Shown here piece after piece: positions 1-64,000 of a stretch of DNA of 64,000 bases. Position 1 is the stretch's first letter. Every line of letters starts with the position of its first letter. The position numbers were made by a program, and so were the translations under genes. The DNA is from an uncultured Verrucomicrobiae bacterium. Lineage in GTDB: Bacteria; Verrucomicrobiota; Verrucomicrobiia; Chthoniobacterales; JAATET01. The stretch covers positions 32,001-96,000 of the forward strand of contig CAVRCI010000004.1 in the NCBI GenBank assembly GCA_963719495.1. The letters are read 5' to 3'. Below the pieces are notes generated by a model. The model ran no database searches and was not told the origin of the DNA. It saw nothing but the letters and a program-made list of their open reading frames with translations.

Positions 1-406
1 TGACCCAGCCGGAGTTGTGGTAAGCGGGAAGTGGGCGCGGTTGGGGTCCGAGTTGCGCCTTCGGGAAATGGCAGTCGTCGAAAAAGACGAAGAAGGGCCG
101 GATGCGAACGGCAGCGCAGAGGCCGAGGAACTGGTCAATGCGGGCGTAAAATCCGTCCGGATTCTCGGCCCAGACGAGGTCGTGGAGGTAGACGCGCAGG
201 GAGTTGAATCCGATGTCGGCGGCCCAACCGAGTTCGCGCTCGATCGTGGTCGGGTCGAAGGTGGATGCCTGCCACATCTCGATTTGGTTGATCGCGGTGG
301 CGGGGACGTAATTACAGCCGACGAGCCAGGGTTGCCGGTCATACCAAGCATTCGCGCGGTCGGGTGTCCAGCGGCCCGAAACCGGGGTGGGTGTCGGAGG
401 GCTCAT
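1..406 (-). CDS. GH5-like glycoside hydrolase (cellulase family), 5' part only; runs off the window edge
   Basis: Not in the ORF track. Manual translation from ATG at 406: MSPPTPTPVSGRWTPDRANAWYDRQPWLVGCNYVPATAINQIEMWQASTFDPTTIERELGWAADIGFNSLRVYLHDLVW...FDDCH...HNSGWV. The GxNY and GFNxxRVxL motifs fit GH5-type TIM barrels. The start abuts the stop of the upstream gene (407). Confidence 0.75.
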   Translation of the reverse strand, partial: MSPPTPTPVSGRWTPDRANAWYDRQPWLVGCNYVPATAINQIEMWQASTFDPTTIERELGWAADIGFNSLRVYLHDLVWAENPDGFYARIDQFLGLCAAVRIRPFFVFFDDCHFPKAQLGPQPRPLPAYHNSGWV

Positions 407-2458
407 CTACGTGAGAGATTTGGGATCGGTCGTCGGCGATTGGCAAGCGAAGTCGGCGCAGACGTAGGCGGTCGCGCGGCCGTCGACGGCGGGCATTTCG
501 GTGCTGGCGTCGTCGGCGTGGAGGATGACCTGGTGGGGGTGAAAGCGAGAGTGGGCGGCCGCGAGCATGGCCCGGGTGTCGGAGGCTTCGGGTTCCCCGG
601 CGATGACGATCTGACGCGGTGGAGCGAGGGCGAGCGCGAGCGCGGCGAGCATCTGCGGAACGGCGGTGGGTTGGTTCTCGAGAATCCCGGAGAAGCCTTT
701 GATGACCGAATGGGCTCGCTCTTCAAAGGCTTCGTCGTGCCGGGTGCGGGCGAGGCGAAGGAGGTTCCGGGCGGAGATGGCGCTGGCGGAGGGCTCCGCT
801 CCGTCGTAGTCCTCCTTCGAGCGAACGAGGACGAGCGGGTCGCCGGCTTCGCTCGCGAAGTAACCGCCGCCGGCCGGGTCGGCGAAGAGGGCGTCCTGGC
901 GCGACTGGAGCTCGGTCGCCCATTGGAGCCACTGGGAGTCGAGGGTGGACTCGTAAAGGTCGAGGAGGCCCTGGATCAGGTAGGCGTAGTCTTCGGCGAA
1001 GGCGTGGATGTCGCCGCGCTGTCCGTTGCGCCAGCTCCGGTGGAGGTGCGTGCCGTCCCAGAGGTGGGCTCGGAGAAATCCGGCGGCGGTGACGGCGCGG
1101 GCGGTGTCCGCCGGGTCGAGAAGAATCGCCCCGGCGCGGGCGAAGGCGGAGATCATGAGGCCATTCCAAGCGGTGAGAACTTTGTCGTCGAGGTGGGGGC
1201 GCGGGCGTTTTTCGCGGACTTCGAAGAGAGTCTTGTGGGCCGATTCGAACGCCGCAGTGTCGCGGCTTTCGCTCCGCTTCTCGTTGGCGGAAGTGGGGCG
1301 GAGGGTGAGAATGTTTTTCCCGGTGAATTCGCCGTGGGGATCCGCTTCGGGGGGTGTGTTGCCGCCGGGTTCGACGTGGTAGTGGTCTTTGAACGCGGCG
1401 GCTTGGTCGCCGAGGAGCGCGTCGAGCTCGGTGCCGGTCCAGACGTAGAAGGCTCCTTCGGCGTGGTCGGGCTTGCCGGGCTCGAGGAGGCTGTCGGCGT
1501 CTTCGGCGGAAAGGAATCCGCCGTCGGGGTGACTGAGGTCGCGGGCGACGTAGTCGAGGGTGTCGCGGGCGGTGTCGGCGTAAGTTTTATCCCCGGTGAT
1601 CTGGTAGGCGTCGAGGTAGCTGCCGACAAGCTGGGCTTGATCGTAGAGCATTTTTTCGAAGTGCGGGACGTGCCACTCGCCGTCGACGGAGTAGCGGTGG
1701 AAGCCTCCGCCGAGGTGGTCGTGCAGGCCGCCCGCGGCCATTTCGCGGAGGGTGTGGAGGGTGATGTCGCGGGCTTCGTTGGCGTTGGGAAGCTGGGACG
1801 CGAAGGTGCCGAGGAGGAAGTTGAAGACGGAGGGGCGGGGGAATTTGGGTCCGCCGCCGAATCCTCCGTGGGCGCGGTCGTAGGTTTGGGAAAAGGCCGC
1901 GGCGGCTCGCGTGAGGCAGGATTCGTTGGGGAGGTCGGCGTCGGGGCCGGGCTGAGTCGAAGCGGATTGGAGGGCTTCGATGACCTGGTTACCCTGGTTG
2001 ATGATGTTCGGGCGGTCGGTGGCCCAGAGTTCGGTGAAGCGCTCGAGGACGGTAACGAAACCGGGGCGGCCGTAGCGGTCGGTGGGTGGGAAGTAGGTGC
2101 CGCCGAAGAACGGTTTGCCGTCGGGGGTCAGCCAGACACTCATCGGCCAACCGCCGCTGCCGGTGGTGGCCTGGACGAAGCTCATGTAGAGGCGGTCGAC
2201 GTCGGGGCGTTCCTCGCGGTCGACCTTGATGTTGACGAAATACTCGTTGAGGACGGCGGCGACTTCGGGGTTTTCGAAGGATTCGTGGGCCATCACGTGG
2301 CACCAGTGGCAGGTGGAGTAGCCGATGGAGAGGAAGATGGGTTTTTGTTCGGTGCGCGCCTGGTCAAACGCCGCTTCGCCCCACGGTTGCCAGTCGACGG
2401 GGTTATCCTGGTGCTGGAGAAGGTAGGGTGAGGTGGTGGTGGCCAGGGCGTTGGGCAT
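407..2458 (-). CDS. Thioredoxin-domain protein, YyaL/DUF255 (SPATA20-like) family
   Basis: [43 protein letters not shown] and [13 protein letters not shown] motifs. Confidence 0.93.
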
Positions 2459-2499
2459 GGTGGTTCTTTTTGAGTGCCGCTTCGCGGGGTTTGGATCGA

Positions 2500-2547
2500 G
2501 TCCCGGGCTGGAAGCCCGGGACGGCGAGCTAGAAGCTCGCGGTCCCC
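2500..2547. repeat. REP-like double hairpin (stem-TGGAA/TAGAA-stem followed by GGTCCCC)
   Basis: cccgggc-tggaa-gcccggg then gcgagc-tagaa-gctcgc-ggtcccc; related copies at 3666 and 27961. Confidence 0.7.
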
Positions 2548-2569
2548 GGGGCGTTGCGCGCTCGCGGGC

Positions 2570-3580
2570 TTAAAAGTCGGCTTTGAGGATTACTCGGTAG
2601 CGGGCTTGGCCGGATCTTAGGTGGTCCAGGGCTTCGTTGACCTGGGACATTTTGTAGGTCTCGGTCATGGGGGCGATCTCGTGACGGGTGCAGAATTCGA
2701 TCATCCTGCGCGTGGTGGCCGGGGAGCCGAGGGGGGAGGCACCGAAGGATTTCTGGCCGAGGATCATCGGGAAGGCGGCGAGTTCGATGGGGTTCGGGAT
2801 GGCTCCGACCGTGTGGAGTTTTCCCTTCGGGCTGAGGGCGGCGATGTAGGTCATCCAGTCGAGGTCGACGGCGACGGTGGAGAGGATGAAGTCGAACTTT
2901 CCGGCGACGGCTTCGAGTTCGGATTGGTCCTTGGAGTTCACGACTTCGTGGGCGCCGAGGGAGCGGGCTTCGTCGGATTTTTCGGGGCTGGAGCTGAAGG
3001 CGGTGACTTCGCAGCCCCATTTGTTGAGAAACTGGAGGGCGAGGTGGCCGAGGCCGCCGATGCCGATGACGCCGACTTTGTCGGTGGGCTGAACGCCGGA
3101 TTGGACGATGGGGTTGAAGACGGTGATGCCTCCGCAGAAGAGGGGGCCGGCCTTTTCCGCGTCGAGGGCGTCGGGGAGTTTGGTGGCCCAAGCCCAGTGG
3201 CAGCGGACGCTCTCGGCGAAGCCGCCGGGGCGGCCGAAGATGGTGGCTTGGACTTCGGGGCAGAGGTTGTGATCGCCGCCCATGCAGTGGTCGCAGACCA
3301 TGCAACTGCCGGAATACCAGCCCAGGCCGACGCGATCGCCGGGGGCGAGGGCGGTGACGTGGTCGCCGACGCTGGTGATCCTGCCGACGATTTCGTGGCC
3401 GGGGACGAGCGGGTATTTCGATTGGCCCCAATCGTTGTCGATCATGGACAGATCGGAGTGGCAGACGCCGCAGGTCTCGACCTTGATCTCGACGTGGGTG
3501 TCGGGGAGGTCGCCGGGGGTAAACTCGTGGGGTTGGAGAGCGGCTCCTTTCTCGGTGGCGGCGTAGGATTTGATCTTCAT
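2570..3580 (-). CDS. Zn-dependent NAD(P)H aldehyde reductase / alcohol dehydrogenase (Ahr/YjgB, CAD-like)
   Basis: CGVCHSD, GHE, structural Zn CxxCxxC...C, GIGGLGHLA. Confidence 0.92.
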   Translation of the reverse strand: MKIKSYAATEKGAALQPHEFTPGDLPDTHVEIKVETCGVCHSDLSMIDNDWGQSKYPLVPGHEIVGRITSVGDHVTALAPGDRVGLGWYSGSCMVCDHCMGGDHNLCPEVQATIFGRPGGFAESVRCHWAWATKLPDALDAEKAGPLFCGGITVFNPIVQSGVQPTDKVGVIGIGGLGHLALQFLNKWGCEVTAFSSSPEKSDEARSLGAHEVVNSKDQSELEAVAGKFDFILSTVAVDLDWMTYIAALSPKGKLHTVGAIPNPIELAAFPMILGQKSFGASPLGSPATTRRMIEFCTRHEIAPMTETYKMSQVNEALDHLRSGQARYRVILKADF

Positions 3581-3665
3581 CTCTTGAATGCTACGCCGGG
3601 GGTGGGGTTGGCGGTTGGCGGCTGGCTGCGGTGGGGGGAAGTGGCGCTTCGCGCGGTTGGTTTCG

Positions 3666-3714
3666 AGTGCCGAGCTGGAAGCTCGGCACTGCGGGCTGGA
3701 AGCCCGCGCTCCCC
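3666..3714. repeat. REP-like double hairpin abutting the sucB stop codon
   Basis: agtgccgagc-tggaa-gctcggcact and gcgggc-tggaa-gcccgc-gctcccc. Confidence 0.7.
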
Positions 3715-4838
3715 TAGCTTCCGAGGAGGAGGCGCATTGGGTTTTCGATGCAGTCTTTTACCCTTACGAGGAAGGTTACTGCTTCTTTTCCGTCGACGAC
3801 TCGGTGGTCGTAGCTGAGGGCGAGATACATCATGGGGCGGATGACGACCTGGCCGTCGCGGGCGACGGGGCGCTCCTGGATGGTGTGCATGCCGAGGATG
3901 CCGCTCTGGGGCGGGTTGAGGATCGGGGTGCTCATGAGGGAGCCGTAGACTCCGCCGTTCGAGATGGTGAAGACGCCGCCCTGGAGGTCGGGGAGGCCAA
4001 TTTTGCCTTCGCGGGCTTTGGCGGCGTAGTCGGCGAGACTTTGCTCGATCTCGGCGAAGGATTTCTGGTCGCAATCGCGGACGACGGGGACCATGAGGCC
4101 TTTCTCGGTGCCAACGGCGACGCCGATGTCGTGGTAGAGATTCGTGACGAGGGTGTCGCCTTCCATGCGGCTGTTGACGCCGGGGACCGCTTTCAGGGCG
4201 TCGACGGTGGCCTTGATGAAGAACGACATGAAGCCGAGCTTGATGCCGTGGCGCTTGACGAAGCCCTCCTGCATCGTCTTGCGGAGGGCCATGATAGCGC
4301 TCATGTCGCACTCGTTGAAGGTCGTGAGGATCGCGGCGGTTTGCTGCGCGGCGACGAGTTGGGTGGCGATCTTGCGGCGGAGGGGGCTGAGTTTTTTGCG
4401 GGTCGTTCTTGGGTCTTCGTTGCCGTGATTGGGGGAGGGGGCTTCGCCGTGACTGGTGACTGGTGACTGGTGATTGGTGGGTGAGGGTTCTGGCTGGGCG
4501 GGGGCTTTTTTTTGTTCTTCGGCCGGTTGTGGTTTTGCCGCGGGTTCCGTCTTTGGTTTGGGCTCGGCTCCGGCAGCTGCCGGATCGCCCTCCGATTTGG
4601 GGGTGCCTTCGGCGATGGTGGCGACGACCTGGCCGATTTTGACCTCTTCGCCTTCTGGGACTTGGATGGTGAGGGTTCCGGTCTCCGTGGCGTTGACTTC
4701 ACTGGAAACTTTGTCGGTTTCGAGGGTGAAGAGGATTTCTCCGGTTTCGACGTGGTCACCGTCTTTCTTGTGCCACTCGGAGAGGAGGCCGCTGGAGATG
4801 CTTTCGCCGACGGCGGGGACTTTGACTTCGGTGCTCAT
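3714..4838 (-). CDS. sucB: 2-oxoglutarate dehydrogenase E2, dihydrolipoyllysine succinyltransferase
   Basis: Lipoyl motif LETDKV, catalytic SYDHRVVDG, directly downstream of sucA; start set at MSTEVKVP (4838). Confidence 0.96.
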
Positions 4839-4884
4839 GGTCGCGGAGTCGGCGGTCATAGACCGCCGCTACAGGGTCGTTTTG

Positions 4885-7641
4885 TTAAATTTCGAACGCG
4901 GTTTTGACGAGTTCGGCCTGCTGCTTTTTGTGGACGGCGGTCGAGCCGGTGGCGGGGCTGGCGGCGGCGTTGCGGCCGGCGTATTTGATTCGTTGGTCGA
5001 GGATGCGCTCGAGGTGCGGACGGATGTAGCGGGCGGCTCCCATGTTCTCCGGCTCTTCCTGACACCAAACGACGGTTTTGACGCCGGTGAAATCTTTCAC
5101 GATGCGGGAAATTTCTTCGTCGTAGAGTGGGTAGAGCTGCTCGATGCGGATGAGGAAGGTGGTGGCGGCGTTGGCCGTCTCCTGGTGTTCGAGGAGGTCG
5201 TAGTAGACTTTGCCGGTGCAGAAGATGAGGCGGTCGACCGTTTTCGGCTTTTCGGGCGTCGGGCCGGGCAGGATTTCGCTGAAGTTTGCTTCGGTGAAGT
5301 CCTCGGTGCGGCTGACGGCGCGCTCGTTTCGCAGGAGGCTCTTGGGCGTCATGATGACGAGCGGTTTGCGGTAGTCGCGGTGGATCTGGCGGCGGAGGAC
5401 GTGGAAATACTGGGCCGGGGTCGTGAGGTTGCAGACCTGGATGTTGTCCTCGGCGCAGGATTGGAGGAAGCGTTCGAGGCGGGCGCTGGAGTGCTCGGGT
5501 CCCTGGCCTTCGTAGCCGTGGGGGAGGAGCATGACGATGGAACTCGGGCGGAACCATTTCGCTTCGGCGGAAGTGATGAATTGGTCGATGATGATCTGCG
5601 CGCCGTTGACGAAGTCGCCGAATTGCGCCTCCCAGAGGCAGAGCATCTCGGGGAAGTCCATCGAGTAGCCGTAGTCGAAGCCGAGGACGGCGTATTCGGA
5701 GAGCGGGCTGTTGTAGACGCAGAATTTCGCCTGGTCGTCCGAGATGTGGTTGAGGGGAATGTAGCGCTCGCGGGTCTCTTCGTCGTAGAGGACGCTGAGG
5801 CGCTGGCTGAAGGTGCCGCGGCGACTGTCCTGGCCGGAGAGGCGGACGGGGCTCTTCTCGGCGAGGAGCGAGCCGAAGGCGAGGGCCTCGGCGTAGGACC
5901 AATCGTAGGGACCACCTTCTTCCCAAACCTTGAGGCGGCGGTCGAGGAGGATGCGCTGGAGCTTCTTGAGGACCTTGAAGTCTTCGGGAACGTGGGAGAG
6001 GGCTCGGACGACTCTCTCCAGGGAGTCGGTGGTGATGGCCGTGTCGACGGGGGCGTGCGAGTAGGCGGGCTGGTAGACCGCGGTGGAGCCTCGGAGTTTG
6101 TCCTCCTTGGATTTGGCGCTGCCGTTCTTCTCTTTGACTTCGCTCTGGGCGGCTTCGAGCTCGGAGATCGTCTCGGCTTTGATCTTCTCGATGTCCGCTT
6201 TCGAGATGGTTCCGAGTTTCTCGATTTCGGCGGAGAACTTCTCGCTCAGGAGCGGGTGCGCTTTGATTTTGTTGTAGAGACCGGGCTGGGTGAAGGACGG
6301 TTCGTCGAGTTCGTTGTGGCCGTGGCGTCGGTAGCAGTAGATGTCGACGACGGCGTCGCGGCCGAATTCCTGGCGGAACTCGAGGGCGATGCGGGTGGTC
6401 TCGATGACGGCGAGCGGATCCTCGCCGTTGACGTGGAAGATCGGGGCTTCGACGATCTTGGCGATGTCGGTGCAATACATCGTCGAGCGGCCGTCGGCGG
6501 GGAGGGTGGTAAAGCCGATCTGGTTGTTGACGACGATGTGGACGGTGCCGCCGGTGCTGTAGCCCGGGAGTTGCGACATGTTGAAGACTTCGGCGACGAC
6601 GCCCTGGCCGATGAAGGCGGCGTCGCCGTGCACGAGGACGGGGACGGCTTTTTTCCGCTTGTCGACGTCGCCGAGCAGACGTTGGCGGGCGCGGGCCTTG
6701 CCTTGGACGACGGGGTCGACCGCTTCGAGGTGCGAAGGGTTGGCGGCGAGGTTGATCGAAACTTCGTAGCCGGAGGGGAGGGCGCGGGAATTCTGGTAGC
6801 CGAGGTGGTATTTGACGTCCCCGCTGCCGCCGACGGAATCCGGGACGTAGTTTTCGGAGAATTCGTTGAAAATCGTGGCGAGCGGTTTGTCGAGAAAGTT
6901 GGCGAGGACGTTGAGGCGGCCGCGGTGGGCCATGCCCATGATGATCTCCTGAATGCCGTGGCGCTCGCAATCGTCGAGGATGGCGTCCAGCGCGAGGATG
7001 AGGGCTTCGCCGCCCTCGAGGGAGAATCGCTTGTTGCCTTGGTAGCGGGTGTGGAGGAATTGCTCGAATTCCTCGGCTTCGAGGAGGCGGCGGAGTGCCT
7101 GGCTGTGGACGGCGGGGTCGCTTTGATCCTCGGAGGAGCGGTTCTCGATCTTGTCACGCACCCAATTGCGAACCTTCGGATTCTGGATGTGGATAAATTC
7201 CGTGCCGACGGTGCCGCAGTAGATCGCTTTCAGCTGGGCGATCATTTCGTCGAGCTTCATCTCCTTGCCGTCACGGAAGAAACGGGAGGAGACGGTCGAG
7301 CCGGGGTCGATCTGATCGAGGCCGAGTTCCTTGAGAGTCAGGAGGGGGTTATCGGGGGGGGCGTCGCTGAGCGGGTCGAGGTGGGAGATCGAGTGGCCGA
7401 GCGTGCGGTAGGCGTAGACGAGCGCGTCGACGCGGGTGTCGAGCGAGCCTCCGCTGGTGGGGGGGGCGGAGGCGGCGGTCTTGGGGGCGCCGTTGCGTTC
7501 GATGGGCTTGGCGCAACCGAGTTCGAATCCCTCGAAGAAATTGCCCCATTCGGCGTCGACGGAGTGGGGATTTTCGCGCCAGCGTTCGTAGTTTTCGTCG
7601 ATGAGCGCCTCGTTCCATCGGGCGGTGAATGAACTCTTCAT
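4885..7641 (-). CDS. sucA: 2-oxoglutarate dehydrogenase E1
   Basis: KRFSLEG, GMAHRGRLNVL, GDVKYHLG, HGDAA, LWEAQFGDF, GPEHSSARLER. Confidence 0.98.
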   Translation of the reverse strand: MKSSFTARWNEALIDENYERWRENPHSVDAEWGNFFEGFELGCAKPIERNGAPKTAASAPPTSGGSLDTRVDALVYAYRTLGHSISHLDPLSDAPPDNPLLTLKELGLDQIDPGSTVSSRFFRDGKEMKLDEMIAQLKAIYCGTVGTEFIHIQNPKVRNWVRDKIENRSSEDQSDPAVHSQALRRLLEAEEFEQFLHTRYQGNKRFSLEGGEALILALDAILDDCERHGIQEIIMGMAHRGRLNVLANFLDKPLATIFNEFSENYVPDSVGGSGDVKYHLGYQNSRALPSGYEVSINLAANPSHLEAVDPVVQGKARARQRLLGDVDKRKKAVPVLVHGDAAFIGQGVVAEVFNMSQLPGYSTGGTVHIVVNNQIGFTTLPADGRSTMYCTDIAKIVEAPIFHVNGEDPLAVIETTRIALEFRQEFGRDAVVDIYCYRRHGHNELDEPSFTQPGLYNKIKAHPLLSEKFSAEIEKLGTISKADIEKIKAETISELEAAQSEVKEKNGSAKSKEDKLRGSTAVYQPAYSHAPVDTAITTDSLERVVRALSHVPEDFKVLKKLQRILLDRRLKVWEEGGPYDWSYAEALAFGSLLAEKSPVRLSGQDSRRGTFSQRLSVLYDEETRERYIPLNHISDDQAKFCVYNSPLSEYAVLGFDYGYSMDFPEMLCLWEAQFGDFVNGAQIIIDQFITSAEAKWFRPSSIVMLLPHGYEGQGPEHSSARLERFLQSCAEDNIQVCNLTTPAQYFHVLRRQIHRDYRKPLVIMTPKSLLRNERAVSRTEDFTEANFSEILPGPTPEKPKTVDRLIFCTGKVYYDLLEHQETANAATTFLIRIEQLYPLYDEEISRIVKDFTGVKTVVWCQEEPENMGAARYIRPHLERILDQRIKYAGRNAAASPATGSTAVHKKQQAELVKTAFEI

Positions 7642-7647
7642 GGGTGG

Positions 7648-8175
7648 CTAGTGGCGCGAATACGGCGGCGGCTTCAGCTTGGTGCGTCGGGGGAGAGTGG
7701 GGCATTCGTCCGAGGACCGCAAGGGGAGTTTGGAGGAATTCCCGGGGGGCGGGGTGGTATGAACCGAGGACATGGGTGACAGATTGACCGAGGACGTGGG
7801 TGACAGTTCAGGGTGGTGAATGCCCTGGGAAAACAATCGCTGGCGGCGGGAAAACTGCGACATCACGAATGGGTCGCCGAAGAGCTCGAACAGCTCGACG
7901 CTGAGGATGGAATCGTGGATCGGACGTCCGATGTGACGTCGCCCCCAAGTCAGGGTGTCGAATTGGACCTGGCCGCCAAATTTCACGATCGGCTCGAGTG
8001 AATTCACGATCGTCTGAATTGTGTTGGGATCCGTGACTTCCAGGACGACGTCCACGTCAGTCGTGGCGCGGGGAAGGCCAAAGTAATTGAAGGCGACGGC
8101 CCCGGTTAACATGTAAGCAGACTCGCTGCTTTCGCAGGCGTCGATTACGGCATTTGCCAAATCTTCGACCGTCAT
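7648..8175 (-). pseudogene. Nucleotidyltransferase toxin-like gene (DUF1814/AbiEii/MenT-like), apparently 3'-truncated
   Basis: GAVAFNYFGLPRATTDVD NTase motif. After about residue 118 the frame runs into a tandem repeat and low-complexity sequence, and no C-terminal K..R.KD..D-type motif is present. Confidence 0.6.
7757..7808. mobile_element. Isolated IS481-like terminal remnant (two 20-bp direct repeats)
   Basis: accgaggacatgggtgacag (7763-7782) and accgaggacgtgggtgacag (7787-7806), 24-bp period. Resembles the repeated TGTCACCCATGTCC subterminal motif I recall from IS481-family ends. No transposase nearby. Confidence 0.5.
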
Positions 8176-8459
8176 CGTGTCGGCGGTTCCGACGTGTAGA
8201 ACTGATGGTCGCGAGCAATCGACAATCTCAAGGCACGGCGGCGGGCCTCTCGCCAGCCTAACGCGACATCAGTGGTTCCGAGTTGGTGCATTGCTCCCTC
8301 GAGATTTCGCTGCATCACCGAGTTTGTAAGGTCCAATCCCACGTTGAATCTCTTTTCGGGCGTCATCGCCCGAGCTCGGAAGACTTTTTCCCGGTAGATC
8401 GAATCGTGGATCTCCCGGAGGCCCGCGGGTGGCGTCTTGGGATGGGGCGCGTCGTTCAC
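8172..8459 (-). CDS. Small helical protein, putative antitoxin of the downstream NTase gene (MenA1/Rv0078B-like)
   Basis: 95 aa with RARAMTPEKR..GLDL; 4-bp overlap with the NTase gene; codon usage less biased than the flanking genes. Confidence 0.55.
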   Translation of the reverse strand: MNDAPHPKTPPAGLREIHDSIYREKVFRARAMTPEKRFNVGLDLTNSVMQRNLEGAMHQLGTTDVALGWREARRRALRLSIARDHQFYTSEPPTR

Positions 8460-8478
8460 GATTGGGAATCGTAGTGAA

Positions 8479-9792
8479 TCAGGTTTCCGGCGGCAAGCTG
8501 GGTGGGGTGACGAGGATTTTGTCGACCCGGAGGCGGTCCATGTCGACGACTTCGAAGTGGTGATCGGCGACGGTGACGATGTCGCCTTCGTTCGGGACCC
8601 GGCCGAGGAGTTCGCAGATGAACCCGCCGACGGTGTCGGAGCGGAGGTCGTCGTCGAGGCTGGCGGCGAGCGCGGGTAGGACGTCGGCGAGTTCGTCGAG
8701 GTCGACGAGGCCGGCGACGAGGTAGGAGCCGTCTTCGCGGCGGTGGACGCGGGTCTCCGTGGTGCGACCGAGTTCGGGGAGGTCGCCGACGATGGCTTCC
8801 GTGAGGTCGTTGAGGGTGACGAGGCCGGAGATGGTGCCGAATTCGTCGGTGACGAGGGCGAATTGCCGGTGGGAACGTTTGAGGTCTTCGAGGAGGTGGG
8901 CGGCGGATTGGAGTTCGGAGACGTAGAGCGGCTCCGTGACGAGGTCGCGGAGGGCGGCGGGGGCCTCGGCGGCGAGGTTGGCGTAGAGGCTCTTGACCGT
9001 GACGATGCCGAGGATGTGGTCGGGCGATCCGTCGCAGACGGGGAAGCGGGAGCGGTGGCTGGCGACGATTTTCCGCCAATTTTCGTCGTGGGTCGCGTCG
9101 GCTTCCAGCCAGGTCATGCTGGGGCGGGGGGTCATGATTTCGCGGACGCGGACGCGGTCGAGGGCGAGAACGCCTTCGACCATGGGGCCTTCGGAGGGGA
9201 GGAAAACTCCGGTGCGCATGCCTTCGCGGACGAGACCGGTGACTTCTTCCTCGGAAACGCCGGAGTCGGCGGTGGGCTTGATGCCGGCGAGCCGGAGAAG
9301 TCCGTCGGTGGAGATGCTGAGGAGCGCGACGATGGGTCGCATGGCGGTGGCCAGCGTGCGCATCGGGCGGGCGGCCGTGCTGGCCAGGGCTTCCGGGTGG
9401 AGGAGTCCGATGCGCTTGGGGACGAGCTCGCCGATGACGAGGGTGAAGAACGTGAGGAGGGCGACGACGACGATGAAGGCGGCTTCGGTGGCGACGGGGG
9501 CCAGAAAGGGAATGGCTTCGAAGCCGGTCGCGAGTTCGGCGGCGAGGGTGGCTCCGCCGAAGGCTCCGGCGAAGATGCCGATGAGGGTGATGCCGATCTG
9601 AACGGTCGAGAGAAATTGGTTTGGGCTTTCCGCGAGAGCGAGAGCGGCGACGGCTCCGGCGTCGCCGGCTTCGGCCCGGGCGCGGAGGCGATTCTTTCGC
9701 GACGAGACGACGGCGATCTCGGTCATCGCGAAGACGCCGTTGAGGACGAGCAGGATGAAAAGCAGCCCGAGCTCGAGGGCGATGGTCGTCAT
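8479..9792 (-). CDS. CNNM/CBS/CorC-HlyC domain protein (hemolysin family)
   Basis: NGVFAMTEIAVVSSR, FLSTVQIGIT, GELVPK, CBS pair (VTDEFG), C-terminal CorC domain; 4-bp overlap with mrpG. Confidence 0.93.
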   Translation of the reverse strand: MTTIALELGLLFILLVLNGVFAMTEIAVVSSRKNRLRARAEAGDAGAVAALALAESPNQFLSTVQIGITLIGIFAGAFGGATLAAELATGFEAIPFLAPVATEAAFIVVVALLTFFTLVIGELVPKRIGLLHPEALASTAARPMRTLATAMRPIVALLSISTDGLLRLAGIKPTADSGVSEEEVTGLVREGMRTGVFLPSEGPMVEGVLALDRVRVREIMTPRPSMTWLEADATHDENWRKIVASHRSRFPVCDGSPDHILGIVTVKSLYANLAAEAPAALRDLVTEPLYVSELQSAAHLLEDLKRSHRQFALVTDEFGTISGLVTLNDLTEAIVGDLPELGRTTETRVHRREDGSYLVAGLVDLDELADVLPALAASLDDDLRSDTVGGFICELLGRVPNEGDIVTVADHHFEVVDMDRLRVDKILVTPPSLPPET

Positions 9793-10139
9793 GGCCGTGG
9801 GGGCGTCCGTGGGGTCGGCGGATCCTTCAACTCGTCGATGATGGTGTGATCCCAGAGGGGCGTTCCCCGGCGGTAGGCGGCGCGCCCGAGGACGTGCGCC
9901 GCGACCGGCGCGGTGATGAAGACGAAGGCGATGGTGAGAATGGCTTTCGTCGTAATGCCGAGATCCTGGAAGTGCAGGCTGGCTCCGGCCAGGAGCAAGG
10001 CAACGCCGAGCGACGCGCCTTTGGTGGAGGCGTGCATGCGGGTGAAGACGTCGGGCATGCGGAGGATGCCGAGGCCCGCGAGAAACATGAGGAAGGTCCC
10101 GAGGGTCAGGAGAATGACGATGGCGGCGGTGAGTGCCAT
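9789..10139 (-). CDS. mrpG: Mrp/Mnh Na+/H+ antiporter subunit G
   Basis: GILRMPDVFTRMHASTK, TAPVAAH; start reassigned to MALTAAIV (10139). Confidence 0.93.
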   Translation of the reverse strand: MALTAAIVILLTLGTFLMFLAGLGILRMPDVFTRMHASTKGASLGVALLLAGASLHFQDLGITTKAILTIAFVFITAPVAAHVLGRAAYRRGTPLWDHTIIDELKDPPTPRTPPRP

Positions 10140-10168
10140 GTTTTTGGTTATTGGTCTTTGGTTGTTGG

Positions 10169-10435
10169 TTATTCGCTGATGCCTCGTTCGAGGCTGAGGG
10201 CGAGGGCGACGGTGCCGAGGAAGGTGATGAGCGCGAGGGCCAGGGCGACGTCGAGGAAGAGGGAAACGCCGGTGGCGATCGCGACGAGCACGAGTGCGCC
10301 CACGGCCATGATGGCCATGGCGTCGAAGGCCAGCACGCGGTCGGGCAGCGTCGGGCCGAGAATCAGGCGGATGAACGCGAGGATCATGCCGACGGAGAGG
10401 AGGGCGGTCAGGATCCAGGCGGTGGTGGTTAGCAT
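10169..10435 (-). CDS. mrpF: Mrp/Mnh antiporter subunit F
   Basis: RLILGPTLPDRVLAFD, FLGTVA. Confidence 0.92.
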   Translation of the reverse strand: MLTTTAWILTALLSVGMILAFIRLILGPTLPDRVLAFDAMAIMAVGALVLVAIATGVSLFLDVALALALITFLGTVALALSLERGISE

Positions 10436-10464
10436 TTTGGATTGCGGATTGCGGATTGGGGGCG

Positions 10465-10935
10465 TTAGCGGAAGACGGCCAGGACCCGGCGTTCGAGGTC
10501 GTGTTTAATGCTGTGGCGGATCTTTTCGGGGTCGGTGATGTACATGGCGTGAACGTAGAGCGTTTTGCGGTCGTCGCTGAGGTCAAGGCTGAGAGTGCCG
10601 GGCGTCATGGTGATGAGGTTGGCGAGAAGGGTGATCTCGAAATCGGTCTTGGCGTCGAGCGGGACGGCGACGATGCCGGGTCTCATGTGGTGGGTGGGCG
10701 TGAGGATGTCGAAGGCGACGGTGAAGTTGGAGTGGAAAAGCTCCCAGGCGTAGTAGGCGACGAAGCCGAGGACGTCATTGGGTTTCCTGAAGTAGCGGAC
10801 GCCGGGTTCGTGTCGGTAGACGAGGGCGAGGGCTCCGTAGCCGAGCAGGAACCCGGACGCGAGCGTCCAGGCGTCGAAGGTGCCGAGGAGTCCGGCCCAG
10901 ACGATGGCGAGAATGAGATTGATGGCGAAAATCAT
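10465..10935 (-). CDS. mrpE: Mrp/Mnh antiporter subunit E
   Basis: [18 protein letters not shown]. Confidence 0.93.
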
Positions 10936-12446
10936 GGCGCGGCGGGACCGAGGACGGCCTGGACGTATTGGGCGGGATCAAGTAGCTGCGTGGCGGCACG
11001 CATCGCGAAGTCGAAGAAGAACTCCGGCGTGAAACCGATGACGAGCGTGATGGTGGCGAGGGCGGCGACGGGCGTGTAGAGAAGAAATTTGTCCAGCGGG
11101 GAGATGGCGTCGATCACGACGGGCGTCCCGGGTTTTTTCCAAAACGCTTCGGCCCAGATTTTCGTCATGGAGAAGAGGGTGAGGAGACCGACGGCGAGGG
11201 CGATACCGGCCATCACGTAGCCGCCGACGGGGAAGGCGGTGTCCCCGGCGAGAGAGGCTTTGATGAGGGTGAACTTCGCGAAGAATCCGGAGAGCGGCGG
11301 GATGCCGCCGAGGGACATGGCGGGGATGAAAAAGAGGATCGCGAGGAGCGGCGTGGCGGCGTAGAGGCCGCCCATTTTTTTCAGGTAGGCGGTGCCGTTG
11401 TAACGCTGGGCGATGCCGCTGATGAGGAAGAGGTTGGCCTTCACGATGATGTGATGAAAGAGGTAGAAGACGGTCCCGGCGAGGGCGAGCGGGGTGAAGA
11501 GGGCGAGGCCGAGGAGCATGTAGCCGATCTGGCTGACGATGTGGAAGGAGAGGAGTCGGCGGAAATCGAATTGCGCGACGGCCCCGAGGACACCGGTGAC
11601 CATCGTGAATCCGGCGAGGACGAGGAGGAGCGTGTGCGTGTAGTCGAAGTCGCCGGTGAAGATGAGGGTGAAGACGCGGATGAGGGCGTAGACCCCGACT
11701 TTGGTGAGGAGTCCGGCGAAGACGGCGGAGATGGCGACCGGGGTGGTGTGGTAGGACGCGGGGAGCCAGAAGAAGAGTGGGAAAATGCCGGCTTTCACGC
11801 CGAAGGCGACGAGGAAGAGCATCGCGGTGATGGTGAGAAGGGCGGGGTCCATCAGCTCGCCGACGCGCACGCTGAGGTCGGCGAAATTCAGCGTGCCGGT
11901 CTTCGCGTAGAGGATGCCAATGCCGGCGAGGAAGAGGGCGGACGAGACGAGGTTGAGGATGACGTATTTGACCGAACCCTCCATCTGCGGGCGTTCGCCG
12001 CCGAGGGTCATGAGGACGAAGGACGCGATGAGCATGACCTCGAACCAGACGAACATGTTAAAGAGATCGCCGGTGAGAAACGCGCCGCAGATCCCCATCA
12101 TCATGAGGTGCAGGAAGGCGTAGTAGCCGAAGCGCTCGCGTTCGCGGTCGATATCGGCGAGCGAGTAGACGGCGGTCGCGAGGCCGATGACCGCCGACAC
12201 CAGGAGCATGATGGCCGCGAGGAGGTCGGCGACGAGGGTGATGCCGTAGGGCGCGGGCCAATTGCCCAACTGGACGACCTGGATGCCGTCGGAGGAAACG
12301 CGGGCGAGCAGGGTGGCGGCGACGGCGACGAGGGTGGCCATACCGATGACGCCGATGACGCGTTGGGCGACGACGTTTTTCCACGCGAGGATGCACGCGA
12401 GTGCCGCGACGAATGGGGTGAAGACGCAGAGGGTCAGGGCGTCCAT
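10932..12446 (-). CDS. mrpD: Mrp/Mnh antiporter subunit D
   Basis: [43 protein letters not shown]; start set at MDALTLC (12446). Confidence 0.95.
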
Positions 12447-12546
12447 CGGAAGGTGATTTTGGACCACGAGGGTGGGGAGACGAGGAAGGGGGGCGCGGAG
12501 TGCGGGTTCTTCCCGGGCTGCCTGATCATCATGGTTGCGGAAATTC

Positions 12547-12891
12547 TCACGTTTCGTCGTTGAGCTCGTTGAGGTCGTCGGTTCCGGTGGTGCGGTAGGC
12601 GCGCTGGGCCATGACGAGGGTGAAGGCGATGACGCCGAAGCCGATGACGATCGCGGTGAGGACGAGGGCTTGTGGGAGCGGGTCGGCCGCGGTGGCGGCG
12701 AGGACTTTCGAACCTTCCGGCACGAAGGCGGGCGCGCCTTTTTTGAGGCCGGCGGCGGTGAAGATGAGGAGATTCGAGGCGTGGCCGATGAAGACGATGC
12801 CGAGGATGATCTTGATGAGATGACGGCGCAGGAGGAGGTACGCGCCGGCGGCGTAGAGGACGCCGACGGTGATGGCGAGGGCGAGTTCCAT
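12547..12891 (-). CDS. mrpC: Mrp/Mnh antiporter subunit C
   Basis: [16 protein letters not shown]; start MELALAIT (12891) overlaps the mrpB stop. Confidence 0.94.
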
Positions 12892-13322
12892 TACGAGTCG
12901 TCCTCCTCGGCTTCGGCCAGGGTGAAGATGATGACAAGCGTGATGCCGGTGACGACGATGTAGACGCCGACATCGAAGAGGAGGGGGGTGCCGAGCTTGC
13001 CGATGACGGGGATCTCGGTGAGGTCCCAGGCACCGGTCAGGAGGGGGAGGCCGGAGGGGAGGCCGAAGAGGCCGCTGACGAGAGCGATCGCGAGGCCGAC
13101 GCCGATGAGGGTGTGGGGTTCGACGCCGAGAGTTTGGCGGGCGGCGGCGGGGCCGGAGGCGAGGGCTTTGAGCGCGAAAGCGGTCGCTGCGACCAGACCA
13201 CCGGCGAATCCTCCGCCGGGGAGGTTGTGGCCGCGCAGGAGGAGGAACGCGGAGAAGACCAGGAGCAGCCCCATGAGGAGGCGCGTCGTCGTCTCGAGAA
13301 TGACGGAATTTTTGCCGATCAC
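12891..13322 (-). CDS. mrpB: Mrp/Mnh antiporter subunit B
   Basis: GHNLPGGGFAGGL, FDVGVY. Confidence 0.94.
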   Translation of the reverse strand: MIGKNSVILETTTRLLMGLLLVFSAFLLLRGHNLPGGGFAGGLVAATAFALKALASGPAAARQTLGVEPHTLIGVGLAIALVSGLFGLPSGLPLLTGAWDLTEIPVIGKLGTPLLFDVGVYIVVTGITLVIIFTLAEAEEDDS

Positions 13323-15643
13323 GCGTCCTCCTTTTTCTTACTCTTGAGTCGGAGCATGGCGAAGATGCCGAGGGCGGCGATGGCGAGGACGGTGATCTCG
13401 CCAAGGGTGTCGAGCGCGCGGAAGTCGACGAGGATGACGTTCACGACGTTGCGGCCGTAGGCGGCGGGGTAGCTTTGTTCGCCCATGAACGCGGAGATGC
13501 GCTCCTTCGCCGGGTCGAAGTGGTAGGCGACGAGGACGAGAACGGTCATGAGGGCGCCGAACCCGGTGGCGAGGACGGCGTCGAGGCTCATGACGCGCTT
13601 CGAGGAAAGCGGCTTCATGAGCGGTAATCGGAAGAAGGCGAGAACGAAGAGCACTACGGTGAGCGCCTCGACGAGAATCTGGGTCATCGCGAGATCCGGC
13701 GCGCTGTAGAGGAAGAAGAGCATGGCGATGCCGAGGCCGACGACTCCGAGGGTGACGATGGCCGTGAAGCGGTTCTGCGCGAGACAGGTGGCGATGGCGG
13801 CGGCGATGATGAGGCCGCAGGTGACGAGGCCGAGGACGGACGGGGTGACCATGCCGCTGACGTTGACGGTGAAGGGAGTGAAGGGAAGGCGGACGAGGAG
13901 GAGCGCCGCGGTGAAACCGCCGATGGTGAGGAGGTAATTGCGGAGCGAGCCGCTCTGGAGGATGCGGGTCTGCGTGGCGCTCACCGTGGCGAGGGCTTGG
14001 AGCAGGAATCCGTAGAGACGCTCGGGGCCGACGGCGGCGAAGGCGGCGTAGATCTTCGTCGCCGACCGGAAACGCCCGGAGACGACGGTGAGCAGGATGC
14101 CACCGACGACCGTGACGCCGCTGAGGAGAAGGGCGGTGGAGAAGCCGTGCCAGAGCTTGAGGTCGGGCGGATACGAGGTGGCGGCGACGGCTTGGACGGC
14201 GGGTCCGATGAGGAAATCGCCGGGCCAGCCGGGAAGGATGCCGAATTTGATCGCGGCGAGGCCGAGCACGATTGGGCCAATCCACATCGTCCACGGGGCT
14301 TCGTGGGGTTTCTTCGGCGTCTCGCCGTTGGGTTTACCCCAGAAGGGACGGAGTCCCGCGGTGATCGCGAGGGCGAACATGGCGATGCTCGCGGTCACGC
14401 CGAGGGCCTCCCAGAGGTAACTGGGGCCGTCTGCGGCGAGCAGGGCTTTGTAGAAATATTCCTTGCTGACGAAGCCGAGGAAGAGCGGGATGCCCGCCAT
14501 GGAGAGCGCGCCGACGAGGGCGGCGATCGCCGTGAGCGGCATGGTGCGGCGGAGGCCGCCGAGGAGCTCGACGTCGCGGGAACCGGTCGCGTGGTCGACG
14601 GATCCGGCGGCCATGAAGAGGGCGGCTTTGTAGAGGGCGTGGGCGAGGAGGTAGACGAGGCAGGCCTTGATGGCGAGCTCGGTGCCGAGGCCGAGGAGGA
14701 GGACGAGGGTGCCGAGGACGGCGAGCGTCGAGTAGGCGAGGATTTTTTTCAGGTCGCGTTGGCCGAGGCCGAGGAGAACACCGAGGATCATGGTGATCGC
14801 GCCGACGGGGGCCACGATGGCGAGCCAGAGGCGGTGGTCGTCGAGCACGGGGTGGAGGCGGGCGAGGAGAAAGACGCCGGCTTTGACCATGGTGGCGGAG
14901 TGCAGGAAGGAGCTGACCGGCGCCGGGGCGGCCATGGCGTTCGGGAGCCAGAAGTGAAAGGGGAATTGGGCGGACTTCGTGAACGCACCGAGGAGGATGA
15001 GGATGAGGGTCGCGGGGAAGAGCGGGCTTTCCGTGACGATTTTCGGGTCGATTCGGAGGAGTTCGGAGATCTCGAACGTGCCCGCAATTCGCCCGAGCAG
15101 GATGAGCCCGGCCATGAGGGCGAGGCCGCCGAGGCCGGTGACGAGAAGGGCTTGGAGGGCGGCGGCGCGGGACTCGGGTTTGTCGGCGTAGTAGCCGATG
15201 AGGAGGTAGGACGTGATGCTGGTGAGCTCCCAGAAGACGAGCAGGAGGATGAGATTGTCGGCGGCGACGAGGCCGAGCATCGCGCCCATGAAGGCGAGGA
15301 GGTAGAGGAGAAACCGACCGAGATAGGGGTCCCCGTGCAGGTAGCCGGTCGCATACCAGACGACGAACGTGCCGATGAGTGAGACGATGAGGAGAAAGAG
15401 GAGGCTGAGACCGTCGACGTAAAAGGTGAGCGCCAGATCGAGGGAGGGGACCCAGGGAATGACGAGGCGGTGGGCCTCGCCCGCCATAACGGCGGGGACG
15501 AGCGTGGTGAAGTAGGCGAACGCCGCGAGCGGCACGAGCGCGAGGACGATGCCGACGGCGTCGCCGAAACGGCGATGGAGAAATGGCGCGACGGCTCCCG
15601 CGAGGAAGACGGCTCCTATGGCGATGAGGAGGCCGGTTGGCAT
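13319..15643 (-). CDS. mrpA: Mrp/Mnh antiporter subunit A
   Basis: FWELTS, KSAQFPFHFWLPNAMAAPAPVSSFLHSATMVKAG, APDLAMTQ, NVVNVILVDFRALDTLGE. Confidence 0.96.
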   Translation of the reverse strand: MPTGLLIAIGAVFLAGAVAPFLHRRFGDAVGIVLALVPLAAFAYFTTLVPAVMAGEAHRLVIPWVPSLDLALTFYVDGLSLLFLLIVSLIGTFVVWYATGYLHGDPYLGRFLLYLLAFMGAMLGLVAADNLILLLVFWELTSITSYLLIGYYADKPESRAAALQALLVTGLGGLALMAGLILLGRIAGTFEISELLRIDPKIVTESPLFPATLILILLGAFTKSAQFPFHFWLPNAMAAPAPVSSFLHSATMVKAGVFLLARLHPVLDDHRLWLAIVAPVGAITMILGVLLGLGQRDLKKILAYSTLAVLGTLVLLLGLGTELAIKACLVYLLAHALYKAALFMAAGSVDHATGSRDVELLGGLRRTMPLTAIAALVGALSMAGIPLFLGFVSKEYFYKALLAADGPSYLWEALGVTASIAMFALAITAGLRPFWGKPNGETPKKPHEAPWTMWIGPIVLGLAAIKFGILPGWPGDFLIGPAVQAVAATSYPPDLKLWHGFSTALLLSGVTVVGGILLTVVSGRFRSATKIYAAFAAVGPERLYGFLLQALATVSATQTRILQSGSLRNYLLTIGGFTAALLLVRLPFTPFTVNVSGMVTPSVLGLVTCGLIIAAAIATCLAQNRFTAIVTLGVVGLGIAMLFFLYSAPDLAMTQILVEALTVVLFVLAFFRLPLMKPLSSKRVMSLDAVLATGFGALMTVLVLVAYHFDPAKERISAFMGEQSYPAAYGRNVVNVILVDFRALDTLGEITVLAIAALGIFAMLRLKSKKKEDA

Positions 15644-15685
15644 GGGGTCAGGGTGAAAAGGAATGAAACTTTGCTTTTGGGTTGG

Positions 15686-15711
15686 GTCGGCGATTGCAAA
15701 TCGCCGCTCCT
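15686..15711. repeat. REP-like hairpin GGCGATTGCAAATCGCCGCTCCT
   Basis: Near-identical copies at 29025, 39654 and 46381; degenerate copies at 25853 and 56222. Confidence 0.75.
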
Positions 15712-15724
15712 CGAGCGCCGACCG

Positions 15725-17254
15725 TCACGAGGGAAGGAGCATGAAGCAGAGGCCCATGATGAGGGTGGGGATCAGCGCTGCGAGGAGGAGCTTGAGCGGA
15801 TTGACGCCGTCGGGGCCGAAGTATTTTTGGAGGATCGATTGGCCCGCTGGGTTGGGCGCGTTGGCGATGACCGTGAGGCCGCCGCCGGTGACTGCGCCCG
15901 CGACGACCGCGTATTTGAGTTCGTCGGAAAAGTTGGGGACCAGCGAGGCGAGATACGTGATGGCGGCGTTATCGTTGAAGGCCGTGAGGACGACGGCCCC
16001 GATCATGAGGGGCGTCTCGGTGAGGCTGCTGAGGACGGGCGCGATCCACCAGGCTTGGAATCCGCCGTGGATGACGAGGGACGCGAGGAAAAATCCGACG
16101 AGGAGCGGGGAGCGAAGTTTGATGAGGTCCTGATTACGCTCGGTCGCCTGAACGTAAGCGATGAACAACAGGAGGCTGAGGACGACGAGGGCCGGGTGGT
16201 GCGAGACGAAAACGACCCACGCGATGAAGCCAAGGTGGGTGAGCGTGATCCAGAGCGGGACGTCGCGCTGATCGGATTGTTTCATTTCCGGGTCGACCTT
16301 GAGCGCGGTCAATTCTTTCCGGAATGCCGCGAAGAAAATGGCGTTGGCAACGAGGATTCCGATGACGGCTTTCCAGCCGAAGTGGGTGAACATGAAAACG
16401 AGTCCCCAATCCCAGGTGGCGGCCACCATGACGACGGGCGGCGCGGCGAAGTGATCGAGCGTGCCGCCGACGGAGATGTTGACGAAGAGCAGGCCGATCG
16501 TCGCGTAGCGGAGGTTCATGCTCGGCTTGAGCTTGTAAAAACGGTCGACCAGCAGAATGGCGCAGATCGTCATCGCGGCAGGTTCCGTGATGAACGAGCC
16601 GAGGAGCGGGCCGACGGTGAGAATCGAGAGCCACCACGCGGCGGGGGTGCTGCCGCCGAGGGACGCGACCTTGGCCAGCGCCAGCTCCGCGATGTGCAGA
16701 ACGGGTCGCGAACTGGCGATGATCATGATCGCGACGACGAAAATCGGTTCGGTGAAATTGACGTGGTCGATGTAGGAAAAGAGATCGTCGAGCCCGGCGA
16801 AGGCGAGGACGGCGATGCCGAGCGGAATCAGCCAGATTCCGAAGACGGCTTCGACTTCGCCGAGGAAGTGAAACAGGGTGGATTTGAACTGCAGCCAGTC
16901 CCGGCGGGAAGTGACGGCCCGGGGCGACTCGGGATGGGCCTCGTCGGACTCGAGTCGTTGGAACCTTTCGTGATAACCGTGCGAGATCGAAAGGAACTTG
17001 GAGGCGAGAAACGTGTGGACGATGGCTCCAAGGAAAATGAGCGAGCCGACGAGGTTGAAGGGTTCCTGCTTGATTCGATCCAGGAGGACGGCTCCGACGT
17101 GCGGGAGACCGGCGTCGTTGTAGGACTCCAGCGACGGTGGGAAACTGGCCTGCTGAGCGGCGGCGAGGGAGTCCGCCGAGGCGTGGGCCGTGCCGACCGA
17201 CGCGCCGATCCAGAACAGAAATGCGGCAAGGCAGAGGGTGAAGCGGGTTCTCAT
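15725..17254 (-). CDS. Putative Na+/H+ antiporter (DUF1504-type)
   Basis: FHFLGEVEAVFGIW, GSFITEPAAMT, LLFVNISVGG, FAAPPV, DNAAITYL, GGGLTVIANAPNPAG; N-terminal signal-like segment. Confidence 0.85.
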   Translation of the reverse strand: MRTRFTLCLAAFLFWIGASVGTAHASADSLAAAQQASFPPSLESYNDAGLPHVGAVLLDRIKQEPFNLVGSLIFLGAIVHTFLASKFLSISHGYHERFQRLESDEAHPESPRAVTSRRDWLQFKSTLFHFLGEVEAVFGIWLIPLGIAVLAFAGLDDLFSYIDHVNFTEPIFVVAIMIIASSRPVLHIAELALAKVASLGGSTPAAWWLSILTVGPLLGSFITEPAAMTICAILLVDRFYKLKPSMNLRYATIGLLFVNISVGGTLDHFAAPPVVMVAATWDWGLVFMFTHFGWKAVIGILVANAIFFAAFRKELTALKVDPEMKQSDQRDVPLWITLTHLGFIAWVVFVSHHPALVVLSLLLFIAYVQATERNQDLIKLRSPLLVGFFLASLVIHGGFQAWWIAPVLSSLTETPLMIGAVVLTAFNDNAAITYLASLVPNFSDELKYAVVAGAVTGGGLTVIANAPNPAGQSILQKYFGPDGVNPLKLLLAALIPTLIMGLCFMLLPS

Positions 17255-17272
17255 TGTGGCGGTGGCGCGGGA

Positions 17273-18145
17273 CTATGCCGAAGTTTCTTCCGACTTGGCA
17301 ACCGGAAGTGGTCCCGGCGTCGATTTCTCGAGCTCGGACCGGAGTTGGCGCAGATCCTTGTCGATGCGTTCGAGCAGGTCGCGGGTTTCCGGCGCCAAAG
17401 TCCCGGGTTCCGGGGTGAGCGCGAGTTCCTGCATCGTCGAGACGATGATGCCGATGAAGAGATTGAGAATCGTGAACGTCGCGATGATGATGAACGGCAC
17501 GAAGAAGGCCCAAGCCCACGGGTGCGTGAGCATGACGGGGCGGACGATCCCCATCGACCAGCTCTCGAGCGTCATGATCTGGAAGAGTGAATAGAGACTC
17601 GCGCCGAGTGAGCCGAACCATTCGTCGTGCGTCGCTCCGAAGAGGCGGGTGGCGAGCACTCCCGCGGTGTAGAAGAAAATCGCCATCACCGCGACGACGC
17701 CGGCCAGACCCGGGATCGCGTGCAGAAACGCGGCGACGACTTTGCGAAGCGCGGGAATGACGGTAAGTAAACGCAGGACGCGGAGGACGCGGAGCGAACG
17801 CAGGACGGCCCAGGGTCCGGCGCCGGGGACGAGAGCGACGCCGACGACGAGGAAGTCGAAGACGTTCCAACCGCTTCGCCAGAAGGCGAGACGGTAGGCC
17901 AGGAGCTTGGCGGCGATTTCGACGATGAAGATGACGAGGCAGGCCTTGTCGACGATCAGAAGCGGGAAGCCCCATCGGGCCATGATCGCGGCATCGGTTT
18001 CCAGACCCAGCACGACGGCGTTGAGCAGGATGACGCCGATGATGAAAGACTGAACCCGGGTGGATTCGACCCACGTCGCCAGCGTGATCCGCCACGGCGA
18101 GACGCCGCGTCTGGCGAGAAGATTTTGGAGGTCGATGTCGCCCAC
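17273..18145 (-). CDS. Bacterial voltage-gated sodium channel (BacNav-type ion transporter)
   Basis: S3 WNVFDF, S4 LRSLRVLRVLRL, pore FQIMTLESWSMGIVRP, S6 NLFIGIIV, C-terminal coiled coil. Confidence 0.92.
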   Translation of the reverse strand: MGDIDLQNLLARRGVSPWRITLATWVESTRVQSFIIGVILLNAVVLGLETDAAIMARWGFPLLIVDKACLVIFIVEIAAKLLAYRLAFWRSGWNVFDFLVVGVALVPGAGPWAVLRSLRVLRVLRLLTVIPALRKVVAAFLHAIPGLAGVVAVMAIFFYTAGVLATRLFGATHDEWFGSLGASLYSLFQIMTLESWSMGIVRPVMLTHPWAWAFFVPFIIIATFTILNLFIGIIVSTMQELALTPEPGTLAPETRDLLERIDKDLRQLRSELEKSTPGPLPVAKSEETSA

Positions 18146-18199
18146 GGCGGGAATAGGTAGCGATGGAACCCGGCGCGTGCCACCGGATTTTTTGTCGAC

Positions 18200-19093
18200 T
18201 CAACGCAGGGCCCGCGACGCCGCGTCGGAGATCGCGGCGGCACCCAATTGCTGAAACTCTCGTTCCGGAGTGATCAGAAAAAGGTCTTCGGTCACTCCGG
18301 ACGAGATGGCGAGGCGGACGAGGCCGTAGCGGACCGCGACCGACTTGGCGGCGGGTCGCAAGACCGGGACAGCCCCGGTGGCGGCGGCCGCCAGCTCGAA
18401 CATGGTGGCCGTGTCGTCGAATTCGCCCACGACGCGCGGGACGATCCCGGCGGCGTGCCACGTCGCGTCGAGCTGCCGCCGCAAGGGTGACTCGCGGGTG
18501 GGCAGGAGGACCGGAAAGTCGTCGAGCCCCGAGGCCCGGCGGAAGCGGGCCTTCAGGCTGGGGGACGCCATGAAATCGATGGCGAACGAGCCGATCTTCC
18601 TGCTGTGCAGAATCGTGCGGAGGGACGAAGGCGCGGGTTCGTTGGCGATCACGAGATCGAGCTGGTGCGCCGCGAGCGCGGGCACGAGTTCGCTGGGAAG
18701 ACCCTCGCGGACAATCACGCGAAGGGTGGAAAGCGTGGCGAGCGCGGATTCGAGGATGCGGGCGGCAATGAGTTTCGGGACCGAATCGGTGATCCCGACC
18801 AGGGTGCGTTCCGGCACGCCGACACCGCCCCGGGTCACGACCTCGACCAGTTCGTCTCCGAGCAGGATGATCCGCTCCGCGTAGCGGCGAACGATCCGCC
18901 CGGTCTCGGTGAGCGTCATTCTACGGTGCTCGCGCTGAAACAGAGGGGTGCCAAGAAACGCTTCGAACTCGGAGATTTGCGCACTCAAGGTCGGCGGCGA
19001 GACGGCGATCTGACGGGCGGCTCCGGCGATGCCGCCCGCTTCGGCGACGGCGAAGAAGTAGCGGAGATGGTGGTAGTTGAGTTGGGTGTTCAT
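18200..19093 (-). CDS. LysR-family regulator, NhaR-like
   Basis: LNYHHLRYF...SPPTLSAQI HTH; VGITDSVPK, HQLDLV and EFDD.A are typical of the NhaR subfamily. Confidence 0.88.
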   Translation of the reverse strand: MNTQLNYHHLRYFFAVAEAGGIAGAARQIAVSPPTLSAQISEFEAFLGTPLFQREHRRMTLTETGRIVRRYAERIILLGDELVEVVTRGGVGVPERTLVGITDSVPKLIAARILESALATLSTLRVIVREGLPSELVPALAAHQLDLVIANEPAPSSLRTILHSRKIGSFAIDFMASPSLKARFRRASGLDDFPVLLPTRESPLRRQLDATWHAAGIVPRVVGEFDDTATMFELAAAATGAVPVLRPAAKSVAVRYGLVRLAISSGVTEDLFLITPEREFQQLGAAAISDAASRALR

Positions 19094-19096
19094 GAA

Positions 19097-19142
19097 TTCG
19101 GAAAAAACGAACGATCAGTTAGTTACTTCGTATTTTAAAAAT
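19097..19142. promoter_or_regulatory. Putative LysR operator in the divergent promoter
   Basis: TTCG-N7-CGAA (ttcggaaaaaacgaa, 19097-19111), containing the T-N11-A LysR box. A degenerate second site ttcgtattttaaaaa lies at 19128-19142 in the AT-rich 75-bp gap. Confidence 0.55.
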
Positions 19143-19168
19143 TTGGAAGCGTCGTCGATGATCCGGCG

Positions 19169-19861
19169 ATGATTCCTTTGATTCTATTGTTTGTCGGGAC
19201 GATGGGCCTTTCCCTCTGGGCTGGCTGGCGGGTGAAGAGCGTGTATCGCCGGTACGCGGATGTCGGGACGGTGGCCGGACTGACCGGAGCGGAAGCGGCG
19301 CGCCGCATCATGGCCGCCGAAGGGGTCGACCGCGTCGAAATCTTGGCGCGGGAAGGGATGCTGGGTGACCACTACGATCCGATTCATCGGCGGCTCGTGC
19401 TGAGCGACGAGAATTACCACGGATCATCGGTGTCGGCGGTGGCGGTCGCCGCGCACGAGGCGGGGCACGCGATCCAGCACGCCCGGGGTTATGCGCCGCT
19501 CGAGTGGCGAATGATGGCGGTTGGGGCGACCACCTTCGCGAGTCAGTTGGTGATGTGGCTGCCCCTGATCGGTCTCTTCACGGGATTGGTCTCGGGGTCG
19601 CTGATGCTGACGATCATGGCGGTTGGTTGGGGGGTGATCATGCTCTTCAATCTGGTGACGCTGCCGGTCGAATTCGACGCGTCGAGCCGCGCCAAGCGGG
19701 CGCTGGCCAACGCGGGGATCGTCATCGGCGTCTCCGAAGCGGACGGCGTGAACCGGGTGCTCAACGCGGCGGCCTTCACCTACGTCGCCGCCTTTATCAC
19801 TTCGTTTGCCTACCTCGTCTGGCACCTGCTGCCGCTCCTGATGGGACGTTCCGAGGAATGA
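19169..19861 (+). CDS. Membrane neutral zinc metallopeptidase (YugP family)
   Basis: LTGAEAAR, DHYDP, AAHEAGHAIQ (HExxH), TLPVEFDAS, AAFTYVA. Confidence 0.92.
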   Translation: MIPLILLFVGTMGLSLWAGWRVKSVYRRYADVGTVAGLTGAEAARRIMAAEGVDRVEILAREGMLGDHYDPIHRRLVLSDENYHGSSVSAVAVAAHEAGHAIQHARGYAPLEWRMMAVGATTFASQLVMWLPLIGLFTGLVSGSLMLTIMAVGWGVIMLFNLVTLPVEFDASSRAKRALANAGIVIGVSEADGVNRVLNAAAFTYVAAFITSFAYLVWHLLPLLMGRSEE

Positions 19862-19865
19862 AATT

Positions 19866-20258
19866 ATGAAAGACAAATCAGAAACGGCGCAGACCTTCGA
19901 CGAACACATCGAGGCCGAACGGGTTCACATCAACCGCGCGGCAATGATTCGGCTCGTGGGGTTCTCGGAACGGGTGCGGGCAAAATTGGCGGAGCCGGGG
20001 GCGGTGGCGATCCCCGCGCTCGTCGAAGGGGGGGAGCGATTGATGCGCGCGCTGGAGAGGGGCAACGCGGAAGGAATCCGGGACCCGCTGCCTTCGGCGG
20101 TGGCGGAGGCCGGTGTGGCGATCCAATACCTTCTCAAAGGGATGGACTTGATCCCGGATTCGGTTCCAGGTTTGGGGTTTCTCGACGACGCGGCACTGAT
20201 CGCGAAAGTGATCGATCGGAATCCGGAGTTCCACGACCCGGCGTGGCGGAATTCCTAG
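19866..20258 (+). CDS. DUF1232/YkvA-family protein
   Basis: Y...DLIPDSVPGLGFLDD motif. Confidence 0.8.
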   Translation: MKDKSETAQTFDEHIEAERVHINRAAMIRLVGFSERVRAKLAEPGAVAIPALVEGGERLMRALERGNAEGIRDPLPSAVAEAGVAIQYLLKGMDLIPDSVPGLGFLDDAALIAKVIDRNPEFHDPAWRNS

Positions 20259-20267
20259 CCGGTCGTA

Positions 20268-21746
20268 TCAGTCGGCGGTCCGGGCCCAGGTCCAGGGGGT
20301 GGCTTCCTGGCCTTCGGCGGTGGGCCAACCGGGGCTGGTGAGGACGTAACTCGTCGGGCTGTCCTGCCGGTAGGCGAGCGGCTCGGCGGTCATCGGATCG
20401 ACGGGAACGGACGTGATCCACTCGGGCTCGAGCGCGCCGAGGGTCTCCGGGTATTCACCGTTGGCGAGTCGGTAGCGCTCGAGGGCGCAGGCGACGCGGG
20501 CCTGGACGAGGGTGACCTGGACCTGCGCGAAAATGGAGGCTTCGCTGGCGAGCTTGGCGAGGTGGTCGGTGGCGGTGGAGGGTAATTTGGCGGCGACGTC
20601 CTCGGGAGGCAGCAGCGAGTCGGGAGCGAGTGGGGTGGTGTCGCCGTTGAGGCGGTCGATGAGGTGCTGAAACGCGCGGTTCGCGGCGACCTGGCGGACG
20701 CGGAGAGCGTTCATGTCGAGGCTGGTGACGTCGTCGCCGAGCCAGGCCTGAACTTCGGTGGAGGCCTGGGGCTGGCGGCCGGAGAGGGCGTTGTGGACGA
20801 CGGAGTTGAGCTGAGAGCGTTCGCCGCGGAGAGCCCACGCGAGGTCGGTGAGGGTGCCGTTGTGATCGAGGGCCGAGCCGAAGGCATTGAGTTGATCGTC
20901 GTTCCAGGAGCCGCGCTGGAGTCCGACGCGAATGCAGGCGACGAAGAGGCCGAGGAGTTTGCGCCGGGTTTGTTGGGAGGGGAGGAAGGGCTCGGCGGAA
21001 ACCGAGGCGGCGAGACGCCAGATGAGCAGAGCGTCGACGGCGGCGGCGCCGGTGTCGCCGACGGAGATTTCGGAGATGGCTTTGATGACGAGCCAATCGC
21101 CGAGGGCTTCGAGGTAGGGGAGGTGGGGAAGGTCGGCGGTGAGCTTGGCGTAGTAATTGATCGGAAACTGCGATCCGGCGCGGTCGGCGGTCTCGGTGAG
21201 CGGCGTGAAATCGAGGCCGAGCTGCTGGATGGCGGCGAGGACTCGGTCGCCGGCGAGGAGGTAATCGGTCTTGGGATTGGTGAGGCCGGCGCGGAGCAGG
21301 ATGGTGGCGATGGCGTCGAGGCTGGCGCCGCCGGGAGCTTGGGCGGCGGTCGCGAGGAGGGTGCCGACTTGAATGCCGCGGCCGGGGTAAAGGGCTTTTT
21401 CCAGGAGGCCGGGGGGTTGGTTCGCTGGGAGCTGGATGCCGGGGACGATGGGAGCCCAGGTGGCGCTGACGAAAAAATTCTGCCCGGGCGGCAGGTCGGG
21501 TGGGATGACGTCGTCGAAGTAAACCGGCTCGCCGGCTTCGCGGTAATCGTGGACGAGCGCGCGCCATTCCGTGTGGGTGCCGAGCTGGTAGCCGCCATTG
21601 AGAACGCCGAATACGCCGAGACCGACGGCGCTGAGGACGCCGATGATGATGACGGTCGTGGCGATCGGGCCGGTGCGGCCGCGTCCGCGAGCACGGCGGC
21701 GATTGCGGCGGTAGCGGCGGCGGGCTTTGGAGTTCTCGGGAATCAA
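20268..21746 (-). CDS. Membrane-anchored hypothetical protein with a GspG-like C-terminal module
   Basis: Arg-rich N-terminus plus a TM helix; C-terminal ACALERYRLANGEYPETL..L.P....VPVDPM...L.Y. Confidence 0.7.
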   Translation of the reverse strand: MIPENSKARRRYRRNRRRARGRGRTGPIATTVIIIGVLSAVGLGVFGVLNGGYQLGTHTEWRALVHDYREAGEPVYFDDVIPPDLPPGQNFFVSATWAPIVPGIQLPANQPPGLLEKALYPGRGIQVGTLLATAAQAPGGASLDAIATILLRAGLTNPKTDYLLAGDRVLAAIQQLGLDFTPLTETADRAGSQFPINYYAKLTADLPHLPYLEALGDWLVIKAISEISVGDTGAAAVDALLIWRLAASVSAEPFLPSQQTRRKLLGLFVACIRVGLQRGSWNDDQLNAFGSALDHNGTLTDLAWALRGERSQLNSVVHNALSGRQPQASTEVQAWLGDDVTSLDMNALRVRQVAANRAFQHLIDRLNGDTTPLAPDSLLPPEDVAAKLPSTATDHLAKLASEASIFAQVQVTLVQARVACALERYRLANGEYPETLGALEPEWITSVPVDPMTAEPLAYRQDSPTSYVLTSPGWPTAEGQEATPWTWARTAD

Positions 21747-21810
21747 GAGAACGGGAGAATTTCGCGTTTTCGGTTCCGGTGCAACTTTGAACTCGGTCGC
21801 GCGGTGGCGA

Positions 21811-22806
21811 TCATTCGGCGAGGGCGGCGAGGAGGCGTTCGGTGGTGATGTCGGACGTGTTTTTGCCCATTTGAATGACGCGGGACCGGGGGTTGCGGGG
21901 ACGCCAATGGAAGGGGTTCGTGGGGCCGAAGAGGGCGACGACCGGGGTGCCGAGGGCGTCGGCGAGGTGGACGGGGGCGCTGTCGACGGCGATCACGAGG
22001 GCGGCGCGTTGGATGAGGGCGGCGGTGCCGAGGAGGGTGAGCTGGCCGGCTAGGTTGGTGATTGGGGAATGGTTGATGGTGAATGGTGGGGTGAGGATGC
22101 GGGTGAGGTGGTCTTGTTCGGTGGGGTCGTTACTGCCGGTGAGGAGGAGTGATTGGTGGCTGGTGATGGGGGATTGGTGGAGTTGCTTGATGAGCTGCGC
22201 CCATCTTTCCGGGAGCCAGTATTTTTCGGGGCGGGCGGTGCCGGGGTGGAGGATCGTGAACGGGGGTTTGATGCCGTGAGTTGCCAGGGCTTGGTCGGCT
22301 TCGGCTTGGGCGGATGCGGGGAGGTCGAGGTGGCTGGGGACGTTCTCGGCGGTGATGCCGAGGGCTTGGAGGAGGTCGGTGTGGTGGTCGGCGGTGTGGC
22401 GGTCGCGGACGGAGGAGTCGACGAAATCGGTGTAGAGCGTGCGGCGGAGGGGCCTTTTGGCGAAGCGCTGGTAGGTGACGCGGCGACGGGCTCGGCTGAG
22501 CGCAGTGAGGAGCGCGGAGCGGTCGTTGCCGGTGAAGTCGAGAGTGACGTCGAAATGGCGGGCGGCGATTTTTCCGTAGAAGCTGAGGTCGCCGGGTCGG
22601 CGGACGAGAATTTCGTCGGCGGGCAGGGCTTCGGCTAGGCCGGCGGCGTTGGCGTCGATGGCGAGGGTGAGATGGACGTCGGGAAACGCGTCGCGCAGAG
22701 CGCGGAGGACGGGAGTGGTCAGGATGACGTCGCCAATGCGCTTGAGCTGGATGAGCAGGATGCGCCGGGGGGGCGAGAAGCGAGGGTCGAGGGTCGAGGG
22801 TGGCAT
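21811..22806 (-). CDS. Glycosyltransferase family 9 (LPS heptosyltransferase-like)
   Basis: KRIGDVILTTP, HPG...KYW, DSAPVHLA.ALGTPVVALFGPT. Confidence 0.92.
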   Translation of the reverse strand: MPPSTLDPRFSPPRRILLIQLKRIGDVILTTPVLRALRDAFPDVHLTLAIDANAAGLAEALPADEILVRRPGDLSFYGKIAARHFDVTLDFTGNDRSALLTALSRARRRVTYQRFAKRPLRRTLYTDFVDSSVRDRHTADHHTDLLQALGITAENVPSHLDLPASAQAEADQALATHGIKPPFTILHPGTARPEKYWLPERWAQLIKQLHQSPITSHQSLLLTGSNDPTEQDHLTRILTPPFTINHSPITNLAGQLTLLGTAALIQRAALVIAVDSAPVHLADALGTPVVALFGPTNPFHWRPRNPRSRVIQMGKNTSDITTERLLAALAE

Positions 22807-22856
22807 CCGGGTGGAGCTCAGTATTTCACTCAGCTTTCAACTTGAAACTCTCAACT

Positions 22857-24032
22857 TCAAACTCCGAGCGTCAGCGCTCGGTCATAGGCGGCGAGGACGC
22901 GTTGGCGGTAGTGGTCCCAGGTGAAATTCTCGAGGATACGCTGGCGGGCGGCCTTGCCGTAGGCGGCGGCTCGGGCGGGGTCGGCGTGGAGGGTGCGGAT
23001 CGCGGCGGCGAGGGCGGTGGGGTCGTTGGGCGGGACGAGGAGGCCGGTTTTATCGTGGAGGACGACGTCGCCGGATTCGCGGGTGGTGATCTGCGGGAGG
23101 CCGCAGGCGGCGGCTTCGTAGGTGACCTTGGCGCTGCCTTCGCACTCGGACGGGAAGACGTGGACGGTGGCGCGGCGGAGTTCGGCGGCGACGTCGTCGG
23201 TGTGGCCGCGGAGGATGACGTTCGGCGGGAGATCGCGGAGGGCGTCGGCGACGTCGGCGGTGGGATTGCCGACGAGGACGAGTTCGGCGGTGTCGGCTGG
23301 GAGGGCGAGGGTTTTCCAGGCTTCGAGGAGGACGGGGACGCCCTTACGGCGGCTGAGCGAGCCGACGAAGACGGCGCGGAATTTTTCCCGTGGAGACGGG
23401 GCGGGGGAGAACGCGGTGGGATCGACGCCGCGGGAGGTGAGGAAGAGTTTTTCTTCCGGGAGGCCGGCGATGAGGAAGGTCTCTTTCGCCTTTTCGGAGA
23501 GGACGAGGATGACGGTGGCAAGGGCGTATTCGGCCATCACCTGTTGGCGGGTGACGAGGAGCTTGTTGAGGAGGCTCTTGGGGAATCGGGCCGCGTCGCG
23601 GAGGATTTCGCTGTGGGTGATGTCCTTCTTCACCTTGCCCTTGTTGCGGTGCCAGGTCGGGATCTCGAGAACGCTGGGGATGCCAAGGCGGTGGGCGGTT
23701 TGCAGCGAGCGTAGGCAGTCGCCGGACCAGGTGTGGAGGAGGTCGTAGCGACCGGTTGCCAGGGCGCGGTCGGCGGCGCGGTCGAGGGCGTGTTTTTTGG
23801 CTCCGACGTAGAAGTCGCGCGGGAGGGGAGAGAGGAGCTTGGCGGGGTGGTATTTTAGAGTTTGGAGTTTGGATTTTGGAATGGTGGCGTCTGCCGCGCC
23901 GAAGGCGATGGCGCGGCTCAGAAAATCGCGGTCGGTGGCGGCGCGGAGGGTCTCGGCGGCGACGAGGTCGAGGCCGGTGCCGCCGATGCCGGCGGCGGTG
24001 GAGTAGAGGAGCGAGCGGGGTTCGAGCGGCAC
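22857..24032 (-). CDS. Glycosyltransferase family 4
   Basis: FVGSLSRRKG, FPSECEGSAKVTYEAAACGLP. Confidence 0.9.
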   Translation of the reverse strand: MPLEPRSLLYSTAAGIGGTGLDLVAAETLRAATDRDFLSRAIAFGAADATIPKSKLQTLKYHPAKLLSPLPRDFYVGAKKHALDRAADRALATGRYDLLHTWSGDCLRSLQTAHRLGIPSVLEIPTWHRNKGKVKKDITHSEILRDAARFPKSLLNKLLVTRQQVMAEYALATVILVLSEKAKETFLIAGLPEEKLFLTSRGVDPTAFSPAPSPREKFRAVFVGSLSRRKGVPVLLEAWKTLALPADTAELVLVGNPTADVADALRDLPPNVILRGHTDDVAAELRRATVHVFPSECEGSAKVTYEAAACGLPQITTRESGDVVLHDKTGLLVPPNDPTALAAAIRTLHADPARAAAYGKAARQRILENFTWDHYRQRVLAAYDRALTLGV

Positions 24033-24114
24033 GGTCGGGGGGAGTTTACGGCTTCACGTTGGGGTGGCGATTCCGAAGATTGTCGTGGGTGGAAGATCGG
24101 GTTAGTTTGCGGAT

Positions 24115-24735
24115 ATGAACGAGCTCCTGGAACCGATCATTCAATCGCCGAAGTTTCCGGAGTTGGCGCGGACGCTGAACGAAGCTTGGGAGGCGGAGCA
24201 GCGGCGGCGGGTCGAATTCTTGGAATGGATCACGCCCTCGATGAAGGCGGAATTTATCCTCGGTGAGGTGGTGCTGCATTCGCCGGCGCGGGCCAGGCAC
24301 TTGGAGGCGACAGCCAACCTATTCCTGAATTTACGTGGGTTCTGCGAGCGGCGCGAACTGGGAAAAGTCTTCTCCGAGAAGTGTATGGTTTCGCTCACGC
24401 GGAACGATTACGAACCGGATATTGTGTTTTTCGGTCCGGAGAAGGCGGCGGAAATCGATCCGGATCAGATGCGGTTCCCGGCGCCGGATTTGATCGTCGA
24501 GATTCTGAGCGAAAGCACGGAGTCGAGGGATCGTGGAATCAAATTTCGCGATTACGCGGCGCACGGGGTTCGTGAGTATTGGATCGTCGACACCCTCGCG
24601 CTCTCCATCGAGCAATACGTCCTGGAAGCGGGATCGGACAGCTACGCGCTCCGCGAGAAGATGGGTCATGGCTCGATTCGATCGGTCGTGGTTGAAGGAT
24701 TCGAGATTGAGCTGGCGGCGATCTTCGCGACTTAG
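24115..24735 (+). CDS. Uma2-family (DUF820) PD-(D/E)xK endonuclease
   Basis: EPDIVF, APDLIVEILSEST..RDRGIKF.DYAAHGVREYWIVD. Confidence 0.92.
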   Translation: MNELLEPIIQSPKFPELARTLNEAWEAEQRRRVEFLEWITPSMKAEFILGEVVLHSPARARHLEATANLFLNLRGFCERRELGKVFSEKCMVSLTRNDYEPDIVFFGPEKAAEIDPDQMRFPAPDLIVEILSESTESRDRGIKFRDYAAHGVREYWIVDTLALSIEQYVLEAGSDSYALREKMGHGSIRSVVVEGFEIELAAIFAT

Positions 24736-24759
24736 CGAAAGCTCGGCGACGTTCTGGCG

Positions 24760-25830
24760 ATGCGAGTGGGTTTGGTGCGGCGGGGGTATTCCGCGACGGG
24801 TGGGGCGGAGAGTTATTTGATTCGGTTGGCGGTGGGTTTGGCCGCGGCGGGACACGTGCCGGTGTTGATCGGGTCGGAGGATTGGCCGGCGGATCGGTGG
24901 CCGAATACTGAGATTGTGCGGGTGGGCGGTCGGTCACCGATGGCGTTTGCTCGGGGGGTGCAGCGGGCCGATGCGGGGTGTGAGGTGGTGCTGAGTTTGG
25001 AGCGGATTTTGGGGTGCGATGTTTACCGGGCGGGGGACGGGGTGCACCGGGCTTGGTTGGAGCGGCGCGCGGAATTCGAATCGGGGTGGCGGCGGCTGGG
25101 GCGGGTTTTTAACGGGAAACACCGCGCCTTGGCGGCGCTCGAGGCCCGGGTGCTGGATCCGGGGCGGACGCGGGTGGTGATCGCGAACTCGGAGATGGTG
25201 CGAAGCGAGATCAGGCGGACTTATTCGTTTCCCGAGGATCGGATCGTGGTCGTTCGGAATGGAATCGATCCGGTGGCGGTGTCGGCTGGGGCGCGGGCTC
25301 GGTTGCGAGCGGAGTGGGGGGTGGGTGACGGGGAATTGGTGGTGTTGTTCGTAGGGAGTGGCTGGGAGCGGAAGGGGCTGCGGTGTGCGGTGGAGGCTGC
25401 GCGGCAGTTGGCGGGTGCGACTTTGGTGGTTGCGGGGAAGGGGGACTCGCGGGGCTTGGAGGGGCCGCGGGTGCGGTTTCTCGGGCCGGTGGCGGATGTG
25501 GCGAGCTTGCACGCGGCGGCGGACGTTTTTGTGCTGCCGACAATTTATGACCCGGCTTCGAACGCCTGTCTGGAGGCGCTGGCGGGTGGTTTGCCGGTGG
25601 TGACGACGAACGCGAACGGGGCTGCGGAGATCATGACCGAGAACGTGCACGGATCGACCGTGCGGGTGGGGGACGTGGACGGGATTTATCGCGCGCTCTT
25701 CTACTGGTCGGACGCTGGGCGGCGGGCGGCGGCGCGGGTGGATTGCCGGGCCTTGGCGGCGGAGTGGCCGGTGGCGCGGAACGTGGCGGAGACCTTGCGG
25801 GTGCTGGTGGGGGTGGCTGGGGGGGAGTGA
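24760..25830 (+). CDS. Glycosyltransferase family 4 (WaaG/RfaG-like)
   Basis: GGAE, DVYRAGDGVH, FVGSGWERKG, LPTIYDPASNACLEALA.GLPV. Confidence 0.9.
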   Translation: MRVGLVRRGYSATGGAESYLIRLAVGLAAAGHVPVLIGSEDWPADRWPNTEIVRVGGRSPMAFARGVQRADAGCEVVLSLERILGCDVYRAGDGVHRAWLERRAEFESGWRRLGRVFNGKHRALAALEARVLDPGRTRVVIANSEMVRSEIRRTYSFPEDRIVVVRNGIDPVAVSAGARARLRAEWGVGDGELVVLFVGSGWERKGLRCAVEAARQLAGATLVVAGKGDSRGLEGPRVRFLGPVADVASLHAAADVFVLPTIYDPASNACLEALAGGLPVVTTNANGAAEIMTENVHGSTVRVGDVDGIYRALFYWSDAGRRAAARVDCRALAAEWPVARNVAETLRVLVGVAGGE

Positions 25831-25852
25831 TCCGCTTCGCGGATTTGGGTTG

Positions 25853-25968
25853 GGTCGGCGAGTGGGAAGTCGGCGCTCCTTGAGCGGGTTCGGCTCCCCG
25901 GCTGCGCCGATGTTGCCGGGCGCCGCGGCGGGACGCCGCAGCTCGCACGCGGGACGCGTGCGCTCCCC
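25853..25968. repeat. Composite REP cluster between convergent genes
   Basis: Degenerate GGCG..CGCTCCTTG unit plus gcggc-gggac-gccgc and gcacgc-gggac-gcgtgc-gctcccc; same layout at 39654-39760 and 46381-46494. Confidence 0.75.
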
Positions 25969-27509
25969 TAGTGAGTGCTGGCTTTTTCGGAGCCCAGGCC
26001 GGTGTTGGCCCTTACTTGGAACTCGGCGAATTGGGCCTCGGCGCTTGGCTCGCGGGTGACGAGGGTGCCGATGATGGCGGCGATGAAGCCGAGTGGGATG
26101 CTGACCAGGGCGGGATTTTTTAGCGGGTAGAGCGCGTTTTCTCCGAGGAAGTAGGGGCTCACGAGGATGAGAGCGATGGAGCTGATGAGGCCAACCGAGA
26201 GGCCGGCGACGGCGCCGGGAGTGTTGAACCGTTTCCAGAAGATGGAGAAGACGATGACCGGGAGATTCGCGCTGGCGGCGACGGCGAAGGCGAGGCCGAC
26301 GAGGAAGGCGACGTTGACCCGGGGGCCGAGCAGGATGGCGATGATGATGGCGAGCGCTCCGACGACGAAAGCGGTGATGCGGGCAACTCGGACTTCCTCG
26401 CCCGGACGATGCTCCTTACCCTGGTGCAGGACGTTGGTGTAGAAATCGTGGGCGAAGCTGGTGGACGCGCTGATCGTGAGACCGGCGACGACGGCGAGGA
26501 TGGTGGCGAAGGCGACGGCGCAGATGAACGCGAAGAACATTTCGCCGCCAAGCGCTTTGGCGAGCAGCGGGGCGGCCATGTTGTTGCCGCCGTTGTCGCG
26601 GATGAAATCGGGTCCTAGTAGACTGGCTGCTCCGAAGCCGAAGAATGTCGTCATGATGTAGAAGAGACCGATGATCACCATGGCCCAGACGACGGAGGAG
26701 CGGGCGGTTTTTGCGTCGGGGACGGTGTAGAATCGGATGAGGATGTGCGGCAGGCCGGCGGTGCCGAGAACGAGCGCCATGCCGAGCGAGATTTGATCCC
26801 ACGGGTTCGTGAAGAGCAGGTTGGGGGTCAGGAAATTCCGGGTCTGCGTGGTTCCGTCGGCGGCGGTCGAGCTGATCGCCGTGAGCGAGGCGAAGAATTC
26901 GCCGAGGCTGAAGTGGAATTTCTGCATCACCAGAAAGCTGAGAAACGCGCTGCCGGTGAGCAGCAGGACGGCTTTGATGATTTGCACCCAGGTCGTGGCC
27001 AGCATTCCGCCGAAGACGACGTAGACGACCATGAGGATGCCGACGCCGACGACGGTCACTTCGTAGCTGACGCCCGGGATGAGGAGGGTGACGAGCGCGC
27101 CGGCGCCGACCATCTGGGCGATCATGTAGAAAATGGAAACCGTGAGCGTGCTCAGCGACGCGAGCGCGCGAACCGGGCGGGGCCGGAGGCGGTAGGCCAG
27201 GATGTCGGCCATGGTGTATTTGCCGGCGTTGCGGAGCGGCTCGGCGACGATGAGCAGGACGGTGAGGTAGGCGACGAGGAACCCGACGGAATACATGAAG
27301 CCGTCGTAGCCATCGAAGGCGATCATTCCCGCGATGCCGAGGAAACTGGCGGCGCTCATGTAATCACCGGCGACGGCGAGGCCATTCTGCCAACCGGTGA
27401 TCCGGCGTCCGGCGGCGAAGTAGGCGCTGGAGCCGGTCGACTTCCGGGCGCTGAAATACGTGATGACGAGAGTGGCCGCCACGAAGGCGAGGAACATCCA
27501 GAGAGACAT
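25968..27509 (-). CDS. actP: Cation/acetate symporter ActP (sodium:solute symporter family)
   Basis: NGLAVAGDYMSAASFLG, GGMLATTWVQIIKA, GTAGLPHIL.RFYTV, AVAFATILAVVAGL. Confidence 0.92.
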   Translation of the reverse strand: MSLWMFLAFVAATLVITYFSARKSTGSSAYFAAGRRITGWQNGLAVAGDYMSAASFLGIAGMIAFDGYDGFMYSVGFLVAYLTVLLIVAEPLRNAGKYTMADILAYRLRPRPVRALASLSTLTVSIFYMIAQMVGAGALVTLLIPGVSYEVTVVGVGILMVVYVVFGGMLATTWVQIIKAVLLLTGSAFLSFLVMQKFHFSLGEFFASLTAISSTAADGTTQTRNFLTPNLLFTNPWDQISLGMALVLGTAGLPHILIRFYTVPDAKTARSSVVWAMVIIGLFYIMTTFFGFGAASLLGPDFIRDNGGNNMAAPLLAKALGGEMFFAFICAVAFATILAVVAGLTISASTSFAHDFYTNVLHQGKEHRPGEEVRVARITAFVVGALAIIIAILLGPRVNVAFLVGLAFAVAASANLPVIVFSIFWKRFNTPGAVAGLSVGLISSIALILVSPYFLGENALYPLKNPALVSIPLGFIAAIIGTLVTREPSAEAQFAEFQVRANTGLGSEKASTH

Positions 27510-27566
27510 GGGGGGAGGGGGGGAGTGGCGTGATTGGTGACTGGTGAATGGTGATTGGTGGGATGC

Positions 27567-27902
27567 TTAGCGCTGGCCGAATTTTGCGAGGATTTGGGCG
27601 GCTTTGGCGTCCCAGCCTTTGGCGGCGGCTACGTAGATGAAGGCCAGGATCCAGGCCATCACGAATTGCGAGAGGGCGAAGAGGTAGGCGGCGTTGACGT
27701 CGCCCCAGACGGGGCGGCTCATCATTTCGGGGAACCAGCCGACGAGGATCGGGAGGGTGAAGTAGTAGACGATGAAAAAGATCGTGGCGGGGACGATGAA
27801 GGCGGCTTTCCGCTTGAGGAGGGCGCGGAAGTCGGGGTCGGCTTCGATGGCGGTCCAGTCCGGTTGCGGCGCGGCGGTCGGGGTGTCTTGGGGGGACGAC
27901 AT
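27567..27902 (-). CDS. DUF485 (YjcH-like) small membrane partner of ActP
   Basis: Two TM helices, FRAL..RK, directly upstream of actP; start set at MSSPQD (27902). Confidence 0.85.
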   Translation of the reverse strand: MSSPQDTPTAAPQPDWTAIEADPDFRALLKRKAAFIVPATIFFIVYYFTLPILVGWFPEMMSRPVWGDVNAAYLFALSQFVMAWILAFIYVAAAKGWDAKAAQILAKFGQR

Positions 27903-27960
27903 TCGCGGACGGTAGGGGGCGGGGTGGGGGGTGTCGAGATTTGTGGTTTGGGAAGTGTCG

Positions 27961-28029
27961 GCTTTGCCGAGGTAGGGACGGCTTTCGACCTGGAAGGTCG
28001 AAAGTGCGACCTGGAAGGTCGCGGTCCCC
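27961..28029. repeat. REP-like double hairpin
   Basis: ctttcgacc-tggaa-ggtcgaaag and gcgacc-tggaa-ggtcgc-ggtcccc. Confidence 0.7.
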
Positions 28030-28107
28030 ATGCGGTTCCCATGCGGCTTGCGCCGTTTGGGTTCCCGCTTTACCGTCCTCCTCTCAAACCAACACTACTC
28101 ATTTATT

Positions 28108-28728
28108 ATGGCTTACGAAGTTCCTGAACTCACCTACCCAACCAACGCGCTCGAACCCCACATCGACGCGAAAACGATGGAAATCCATCACGACAAACAC
28201 CACGCGGCTTACGTCTCGAAACTCAACGGCGCGCTCGAGGGCACGGACCTCGCGGACAAGTGCGTGAATGACGTGATCGCGGACCTTTCGGCGGTCCCGG
28301 AGGCCAAGCGCACGGCGGTTCGCAACAACGGAGGTGGGCACAGCAACCACACGTTCTTCTGGACCATTCTTGGGCCGAACGCGGGTGGCGAGCCGACCGG
28401 GAAACTGGGTGAGGCAATCGCGGCCAAGTTCGGCAGCTTTTCGGACTTCAAGGAGAAGTTCGAGGCGGCGGGCGCGGGTCAGTTCGGCAGTGGCTGGGCT
28501 TGGTTGATCGTCAAGGACGGCGAGCTCGAGGTGACTTCGACCGCGAATCAGGACAGTCCGCTGATGAAGGGTGTCGTCGACAAGGTCGGGACTCCGGTGA
28601 TCGGGGTGGACGTGTGGGAACACGCCTACTACCTGAATTATCAGAACCGGCGGCCGGATTACTTGAAGGCGTTCTGGAACGTCGTGGATTGGTCGAAGGC
28701 TGAGGCGAATTTCGCCGCGGCTGCGTAG
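28108..28728 (+). CDS. sodA: Superoxide dismutase, Mn-type signature
   Basis: [36 protein letters not shown]; start MAYEVP (28108). Confidence 0.95.
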
Positions 28729-28782
28729 GTTGCGGCGCTGAGCTGGCAGCCTTCGCGGCTGCGGGCTCGGCCCTCCCCCAAT

Positions 28783-28922
28783 CTGTCATGTTGAGCGGAG
28801 CGAAACATCTCTGGCTTCTCAGGCGTGCGGCGTCGGATGCGGTGTAAGTCAGAGATTGCCGTTTTTGCTCAGAGTAAGACGTGAACGGCTGTCGCTGGCT
28901 CTTCGCTTCGCTCAGGATGACA
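28783..28922. repeat. TGTCAT..TGAGCG.AGCGAA repeat pair (inverted)
   Basis: ctgtcatgttgagcggagcgaaacatctctggcttctca at 28783, inverted partner ttcgcttcgctcaggatgaca near 28902-28922, and a near-exact reverse-complement copy at 56168-56206. Confidence 0.75.
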
Positions 28923-29072
28923 GGGGGGAGGAAGGCGAGGCGAGGCCTCGATTTTCAAATCCGCGCTCCGAATTTTTCGGGGTGCGGATTTCTTTTTTTG
29001 CGATTTTCAATCGTTGGGTTGGTTCGGCGATTGCAAATCGCCGCTCCTTGACGGCACGCTCATCCGCTCTTT

Positions 29073-30314
29073 ATGGCTGAACTGAATTCTCACTATCTGA
29101 AACTGAAGGCGGGGTATCTTTTCCCGGAGATCTCGCGACGGGTGAAAGCTTTCTCGGACGCGAATCCGGACGTGCCGGGTCGGTTGATCCGTTGCGGGAT
29201 CGGGGACGTGACGGAGCCGATTCCCCTGGCGGCTCGGGAGGCGATGCACGCGGCGGTGGACGATCTGGGGCAGTCGGAGACGTTTCATGGTTACGGGCCG
29301 GAGCAGGGGTATGAATTTTTGCGGTCGGCGATCGCGGAGAACGATTATCGGTCGCGGGGAATCGAGGTCGCGGATGACGAGGTGTTCGTTTCGGATGGGT
29401 CGAAGTGCGATTGCGGGAACATTCTCGATGTCTTCGGCGGCGGGAACCGGATCGCGGTGATGGATCCGGTGTATCCGGTTTACGTCGATACGAACGTGAT
29501 GGCGGGGCACACGGGCGAGGCGGACGCGGATGGACGGTTCGAGGGATTGGTTTATTTGCCCTGCACGGCGGAGAATGATTTTGTTCCGGCGATTCCGGAG
29601 GAGCGGGTCGATCTGATTTACCTTTGCTATCCGAACAATCCGACGGGGACGGCGGTGACCCGGGATCAGCTGGCGAAGTGGGTGGAATACGCGCTGGCGA
29701 ACGACGCGATCATTTTGTTCGACGCGGCTTACGAGGCCTACATCACGGAAGAGGACGTGCCTCGGTCGATCTACGAGATCGAGGGGGCGCGGAAGTGCGC
29801 GATCGAGTTCCGGAGTTTTTCGAAGAACGGTGGGTTCACGGGGGTGCGGTGTGCGTTCACCGTTGTGCCGAAGGAGCTGGAGTGCTCGACCGATACGGGC
29901 GAGCGGCGGTCGCTGCATCCACTGTGGAATCGGCGGTTCAGCACGAAGTTCAATGGGGTGAGTTATGTGACGCAGCGGGGAGCGGCGGCGCTTTACTCCG
30001 AGGACGGGAAGGCGCAGGTCGCGGCTTTGGTCGATCACTACATGGGGAACGCGGCGATCCTGAAGGATGCGATGGAGGCTTGCGGGTTGCGGGTTTTCGG
30101 CGGGACGAACGCGCCTTACATCTGGGTGACGGGTCCGGCGGGGCGGACGAGCTGGGAGATGTTCGACAAGATTCTCGGCGAGGCGAACGTGGTGGTGACT
30201 CCGGGCAGCGGCTTCGGGCTGGCGGGCGAGGGGTATTTCCGGATCTCGGCGTTCAACAGCCGGGCGAACGTCGAGGAAGTCGCTCGGCGGCTGCGGGCGT
30301 TGGATTGGGGATGA
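29073..30314 (+). CDS. dapL: LL-diaminopimelate aminotransferase
   Basis: [51 protein letters not shown]. Confidence 0.97.
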
Positions 30315-30319
30315 TTTTT

Positions 30320-30445
30320 CTCACGCGAAGCCGCGAAGCCGCGAAGGAATACCAATACAGATTCTCACGCAGAGACGCAGAGGCGCAGAGAAATGACGCG
30401 ATACCGCGTCTGAATTTTTCGCGGCTTCGCGGCTTCGCGTGAGAA
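30320..30445. repeat. Inverted repeat of (CGCGAAGC)n units
   Basis: tctcacgcgaagccgcgaagccgcgaa ... ttcgcggcttcgcggcttcgcgtgaga, with an internal cgcagagacgcagaggcgcagag. Confidence 0.75.
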
Positions 30446-31653
30446 CCTCAGGGGCTTTTACCGTCCCGCTCTTTCGGGCGTTGTGGTCGGCGGCGTTGGT
30501 CTCGAATTTCGGGACTTTGATGCACGCGACGGCGGCGGCTTGGTTGATGACGACGTTGACTTCGTCGCCGTTGCTGGTTGCGCTGGTGCAGACGGCGGCG
30601 ACGGCTCCGGCTTTGCTCGTGGGGCTGGCGGGTGGGGTGCTGGCCGACACGTTGGATCGGCGGGTTTGGCTGATCCTGATGCAGGTTTGGATGATGTTGG
30701 TGACCGCGGCGCTGGGGTTACTGACCGTCTTTGGGATGGTGAATCCTGCGATTTTGCTGGGGCTGACGTTTTTGCTGGGGGTCGGGATGGCGCTGAATCT
30801 GCCTTCGTGGCAGGCGCTGGTGCAGGACGTGGTGGCCCGGGAGCAGGTGGCTTCGGCGGTTTCGCTGAACAGCATCAGTTTCAATCTCGCGCGGAGCGTG
30901 GGGCCGGCGGTGGGGGGATGGCTGACGGGGGCGTTCGGGGCTGGGGTGGTGTTTTTGCTGAACGCGGGCTCGTTTCTCGGGACGGTGGGGGTGTTGGCGG
31001 CCTGGCGGCGTCCTCGCCCGGAGCGGAAGGCTCGGCGGTCGTTGCGGTCGGTTTTTGCGGAGGGTGGACGGTTCGTTTGGTCGGACCGGCGGGTGCGGTC
31101 GGCGATGGCTCGGGCGGCTTTGTTTGTGCTGTGCGCGAGTTCGGTGGGGGCTCTGTTGCCGCTGTTTGTGCGGGATGAATTGGGTTTGCCGGTGGCGGGT
31201 TACGGGACGCTGCTCGCGCTTTACGGCGGAGGGTCCGTGGTGGGCGCGCTGGCTCTGGCGCGATTGCGGACTTGGTTCAGCGTGGAACGGATCGTGGGGG
31301 TTGCGAATTTGATCTACGCGGGGACGATCCTCGGGCTCGCGGCGGCTCCGAACGAATGGCTGGCTGGGGTGGCGATGGTGGTCGCGGGGGTTTGCTGGAC
31401 CGGGATGTTGGTGAATCTCAACGTGACCGTGCAGATGGCGGCTCCCGAGGCGGTGCGGGGGCGGGCGATGTCGTTTTACCTGCTGACGTTTCAGGGGTCG
31501 TTCGCCGTCGGGAGCGCGGTGGCCGGAGGGCTGGCGGGAGTGGTGGGATTGCGCGGGGCGCTGGTGGTTTGCGCCTGCGGGATGGTGGCGGGGTGGGCGG
31601 TGCGGGGGTGGTTGCCGCTGGGGGAGGGCGTTTGCGTGATTGGTGAGGGGTGA
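30439..31653 (+). CDS. MFS transporter (MFS_3/H+ antiporter-like)
   Basis: FRALW, GGVLADTLDRR, PSWQA, SLNSISFNLARSVGPA; about 12 TM helices. Confidence 0.9.
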   Translation: MRTSGAFTVPLFRALWSAALVSNFGTLMHATAAAWLMTTLTSSPLLVALVQTAATAPALLVGLAGGVLADTLDRRVWLILMQVWMMLVTAALGLLTVFGMVNPAILLGLTFLLGVGMALNLPSWQALVQDVVAREQVASAVSLNSISFNLARSVGPAVGGWLTGAFGAGVVFLLNAGSFLGTVGVLAAWRRPRPERKARRSLRSVFAEGGRFVWSDRRVRSAMARAALFVLCASSVGALLPLFVRDELGLPVAGYGTLLALYGGGSVVGALALARLRTWFSVERIVGVANLIYAGTILGLAAAPNEWLAGVAMVVAGVCWTGMLVNLNVTVQMAAPEAVRGRAMSFYLLTFQGSFAVGSAVAGGLAGVVGLRGALVVCACGMVAGWAVRGWLPLGEGVCVIGEG

Positions 31654-31692
31654 ATGGTGATTGGTGGGGATGCGGCTGCTTCGCAGTCCCAA

Positions 31693-32568
31693 TCAGATCA
31701 TCGACTCGACGTAGCGTTTTACCGCGTCTTGCCAGGGTGGGGGGGTGATGCCGGTGGTTTTTTCGAATTTTTCCGTGCTGAGGACGGTGTAGGGGGGGCG
31801 TTCGGCGATGAACGCCTTCAAGTCCGTGAGTTTTTGGGGGCGGACGGTCGTTGTCTTTAAATGGGCTCCGGCTTGTTGGGCGCATTGGAGGGCGTGTTCG
31901 CCGTATTCCTGCCAGGTGCAGGACCCTCCGTTGCAGAGGTGGTAGAGGCCGGGGGGGGCGTCGACTTCGAGGAGGGCTTCGAGCCAGGTGGCCAGGTCGT
32001 CGGTGTAGGTCGGGGTGGACCACTTGTCGGCGATGGCGGCCACGGTGTCGTCGCCGCGGGCTCGGGCGAGGATCATGTCGACGAAGCTGGCGCGGTCTGG
32101 GCCGAAGACCCAACTCACTCGGGCGACGATGGCTTTGGGATCGGCTTGTTCGACGGCTCGTTCGCCGGCGGCCTTGGTGTTGCCGTAGACGCTGAGGGGG
32201 CTGACGGGGATGTCTTCGGTGTAGGGGGTGGTGCGGCGGCCGTCGTAGACGTAGTCGGTGCTGACGTGGAGGAAACGGGTGTCGTTGGCGGCGCAGAGGG
32301 CGGCCATGCGGGCGGGGGCGTCGACGTTGACGGCCTCGGCCTCGGCGGGGTCGTTCTCGCAGGCGTCGACGTTGGTGAAGGCGGCGCAGTTGACGACGTG
32401 GTCGAAGCGGGGTTTGCGTAGGGCTTGATCGAGAGATTTGGCTTTCCTGAGGTCGAGGTCGGGACGGGCGAATCCGGTGACGTCGTGGTGCGGGGACCAA
32501 AGACGGACGAGAGCGGCACCGAGGCGTCCGCGGGATCCGATGATGGCGATGCGGCGGCGGTTCGTCAT
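31693..32568 (-). CDS. rfbD: dTDP-4-dehydrorhamnose reductase
   Basis: GSRGRLG, NCAAFTNVDACE, HVSTDYVYDG, YGNTKAAGE; start MTNRRR (32568) overlaps the rfbB stop. Confidence 0.94.
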   Translation of the reverse strand: MTNRRRIAIIGSRGRLGAALVRLWSPHHDVTGFARPDLDLRKAKSLDQALRKPRFDHVVNCAAFTNVDACENDPAEAEAVNVDAPARMAALCAANDTRFLHVSTDYVYDGRRTTPYTEDIPVSPLSVYGNTKAAGERAVEQADPKAIVARVSWVFGPDRASFVDMILARARGDDTVAAIADKWSTPTYTDDLATWLEALLEVDAPPGLYHLCNGGSCTWQEYGEHALQCAQQAGAHLKTTTVRPQKLTDLKAFIAERPPYTVLSTEKFEKTTGITPPPWQDAVKRYVESMI

Positions 32569-33539
32569 CGGTCGAGGAGCGGCTGCCACCACGGGGCGTT
32601 GTCGCGATACCAGTCGATCGTCTCGGTGAGGCCGGTGCGGACGTCGTGAATGGGTTTCCAATCGAGCTGGGTGCGGATTTTGGAACTGTCGATGGCGTAG
32701 CGGCGGTCGTGGCCGAGGCGGTCGGTGACGAACTCGATGAGGGTGGGGGGTTTTTCCAATTGCTCGAGGATGTGGTGAACGACTTGGAGGTTCTCGAGTT
32801 CTGAGTCGGCGCCGACGTTGTAGACCTCGCCGGGAGTGCCTTCGAGGAGGACGGCGAGGATGGCGCGGCAGTGGTCGTCGACGTGGATCCAGTCGCGGAC
32901 GTTGAGTCCGTCGCCGTAGACGGGGAGGCGCTCGTCGGCGAGGGCGCGCGTGATCATGAGGGGGATGAGTTTTTCGGGGAATTGATAGGGGCCGTAGTTG
33001 TTCGAGCAGCGGGTGACGACGACTTCCTGGCCGAAGGTGTGGTGGGCGGCGAGGGCGAGGAGGTCGGCTCCGGCTTTGCTGGCGGAGTAGGGCGAGGAGG
33101 GGACGATGGGCGAGGTCTCGGAGAAGCGACCGCTGGGGCCGAGGGAGCCGTAGACTTCGTCGGTCGAGACCTGGACGAAGCGTTTGATGTCGTGGGCGCG
33201 GGCGCACTCGAGGAGGACCTCGGTGCCGGCGACGTTGGTGCGGATGAAGTCGGACGGGCCGCTGATGCTGCGGTCGACGTGGGTCTCGGCGGCGAAGTTG
33301 ATGACGGCAAAATACTTGTGCCGGGCCATGATCTCGTCGATGGCGGCGCGGTCGGCGATGTCGGCCTGGCAGAATTCGTAGCGCCGGTCGCCCTCGGCGA
33401 TGTCGGCGAGGTTATTGGGGTTGCCGGCGTAGGTGAGGGCGTCCACGTTGGTGACAAATTCCGGCTGATAATGTTCGAGGATAAAACGCACGAAATTACT
33501 GCCGATGAAGCCGGATCCGCCGGTGACGAGGAGTCGCAT
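32565..33539 (-). CDS. rfbB: dTDP-glucose 4,6-dehydratase
   Basis: TGGSGFIGSN, LTYAGN, AAETHVDRS, STDEVYG, YSASKA, NNYGPYQFPEKLIP; start MRLLVTGG (33539). Confidence 0.96.
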   Translation of the reverse strand: MRLLVTGGSGFIGSNFVRFILEHYQPEFVTNVDALTYAGNPNNLADIAEGDRRYEFCQADIADRAAIDEIMARHKYFAVINFAAETHVDRSISGPSDFIRTNVAGTEVLLECARAHDIKRFVQVSTDEVYGSLGPSGRFSETSPIVPSSPYSASKAGADLLALAAHHTFGQEVVVTRCSNNYGPYQFPEKLIPLMITRALADERLPVYGDGLNVRDWIHVDDHCRAILAVLLEGTPGEVYNVGADSELENLQVVHHILEQLEKPPTLIEFVTDRLGHDRRYAIDSSKIRTQLDWKPIHDVRTGLTETIDWYRDNAPWWQPLLDR

Positions 33540-33584
33540 GGCGGGGGTTCTAGCAGAGCGAGCGCGACGGGCGCAACTTCTGAC

Positions 33585-33917
33585 GTGGGGGTTCATTATG
33601 CGTGTCAGCGCTGCGGGAACTGCTGTCGGTGGCCGGGATTTGTGCGGCTGAGCGAGGCGGATATTTCCGCGATCGCGAAGTTCGAGGGGGTCGGAGAGGT
33701 CGATTTCATCAGGGACTACACGCGATTGCGTCCGAGGCGGGATGGGCTGGCTCTGATGGACAAACCGAACGGGGAGTGCGTGTTTTTGGACGGGATCGAG
33801 TGCCGGATTCAGGCGGTGAAACCGGAGCAATGTCGGGGATTCCCCAATGCGTGGAACTTCGAGGGCTGGCGGGACGTGTGCGAGGCGGTGCCGGTGCCGG
33901 GGAAAGTCGGTGGTTGA
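33585..33917 (+). CDS. YkgJ-family cysteine-cluster (CxxCxxCC) protein
   Basis: CQRCGNCC, CVFL, C.I...KPEQCRGFP; GTG start is tentative. Confidence 0.85.
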   Translation: MGVHYACQRCGNCCRWPGFVRLSEADISAIAKFEGVGEVDFIRDYTRLRPRRDGLALMDKPNGECVFLDGIECRIQAVKPEQCRGFPNAWNFEGWRDVCEAVPVPGKVGG

Positions 33918-33956
33918 AGGTTGCTGGATGATTGGAATTCGGTAGCGTCGCGGGAC

Positions 33957-34793
33957 ATGGCCACGCAACTTTCCCCGACGACTCGTCTTTCCAATGGCGC
34001 GGATCTGCCCCTCCTGGGCTTCGGCACTTACAATCTCAAGGCCGGGAAGGAGGTCGAGCGGGCGGTGTCCGAGGCGTTGGAAATCGGCTACCGCCACATC
34101 GACACGGCGTCGTTCTACGAGAACGAGGAGGGGATCGGGAAGGCGATCCGGGCGAGTGGGATCGCGCGGGAGGAGATTTTTTTGACGACCAAGATTTGGA
34201 CCGACGACATGCGCGGCGGCGAGGACGGGGTGACGGACGCGTTCGAGCGGTCGCTGGAGCGGCTGGGGCTCGATTACGTGGATCTGTATCTCACCCACTG
34301 GCCGGTGCCGAAGTATTACGTGAAGGCCTGGCGGACGCTGGAGGAGCTTTTCGAGGACGGGCGGGCGCTCGCGATTGGGGTGAGTAACTGTCTGGAGCGG
34401 CACTTGGAGGCGATCTTCGACGGCTCGTCGGTGGTGCCGATGGTGAATCAGATCGAATATCATCCGCGGCTTTTGCAGCCGGAGTTGGTCGATTTTTGCA
34501 AGGAGCACGAGATCGTGGTGACGGCGTGGACGCCGCTGGGGCAGGGCGAGCTTTTTTCGAATCCGGTGATCAAGAAGATCGCGGCGGCGCACGGGAAGAC
34601 GGCGGCGCAGGTGATCCTGCGGTGGGACACGCAGCACGGCGTGGTGACGATTCCGAAGTCTTCGCACAAGCAGCGGATGGCGGAGAATTTCGACATCTTC
34701 GACTTCACGTTGTCGGCGGTGGAGATGGCGGAAATCGACTCGCTGGATCAGGGCGAGCGGGTCGGGCCGGACCCGGAAGACTTTGCTTTCTGA
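33957..34793 (+). CDS. Aldo/keto reductase
   Basis: GYRHIDTASFY.NE, TTKIW, DYVDLYLTHWP, IGVSN, NQIEYHP, IPKS. Confidence 0.95.
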   Translation: MATQLSPTTRLSNGADLPLLGFGTYNLKAGKEVERAVSEALEIGYRHIDTASFYENEEGIGKAIRASGIAREEIFLTTKIWTDDMRGGEDGVTDAFERSLERLGLDYVDLYLTHWPVPKYYVKAWRTLEELFEDGRALAIGVSNCLERHLEAIFDGSSVVPMVNQIEYHPRLLQPELVDFCKEHEIVVTAWTPLGQGELFSNPVIKKIAAAHGKTAAQVILRWDTQHGVVTIPKSSHKQRMAENFDIFDFTLSAVEMAEIDSLDQGERVGPDPEDFAF

Positions 34794-34805
34794 GGTGAGG
34801 TTTTG

Positions 34806-34900
34806 TCCGCAGATTAAACAGAAGGACGCAGATTTTTTTGTGAGGTTTGGCTCGCGGAACCCTGGTTATTAATCTGCGTCACTCTGTTTAATCTGCGGAT
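34806..34900. repeat. Inverted repeat of the CGCAGAT..ACAGA type
   Basis: tccgcagattaaacaga..gacgcagatt ... aatctgcgtc..tctgtttaatctgcgga; related single arms at 62314-62354 and inside dnaX near 38736-38763. Confidence 0.65.
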
Positions 34901-34907
34901 CCTTGGT

Positions 34908-35669
34908 ATGAATTCGGCGGTTTTGGAGGTCGAGGGGCTTCGGAAGGAGTTTGGGGGTAACGCGGTGGTCGAGGGGCTTTCGTTCGCGGTGCGTCCGGGG
35001 GAAATTCTGGGGCTCTTGGGGGTGAATGGGGCCGGGAAGACGACGGCGATGAACATGATTCTTGGACTGGTCGAGCCGACGGCGGGGACGATCCGGGCGT
35101 TTGGGCTGCCGATGCCGAAGGAACGGGTTGCCATTCTCAAGCGGGCGAATTTTTGTTCGAGCTACGCGGCTCTGCCTTCGAATTTGCTGGTTTGGCAGAA
35201 CCTTTGGGTTTTTGCGCTGATGTATGGCGTGCGGAAGCCGAAGCGGCGGATCGAGGAATTGCTGGAGCTGCTCGAGATCGGGCATTTGCGGAATCGAGTG
35301 ACGGGTCACCTTTCTGCCGGGGAATCGACGCGGGTGAGTCTTTGCAAGGCGATGATCAATTCGCCGGAATTGCTGATGCTCGACGAGCCGACGGCGAGCC
35401 TCGATCCGGACATCGCCGACAAGGTGCGCAAGACGTTGCGGCGGGCGCAGCGGACGGACGGGATCACGATGCTCTACACTTCGCACAACATGCGGGACAT
35501 CGAGGAGGTGTGCGACCGGGTGATCTTCATTCACCACGGTAAGGCGATCGCGGAGGGGACGCCGGCGGACGTGGTGCGTGGGTCGTCTGACGCTTCGCTC
35601 GAGGCGATGTTCATTCGACTGGCTCGCGAGGGCGATCTGGAAGGGGTTCCGGGGGAGGCGGCGAAATGA
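34908..35669 (+). CDS. ABC-2 type transporter ATP-binding protein
   Basis: GVNGAGKT, LSAGE, LDEPT, SH. Confidence 0.95.
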   Translation: MNSAVLEVEGLRKEFGGNAVVEGLSFAVRPGEILGLLGVNGAGKTTAMNMILGLVEPTAGTIRAFGLPMPKERVAILKRANFCSSYAALPSNLLVWQNLWVFALMYGVRKPKRRIEELLELLEIGHLRNRVTGHLSAGESTRVSLCKAMINSPELLMLDEPTASLDPDIADKVRKTLRRAQRTDGITMLYTSHNMRDIEEVCDRVIFIHHGKAIAEGTPADVVRGSSDASLEAMFIRLAREGDLEGVPGEAAK

Positions 35670-36466
35670 TCTCGGTGGGGGTGATGAGCGGGTTGGTCCT
35701 GCGCTACGCGTTGCTCTACACGCGGACGTGGGTGCGGCTGGTCGAGCTGTTCTTCTGGCCGATCGTGGATCTGCTGGTGTGGGGATTTCTCACGAAATTT
35801 CTACAGCAGCAGACGACGGGGGCGTTTCCCCAATTCATCACGTTTCTCATCGGCGCGATGATTTTTTGGGACGTGCTGTTCCGGGCGCAGCAGGGGCTGG
35901 CGATGTCGTTTTTGGAGGACGTGTGGACGCGGAATCTGCTGAACGTCTTCGTCGCGCCGGTGCGGCCGTTCGAATACGTGGCGGCGACGGCGATCATCGG
36001 GACGCTGCGGGTCGCGGTCACGGTGAGTGTGTTGGCGGTGCTGGCGGTCGTAGCCTACGCGTTTCGGCTGTGGGATGTGGGGTGGGAATTGATTCCGTTC
36101 TTCGCGAATTTGCTGATTTTCGGCTGGTCGCTGGGGATGATTTCCGTGGCGTTGATTTTACGGTGGGGGCAGGCGGCGGAGTCGCTGGCTTGGGCGGTGC
36201 CGTTCCTGGTGCAGCCGCTGTCGGCGGTGTTTTATCCGGTCGAGGTGTTGCCGGGTTGGTTGCAGCCCGTGGCGTTGGCGCTGCCTTCGACGCACGTCTT
36301 CGAGGGGATGCGGGCGATTCTGGCGGGCGGGGGGACGCCCTGGGGTGGGCTGGCGTGGGCCTTCGGCCTGAACGTAATCTACGCGCTGGTGGCGGGTCTG
36401 ATTTTCGCGGCAGTGCTCGCGCAAGCCCGCCGGAGCGGCGGACTGGTCAAGATCGCAACCCACTGA
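35666..36466 (+). CDS. ABC-2 type transporter permease
   Basis: About 6 TM helices, VFYPVEVLP.WLQ; 4-bp overlap with the ATPase gene. Confidence 0.92.
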   Translation: MISVGVMSGLVLRYALLYTRTWVRLVELFFWPIVDLLVWGFLTKFLQQQTTGAFPQFITFLIGAMIFWDVLFRAQQGLAMSFLEDVWTRNLLNVFVAPVRPFEYVAATAIIGTLRVAVTVSVLAVLAVVAYAFRLWDVGWELIPFFANLLIFGWSLGMISVALILRWGQAAESLAWAVPFLVQPLSAVFYPVEVLPGWLQPVALALPSTHVFEGMRAILAGGGTPWGGLAWAFGLNVIYALVAGLIFAAVLAQARRSGGLVKIATH

Positions 36467-36485
36467 CCCCCCGAAGCTGCATCAC

Positions 36486-36521
36486 TGCAAAACTTTGGTG
36501 CGGCCGCATCAAAGTTTTGCA
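36486..36521. repeat. 36-bp near-perfect palindrome, left copy
   Basis: TGCAAAACTTTGGTGCGGCCGCATCAAAGTTTTGCA, one mismatched pair, ends 11 bp before the ATG at 36533. Confidence 0.92.
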
Positions 36522-36532
36522 AGGGTTCGAGG

Positions 36533-37312
36533 ATGAAGCCGAAGACTGAGCTGTTTTTGTATCAATTGGCGTGGACGGCTGGCGCGGTCATGCGTCCGAC
36601 GTTTCGCAATCTCAACGAGTCTTTCGAGGGATGGTGTTACCGCGAAGGGCTGTTGCGGCAGGTGGCGACTTTGGAACGGGAGGCTCTGATCGAGGTGTCC
36701 GGGGATGGATTGAATCGGGTTTGCCGTCTAACGGAGCGGGGGCGACTCCACGCGCTTGGCGGATTGAATCCCGTGGAGAGATGGGAGCGTTCCTGGGACG
36801 GGATGTGGCGGATGGTGTTGTTCGACCTTCCGGAAACGAAGCGGGCTCTGAGAAATCGGCTTCGCAAGCTGTTGCGGGAGCGTCGCCTTGGGTGTTTGCA
36901 ACAGAGCGTCTGGATCTCCCCGGACCCGACTGACTCGCTCGTCGAAGCGGTGCGCGGGACCGTGGATGTTCCCGACGTCCTCGTGTTCATGGAGGGGAGG
37001 ACGTGCGCGGGGGAGGAAGCGGCGCGATTGGCTGGGTCGGCGTGGGATTTTGCCGCCATCAACGAGCGGTGGTTGGCCTACGAGCGGCACTTGAACGCGC
37101 TGCCGACAAATCGGTCCGCCGATCTGGCCGCGGAGCTGAAGGCTTGGTCGGTCGTCGAACGTCAGCGCTGGCTGCAGTGTCGCCGGGCGGACCCTTTCCT
37201 ACCCGAGGCACTCTTGCCGAGTTCCTACCGAGGCCGGGAGGTGTGGGAGCTACGCTCGAGAACCCTGGCGAAGGCCTCGAAACGAGCCAAAGATGCCATG
37301 ACAAAACTTTGA
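36533..37312 (+). CDS. PaaX-family protein (wHTH, central Cas2-like domain, PaaX C-terminal domain)
   Basis: RLTERG, WDGMWRMVLFDLPE, LGCLQQSVWISP, AWD, DPFLPEALLP; no paa genes nearby. Confidence 0.85.
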   Translation: MKPKTELFLYQLAWTAGAVMRPTFRNLNESFEGWCYREGLLRQVATLEREALIEVSGDGLNRVCRLTERGRLHALGGLNPVERWERSWDGMWRMVLFDLPETKRALRNRLRKLLRERRLGCLQQSVWISPDPTDSLVEAVRGTVDVPDVLVFMEGRTCAGEEAARLAGSAWDFAAINERWLAYERHLNALPTNRSADLAAELKAWSVVERQRWLQCRRADPFLPEALLPSSYRGREVWELRSRTLAKASKRAKDAMTKL

Positions 37313-37334
37313 TGCGGCCGCATCGAAGTTTTGT
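37301..37334. repeat. 34-bp near-perfect palindrome, right copy; contains the PaaX-like stop codon
   Basis: ACAAAACTTTGATGCGGCCGCATCGAAGTTTTGT; TGA at 37310-37312. Confidence 0.92.
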
Positions 37335-37397
37335 AAAGCGGTTGGGTTGGGTAGTCGGGGTTGGACAGGGAATTTTGGGGTGGGGTAGGTTCGGGGT

Positions 37398-39242
37398 GTG
37401 AGTTATCGCGTTTTTGCCCGGAAGTATCGTCCCCAGACTTTTGAACAGGTCGTTGGGCAGGAACACATCACGCGGACGCTGCAGAATGCGATCAAGGCAG
37501 AGCGGCTGGCGCAGGCTTACCTTTTCGTGGGGCCTCGGGGGATCGGGAAGACGTCGACGGCTCGGATTCTGGCGAAGGCGTTGAATTGCGAGCGGGGGCC
37601 GACGATCGAGCCTTGCGGTGAGTGCGACGCGTGCCGGGAGATCGCGGAGGGAATCGCTCTGGACGTGCTGGAGATCGACGGGGCGAGCAACAACTCGGTG
37701 GAATCGGTGCGGGAACTGCGGGAGAACGCGGCGTATGCGCCGGCGCGCGGGCCTTACAAAATTTACCTCATCGATGAGGTTCACATGCTGAGCACGGCGG
37801 CGTTCAACGCGCTGCTCAAGACGCTGGAGGAGCCGCCGCCGCACGTGAAGTTCATCTTTGCGACGACGGAGGCTCAGAAGGTGCCGGCGACGATCACGAG
37901 TCGGTGTCAGCGCTTCGATCTGCGGCGGATTCCGGCGGATCTCATCGCCGCGCATCTGCAGGCGATCGCGAAAAACGAGTCGGTGGAGCTGGGGGACGAG
38001 GCGGCGGCGGCGATTGCGAAGGGCGCGGACGGGGGGTTGCGCGACGCGGAGTCGATGCTGGATCAATTGGTGGCGTTCTGCGGCGAGGTGATCACGGAGG
38101 ACGACGTTCTCACGGTGTTTGGGTTCACGGCTCGGGAGACGGTGAACGATCTTTGCGCGCGAATGTTTGCGCTGGATGCCTCGGCGGCGCTGGCGCTGGT
38201 GGCGGATCAGGCCGAGGCCGGGCGGGATTTGTCGCGCTTGCTTTCGGACGTGATCGCGCATTTGCGGGATTTGTTGGTTCGAAAGGTTCAGCCGGTGGGC
38301 GCGGCGGGGGACGGGGTGGATGGCGATCAGGCCGAGGCGCTTTCGCAGGATAAATTGATCTTGCTGCTCGAGCACTTTGCGGAGACCGAGGGGCGGTTGC
38401 GGTGGGCGACGGATAAGCGGCTTTATCTGGATGTCGCGGTCATCAAAGCGGTGCATATTTTGGAGGAGACGACGCTCACGGACGTGATCGACGCGCTGGC
38501 GGCGATCGGGGAGGGCGGGGAGCCGGTTCATCGGTTGCGGGTGTCGGACCGGGCGGCGGAGAAATTGGCGGAGGCTCGGAATCCGCTGCCGGCGCGGGCG
38601 GTGCCGGCGCGACGGGAGGTGCCTTTGGCGAAAGAGGTTGCGGAGGTGAAGCGGGAGGTGCCACGTCCGGAGACTGTCGCGGTGCCGCGGACCGCCAAAG
38701 TTGAGGAAGAAGTTCCTAATACCAATACGGAAAAGACCGCGGATTTTGCGGAGAGCGCGGATGATACAAATACAAATACGGAGGCTCCCGAGGAGGTGGC
38801 TTCGAGTGGGGGGGGGGCTGGTCCCGCGGACGTTTGGGTGAAATTGGCCAAGGAGTTGGCGACTGAGTCGGTGATTCGGTTTGGTTGGCTGGAGCGGGGG
38901 GAGTTTGTCGGGTTCGAGGGTGGGCGGTTGAGGGTTCAGTTTCCGGCTTCGCTGGCGGAGAATACGACTTCCTTTTTCTGGCCGGATTTGCAGAAGACGG
39001 CGGAGGCTCGGTTGCGCGACGCTCTGGGCGAAAAGGTCGAGTTTGTCTGTGATTTCTCGGAGGCGATGACGGAGGCGAGTGCGCCCTGGGAGGAGGACCA
39101 AGCGGCCGAGCCGGAGGTTGTGAAGCCGGTGGCGGAAAAAGAGGAGCCGAAGGCCGATGCGATGGAGACCTTCCGGGATGATCCGCTCATCCGGAAAGCG
39201 ATTGAAGTCTTCCGGGCGGAAATAGAGACTCCCGCCTCATGA
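37398..39242 (+). CDS. dnaX: DNA polymerase III subunit gamma/tau
   Basis: ARKYRPQTF..VVGQ, GPRGIGKTS, CxxC Zn motif, EIDGASNN, DEVHML, SRC. Confidence 0.97.
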   Translation: MSYRVFARKYRPQTFEQVVGQEHITRTLQNAIKAERLAQAYLFVGPRGIGKTSTARILAKALNCERGPTIEPCGECDACREIAEGIALDVLEIDGASNNSVESVRELRENAAYAPARGPYKIYLIDEVHMLSTAAFNALLKTLEEPPPHVKFIFATTEAQKVPATITSRCQRFDLRRIPADLIAAHLQAIAKNESVELGDEAAAAIAKGADGGLRDAESMLDQLVAFCGEVITEDDVLTVFGFTARETVNDLCARMFALDASAALALVADQAEAGRDLSRLLSDVIAHLRDLLVRKVQPVGAAGDGVDGDQAEALSQDKLILLLEHFAETEGRLRWATDKRLYLDVAVIKAVHILEETTLTDVIDALAAIGEGGEPVHRLRVSDRAAEKLAEARNPLPARAVPARREVPLAKEVAEVKREVPRPETVAVPRTAKVEEEVPNTNTEKTADFAESADDTNTNTEAPEEVASSGGGAGPADVWVKLAKELATESVIRFGWLERGEFVGFEGGRLRVQFPASLAENTTSFFWPDLQKTAEARLRDALGEKVEFVCDFSEAMTEASAPWEEDQAAEPEVVKPVAEKEEPKADAMETFRDDPLIRKAIEVFRAEIETPAS

Positions 39243-39553
39243 ATATTCAAAAGATGCTCAAGCAGGCTCAGGAAATGCAGGCAAAGATGGCTTCGGCGCA
39301 GGCCGAGCTTGGTGAAAAGACGGTGGAGTCCAGCGTGGGTGGCGGGAAGGTGACCGTTGTCGCCAACGGTGCGGGTGACGTGCTTTCGATCAAGATCGAT
39401 CCGGCGGTGGTGGATCCGGACGATTGCGAGATGCTGGAGGATTTGGTGCTGAGTGGGGTTCAGCAGGCGATCGGGGAAGCGAAGGCGATGGCTGGCGAGG
39501 AGATGGGGAAGCTGACCGCCGGGATGAATATTCCCGGGTTGCCGGGGATGTAG
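39239..39553 (+). CDS. ybaB: YbaB/EbfC nucleoid-associated protein
   Basis: MLKQAQEMQ, GGGKV.V, DP.D.EMLEDLV; coupled to dnaX. Confidence 0.95.
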   Translation: MNIQKMLKQAQEMQAKMASAQAELGEKTVESSVGGGKVTVVANGAGDVLSIKIDPAVVDPDDCEMLEDLVLSGVQQAIGEAKAMAGEEMGKLTAGMNIPGLPGM

Positions 39554-39653
39554 GTGGTCGAAGGTCGCGGGTCTCGAGGTCGAAAGTCTCGATTTGAGGC
39601 TTCGCCTTCGGGTTGGTTCGGCAGTCGGAGCGAAGCGGAGACAGGCGAAGCCA

Positions 39654-39760
39654 ATTGCAAATCGCCGCTCCTTGATGTTCGGCTCTCTCGCTTCGCTCGA
39701 ATTGCCGGGGGTGCCGCGGCGGGACGCCGCGGCTCGCACGCGGGACGCGTGCGCTCCCCA
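39654..39760. repeat. Composite REP cluster between convergent genes
   Basis: attgcaaatcgccgctccttga ... gcggc-gggac-gccgc ... gcacgc-gggac-gcgtgc-gctcccc. Confidence 0.8.
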
Positions 39761-39762
39761 GT

Positions 39763-41253
39763 TTAGCCTTTTGTTACCAGGACTCGGTTTGGGGTGGACT
39801 CGATTACGGTGATCTTGGTGCCGGATTCGATGTATTCGCCGTCGGTGATGACGTCGATGAAGGCGGCTCCGATTTGGGCTTTTCCCGTCGGGCGGAGGGT
39901 GGATCTGGCGATGCCGGTGTCTCCCGCTTTTGCGGCGAGGTCGTAGACGTCGCGGGTTTGGGTCGTGATGGAAGGGCCAATCGGGTTGTGGGTGGCGAGG
40001 ATGAGTCGGCGGAAGACGGGGAGCTCGGGGAGGTAGCGGGCAAGGATGCTGATGAGGATCATGGCCAGAACGGCGGTGATGCCGAGGTTGATCATGGGGG
40101 TGACGAGGGCGTCGAAGCTGGGGATGACGGGGTCGCCGGGGTAGTAGTCGACCATGGCGAAGAAGATGCTGCCGAGCATGAGGGCCGTTCCGACGAGGGA
40201 GACGATGAGGATGCCGGGGAAGAAGATGAGCTCGAACAGAACGAGGAGGAGTCCGAGGACGAAGACGGCAACGACTTCGAAGCCGGTGAGACCCGCGACG
40301 CTGTGGCCGACGAAGAAGATGAGGAAGCACGTGCCGGCGAGGAAACCGGCGATGCCAAATCCGGGGGTCTTGAATTCCAGGTAGGTGCCGATGATTCCTC
40401 CGAGGAGAAAGAGGGGGGCGAGGACGGTGATGAGCTGGGCGACGCGTTCGAAGCCGCTGGGTTCGACGCGAACGGTGGCGCCCTGAAGACCGGCCTTTTC
40501 CGTGAGTTCGTCGAGGGTGGCGGCGGTGCCGTCGGCGAGGAGGCGGCGGCCGTCGTATTGTTTCATCGCTTCAGATGGGGTGAGGGTGAGGAGTTCGTCC
40601 TTGGGGCTGATGACTTCGTCGCCGATTTTGAATTCCTTCGTTTCGTCCATGAAGGCGTCGGCGAGGTTGGGGTCGTAGTCGTTGGCTTCGGCGACGCCGC
40701 GGAAGTAGGCGGAGCTGTAGGAAACGACCTTTTTTTTCATCGTTTCGGGAATGTCCTGACCTCCGCCCATCACGGGGGCGGCGGCCCCGATGGCGCTGAT
40801 CGGGGCCATGTAGACGTGCTTGGTCGCGAGGGCGATGAGGGCTCCGGCGGACCCGGCGTTGGTGTTGACCCAGGTGTAGGTCGGGATGGTGGATTTGGTG
40901 AGGAGTTGGACGATGTCCTGCGTGACGTCGATGCGGCCGCCGGGGGTGTCCATGTCGAGGATGACGGCGGAGGCTTTGGCGGTCTCGGCTTGCTTGAGGA
41001 CGCGGCGCAGGAAGACGAGCGTGGGTGGCGCGATCCCGCCTTCGATCGGGAGGACGACGACGGAGCCTTCGGTGATCGTGGGTTCTTCGGAATGCAGGTT
41101 TGAACAGAAGGTCGCGAAGAGCGCAAAGAATACGAAGAAGGGAATGGCGCTGCTGCCTCCCCCTCTTTTCTTTCCTTTCTTTGCGAACTTTGCGGGCTTC
41201 TGTTCAAAACAGAATCGCGACTCGGGGGCGGGTTGGGTAGGTTCGCGGGTCAT
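39763..41253 (-). CDS. NfeD-family membrane protein (ClpP-like protease domain, TM region, OB-fold)
   Basis: MDTPGG, AGSAGALIA, IGAA.PV, EFKTPGFG, LRPTGKA; start uncertain (MTREPT at 41253). Confidence 0.88.
   Translation of the reverse strand: MTREPTQPAPESRFCFEQKPAKFAKKGKKRGGGSSAIPFFVFFALFATFCSNLHSEEPTITEGSVVVLPIEGGIAPPTLVFLRRVLKQAETAKASAVILDMDTPGGRIDVTQDIVQLLTKSTIPTYTWVNTNAGSAGALIALATKHVYMAPISAIGAAAPVMGGGQDIPETMKKKVVSYSSAYFRGVAEANDYDPNLADAFMDETKEFKIGDEVISPKDELLTLTPSEAMKQYDGRRLLADGTAATLDELTEKAGLQGATVRVEPSGFERVAQLITVLAPLFLLGGIIGTYLEFKTPGFGIAGFLAGTCFLIFFVGHSVAGLTGFEVVAVFVLGLLLVLFELIFFPGILIVSLVGTALMLGSIFFAMVDYYPGDPVIPSFDALVTPMINLGITAVLAMILISILARYLPELPVFRRLILATHNPIGPSITTQTRDVYDLAAKAGDTGIARSTLRPTGKAQIGAAFIDVITDGEYIESGTKITVIESTPNRVLVTKG
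41099..41208. repeat. 32-bp-arm inverted repeat (TTTGAACAGAAG...) inside the NfeD 5' coding region
   Basis: Arms at 41099-41130 and 41177-41208 (5 mismatches); homologous intergenic copies at 51986-52129 and 50771-50818. Confidence 0.85.
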
Positions 41254-43012
41254 GGCTCTCATTTCAGACGATACGATTGAACGGGTGCGGGCGGCGAATG
41301 ATATCGTCGACCTGATCGGATCGTATCTTCAGCTCAAGCGGGCGGGGTCGAGTTGGAAGGGGCTGTGCCCGTTTCACAACGAGAAGTCGCCTTCGTTCCA
41401 CGTGACGCCGAGTAAGCAGATGTTTTACTGCTTCGGCTGCGGGGCGGGGGGGAGCGTTTTTCGGTTTGTTCAGGATTACGAGGGGATCGATTTTCCGGCG
41501 GCGGTGCGACGGTTGGCGGCGAAGTCGGGGATCGTGATCGAGGAGGAGACGGATGAGGATCGGGAGCGGCGGGGGGACCGGGATCGGTTGCTGGCGCTGC
41601 ACCGGGCGGCGGCGGAGTGGTATCATGCCAACCTCACGAGGCGGAAGAGCGGGGCGGTGGCTCGGGAGTATCTCAAGGGGCGGGGGATCGGGTCGGAGGT
41701 GGCGACTCGGTGGAAGCTGGGGTATGCGCCGGACGGGTGGGATGGATTGACGCGGTGGGCGGCGGGCGAGGGGTATGGCGAGGGGGAGATGCTGCGGGCG
41801 GGGTTGGTGGCGAAGCGGGACGGGGGCGGGGCCTACGATCGGTTTCGGAATCGGGTGATGTTTCCGATTTACAGTGATTACGGCGAGGTGATCGCGTTCA
41901 GCGGGCGGACGCTGGGGGACGATCCGGCGAAATACGTGAACTCGCCGGAGACGCCGATTTTTACGAAGGGACGCGTGTTGTTTGGGCTGCACCAGACGAA
42001 GCGGGCGATCCTGGACGCGGACGAGGCGGTGGTGTGCGAGGGGCAGGTGGATTGCATCGCGGCGTTCGAGGCCGGGGTGACGAACGTGATCGCGCCGCAG
42101 GGGACGGCATTTACCGAGCAGCAGGCTCGGTTGGTGCGGCAGTTTGCGGGGACGGCGGTGCTGTGTTTCGACTCGGATGGGGCGGGGCGGAAGGCGGTGG
42201 ACCGGTCGTTGCCGGCTTTGCTGGCGAAGGGGGTCGCGGTGCGGGTCGCGCGGATGCCGGCGGGGGAGGATCCGGATTCGTTGATTCGCAGGGACGGGGT
42301 GGAGGCGTTTCGGGAGCGGATCGGGGCGGCGCGGGATTACTTCGAGGAGGCGGTCGAATTGGGGCTGGCGGAGGATTCGTCGCCGCGGGGGCGGGCGGAG
42401 ATCGCGGGGCGGCTGGCGGTTTTTCTCAAGTCGATCGAGGATCTGGCGTTGCGCGAGGCGTTGGGGAACCGGATTCGAGCGAGGCTGGAGATCAGCGCCG
42501 AGGCGTTCTCGTCGATCCTGCGGTCGGCGCGGGTGGATGGGGGCGGGGCGAAGGTCGAGGAGGCGGCGCCGAACATCGAGGTGGTGGTGCTGTCGGAGTC
42601 GGCTCGGTTGCTTTGCCGGGTGGCGATCGCTTCGCCCGCGGCGCGGGCCTGGTTGCGGGATTGTCCGGCGCTGGCGGGGAGTCACGGGGAGCAGTATCGG
42701 CTGGTTGATCGGTTGGTCGACAGCGAGCTGGCGCTCGAGACGGCGGCGGGGTTGGCGGCGTTTGGCGGGACGCTCGACGGGCCGGAGGAGCGGGCGTTGA
42801 GCGGATTGAATCTGGATCATTTGCCGGCGGATCCGGTGCGGGCGGCGAAGGAGGCGTGGGCGGGGCTGGAGGCGCGGCGGCTGCGGGAGCGGATCGCGGC
42901 GTTGCAGGCGCGGATGCGGGCTCCGGGTCGGTCGATGGCGGAGGTCGCCGAGATCCACAAACAAGTTCTTGACCTCCAGAACGAGCTATCGCAGGTTACC
43001 CGGCCCTTTTGA
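41252..43012 (+). CDS. dnaG: DNA primase
   Basis: [11 protein letters not shown]...CFGC Zn finger, [19 protein letters not shown], Toprim EG..D and FDSDGAG; start MALISD (41252). Confidence 0.97.
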
Positions 43013-43037
43013 CCCTAGCCAAGCTGCCCAACTTTTT

Positions 43038-45137
43038 TTGAAAGCCAATTCCAAAGCCACCGGGAAAACGGCGTCCAAGGAGACGTCGACCGCTCGTCCG
43101 AAAGCCACCTCCGACAAGCCGACTGGAGCGGCGAAGGCGAAGAAGCCATCCCGGGCCGCATCCGGGGATGACAGCGCTTCGGCGGTCGCGGAATCTCCGG
43201 TCGAGAAGGCCGTGAAGGCGACCAAGCCCGCGAAAGCGAAGGCTCCGGTGAAAAAGGCGAAGTCCCCGGTGAAAAAGACGGAGGCCGCCACGAACGGCTC
43301 GGAACCCGCGAAGGCGAAAACCGCTCCGAAGGCGAAAACCGCCCCGAAGGCCAAGGCTGCGGCGAAGTCCGCGAAGAAGGAAGCCGCGCCGAAGGCGGTG
43401 TCCGAGGACGAGTCGAAGGCAGAAGCTCTCAAACAAATCGCCGACGCGGTCTCCGCGAGTGCTGGCTCGAACGGCGAAGGGGCCGCGAAGCCGAGTGGTG
43501 AGATCCAGAAGGCGATTCAGGACAAGGTCCGTGAGCTGATCAAATTGGCCAAGGAGCAGGGTTACGTCACTTTCGAGGACCTGGAGGAGGCTCTGCCGGA
43601 TGGCGTGACCGACCCGGATACGCTCGACAACATCATTTCCCAGCTCCGCGGCGTGGAGATCGACATCATCGATTCGTCGGACGTCGACAATCACGAGAGT
43701 CAGAAGGAGAAGAAGGACGACGACGACGAGAAGGACGAGAAGCCGGACACGAAACTCGACATCCTCGACGATCCGGTTCGCATGTATCTGCGTCAAATGG
43801 GCCAGGTGCCTCTGCTGACCCGGGAGCAGGAGGTCGAGATCTCCAAGCGAATCGAGGACGCCGAAGTGAAAGTGCAGGAAATTCTGTATCGCTTCGGGTT
43901 CGTGGCGCGTGGTCACCTCGACCTCGCCGAGAAGCTGATCGAAATGCGCGAGCGCTTCGACCGCGTGATTCAGGACAAGAAGATCGAGAGCCGCGAGCGT
44001 TACATGAAAGTGCTGCCGCGCCTGTGTCAGCAGGTTCGCAAGGCGAACGAGCGGATCACCGAGACGTATCGCGAGATCCTGTCCACCAAGGGCGGGAAGG
44101 GGACCGAGGAACAGCGCAAGGGATTCGACAAGAACGTGGCGTCCCTCGCGAAGCTTTACCCGAAATTCTTCTTCAAACAGAAGGTCATCGAAGACTTCGT
44201 GGTGGTGGCCGACGAGCAGCACCGGCTCTTCCGCAACCTCGGTCGTGAGATCGAGCGGGCGGCGAAATCGACCAAGGACGACAGCCACAAGGCGAAGCGC
44301 AATCTTTCGCAGCAGCTCACCGAAGTGGAGGTGCGCGTCTGGCAGAATCCGGACGAATACGAGGCCTCGCACGTCGAGCTCTCGACCTGGCACGGAAAGG
44401 CGCTCAAGGCGAAGACCGAGATGGTCGAAGCCAACCTGCGACTCGTGATTTCCATCGCGAAGAAATACACGAACCGCGGACTGTCGTTCCTCGATCTGAT
44501 TCAGGAAGGCAACATGGGCCTGATGAAGGCGGTCGAGAAATTCGAGTATCGGCGCGGGTATAAATTCTCCACCTACGCGACGTGGTGGATTCGCCAAGCG
44601 ATCACGCGTTCGATTGCGGATCAGGCCCGGACGATCCGGATCCCGGTCCACATGATCGAGACGATCAACAAGCTGATCCGCGTGCAGAAGCAGCTGGTGC
44701 AGGAATACGGACGTGAGCCGAATCCCGAGGAAGTTGCGGACGAGATCCAGCTTCCCGTCGAGCGCGTGCGGGCGGTGTTGAAAATGGCTCAGCAGCCGAT
44801 TTCGTTGCAGGCTCCGGTGGGTGATTCCGACGACACGAGCTTCGGTGATTTCATCGAGGACAAGGGCGCGGAGAACCCGGCGGATCAGGCTGCGATCGTG
44901 CTGCTCAAGGACAAGATCAAGGACGTGCTGGACTCGTTGACCGAGCGGGAGCGGCAGGTGCTCGAGCAGCGGTTTGGGCTGGTCGATGGCTACAGCCGGA
45001 CGCTTGAAGAGGTCGGGCGTCAGTTCAAGGTGACCCGCGAGCGGATTCGTCAGATCGAGGCGAAGGCGCTTCGCAAAATGCGTCACCCGACGCGCATTCG
45101 GCAGCTCGAGGGGTTCCTCGAGCCGCAGGATATGTAG
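43038..45137 (+). CDS. rpoD: RNA polymerase primary sigma factor with an Ala/Lys/Pro-rich N-terminal extension
   Basis: [46 protein letters not shown]; follows dnaG; TTG start at 43038 is tentative. Confidence 0.97.
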
Positions 45138-45335
45138 CTTGGCTCGGGTGCGGTGCGGTGTCTGCGGTCCGCGCCGGGCTGGGCTGTGCGCAATTTTTTG
45201 GTTGAATCGGCTTTGGGCCGATTTCGGGTTGGTGATCGGCTGGAAGCCGATGCCACGTTTTTGGCGATCGTGGCTTTGGTGGATGGCTGAGTTTTTTTTT
45301 GCAACCTTGTGGGTTTTTGCGGGTTTGTTCCCGTG

Positions 45336-45650
45336 ATGGATGAGTTGGATGAATTGATGGGCCGGGCGCCGATGCGGGAGGCTTCGCCCTGGTTTGCGGA
45401 TCGCGTGGTGCGGTCGGTGGACGGGATCGGGCGGGACTCGGTGGTTGGGGGATGGTTTCGATGGGTCCTGCCTTTGGGAGTTGCCGGGTCGTTGGCGATT
45501 TTGGCTCTGATCGCGATTGGGTCGGACGATGCTCGCGAGACGCGGGTGGCGGTCGGCGGGGTGGTCGTGGAATTTGAAACGATCCGGGACTTGGATCTCA
45601 TCGTCGCGGCAGGCGAAACCAATTTATGGCTAGAAAATACCACACTTTAA
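45336..45650 (+). CDS. Small single-TM protein, anti-sigma-like
   Basis: SPWFADRV then a TM helix; overlaps the next gene. Confidence 0.5.
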   Translation: MDELDELMGRAPMREASPWFADRVVRSVDGIGRDSVVGGWFRWVLPLGVAGSLAILALIAIGSDDARETRVAVGGVVVEFETIRDLDLIVAAGETNLWLENTTL

Positions 45651-46348
45651 TCGTCGCTCTGGCGGCGCTTGTTTTCATTTCGGCTTCGAAGTCGGCTCCG
45701 CCGGAGCCGCCGCCTGAACTGGAGCAGCGGACGCCGGCTCCGGAGCGGGATGCGAAGAAGGACCGGGAGCGCGGTTCGAAGGAGGGTGACCGGCCGATGC
45801 GGTCGAAGGATGGCAAGGGCGACAAGTCGGGCAAAAACAAAAAGGACGGAAAGGGTGAGAAGTCGGAGGGTGATCGCGATGACCGGCGACGGGGTCGTGA
45901 AATGGCTCGGCCGGGTGGTCCGGGCGGTGATGGGCGCAGGGGTGACGACCGCACGGATGGCGGGGTGCCGAAGGAGTTTCGGGAGCGGTTCGAGAAATTG
46001 CCGCCCGAGGCCAAGCGTCGGTTTCTCGCGAATTGGTCGCAGTGGCGCGAGATGGAGCCCCGGGAGCGCCGAGAGGCGATGCAACGGGCTTTTTCGGAGC
46101 GGAAGCGGGTCGACAACGTGATCGACGAGGCGCTGACGAAGCTTGGATTGGACCTGACCCCGGATGAGCGGGAGGTCTTCGAGCTGCGCTACCGGCAGGA
46201 ACGGCGGAAGGTCGAGGAGGGGCTGCGGGATGAGGTGGCTGCGATGCGCAAGACGCGGGTGGACGCGATGATGGAGACGCTGAGGGCGGAGTTTGGTGGG
46301 CGGGCTGAGGTTGTCGCTGAGCCGGACGCGTCGCCTGGGGCGAGGTGA
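45626..46348 (+). CDS. Secreted charged helical protein (DUF3106-like)
   Basis: Signal peptide, low-complexity linker, FEKLPPEAKRRFLANWSQWREMEPRER. Confidence 0.6.
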   Translation: MARKYHTLIVALAALVFISASKSAPPEPPPELEQRTPAPERDAKKDRERGSKEGDRPMRSKDGKGDKSGKNKKDGKGEKSEGDRDDRRRGREMARPGGPGGDGRRGDDRTDGGVPKEFRERFEKLPPEAKRRFLANWSQWREMEPRERREAMQRAFSERKRVDNVIDEALTKLGLDLTPDEREVFELRYRQERRKVEEGLRDEVAAMRKTRVDAMMETLRAEFGGRAEVVAEPDASPGAR

Positions 46349-46380
46349 AAGATTTGATCGCCTGCGGCGATTGGGGTTGG

Positions 46381-46494
46381 GTCGGCGATTGCAAATCGCC
46401 GCTCCTTGAAGGTCGGCTTTCTCGCTTCGCTCGATTTACCAACTCCGGCGCGGCGGGACGCCGCCGCTCGCACGCGGGGACGCGTGCGGTCCCC
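46381..46494. repeat. Composite REP cluster between convergent genes
   Basis: Close paralogue of 39654-39760. Confidence 0.8.
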
Positions 46495-46498
46495 GCTT

Positions 46499-47137
46499 TT
46501 AGTCGGTTACGGTGACCTGGGTGCCTAGTTTGACTCTTTCGTAGAAGAGTTTGGCGATGTCCTGGGGCATGCGGATGCAGCCGTGCGAGGCGGGGTAGCC
46601 GGGGAGTTCGCCGACGTGCATGCCGACTCCCTGCCAGGTCATTCGCATGAACCATTGCATGGGGGCTCCGCGGTAGGTGGTGCCGCTGGGCGCGGAGTCG
46701 ATGCGGGTGCTGACGCCGGAGCGGACAACCTCGCCGCGGCTATTGACGAAGCTGCCGTAGATGTTGGACCGGTGGTCGGCGTCCTTCTCGAGGATCGTGA
46801 AGGAGCCTTTGGGGGTCATGCCCGCGCTTTTCCCGGAGGAGATGGGAGTGTCGATGGCGATCTCGTCACCGACCATGAGGTAGGCGCGCTGTTTGCCGAG
46901 GGAGACGACGACCTGGGTGTTGCCCGGGTTGGCGAGTTCGAGAACGCGGGGAACCGTCTTCGGCTGGCCGGGTTTCGAGATGAGCTCGGAGGCGGGTTTT
47001 TGCTTCTTTGGGCGTGAGTCCCGCGGGTCCATGTCGGGGACGGAGGCGAAGCGCGGGCGGGGTTTCGAAAACGAATCGGGAGCGGTGAGCAGGAAAGCGG
47101 TGGCGAGCAACGTGGCGGCTCGGAGGGTGCATCTCAT
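46499..47137 (-). CDS. L,D-transpeptidase (YkuD family)
   Basis: Signal peptide, ISSG...TP.G.F, MH.G.LPGYPASHGCIR; start set at MRCTLR (47137). Confidence 0.92.
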   Translation of the reverse strand: MRCTLRAATLLATAFLLTAPDSFSKPRPRFASVPDMDPRDSRPKKQKPASELISKPGQPKTVPRVLELANPGNTQVVVSLGKQRAYLMVGDEIAIDTPISSGKSAGMTPKGSFTILEKDADHRSNIYGSFVNSRGEVVRSGVSTRIDSAPSGTTYRGAPMQWFMRMTWQGVGMHVGELPGYPASHGCIRMPQDIAKLFYERVKLGTQVTVTD

Positions 47138-47198
47138 TGGGAAAATTCGCATCGCGCTTGAGTCGAAGGCTTCGGGAGTCAAGACTCTGCGATACTTC

Positions 47199-49031
47199 TT
47201 GAAGACCGATTTATCAACGACTTTCCCGGCGGGTGGCTGGCGGCGGTGGGTGCGCTGGCCCGCTTTGGGCCTGGTCTGGACCCTCTCGTTCGGGCTCGAA
47301 TTCGCGCGTGGGGACATCGATCTGCCGGCTCCGCCGCCGCCGCAGCCGAAGGCTCAGACGGTGACGGTTTTCGTCGGGGAATCGGTGGACGTTCCGCTGG
47401 CCGGGGTGAGCCGGACGGGGATGCAGGTGAAGTTTCTGATTCGCAGCAAGCCCGAGCTGGGGACGTTGACGAAGCTGCGGGACGAGGATCGGAGCAATGC
47501 CCTGGTGACCTACACGAGCGACGCGGCGCGGGGCGCGGGGGTGGATTCGTTTCGCTACGCGGTGCAGGTGGCGAATTCCGGGGTGTCGGCTTCGGCGGAG
47601 GTAAGGGTGGTGGTGCGCGAGCGGCCGCCGGTCTTCGAGGCTCCGGCGCGGCTGCAATTTGAAAACGTCGAATTGGGGGGCAGCGCGGTGGAGATCCTGG
47701 AATTCAGGAATGCCGGTGGGGGCGTGGTGGCGGGACGGGTCGAGCTGCCGGCGCCGTGGACGTTTCCGACCGGGAACGGAACCTATTCGTTGGGGCCGGA
47801 CGAGACGGCGCGTTTCGCCGTGAGATTCGCGCCGGAGATGGCGCGCAATTACGAAGGCACCGCGACCTTCAGTCACGACGCCCGGCGGCGGCTCGGGTTG
47901 AGCGGACGGGCGTTTGCGCCGATCGAGACGGCTCCATTGCGAATCGAACTCCGCCCGGTCGACGAGTCGGAGGTGCGATCGGGGTCGTTCACGATTCGCA
48001 ACGTGACGGATACGGCCCGGGTCCTGACGCTCGTGGCACCGCCCCAGGTCGTGGTGCAGGAGACGCTCGAAGTCGGACCGGGGGCGGAGAGCGAGGTGGC
48101 GTTGCACACGGAAGCAGGCTTCCTGGAAGCGCTGGATGGCAACGTCACGATCACGGGTAATTCGGTCGATCTGGTGGTCCCGCTGACCGTCAGTCCCGCT
48201 CCGGCGCGGCTGGTGGCGCGACCGGCGGGGGCGTTCGATCTGGGTAAACCGAAGGCGGGCGAGACGGTGCGGCGGACCGTGACGATCCGGAACGTGGGTG
48301 GGACGGCGGCGAAGCTCACGGCGGAGGTGCCTGGGGCGGTGCGGGTGTCGCCCGAGCCGACTCTGGAGCCCCTGGGTGCGGGGGCGGCGCGGGAGTTCGA
48401 GTTGAGCTTCGTGCGGACGTTGCCGGGTGCGGTGGCCGAGGAGGTGGTCTTCCGCGGCGGGGCGCAGCCGGTGAGGATCGCGCTGACGGGTGAGGTGGTG
48501 TCGACGCTGTCGACGGGTGGGACGGGGGCTGCGCCGGTCGGCCCGCTCGCGTTCGGCGGGATCAAGTTCAACGCGATTCCGCCGGTCGAGGAGATCGGCG
48601 TGACGCGGCTCACGCAAAACGAAATCGATCTGGCCTGGGACCTTCCGGTCGGGGGCGCGAAGGCGTTCGATTTGTATCAGCGGAAAATTTCCTTCGGCGA
48701 CGACGGCAAGGCGAAGAGCGGTTGGCAGCCGGTGCGGAATACGACGGTCGAGGTCGGTGAGAAGCAGGCGCGGGCGTTCCTGAAGGATCTTCGGGCGGGG
48801 GAGCAGGTGACGCTGTCGATCGTGGCGCTCGACGCGGATGGCAACGAATCGCAGCCATCGCCGCCCTTCCAGCTGGCGACGAAACCTCCGACGATCATCC
48901 GGGTGCCGTGGACGTTGGTGGTCATCGTGGCGCTGGGCGGGTGCGTCTGGGTCGTGGTGCGGGAGCGGCGGCGGTCGCGCGAGGAACGGGATCTGGACGA
49001 CCTCGAGGTGGAGCGGCGGATGCGGTTGTGA
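47199..49031 (+). CDS. Surface protein with multiple Ig-like beta-sandwich domains, an FN3-like domain and a C-terminal TM anchor
   Basis: GVDSFRY (Big_9-like), repeated I.N.GG (ASH/PapD-like), L.W...LRAG..V.L.IVA.D.DGNES (FN3-like), TM followed by RERRR; start uncertain. Confidence 0.7.
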   Translation: MKTDLSTTFPAGGWRRWVRWPALGLVWTLSFGLEFARGDIDLPAPPPPQPKAQTVTVFVGESVDVPLAGVSRTGMQVKFLIRSKPELGTLTKLRDEDRSNALVTYTSDAARGAGVDSFRYAVQVANSGVSASAEVRVVVRERPPVFEAPARLQFENVELGGSAVEILEFRNAGGGVVAGRVELPAPWTFPTGNGTYSLGPDETARFAVRFAPEMARNYEGTATFSHDARRRLGLSGRAFAPIETAPLRIELRPVDESEVRSGSFTIRNVTDTARVLTLVAPPQVVVQETLEVGPGAESEVALHTEAGFLEALDGNVTITGNSVDLVVPLTVSPAPARLVARPAGAFDLGKPKAGETVRRTVTIRNVGGTAAKLTAEVPGAVRVSPEPTLEPLGAGAAREFELSFVRTLPGAVAEEVVFRGGAQPVRIALTGEVVSTLSTGGTGAAPVGPLAFGGIKFNAIPPVEEIGVTRLTQNEIDLAWDLPVGGAKAFDLYQRKISFGDDGKAKSGWQPVRNTTVEVGEKQARAFLKDLRAGEQVTLSIVALDADGNESQPSPPFQLATKPPTIIRVPWTLVVIVALGGCVWVVVRERRRSREERDLDDLEVERRMRL

Positions 49032-50755
49032 TCGAGGCGGCGGCGAAATTGATCGAGACGCTGGAGCGGATCGACGGGCGGCCTTACCCGGCCTACAAGG
49101 ATCTGCGCGGGCGGACGTTTCGGCTGGGGGATGGTTTCGAGTGGGAACTGCGATTCGATCGGATTCAGGGCGATCCCTTCGCGGCACCGTCGCACGTGGC
49201 GGTGAGGGTGCGGCGGGAGGTGGCGGGTTTCCCGGGTGAATTCGTGGGGAACGTGGCGCGGCGGATCGGGGTGGAGAATCTGGTCGCGCGTCGGTTGGCG
49301 AAGATCTGTCGCGGGGCGGCGGGGCGGAGTGGTTCGGGGAAGTCGGGGTTGGTCGAGATCGACGCGCCGGGTCAGGAGGTGATGGCTCGGACAGCGGTGC
49401 GGTTGGCGGAGGATGGGTTTTGGGAGGCGCGCCTCGTGGTGGGTCTGCCGGGCGAGGGGCGGCGGATCGCGGGTCGGGCGGCGGAGGATTTGTTGGTCCG
49501 GCGGTTGGCGCGGGTCGCGGAGGACGGGTTGGCATTTTCGAGTTTCGACGCGGATGACGTCCGGCGGGCGGCGGAGGTGAATGAGGACGCGGAGGCTCTG
49601 CGGGCCGGGTTGGTCGAGCGGGGATTGGTGGCTTTCGTGGCGGACGGGGCGGTGCTGCCGCGGGCGGGGGGTGACGTTCAGAAGCCTTTGGTGGGCGGTG
49701 ACGCGGTGGCTTTCGCGAGTCCGGCGAGTTTGCGGGTCGAGTTGGCGACGCCGAACTCGGGGATGGTCGCCGGGATGGGAGTGTCGGAAGGGGTGACTCT
49801 CGTGGTGGGTGGCGGGTTTCACGGGAAGTCGACGCTGCTGGAGGCGTTGGCCCGGGGAGTGTGGAATCATTGCCCGGAGGACGGGCGGGAGCAGGTGGTC
49901 GCGCGGGCGGATGCGATGAGCATCGAGGCGGAGTCGGGGCGGAGCGTGGCGGGGGTGGACATTTCGCCCTTCATCGACGATTTGCCGAATGGGAGTGATA
50001 CGCGGCGGTTTTCGACGCCGAATGCTTCGGGTTCGACGTCGCAGGCGGCGGGGACGGTGGAGGCGCTGGAGGCGGGGTCGCGGTTGTTGTTGATCGACGA
50101 GGATACGGCGGCGACGAATTTCATGGTGCGGGACCGGCGGATGCAGGCGCTCATCGCGCGGGAGCGGGAGCCGATCACGCCATTCGTCGACCGGGTGCGG
50201 GAGATGTGGGAGGCGCGGGGGGTGTCGACGGTGATGGTGCTCGGGGGGTGCGGGGATTACTTCGACGTGGCGGATTCGGTGATCGCGATGGACGCGTATC
50301 GGCCGTTCGATCGGACGGGGGAAGCGCGGGAGATCGCGGAGCGGCTGCCGACCGGGCGGGTGACGGAGGCGCGGGCGTGGCCCGTGGATCGACTGCGGAG
50401 GGTGGTGGATCCGGGGTCGCTCGACGTGTCGCGGGGACGGCGCGAGGTGCACAGCCGGGCGCGGCGGACGGATTCGATCGAAATCGGGCGGTCGGAGGTG
50501 GATTTGTCGGGGCTGCACCAGATCGTGCATCCGGCGCAGACGCGGGCGCTGGCGGCGGCGTTGGCCTGGGCGATCTCGTCGGGGGTGGTGGATGGGCGGC
50601 GGTCGGTCGGGGAGTTGGTGGAGGTCGTGGTGGCGAGGATGAGGGATGGCGGGATGGATGGGTTCGGGGACGGGGCGCGCGGGGATTTGGCGGAATTTCG
50701 GGGGTTGGATTTGGCGGCGGCGTTGAACCGAATGCGGTCGTTGAAAATGCGGTGA
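49028..50755 (+). CDS. ABC-class ATPase-domain protein (PF09818-type)
   Basis: IDGRPY.AYKD, QGDPFA.PS, GGGFHGKSTLL, NASGSTSQA, LLIDEDTAATNFMVRD, EPITP; GTG start overlaps the upstream stop. Confidence 0.9.
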   Translation: MIEAAAKLIETLERIDGRPYPAYKDLRGRTFRLGDGFEWELRFDRIQGDPFAAPSHVAVRVRREVAGFPGEFVGNVARRIGVENLVARRLAKICRGAAGRSGSGKSGLVEIDAPGQEVMARTAVRLAEDGFWEARLVVGLPGEGRRIAGRAAEDLLVRRLARVAEDGLAFSSFDADDVRRAAEVNEDAEALRAGLVERGLVAFVADGAVLPRAGGDVQKPLVGGDAVAFASPASLRVELATPNSGMVAGMGVSEGVTLVVGGGFHGKSTLLEALARGVWNHCPEDGREQVVARADAMSIEAESGRSVAGVDISPFIDDLPNGSDTRRFSTPNASGSTSQAAGTVEALEAGSRLLLIDEDTAATNFMVRDRRMQALIAREREPITPFVDRVREMWEARGVSTVMVLGGCGDYFDVADSVIAMDAYRPFDRTGEAREIAERLPTGRVTEARAWPVDRLRRVVDPGSLDVSRGRREVHSRARRTDSIEIGRSEVDLSGLHQIVHPAQTRALAAALAWAISSGVVDGRRSVGELVEVVVARMRDGGMDGFGDGARGDLAEFRGLDLAAALNRMRSLKMR

Positions 50756-50968
50756 GAATACGAATGCGGTTTTTGAACAAAAGGTAGCAAAGGTAGCGAA
50801 GGATACAGGAAGGGGAATGCGACCGGCTCCCGCTTCGCGGATTGCCGGGTTGCCGCGGCGGGACGCCGCGGCTCGCACGCGGGGACGCGTGCGGTCCCCC
50901 CCCTTGCTTCTTGCTAGTTGGGGGTGGGGTGGGCAGGGTCGGGGACGAACTTTCAACCTTCTCTTATT

Positions 50969-51985
50969 ATGCAATTTGGAATGATCGGTCTTGGGCGCAT
51001 GGGCGCGAATATGGTGCGGCGGACGCTGCGGGATGGGCACTCGTGCGTGGTGTTCGACACGAACGCGGAGACGGTGCAGGAACTCGTCGCCGAGGGGGCG
51101 ATTGGGGCGGATTCGATGGAGGATTTTGTCAGTAAGCTGGACGCTCCCCGGAATTGCTGGGTGATGATCCCGGCGGCGATCACGGACAAGATCGTCGATC
51201 ATCTGGCGGAACTGCTGGATGCGAACGACACGATCATCGATGGGGGGAATTCGTATTTTCGCGATGACCGGAGGCGGGCGGAATTTCTGAAGCCGAAGGG
51301 GATTCATTACCTGGATGTCGGGACGAGCGGCGGCGTCTGGGGATTGGAGCGGGGTTATTGCATGATGATCGGTGGGGAGGCGGAGCCGGTGGAACGGATG
51401 GATCCGATCTTCCGGACTCTGGCACCCGGGAAAGGCGACGTGCCGGCGACACCGGGGCGGGACAAGCTGGGTGGGACGGCGGATCGCGGTTATCTGCATT
51501 GCGGCCACTCGGGGGCCGGGCACTTCGTGAAGATGGTGCACAATGGGATCGAGTACGGGCTGATGGCGGCGTTTGGCGAGGGGTTCGACATTCTGGCGAA
51601 CGCGAACATCGATCTGAAGGAACACGCGAAGGACGCGGAGACGGCGCCGCGGATGAACAAGGATCTGGACTACGAATTCAATCTGGCGGACGTCTCGGAA
51701 GTCTGGAGGCGGGGCTCGGTGATCGGGTCGTGGCTGCTGGATCTGGCGGCGATCTCGTTCGCGGAGGATCCGAAGTTGGATCATTACTCGGGTCGGGTGT
51801 CGGATTCCGGCGAGGGTCGGTGGACGATCATGGCCGCGATCGAGGAGGCGGTGGATTGCGACGTGCTGACGTCGGCGCTCTACAATCGGTTCCGGTCGCG
51901 GAAGGAGCACACGATGGCGGAGAAGGTCTGCTCGGCGATGCGTTATCAGTTTGGCGGGCATCTGGAAAAGGCTGCCGGGGGGTGA
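50969..51985 (+). CDS. gnd: Decarboxylating 6-phosphogluconate dehydrogenase (short YqeC type)
   Basis: [47 protein letters not shown]. Confidence 0.96.
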
Positions 51986-52129
51986 ATACATTTCGAACAG
52001 AAGGACGCAAAGGTCGCGAAGGGGTGAAAGAAGGGTCTCGGCTGTTCCGCTTCGCGGAAGTCGCCGAATCTGTATTCCTTTCCTTCCTGTATTCTTTGCG
52101 CTCTTTGCGGCCTTCTGTTCAAAATGTAT
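51986..52129. repeat. Intergenic inverted repeat, same family as 41099-41208
   Basis: atacatttcgaacagaaggacgcaaag ... ctttgcggccttctgttcaaaatgtat. Confidence 0.8.
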
Positions 52130-52173
52130 CTACCGGATGACACGTGGGGTGAAATGACGTAGCGTCCTCGTCG

Positions 52174-53418
52174 ATGCACGATGTCGCGATCATTGGGGGG
52201 GGGCCGGCTGGGAGCACGGCGGCGACTCTCCTCGCGAAGCGGGGTCGGTCGGTGGTCGTTTTCGAGCGGGAGAAGTTCCCGCGGTTTCACATCGGGGAGT
52301 CGATGCTGCCGTTTTCGATGTCGGCGTTGGACCGACTCGGGGTGACCGAGAAGGTGGCGGCGGCGGGATTTATGCCGAAGCACGGGGCGGAGGTGGCGGC
52401 GGGGTCCGGGGAGCGGGAGGTTCGGTTTTACTTCAAAAATGGGTTCCGGCCGGAGCGGGAGACGGCGCTTCAAGTGGAGCGGTCGCGGTTCGACGAGCTG
52501 CTGCTCGACCACTCGGAGGAGTGTGGAGCGGAGGTGCACGAGGAGACGAGCGTGCGGGCGGTGGATTGCTCGAAGGACGGGGTGCGGTTGACGGTGAGGG
52601 GGCCGGACGGGGCCGAGCGGGAGGTGGCGGCGAAGTATTTACTGGATTGCAGTGGGCGGAATGCAGTGGTGGGTCAGCAATTCGATCTCAAGCGGGTTTA
52701 TCCCAAGCTGAAGAAATTCGCGATTTTTGCGCATTACGACGGGGTGGCGATGCCGGACGGGGTGGATGGGACACTGACTCGGATGGTGCGGACTGAGGAG
52801 GCTTGGTTCTGGCTGATCCCGCTTTCGCGGACGCGGACGAGTATCGGGGTGGTGATGGACACGGCTCGTTACAAGGCGGCGGGAGTCGCTCCGGAGGTGA
52901 TGCTGACCCGGTTGATCGAGGAGACGCCGGTGATGCGGGAGCGGATGGGCGACGCGGTGCTGGCGTCGAAGGTTCACGCGAGTGGCGATTATTCCTACCG
53001 GAGCGACCGGTTGCACGGGGACCGGTGGTTGCTGGCGGGGGACGCGGCGGGGTTCATCGATCCGATTTTCAGCAGCGGGATCTTTCTGGCTTTGCTGGGG
53101 GGTGAGAAGGCGGCGGATGTCTTGGAAGCGGCTCTGGGCGATTCCCGGGTGGCGGGGCGGGAGTTTGCGGCTTATTCGAAGCAGCTTCGGTCGGTGATGA
53201 AGCTGTACCTGGAGTTTGTGAACGGGTGGTATCGGAAGGAGTTCGTCGAAACGTTGCTCAATCCGACGGAATTTTTCGACGTGGTGCCGGCGGTGAATGC
53301 GGTGCTGGCGGGGAATCTGGGGAATTCGTTCGCGATTCGGTGGCGGCTGTGGGTCTTCCGGGCGGTGGTGTCGGCGCAACGGGTGTTGCCGCTTTCGCCG
53401 CGGGTGTCGTTGGGGTGA
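52174..53418 (+). CDS. FAD-dependent oxidoreductase, flavin-dependent halogenase-like
   Basis: GGGPAG, FPRFHIGES, GFMPKHG, WFWLIP, GDAAGFIDPIFSSG. Confidence 0.85.
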   Translation: MHDVAIIGGGPAGSTAATLLAKRGRSVVVFEREKFPRFHIGESMLPFSMSALDRLGVTEKVAAAGFMPKHGAEVAAGSGEREVRFYFKNGFRPERETALQVERSRFDELLLDHSEECGAEVHEETSVRAVDCSKDGVRLTVRGPDGAEREVAAKYLLDCSGRNAVVGQQFDLKRVYPKLKKFAIFAHYDGVAMPDGVDGTLTRMVRTEEAWFWLIPLSRTRTSIGVVMDTARYKAAGVAPEVMLTRLIEETPVMRERMGDAVLASKVHASGDYSYRSDRLHGDRWLLAGDAAGFIDPIFSSGIFLALLGGEKAADVLEAALGDSRVAGREFAAYSKQLRSVMKLYLEFVNGWYRKEFVETLLNPTEFFDVVPAVNAVLAGNLGNSFAIRWRLWVFRAVVSAQRVLPLSPRVSLG

Positions 53419-53435
53419 GGGGGGCGAAGGTCGGA

Positions 53436-53921
53436 ATGTCGAAGGTCGGAGGTCGGGTTTTGGCCGCTGGGGCGGCGGTTTTTTTGGTCGGGTGTTCGAC
53501 GGTGACTTTGCCGGAATTTACGCCGACGGAGTCCCGGCGGGCGGCGGTGAGTGTGAAGGGGGAGGTCGGATCGCTGGAGGCGCGCGGGGTCTTCGAGCGG
53601 GATCAGAGTGAGAACGTGCGGATCACGGTCGAGTCGGATGACGAGGTGATGCTGCGGCTGGCTCGGATTCCGGGTGGTTGGGCGGCGGTCGGGCCGCTGG
53701 CGAAGGGCGGATGGCAGGGACATCCGGATACGGCGCCGCCTTATTTGGCGGGATGGGTCGTGTTGGGGGAGGCGTTCGAGGCGGCGACGCACATGGACGG
53801 GCGGAAGGCGGAGTATCGGAACGGACGGCTGAGCGTGGTCTTCACCTTCGAGGAAGTGCACTTGAGTTCGATGGAGGTTCGGGCGATCGCGACCGGAGAG
53901 CGGTATCGGGTGAGGTTCTGA
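53436..53921 (+). CDS. Hypothetical lipoprotein
   Basis: MSKVGGRVLAAGAAVFLVG-C lipobox. Confidence 0.65.
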   Translation: MSKVGGRVLAAGAAVFLVGCSTVTLPEFTPTESRRAAVSVKGEVGSLEARGVFERDQSENVRITVESDDEVMLRLARIPGGWAAVGPLAKGGWQGHPDTAPPYLAGWVVLGEAFEAATHMDGRKAEYRNGRLSVVFTFEEVHLSSMEVRAIATGERYRVRF

Positions 53922-53997
53922 TTTGATCCGGGGTTCGTCGAGCCGCGGACGAATGATCGTGCAACGCGTTGACGCTTAGGCGTAAAATCCACTCGGT

Positions 53998-54840
53998 ATG
54001 CAAAGCACGGCCAACTTGTGGGAGCAGCTTTGCCGGGATCTCGAAGCGAGACGGTCGGCGGAAGGTGCCGAGCAGCGGGGTGCTGCGGCGCGCTCGTTCG
54101 AGGACGCCGCCAAGCAGGTCTTTGCCGCGAACAGCCCCCGGCTGCAGGATGCGTTGGAGATCACCGGCGACATTCATCAGGCGAACGGCACGACGGAGGA
54201 TGCGATGCGTTGCTTCGGCGAGGCGCTGCGGATGGCACGGGGGATCAAGAGCTACGAGGCGGTCGCCCGGATCGCGACGAAGCTGGCGATGATCTCGGAG
54301 GGCGTCGTCGACGCGAAGACGACGGTGCGTTTTTACGTGTTGGCGATCGAGGCGATGGAGCTGGCGCACACGCGCTCGCAGTTGCCGACGATGTTGAACA
54401 ATCTCGCTTCGCTGCACAAGCGGACGGGCGATCTCGAGGCGTGCAAGCGGACCTATCGTCGGGCGCTCCGGGAGGCGGAGGGGGTGCACGGCCCGAACCA
54501 TCCGGAGTCGGCGCTGATTGCCAACAACTTCGGCGTCGCGCTCACGGAGATCGGTCAGCACGACGCGGCGGAGGATTATCTGCTGCGATCGTTGGGGATC
54601 CGCGAGCGGAGTTACGGCGGGCGGCACCCGGAGGTGGCGCAATCGATGGCGAATCTGGCGGCGGTCTACGCCGGGCGGAAGCTTTACCCGCAGGCGGAAA
54701 ATTATTACCGGGCGGCGATGGATACGTTGTCCAGCTTCCGTGGGCCGGAGGATCCCGAGATGGTGGCCATCCGGCGGGACTACGAGAATCTGCCACCGGT
54801 GCGGCTGCGAGGACTCTCGAAGACGCGGAAGATGGCGTGA
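53998..54840 (+). CDS. Tetratricopeptide repeat protein (kinesin-light-chain-like repeats)
   Basis: LNNLA, GPNHPE, GGRHPEVAQSMANLA. Confidence 0.88.
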   Translation: MQSTANLWEQLCRDLEARRSAEGAEQRGAAARSFEDAAKQVFAANSPRLQDALEITGDIHQANGTTEDAMRCFGEALRMARGIKSYEAVARIATKLAMISEGVVDAKTTVRFYVLAIEAMELAHTRSQLPTMLNNLASLHKRTGDLEACKRTYRRALREAEGVHGPNHPESALIANNFGVALTEIGQHDAAEDYLLRSLGIRERSYGGRHPEVAQSMANLAAVYAGRKLYPQAENYYRAAMDTLSSFRGPEDPEMVAIRRDYENLPPVRLRGLSKTRKMA

Positions 54841-54884
54841 TTTGGATTCTCGATTCTCGATTTTCGATTTTCGATTTTGGATTT

Positions 54885-56123
54885 GTGAGTTGGTCGCGTG
54901 CCGTGGGCTGGGGATTGATCGGGGTGGCGGTGTGCCTCGTTGGATGCGGAAAACCCGTCGAGCGCGGGGGCGACGGGGTGGTCCTGAGTGTGCTGATGGA
55001 GCCGGATGGGCGGGGGGCTTGGCGGGAGTTGTTCGATCGATTCGAGGCGGGGCACCCGGGGGTGCGGGTGAATCTGGTGGAGGGGCCGGCGGCGACGGAT
55101 TCGCGCGAGGATCTCTACGTGAACGCGCTGCTGTCGGGGAGTGACGACTACGATCTGGTCTACGCCGACGTGATCTGGGTGCCGAAATTCGCGGCGGCTG
55201 GTTGGCTGGAGGATTTGACGGGGTATTGGGACGAATGGGACGATTTCGTGCCGGCGGGCATCGCGGGCGCGACGGTCGGTGGGAAAATTTACCGGGTGCC
55301 GACGCAGCTGAATGGCGGGTTGCTCTACTACCGGAAGGATTGGTTGGCGGAGATCGGGGTCGAGCCGCCGCGGACGTTCGACGAACTGACCGGGATCTCG
55401 GAGCGGCTTCGGGAGGAGGGTCGCTGGGGCTACGTGTGGCAGGGGAAGCAATACGAGGGGCTGGTGTGCAACTTCGTCGAGGTGCTGCGGGGATTTGGCG
55501 GGTATTGGATCGATCCGGAGACCGGCGCGATTGGCTTGGAAGACCCGGCGGCGGTGGCGGCGCTCACGTGGTTGCGGGACAGCGTGGGGACGATCTCGCC
55601 GCCGGGGGTGACGACCTACGCGGAGGAGGAGAGTCGTTTACTCTTTCAGGGCGGGGGCGCGGTTTTTCTGCGGAACTGGCCTTACGTTTACAAATCGCTG
55701 GCGGCGGATGGGTCGGAGATGCTGAACAAGGTGGGGATCGTCCCGATGCCGGCGACGCCGGAGGGTGAGTCGGCGGCGACGTTGGGCGGGGCGGGTTTTG
55801 CGATCGTGGAGTCGAGTGCGGCGAAGGGGGCGGCTTGGGATTTGATCGAGTTCGTGAGTTCGCCGGAGTCGGTGCGGTTCATGAACGACCGGATCGGATT
55901 GCAGCCGGCTCGGCGGAGCTTTTACGAGGAGACGAGCGATCCGGTGCAGCGGGAACTTTACGAGGTGCTCCGGCGGACGACGCCGCGGCCGCAGATCGCG
56001 CAATACGCGCAAGCGTCGGACATTCTGCAGCGGCACTTGAGCGCGGTGATCACCGGGCAGGCGGCGCCGCGGGAGGCGCTCGCGGCGGCGGCGGGGGAGA
56101 CTCGGTTGTTGTTGGGGCGGTAG
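54885..56123 (+). CDS. Sugar ABC transporter substrate-binding lipoprotein
   Basis: LVG-C lipobox, DVIWVPKFAAAGWL, LYYRKD, QGKQYEGL, FLRNWPY, ATLGG; start GTG 54885 (alternative 54837). Confidence 0.9.
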   Translation: MSWSRAVGWGLIGVAVCLVGCGKPVERGGDGVVLSVLMEPDGRGAWRELFDRFEAGHPGVRVNLVEGPAATDSREDLYVNALLSGSDDYDLVYADVIWVPKFAAAGWLEDLTGYWDEWDDFVPAGIAGATVGGKIYRVPTQLNGGLLYYRKDWLAEIGVEPPRTFDELTGISERLREEGRWGYVWQGKQYEGLVCNFVEVLRGFGGYWIDPETGAIGLEDPAAVAALTWLRDSVGTISPPGVTTYAEEESRLLFQGGGAVFLRNWPYVYKSLAADGSEMLNKVGIVPMPATPEGESAATLGGAGFAIVESSAAKGAAWDLIEFVSSPESVRFMNDRIGLQPARRSFYEETSDPVQRELYEVLRRTTPRPQIAQYAQASDILQRHLSAVITGQAAPREALAAAAGETRLLLGR

Positions 56124-56167
56124 GGGTGCGGGGTTGGTTCGTGGCGGGTGACTGGTGACTGATGAGG

Positions 56168-56206
56168 TGAGAAGCCAGAGATGTTTCGCTTCGCTCAACA
56201 TGACAG
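56168..56206. repeat. Copy of the 28783 repeat (reverse complement)
   Basis: tgagaagccagagatgtttcgcttcgctcaacatgacag. Confidence 0.8.
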
Positions 56207-56299
56207 CGGGGTTGGGGGACTTCGGCGGCTGGCAGGCGCCGCTCCTTGAAGTCGGTGGTTGTTCTGGGTTATGGCGGGGTGGTGTTGGGACGGGATGGG

Positions 56300-57637
56300 T
56301 TGAATCGGCGGAATCTGCGGATTGGTATTTGGGATGGGGTGTTGGCGACGCCCTGGGTGTTTGTCGCGGTGCCGGGGAACTTCGTGGTCGCGGCTTTGCT
56401 GACGCAATACTTCGGGATCGAGAAGGCGGCCTACGGGGCGATCGCCTCGCTGCCGGCGTGGAGTAACGCGGTGCAAATCCTGGTGATCGCGTGGCTATCG
56501 CGCTTTCTGACGCCGCGCGATATGACGCTGGGATTGGGTTGGTTCAACGTGGGGCTTTGGAGCGTGCTGGCCGTGGTGTTGGGTTTTCTGCCGACGGGGG
56601 ACGCGGCGGGAATCGCGACGTTTTTCTTCGGATTCTTCGTGCTGGCGAGCCTGAGTCAGTCGTTCCTGGCGGTCGGCTGGATGTCGTGGGTGAACGATTG
56701 GGTGCCGGCGGCGGTGCGGGGGGCGTATTTCGGGCAGCGCAACCGGGCGACGAGCCTGATCACGGTCGCGTTTCTGCTGGCGGCCATCGGTTTGTTTTCG
56801 GTCGCGGAGGATGCGTTGTGGCCGTATCAGGCGCTGATCGGGACGGCGGTGGTGTTGCGGTGCTGGAGTCTGCTATGGCAGTACGGGATCCGGGGACGAT
56901 CGGAATCGCTTGCGGCCGAGCGGACGGATTGGTTCGGCGACATTCGGATGAGCCTAAAATCGCCGGGGCTGTTGGTTTTCATCGTCTTTTCGGCGTGGTC
57001 GAACTTCTGGCTGGGATTTGTCGGACCGTTTCTACCGGTTTACAGCCTGGAGAAGCTCGGGATGTCGGCGAGTGGCTTCACGGCGCTGGTCGTGGCCAGC
57101 ACGTTGTCGGGAATGGTTGGCTACGCGTATTGGGGGAAACTGGCGGACCGGTGGGGTTCAAAGCCGATCCTCGTCGGGGGGCTGGTGGTGTGGCAGTTGC
57201 AGAATTACCTGTGGCTCGTGGTCACGAAAGACTCGACGTGGCTGTTGGTGCCGATGTGGCTGTGGGGGGGATTCTTCAGCGTCGCGTATCTGCTGGGGAG
57301 CTTCAATTTGCTCCTGAAACTGTTGCCGTCGCGGGCGAAGCTGGCGGCCACGAGCCTGTTCGTCGCGGTGACGTCGGTCACGGCGGGGCTGGCGCCGGTG
57401 GTCGCGGGGTCTTTGTTGAGCCACTTTGGCGACCGGCTGGAGGTCTATTGGGTTGGGTTCGCGATTCAGCCGACCGCAATTCTGGTGGGACTCTTCATTC
57501 TGCGATGGGTGAAGGAGCCGACGCGGCGGGGGGTGAACAGCTCGCCGGGGACGTTCCGGACTCTGCGGCAATTGATCGCGATGAGCGGACCTGGATTTTT
57601 GGCGAATCTGACCTCGCTGGGGAGGCGGCGTAAATGA
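56300..57637 (+). CDS. MFS transporter
   Basis: About 12 TM helices, VP...RGAYFG.R, WGKLADRWGSK; TTG start at 56300 is tentative. Confidence 0.85.
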   Translation: MNRRNLRIGIWDGVLATPWVFVAVPGNFVVAALLTQYFGIEKAAYGAIASLPAWSNAVQILVIAWLSRFLTPRDMTLGLGWFNVGLWSVLAVVLGFLPTGDAAGIATFFFGFFVLASLSQSFLAVGWMSWVNDWVPAAVRGAYFGQRNRATSLITVAFLLAAIGLFSVAEDALWPYQALIGTAVVLRCWSLLWQYGIRGRSESLAAERTDWFGDIRMSLKSPGLLVFIVFSAWSNFWLGFVGPFLPVYSLEKLGMSASGFTALVVASTLSGMVGYAYWGKLADRWGSKPILVGGLVVWQLQNYLWLVVTKDSTWLLVPMWLWGGFFSVAYLLGSFNLLLKLLPSRAKLAATSLFVAVTSVTAGLAPVVAGSLLSHFGDRLEVYWVGFAIQPTAILVGLFILRWVKEPTRRGVNSSPGTFRTLRQLIAMSGPGFLANLTSLGRRRK

Positions 57638-58053
57638 GCGGTGCGCTCGATGGTCGGATGGACGGAACGCTGCTCGCGGTGCGGGGCGCGATGGCGGCCG
57701 TGTGGCTCTACAACGGGCTTTGGCTGAAGTGTCTCGTGCGTGATCCGCACCATTTGGAGATCGTCGCGGCGGCCGTGGGTGGGACGGGTCTTGCTGCCGG
57801 GACGGCGCTGAGCTTGATCGGGGCGGGCGAAACTTTGCTGGCGGTGGGCATCTTGTCGGGAATCTGGTGGCGGTTTGTGAATGGATTTCAAATCGGACTG
57901 CTGGTGCTGATGAATGGCTTGGGGATCGTGTTTGGCGGCGGGGCGATTGAGCGGCCGATGGGGTTGGTAATTTCGAATCTGCCGCTGGTGGCATGTGCCG
58001 CGATGGTTCTGGTGCGGGGGCCGGGAAAATTTCGGTTGGGTCGTGGAGCTTGA
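57634..58053 (+). CDS. DoxX-like membrane protein
   Basis: A.VWLYNGLW.K, IG.GE, about 4 TM helices; coupled to the MFS gene. Confidence 0.75.
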   Translation: MSGALDGRMDGTLLAVRGAMAAVWLYNGLWLKCLVRDPHHLEIVAAAVGGTGLAAGTALSLIGAGETLLAVGILSGIWWRFVNGFQIGLLVLMNGLGIVFGGGAIERPMGLVISNLPLVACAAMVLVRGPGKFRLGRGA

Positions 58054-59050
58054 ATATTGGCGCCGGCCGCGGCTGATGTTCGGTCAGGTCCGGGAGGACG
58101 TGGGTGTCGAGCGGTGGCTGGTCTCGCGGCACGGGGCGGTGGGTCGCGCGGTGGTGATCGCTTCGGCGGGATGCACGGCGATCTCGCTGCTGGATCTGGT
58201 GAGCGAGCGGCTTACCGCGGTCGACATCAATCCGGCGCAGGTCGAGTTCGTCCGGTGGAAGGTCGAGTTGATGCGGCGAGTCGAGCTTGGGAAATTTCGG
58301 CGGGAACTGTTCGACGGGCGGAGAGCGCGGGCGAACTCCGGAATCGTTGATCGAATCCTCGCCACGCTGCGGTGGCTGCTCCACGTGGGGGTGCATTCCC
58401 GTGGTTTTGTGGAGGATTTCCTGCGGATGGATTCGGTGCCGAATCAGGCGCGGCGTTTCGACGCGGAGTGGGATACTTGGCGGTGGCGGCTGGCGACGGA
58501 GGTGGCTTTCAACCCATTGGCGCTGCGCGCGGGCTACGGCGGCGAGGTGGCTCGGGCGCTACCGGGGTCGTTGGCGCAACTGGTCCGGTCGCGCGTGCGA
58601 CGGACGCTGACCGGATTCCCGGCGAACTCGAATGGTTACGCCTGGCAGTCGCTGGCGGGGAGGCCGGGTGCGGGTGAAGCTGGCTTGCCGTATTTCGCAC
58701 GGGAGGCGGAGTATGCGCGGCTTAGGGCCAGATTGGGGAAGCTGGATTTTGCGTGCGCGGACGTCGCGGCTTGGCTGCGGGGGCAGCCGGCGGAGTCGAT
58801 CGATTTCTTCGGTCTCTCGAACGTGCTGGAACTCACGGGCGCGGAGCGCACGCGCGGCTTGTTGCGGGAAGTCGAACGGACCGCGCGGAGCGGCGCGGTG
58901 GTCTGCCTGCGGTCGATCCTGCCGGTGAGCGCGACGGACCCGGGATGGCTGGTTGGAAGGCTGCGCTGGGACGAGCGGGCGAGTCAGGAAGCGGAGCGGC
59001 GCGACGAAGGACTGGTTTGCAATTTTTTCCGAATCCTGCGGGCGGATTGA
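58043..59050 (+). CDS. DUF3419 / BtaA-like SAM-dependent transferase
   Basis: FGQVRED, IASAGC, AVDINPAQ, LSNV.E; start tentative. Confidence 0.75.
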   Translation: MELEYWRRPRLMFGQVREDVGVERWLVSRHGAVGRAVVIASAGCTAISLLDLVSERLTAVDINPAQVEFVRWKVELMRRVELGKFRRELFDGRRARANSGIVDRILATLRWLLHVGVHSRGFVEDFLRMDSVPNQARRFDAEWDTWRWRLATEVAFNPLALRAGYGGEVARALPGSLAQLVRSRVRRTLTGFPANSNGYAWQSLAGRPGAGEAGLPYFAREAEYARLRARLGKLDFACADVAAWLRGQPAESIDFFGLSNVLELTGAERTRGLLREVERTARSGAVVCLRSILPVSATDPGWLVGRLRWDERASQEAERRDEGLVCNFFRILRAD

Positions 59051-59068
59051 TCGTTGATCGTCGTCCGG

Positions 59069-59554
59069 CTACTTCCGACCGCCGTGGAATTCGACGACGG
59101 TTTCGCCGAGGGTCACTTCCGCGGTGAGGGCTCCGCCGCCGACGAGACGAATCGTGCCGGTGGTGGTGAGATCGCCGTTGGTGGCCGAGAAGGTGATGCG
59201 GCGGTTTTTGAGCGTGTAGGTGCCGGTCGCGCCGAGTCCGCGGCGGGTGGGATCGATCGTGTTGGCCGTGAAGGTGCCGCCGGGCAGGAACGTGAATTTG
59301 GTGCGCACGTTGGATTTGACGCCCGTCTCGTCGTAGAACGTGTTGATCCAGATGAATCGGGCGGTGCTGCCGCTGCCGTTCGAGCGCATGATGATCCTGC
59401 TCGCGCCGCCGTTTTGGACGTCCGGGCCGACGACGTTGTAGCCGCCGTCGTAGCGGGCGGCGAATTTCTTGAAGCCGGTGCGGTCGCCAGCGTGGGCGGG
59501 CGCGACGATGGCGAGCGCGAAGCCGAGGAGAAAAATACGGGAGAGCTTTTGCAT
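59069..59554 (-). CDS. Hypothetical secreted beta-rich protein
   Basis: Signal peptide ending in AHA; host-like codon usage. Confidence 0.7.
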   Translation of the reverse strand: MQKLSRIFLLGFALAIVAPAHAGDRTGFKKFAARYDGGYNVVGPDVQNGGASRIIMRSNGSGSTARFIWINTFYDETGVKSNVRTKFTFLPGGTFTANTIDPTRRGLGATGTYTLKNRRITFSATNGDLTTTGTIRLVGGGALTAEVTLGETVVEFHGGRK

Positions 59555-59602
59555 GGACGTTCCGAAAGGGTAGTTAGTTTCCGACCGATGGTCAAACGGC
59601 GG

Positions 59603-60376
59603 CTACTTTTTCTCGATGAGGGCGTAGGCGTTGTGATTGTGGATCGACTCGAAATTCTCGGCTTCGACGCGATACCAGAGGATGTTCGCGTCGGCGTCGC
59701 AGCGGACGGCGACGTTGCGGACGAGGTCCTCGACGAAGACGGGATTAGCGTAGGCGCGCTCGGTGACGGCTTTTTCGTCGGGTCGTTTGAGCAGGCTGTA
59801 GAGCTCGCAGCTGGCGCTGTCCTCGACGAGGCGGATCATGTCCTCGATCCACATGGGTTGGTCCGTGCGGACGGAGAGGGTGACGAGGCCGCGTTGGTTG
59901 TGGGCGCCGGCGGAGGATATGGCCTTGGAGCAGGGGCAGAGGGTGGTGACGGGAACGAGCGCGGTGACGATGAATTCGGTGCGGCCGGCCTCGAGCGTCG
60001 CGCTGAAGCGGGCCGTGTAGTCGAGGAGGCCAAGGGCGCCGGTGACGGGTGCCGGTTTTTCCAGGAAGAAGGGGAATTCGAAATCGACGTGGGCGTTCTC
60101 GGAATGCAGTCGCTCGGTGAGTTGGTGGAGGATGTCGGTGATGTTGTCGACGTGGAGGAGTGGGCCGTGGGAGTTGAGCACTTCGACAAAGCGGCTCATG
60201 TGGGTGCCCTTGTGCTGGTGGGGGAGATCGACCGTGAGCGCGGCGGTGGCGATGGTGTTTTGGACGGCGCGTGCCTTGTCGCGGATCTGGATCGGGAAGC
60301 GGAGGGCGCGAACGCCGACGCGGTCGATGGCGATCTGGCGGGTATCGGGTTCGCTCTGGGTGTCGGTTAGACTCAT
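59603..60376 (-). CDS. folE2: GTP cyclohydrolase IB
   Basis: IDRVGV, KGTHMSRF, VTTLCPCSK, AHNQR, LLKRPDEK, ESIHNHNA. Confidence 0.96.
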   Translation of the reverse strand: MSLTDTQSEPDTRQIAIDRVGVRALRFPIQIRDKARAVQNTIATAALTVDLPHQHKGTHMSRFVEVLNSHGPLLHVDNITDILHQLTERLHSENAHVDFEFPFFLEKPAPVTGALGLLDYTARFSATLEAGRTEFIVTALVPVTTLCPCSKAISSAGAHNQRGLVTLSVRTDQPMWIEDMIRLVEDSASCELYSLLKRPDEKAVTERAYANPVFVEDLVRNVAVRCDADANILWYRVEAENFESIHNHNAYALIEKK

Positions 60377-60473
60377 GGTGTGGCGGGCGATAGGAAATCA
60401 GGAACGCGCGGGCGCGGACAATATCCGTTTTCCAAACGTCCGGTGGGTCGGGTAGGATACGATCCAGAACGCA

Positions 60474-61028
60474 ATGCCGATCCCTCCCCGAGAATCCACC
60501 ATCGACGATGACGCTGTCCGGACCGCGACCGGCAAGGGCTGGGAGGAATGGTTCGCGCTGATGTTGGGAGCGGGGCTGGCCGCGGGGTCGGGGGAAGTGA
60601 CGGATTGGCTGGACCGGGAACACAGCGTGCCGAGCTGGTGGCGGCAGGCGATCGCGTCGGAGTTCGAGCGCACGGTCGGGCAAGAAAGCCGCCGGGAGAT
60701 GCCGGATGGGTTCGAAGTGGAGGTTGCGGCGACGCTGGCGGCGGGGCGTGAAGCGGTTTACCGACTCTGGGCGGAGGATGACGTGCGGATCAAGTGGTTG
60801 CGGCGGGCGGACATGAAGGTCACGGATCTCCGGCCGACGGAACGTGTGCGGGCGCGTTGGTTGCCGCTGGACTCGGAATTGGAGGTGTCGCTGAACGGGG
60901 TCGAGGGGGGATCTGGCACGGAGTTGCTTCTGCGCCACTGGAAGCTGCCGAGCGCGCAGGCGGCGGAGAAGTTGGAGCGTTTCTGGAAAATGGCGCTTGA
61001 TCGGATGCGGCGCCAACTGGGGAAATAG
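60474..61028 (+). CDS. Hypothetical protein, DUF4287-like N-terminus plus an SRPBCC-like domain
   Basis: DDAVRTATGKGWEEW...WW.Q; C-terminal helix-grip pattern ending FWKMAL. Confidence 0.6.
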   Translation: MPIPPRESTIDDDAVRTATGKGWEEWFALMLGAGLAAGSGEVTDWLDREHSVPSWWRQAIASEFERTVGQESRREMPDGFEVEVAATLAAGREAVYRLWAEDDVRIKWLRRADMKVTDLRPTERVRARWLPLDSELEVSLNGVEGGSGTELLLRHWKLPSAQAAEKLERFWKMALDRMRRQLGK

Positions 61029-61032
61029 GGTG

Positions 61033-62313
61033 ATGCGGTTGTCGAGCAGAGTGGCGGAGCGGGGCGGGGCGGTTACCGATGGAGAGATCCGGGAGTTCGT
61101 GGCGGCGGCGGCGGCGGAGTTGGCGGCGGCGGGCCAGCGGATACTGGTGATCGTGCCGGACGCGACGCGGACGGCTCCGGTCGGGCCGGTCTTCAAGGCG
61201 TTGCACGACGCGGTGGCGGGCGAGGCGGCGGCGTTCGACGTGATGGTGGCGCTCGGGACGCATCCGCCGATGAGCGAGGCGGGGATTTGTTCGCGGCTGG
61301 AGATCACGGAGGAGGAGCGGCGGACGCGCTACGGCAAGGTCGAGCTTCTCAACCACGATTGGGACAACGACGACGCGCTCAAGGTGATTGGGACGATTCC
61401 GGCGGCGGAGATCGCGGCACTGTCGGGGGACCGCTTCGCGATGGACGTGGAGGTGCGGATCAATCGGCGGGTGCTCGACTACGACCGGATCGTCATCATC
61501 GGGCCCGTCTTCCCGCACGAGGTGGTGGGTTTTTCCGGTGGGAATAAATACCTCTTCCCGGGAGTGAGCGGGCCGGAAGTGCTGAATTTTTTCCATTGGC
61601 TGGGCGCGGTGATCACGAATCCGATGATCATTGGGAGCAAGTGGACGCCCGTGCGGCGCGTGGTGGATCGGGCGGCGGCGTTGGTGCCGGTGGAGAAGCT
61701 GTGTTTTTGCCTGGTGGTGAGCGGGAAGAATCTGGCGGGGATTTATGCGGGGACGCCGGAGGAGGCGTGGGACGCGGCGAGTGACCTGTCGGCGCGGGAT
61801 CACGTGCTCACGGTGCCGCGCCCCTTCCACACGGTGCTCTCGCGGGCTCCGGCGATGTATGACGAGCTGTGGGTGGGCGGCAAGTGCATGTATAAACTCG
61901 AGCCGGTCGTCGCGGACGGGGGTGAGCTGATCATTTACGCGCCGCACATCCACGAGGTGTCGACGGTGCACGGGGGGACCATTCGGCGGATCGGATACCA
62001 CTGCCGGGATTATTTTTTGAAGCAGTGGGAGGCGTTTAAGGACGAGTCGTGGGGCGTGCTGGCGCACTCGACGCACGTGCGGGGGATCGGGACGTTCGAG
62101 GATGGCGTGGAGCGGTGCCGGATCCGGGTGACGCTCGCGACCGGGATTCCGGAGGAGGTTTGTCGGGAGATCAATCTCGGGTATCGCGATCCGGCGACAA
62201 TCCGGGTCGAGGACTTCGAGGGGCGGGAGGGTGAGGGGGTGCTCTACGTGCCGAAGGCGGGCGAGATGTTGTATCAGCTCGAGGACAAGCCGGAGTGGGC
62301 GGACGCGGGGTGA
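61033..62313 (+). CDS. LarA-family (lactate racemase domain) nickel-pincer racemase/epimerase
   Basis: PDATR, ALGTH, FPHEVVGFSGGNK, FH, GGK. Confidence 0.88.
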   Translation: MRLSSRVAERGGAVTDGEIREFVAAAAAELAAAGQRILVIVPDATRTAPVGPVFKALHDAVAGEAAAFDVMVALGTHPPMSEAGICSRLEITEEERRTRYGKVELLNHDWDNDDALKVIGTIPAAEIAALSGDRFAMDVEVRINRRVLDYDRIVIIGPVFPHEVVGFSGGNKYLFPGVSGPEVLNFFHWLGAVITNPMIIGSKWTPVRRVVDRAAALVPVEKLCFCLVVSGKNLAGIYAGTPEEAWDAASDLSARDHVLTVPRPFHTVLSRAPAMYDELWVGGKCMYKLEPVVADGGELIIYAPHIHEVSTVHGGTIRRIGYHCRDYFLKQWEAFKDESWGVLAHSTHVRGIGTFEDGVERCRIRVTLATGIPEEVCREINLGYRDPATIRVEDFEGREGEGVLYVPKAGEMLYQLEDKPEWADAG

Positions 62314-62371
62314 CCGCGGATGAACGGACCGCAGATGACGCGGATTTCGCAGATGTGAGGATGAGCGGCGA

Positions 62372-63754
62372 ATGATACTGGGGTTGGATATTGGGACTTC
62401 GTCGTGCCGGGCGGCGGTCTTTGGTGAGGATGGCTCGCGGATTGCGGGGACTTTGGAGCAGCGGAGTTATCGGCTGGAGACGGACTCGGAAGGGAAGGCG
62501 GTGCTCGATCCGCTCGAGCTGCTGGCGGCGGTGCGGCACTGCGCGGAGGACGCGCGGTCGAGGTCGGAGGGCGTGCGGGCCGTCGGGATGTCTTGTTTCT
62601 GGCACAGTCTGGTCGGCGTCGACGCGGGGGGGCGGCCGCTGACGCCGATCTACACCTGGGCGGATTCACGATGCCGGGACGATGCGGAACGGCTTCGGGC
62701 GGAGCTGGATGAGCGCGAGACGCACGCGGAGACCGGGTGCATGCTGCGGGCTTCGTTTTGGCCGGCGAAGTTGCGGTGGCTGCGGCGGACGGAGCCGGGG
62801 CTTTTTGCCAGCGTTGCGCGGTGGATCTCGCCTGCGGAGTGGTTGCAGTGGCAGTTGACGGGGTCGGTGACTTGCGCGGTGGGGATGGCGACGGGGACGG
62901 GGTTGTTCGATCCCGTCACGGGGTGCTGGAGCGCGCGGATGTTGGAGATCTGCGCGATCTCGGCGAACCAGCTGCTTCCCATTTCCGATGCGCCGAGCGA
63001 GTGGCGCGGCGGGAAGTTTTTTCCGGGAATCGGCGACGGGGCGGCGAGCAATCTCGGGTCCGGCGCGACGCGGCCGGGGCGGGCGGCGATCAATTTCGGG
63101 ACGAGCGGGGCGTTGCGGATGATGCGGGACGGCGTCGAGGCGCGGGCGCCCTTCGGGCTTTTCGCCTACCGGGTGGACGCTTCGCGCTATCTGGTCGGTG
63201 GCGCGGTGAGCAACGCGGGGAATCTCCACGCGTGGTGCGGGCGGGAGCTCCGCCTGCCGGGCGACGCGGAGGTCGAGGCGGCGATGCGAACGCGGCCGAC
63301 GCCGGAGCACGGTCTCACGATTTTGCCGTTTTGGAACGCCGAGCGGGCTCCCCGCTGGAACGAAGACGACGCGGGGACGATCGTCGGAATGCGACAGTCC
63401 ACGACGGCGCTCGACGTCACGCAGGCGATTCAGGAGGCGACGTTTCACCGCCTGGCCATGATCGCCGAGGCGATGGGTGAGCATCCGAAATGGATCGTCG
63501 CGGGCGGGATTCTCAAGTCGTCGGCGGCTCTGACCCGGCTGGCGAACGTGCTGGGCGAAGCGGTTTACGCAAACTTGGAGCCGGAGGCATCATTGCGGGG
63601 GGCGGCGGTTTTCGCGCTCGAGAATCTGGGCGTCGAACCACCCTCGCAGGAGGAGCCGGAACCGGTCTTGCCGGACCCGGCGATCCACGCCCGCTACGTC
63701 GAAGATCGTCTTCGTCACGAAAGGTTGGCGGCCTTGATGGGGGGATGGGAATGA
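62372..63754 (+). CDS. gntK: Gluconokinase (FGGY family)
   Basis: LGLDIGTSS, WHSL, TWADSR, GDGAASNLGSG, GTSGALR, GGAVSN.G, ERAP.W. Confidence 0.82.
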   Translation: MILGLDIGTSSCRAAVFGEDGSRIAGTLEQRSYRLETDSEGKAVLDPLELLAAVRHCAEDARSRSEGVRAVGMSCFWHSLVGVDAGGRPLTPIYTWADSRCRDDAERLRAELDERETHAETGCMLRASFWPAKLRWLRRTEPGLFASVARWISPAEWLQWQLTGSVTCAVGMATGTGLFDPVTGCWSARMLEICAISANQLLPISDAPSEWRGGKFFPGIGDGAASNLGSGATRPGRAAINFGTSGALRMMRDGVEARAPFGLFAYRVDASRYLVGGAVSNAGNLHAWCGRELRLPGDAEVEAAMRTRPTPEHGLTILPFWNAERAPRWNEDDAGTIVGMRQSTTALDVTQAIQEATFHRLAMIAEAMGEHPKWIVAGGILKSSAALTRLANVLGEAVYANLEPEASLRGAAVFALENLGVEPPSQEEPEPVLPDPAIHARYVEDRLRHERLAALMGGWE

Positions 63755-64000
63755 ACCTGACGGTCAACGAAATCTACACGTCCGTGCAGGGTGAGAGCAC
63801 GTGGGCGGGGTTGCCATGCGTCTTCGTGCGGCTCACGTTCTGCGATCTGCGCTGCACCTACTGCGACACGGAATACGCGTTTTACAAGGGCGAGAAGCGG
63901 GACGTGGACGCCATCGTGGCGGAGGTGCTGGCGACGGATTGTCCGCTGGTGGAGATCACGGGCGGCGAGCCGTTGCTGCAAAAGAACGTCCTGCCGCTCA
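63751..64000 (+). CDS. queE: 7-carboxy-7-deazaguanine synthase (radical SAM), 5' part only
   Basis: Not in the ORF track. Manual translation: MNLTVNEIYTSVQGESTWAGLPCVFVRLTFCDLRCTYCDTEYAF...VEITGGEPLLQ (CxxxCxxC); 4-bp overlap with gntK. Confidence 0.92.
   Translation, partial: MNLTVNEIYTSVQGESTWAGLPCVFVRLTFCDLRCTYCDTEYAFYKGEKRDVDAIVAEVLATDCPLVEITGGEPLLQKNVLPL

Follow-up and report, generated by a model that had tools for sequence, protein, structure and literature searches.

A PaaX/Cas2-fold gene between twin palindromes in a Verrucomicrobiota genome: a candidate REPtron-like unit

The locus and the closest described systems

The described arrangement closest to the locus studied here is the REPtron, in which the gene of a RAYT (REP-associated tyrosine transposase) lies between REPs (PMC2817692), and REPs are described as able to supply stop codons and to sit inside ORFs (PMC3733652). 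The initial annotation of the window, i.e. the whole 64-kb stretch of DNA that was analysed, had likened the site–gene–site layout found there to REP-RAYT elements, and the analogy fits. One gene is placed between two cognate palindromes (102 of the 108 loci studied), genomes with the gene are enriched in the palindrome (G341 being an exception), gene and repeat co-evolve, and the repeats both supply a stop codon and sit inside ORFs. The differences are that the protein has a PaaX/Cas2 fold rather than being an IS200/IS605-type transposase, and that the repeats are near-perfect dyads of 34–36 bp with a fixed C-N-N-N-N-G centre, without a GT(A/G)G head or a non-complementary middle. Furthermore, solo copies are found preferentially in divergent spacers and REPs in tandem and convergent ones, and overwriting of whole sites is seen. 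In Rickettsia, palindromic elements occur in frame inside conserved proteins. Repeats located in ORFs are described for R. conorii in PMC3733652. Compared with the Rickettsia elements, the repeat studied here is shorter, flanks the gene of a candidate cognate enzyme, and at some coding sites brings about a change without gain in length.

On the protein side, PaaX, a repressor that responds to phenylacetyl-CoA, is described as repressing its own promoter (PMC9493321), and PaaX proteins (8a39, 3l09, 3kfw) have the same three-part fold, with PaaX_M and PaaX_C, and likely the same dimeric DNA binding and autoregulation. The protein nevertheless scores 54.1 bits against a cut-off of 264.55 for TIGR02277, and PF05138 (paaA/C) was not found in this genome nor in 24 other genomes bearing the family; it was present in two of 27 genomes, beside weak PaaX matches that have no palindromes. 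The operator of PaaX is TGATTC-N27-GAATCA, whereas here the palindrome is continuous and has a second copy at the 3′ end, and Asp98 is kept here while E. coli PaaX has no Asp at this position. With Cas2 and VapD the protein has in common a ferredoxin fold with a conserved Asp after strand 1 and a conserved Ser further on. In this case, however, the domain is fused between DNA-binding and helical domains and tied to a specific DNA site, its scores are below the cut-offs (18.9 against 23.8 and 21.1 against 24.5 bits), and neither cas genes, an array nor an antitoxin gene are adjacent. VapD is described as having a conserved Asp and Ser, called catalytic, in the cleft between two subunits, and spacer acquisition by Cas2 as proceeding without its nuclease activity (PMC11980593), so that a conserved Asp need not mean cleavage. 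A search of the literature, largely outside subscription journals, found no published description of such a PaaX/Cas2–palindrome system.

Table 1. Features of the cassette, its host genes and the encoded protein (window coordinates unless given as residues)
Feature	Position	Strand	Remark
Left family-A palindrome	36486..36521	.	36 bp, central CGGCCG
Right family-A palindrome	37301..37334	.	34 bp; holds the last codons and the TGA stop
PaaX/Cas2-fold gene, 259 aa	36533..37312	+	ORF between the two palindromes
ABC-2 permease, left host gene	35666..36466	+	adjoins dnaX directly in congener G004
dnaX, right host gene	37398..39242	+	
N-terminal helical part with a likely winged helix	about aa 31-66		
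Cas2-like ferredoxin domain	aa 86-170		
C-terminal helical bundle	C-terminal part		
Asp98, Cas2/VapD-type acidic residue	36824..36826	+	conservation across representatives
Glu101, loop residue	36833..36835	+	covariation with the base pair at position 2 from the palindrome axis
Gln123-x-Ser125 motif	36899..36907	+	99-100% conserved

Both palindromes lie where the initial annotation had placed them (Table 1). They are loop-less, have 30 of 32 core bases in common and are centred on GCGGCCGC. Between the left one and the ATG (36533) there are 11 bp, the TGA stop (37310-37312) falls within the right one, and their inner arms are an exact inverted repeat of each other (16/16). A search of the window also bore out that it holds no third copy. 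The genes around the cassette encode an ABC ATPase, the ABC-2 permease and DnaX, and the claimed absence of paa genes extends to the whole genome (98.6% complete), in which the PaaA/PaaC family was not found. The skew of the gene towards A/T-ending codons is real and modest, with a GC3 of 0.74 compared to 0.79, 0.85 and 0.77 for its neighbours, i.e. the 8th percentile of 2823 home-called genes (genome median 0.83). Neither a sigma-70-like promoter at the left palindrome nor a built-in promoter was seen in the window; across the family, 25 of 94 loci have TANNNT after the inner left arm, compared to 11-19 for the other arms. There is no integrase among the neighbours of this cassette, and the analysis turned up neither an excised circle nor a target duplication or a clean excision scar. 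Our preferred reading, which on balance we consider somewhat probable, is that the cassette is a selfish unit resembling a REPtron, whose protein would cut the centre of the palindrome and leave it to host repair to copy the arms.

The protein, its family and the flanking pairs

A general feature of the family is the possession of a flanking pair of its own by nearly every gene. Out of 129 loci collected, six duplicates or fragments and seven loci with short flanks were dropped and 108 full-length loci were analysed, a matched pair being defined as upstream and downstream palindromes that outscore the best of 42 control windows. Such a pair was present in 102 of the 108 (94 non-redundant) and not detectable in six, so that the site–gene–site layout first noticed at a single locus proves to be the rule; among short CPR-type forms, a profile-based search recovered it in 23 of 33. 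Arms are 17-18 bp long. In 376 arms, only C or T occurs at the second position from the axis and the third is G in 95% of cases, while the two central bases vary. The arms form 48 clusters among 93 loci, and the more alike two proteins are, the more alike are their palindromes (rho 0.53, with relatives that are not independent).

The family spans this phylum and CPR bacteria, and its members are annotated in databases as phenylacetate repressors. At E<1e-30 it comprises 382 clusters; relaxing the threshold to E<1e-10 gives 2508, probably with true PaaX among them. The supposed mobility of the gene agrees with its patchy distribution (21 of 401 genomes of the phylum) and with the diversity of its neighbourhoods (70 upstream contexts in 81 loci and 74 downstream contexts in 84). 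No relative was found among 20 candidates in viral contigs. Three CPR genomes (G454, G482, G512), although small, carry 5-7 paralogues each, mostly with a different palindrome pair for each paralogue. Identical 32-bp palindromes flank two loci from the genomes of two different families (L109 in G293 and L124 in G331) whose proteins are 59% identical, and the locus studied here likewise has the same palindromes as L020, with proteins only 49% identical.

The 259-aa ORF matches PaaX_M (E 7e-22) and PaaX_C in Pfam, and Cas2 weakly (18.9 bits, below cut-off). Its AlphaFold model (pLDDT 88) has E. coli PaaX 8a39 as best structural match (Z 12.7, rmsd 7.7 Å over 233 aligned residues; Foldseek E 2e-8), followed by 3kfw, Mycobacterium Rv0674 (Z 12.4), and the best matches over 199-233 residues are PaaX proteins. 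The middle domain superposes on Cas2 proteins (Z about 8, rmsd 3-4 Å, 74-80 residues). No recombinase fold or family is among the Pfam, NCBIfam and structural matches listed for the protein, and no Pfam or NCBIfam match to an IS200/IS605-type Y1 transposase was obtained, the assignments being to PaaX/Cas2 for the middle and C-terminal parts. The acidic residue after the first strand, pointed out in the initial annotation, turns out to be nearly invariant: Asp98 is present in 98% of 125 representatives and in 100% of 93 palindrome-flanked loci, and together with Arg107, Gly120, Gln123, Ser125 and Trp127 it belongs to a set of positions conserved at 98-100%. Ser125 is the likely counterpart of VapD's second catalytic residue, judging from the comparison of the two proteins, and by analogy with PaaX the protein likely dimerises on the palindrome. 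The sole invariant tyrosine is Tyr232 in the C-terminal domain, and the short CPR forms (150-200 aa) end before it.

With this ancestry, it could also be that the protein only binds DNA, as an autorepressor looping two operators, and that something else spreads and rewrites the palindromes, for example cruciform processing by the host, gene conversion between copies or a transposase or integrase acting in trans, binding merely protecting the sites. The fold and the closest solved relatives, which are PaaX repressors, are in line with this, as are the repression by PaaX of its own promoter and the position of the upstream palindrome, whose centre lies 50-55 bp before the start codon in 35 of 94 loci; the upstream copy probably does serve as an autorepression operator in addition. 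However, Asp98 is kept in members flanked by palindromes, all four relatives without this residue also lack the pair (two of the four lie beside paa genes), and we regard this explanation, for which further evidence is given below, as unlikely overall.

Palindrome and protein co-vary, as the initial annotation had anticipated, but the strongest signal lies in the Cas2-like loop and not in the winged helix, where it had been proposed to look for it. The top covariation links residue 101 to arm position 2, with Glu101 in 41 of 47 loci having a CG..CG centre compared to one of 46 having CA..TG. In CPR loci the figures are 17/18 and 0/2 (Fisher p 0.016, with one truncated match read by eye). When the loop is left out of the tree, the link comes down to about five changes per trait and one independent pair on well-supported branches, which is not significant. 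The association suggests that the cleft between the Cas2-like domains sits on the palindrome axis, and would at best indicate contact, not cutting. Covariation specific to the winged helix was looked for and rejected, given that four protein regions behave alike (rho 0.47-0.53, again among kin that are not independent). Three CPR loci (L312, L321, L330) have a third type of centre, CT..AG, with Glu or Asp at position 101.

Dispersed palindromes and their fate in congeners

A whole-genome search identified 26 copies of the family-A palindrome in the 4.54-Mb genome: the two flanking copies, 18 intergenic ones and six in frame inside genes, including mnmE and hrpB (copies were placed with a home-made gene caller and checked by eye, C1:102213 being reassigned to intergenic). 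These 26 copies rule out a cassette having only two sites. The self-contained cassette of the initial annotation thus stands as far as the link between palindrome and gene is concerned but not as regards confinement to two sites, the palindrome being a dispersed, lineage-specific repeat. As for a repeat unlinked to PaaX-like genes, which had been named as the opposite outcome, the palindrome is dispersed but tied to the gene. Pattern A has 25 copies here, one in G001, one in G051 and none in 58 other genomes; the copy in G001 belongs to the orthologue at the same site, and G051 has a related gene. Pattern B has 53 copies here, four in G005, which has a B-type gene, one in G001 and none in 58 others; the G001 copy sits in a MITE, and that genome has no B-type gene. 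Since a reversed-pattern control gave no matches in all 61 genomes, the palindrome is not a chance occurrence. Three further palindromes, searched for in 39 genomes, were found only alongside their own gene, the first with eight copies in G051 and the second with seven in G293 and three in G331. Dispersal is not universal, because the third, that of G341, has its two flanking copies only. In a generic census, 83 palindromes of the family type were counted here as opposed to none in 1.6 Mb read of G003, which lacks the gene. Across genomes, a palindrome goes together with its cognate gene, and its traces are decayed where no such gene was found. Such gene-linked dispersal speaks against a protein that merely binds.

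Twelve of the 18 intergenic A copies lie in divergent spacers, where about 20% would be expected; for family B the count is 5 of 23. By inference, this bias would fit an operator role or a preference for cruciform-prone supercoiled DNA. Combined with the PaaX ancestry, it could mean that the protein is an ordinary global regulator and that the solo palindromes form an operator regulon built by selection. We find this very improbable. All six orthologous divergent spacers in G003 are without the site (five of them shorter than here), and at C1:280774 the site is present in none of three; six copies are inside unrelated genes, several of them as insertions; the genes next to solo copies have no pathway in common; and family B is without the divergent bias, just as the left copy is without a sigma-70-like promoter.

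The flanks of A copies differ from copy to copy with no common tag, no target-site rule was found for the copies, and the longest direct repeat around the 25 A copies is 3-7 bp without fixed offset, unlike the target duplication of DDE-type elements. On the other hand, 14 of the 25 copies are perfectly symmetric, against 5.8 expected, which the binding-only explanation could obtain by hairpin correction alone. In nine of the 25, symmetry reaches at least 24 bp with site-specific sequence, and extended symmetry exceeds that obtained by flank shuffling (128, compared to a mean of 93 and a maximum of 115); at C13:413628, the extra arm mirrors the native flank. The extended, site-specific symmetry points to a fold-back step in the making of these sites. 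Four palindromes (C4:333627, C4:333748, C3:70537, C3:70787) are A/B intermediates with an A-like centre and B-like arms, and an RHS-repeat gene has one such intermediate at its 3′ end.

Copies inside genes were compared with their orthologues in five congeners, G001-G005. Some are in-frame gains: at the palindrome, hrpB has 17 codons more than in most congeners and a cation transporter gene 18-20 more, and in an ArnT-like gene the copy is common to G001 while G004 has a decayed copy. At other sites replacement is length-neutral, the number of codons being unchanged in a glycosyltransferase gene and in mnmE. The glycosyltransferase site carries A here (33/34), decayed A in G003 (25/34), a variant A2 in G001, decayed A2 in G004 (22/34), decayed B/C in G005 (25/34) and nothing in G002, without any indel. 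Five of the six species compared thus have palindrome traces at one codon position, each with p of about 1e-6 or less per position against the G003 background, and between this genome and G001 the site shows four mirrored double changes. The copy in mnmE combines a right arm that matches family A with a left arm resembling the G001 type, and the same loop of hrpB holds an unrelated palindrome type in G001. In G003 (97% complete) and G004 (88%), in which the gene was not found, the palindrome is represented by decayed traces only. The possibility that solo copies are rearrangement scars was rejected for lack of enrichment at synteny breaks over 1.6 of about 3.5 Mb of G003 (0 broken, 3 one-sided and 6 intact, compared to 67, 287 and 440). 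A block of 27 kb that is absent at C1:144490 was located on C15 and C9, with no A copy at those coordinates.

History of the site, the paralogue and a possible mechanism

An empty-site allele, which the initial annotation had proposed looking for in relatives, does exist: in G004 the permease adjoins dnaX, with neither gene nor scar, and a search for an eroded scar gave 17/34 at best, not above chance. G001 has the orthologous gene at the same site, permease and dnaX are unlinked in G002 and G005, and G003 has no permease match. It is more likely that G004 has lost the cassette than that it represents the state before insertion, because G001 and G004 are sisters in the mnmE tree (the dnaX tree leaves them unresolved). 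In the G001 orthologue the inner arms are A-type and the outer arms those of another family, the two being joined at the axis; across the pair the arms match at 15/16 and 14/16, compared to 8-9/16 within each site. Weaker cases of arm hybrids were seen at L001 and L127. Judging from these arms, either history, gain or loss, would need single-arm exchange at the centre. Arm hybrids are nevertheless a minority, since at the informative sites of the 94 loci symmetry within a palindrome prevails (70, compared to 40 for the pattern expected from integration and 29 for the direct pattern). In G001, single-base frameshifts affect both mnmE (C2:51591, L284) and the PaaX-like gene (C12:49706-50487, L012); because mnmE is also shifted by one base and both could be assembly errors, it is uncertain whether the gene copy is a pseudogene.

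The genome encodes a paralogue (C1:367099-367884, 49% identity) flanked by family-B palindromes in the same geometry, borrowed stop included. It is part of an array (L274, C1:361000-375000) running clpB, B site, SNF2 helicase, B site, paralogue, B site, TOTE primase/helicase, B site and further through an AAA ATPase to an integron-type integrase (249 bits, cut-off 265), which is 1 kb from the paralogue's island. G005 has the first part of the array in common at 95% (clpB 91%), and the other congeners are without it. Family B has 41 copies in the genome and its variant C 17, but these counts overstate the number of independent events because most copies ride inside a classical MITE of 575 bp, found at C2:826001-826574 and about 19 other sites outside the window. 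The MITE has terminal inverted repeats of ~20 bp and, in 9 of 16 cases, 9-bp target duplications at a fixed offset, and inside it are a B palindrome, a C palindrome and a variable microsatellite of the GAAC type; some copies have one site, or a single hybrid site, in place of the pair. The B/C pairs were considered as non-autonomous derivatives of the paralogue, and this was ruled out by their residence in an element with terminal repeats and duplications of its own. In five old copies, the body has diverged by 24.5% (583/2379) and the palindromes by 4.1% (14/340), which we count in favour of the preferred reading as a sign that the palindromes are kept up.

Hybrid junctions with matched inner and matched outer arms, as in G001, L001 and L127, are what one would expect if the protein were a conservative site-specific recombinase exchanging strands at the two free central bases in the manner of lox or integron systems. 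The gene or neighbouring cargo would then leave as a circle and enter other palindromes. The freedom of the two central bases next to fixed positions 2 and 3, the location of the paralogue within a multi-site array, and MITE copies in which one or a single hybrid site replaces the pair would agree with such an activity. However, no recombinase fold is among the structural matches listed, the only invariant tyrosine is in the part of the protein that short CPR forms do not have, exchange of the conservative kind could neither give rise to a first site nor overwrite coding sequence with its flanks left in place, solo copies are not enriched at synteny breaks, and the empty site in G004 bears no scar. 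Taken together, this makes a recombinase quite improbable. The integrase near the paralogue's island could be regarded as the mover required by the binding-only explanation, but none is found beside the cassette studied here, and arms of the resident family would not be the ones introduced by a host process that ignores sequence.

Under the REPtron-like reading that we prefer, a dimer would bind the palindrome with its winged helices on the arms and its paired Cas2-like domains over the centre, Asp98 and Ser125 would cut the central C-N-N-N-N-G hexamer, and host repair, through fold-back or template switching, would then copy arms either from another copy or from the site's own mirror arm. The outcome of repair would be insertions, overwrites and hybrids and, more rarely, the transfer of the whole gene to new or existing sites. 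A bolder proposal, which we put forward tentatively as a possibility, is that the family constitutes an undescribed class of site-specific enzymes with a Cas2/VapD fold. In these, a dimer would read the 34-36-bp palindrome and cut or exchange strands at the central hexamer, with specificity residing in the loop beside the catalytic Asp; it would write its own site, overwrite the sites of rival families arm by arm even in essential genes, and move itself and cargo genes from site to site. PaaX repressors would then descend from this element through domestication and loss of the Asp. Should the protein be the mover, the cassette would represent a new class of bacterial selfish element, built on a fold known from CRISPR adaptation and from toxins and not from any known transposase or recombinase. 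It would also give a testable source for in-frame palindromes in conserved proteins, a natural library of dozens of protein–palindrome pairs together with a one-residue hypothesis of specificity, and a lead on the origin of Cas2-like domains and of the PaaX regulator.

A near-identical repeat (99%+), probably an insertion sequence, was also noted at C13:493200-493990, C1:379109-379884, C10:24885-25667 and three more sites; it starts 30 bp after one of the MITE copies, and the A copy at C10:24787 is about 100 bp away from it.
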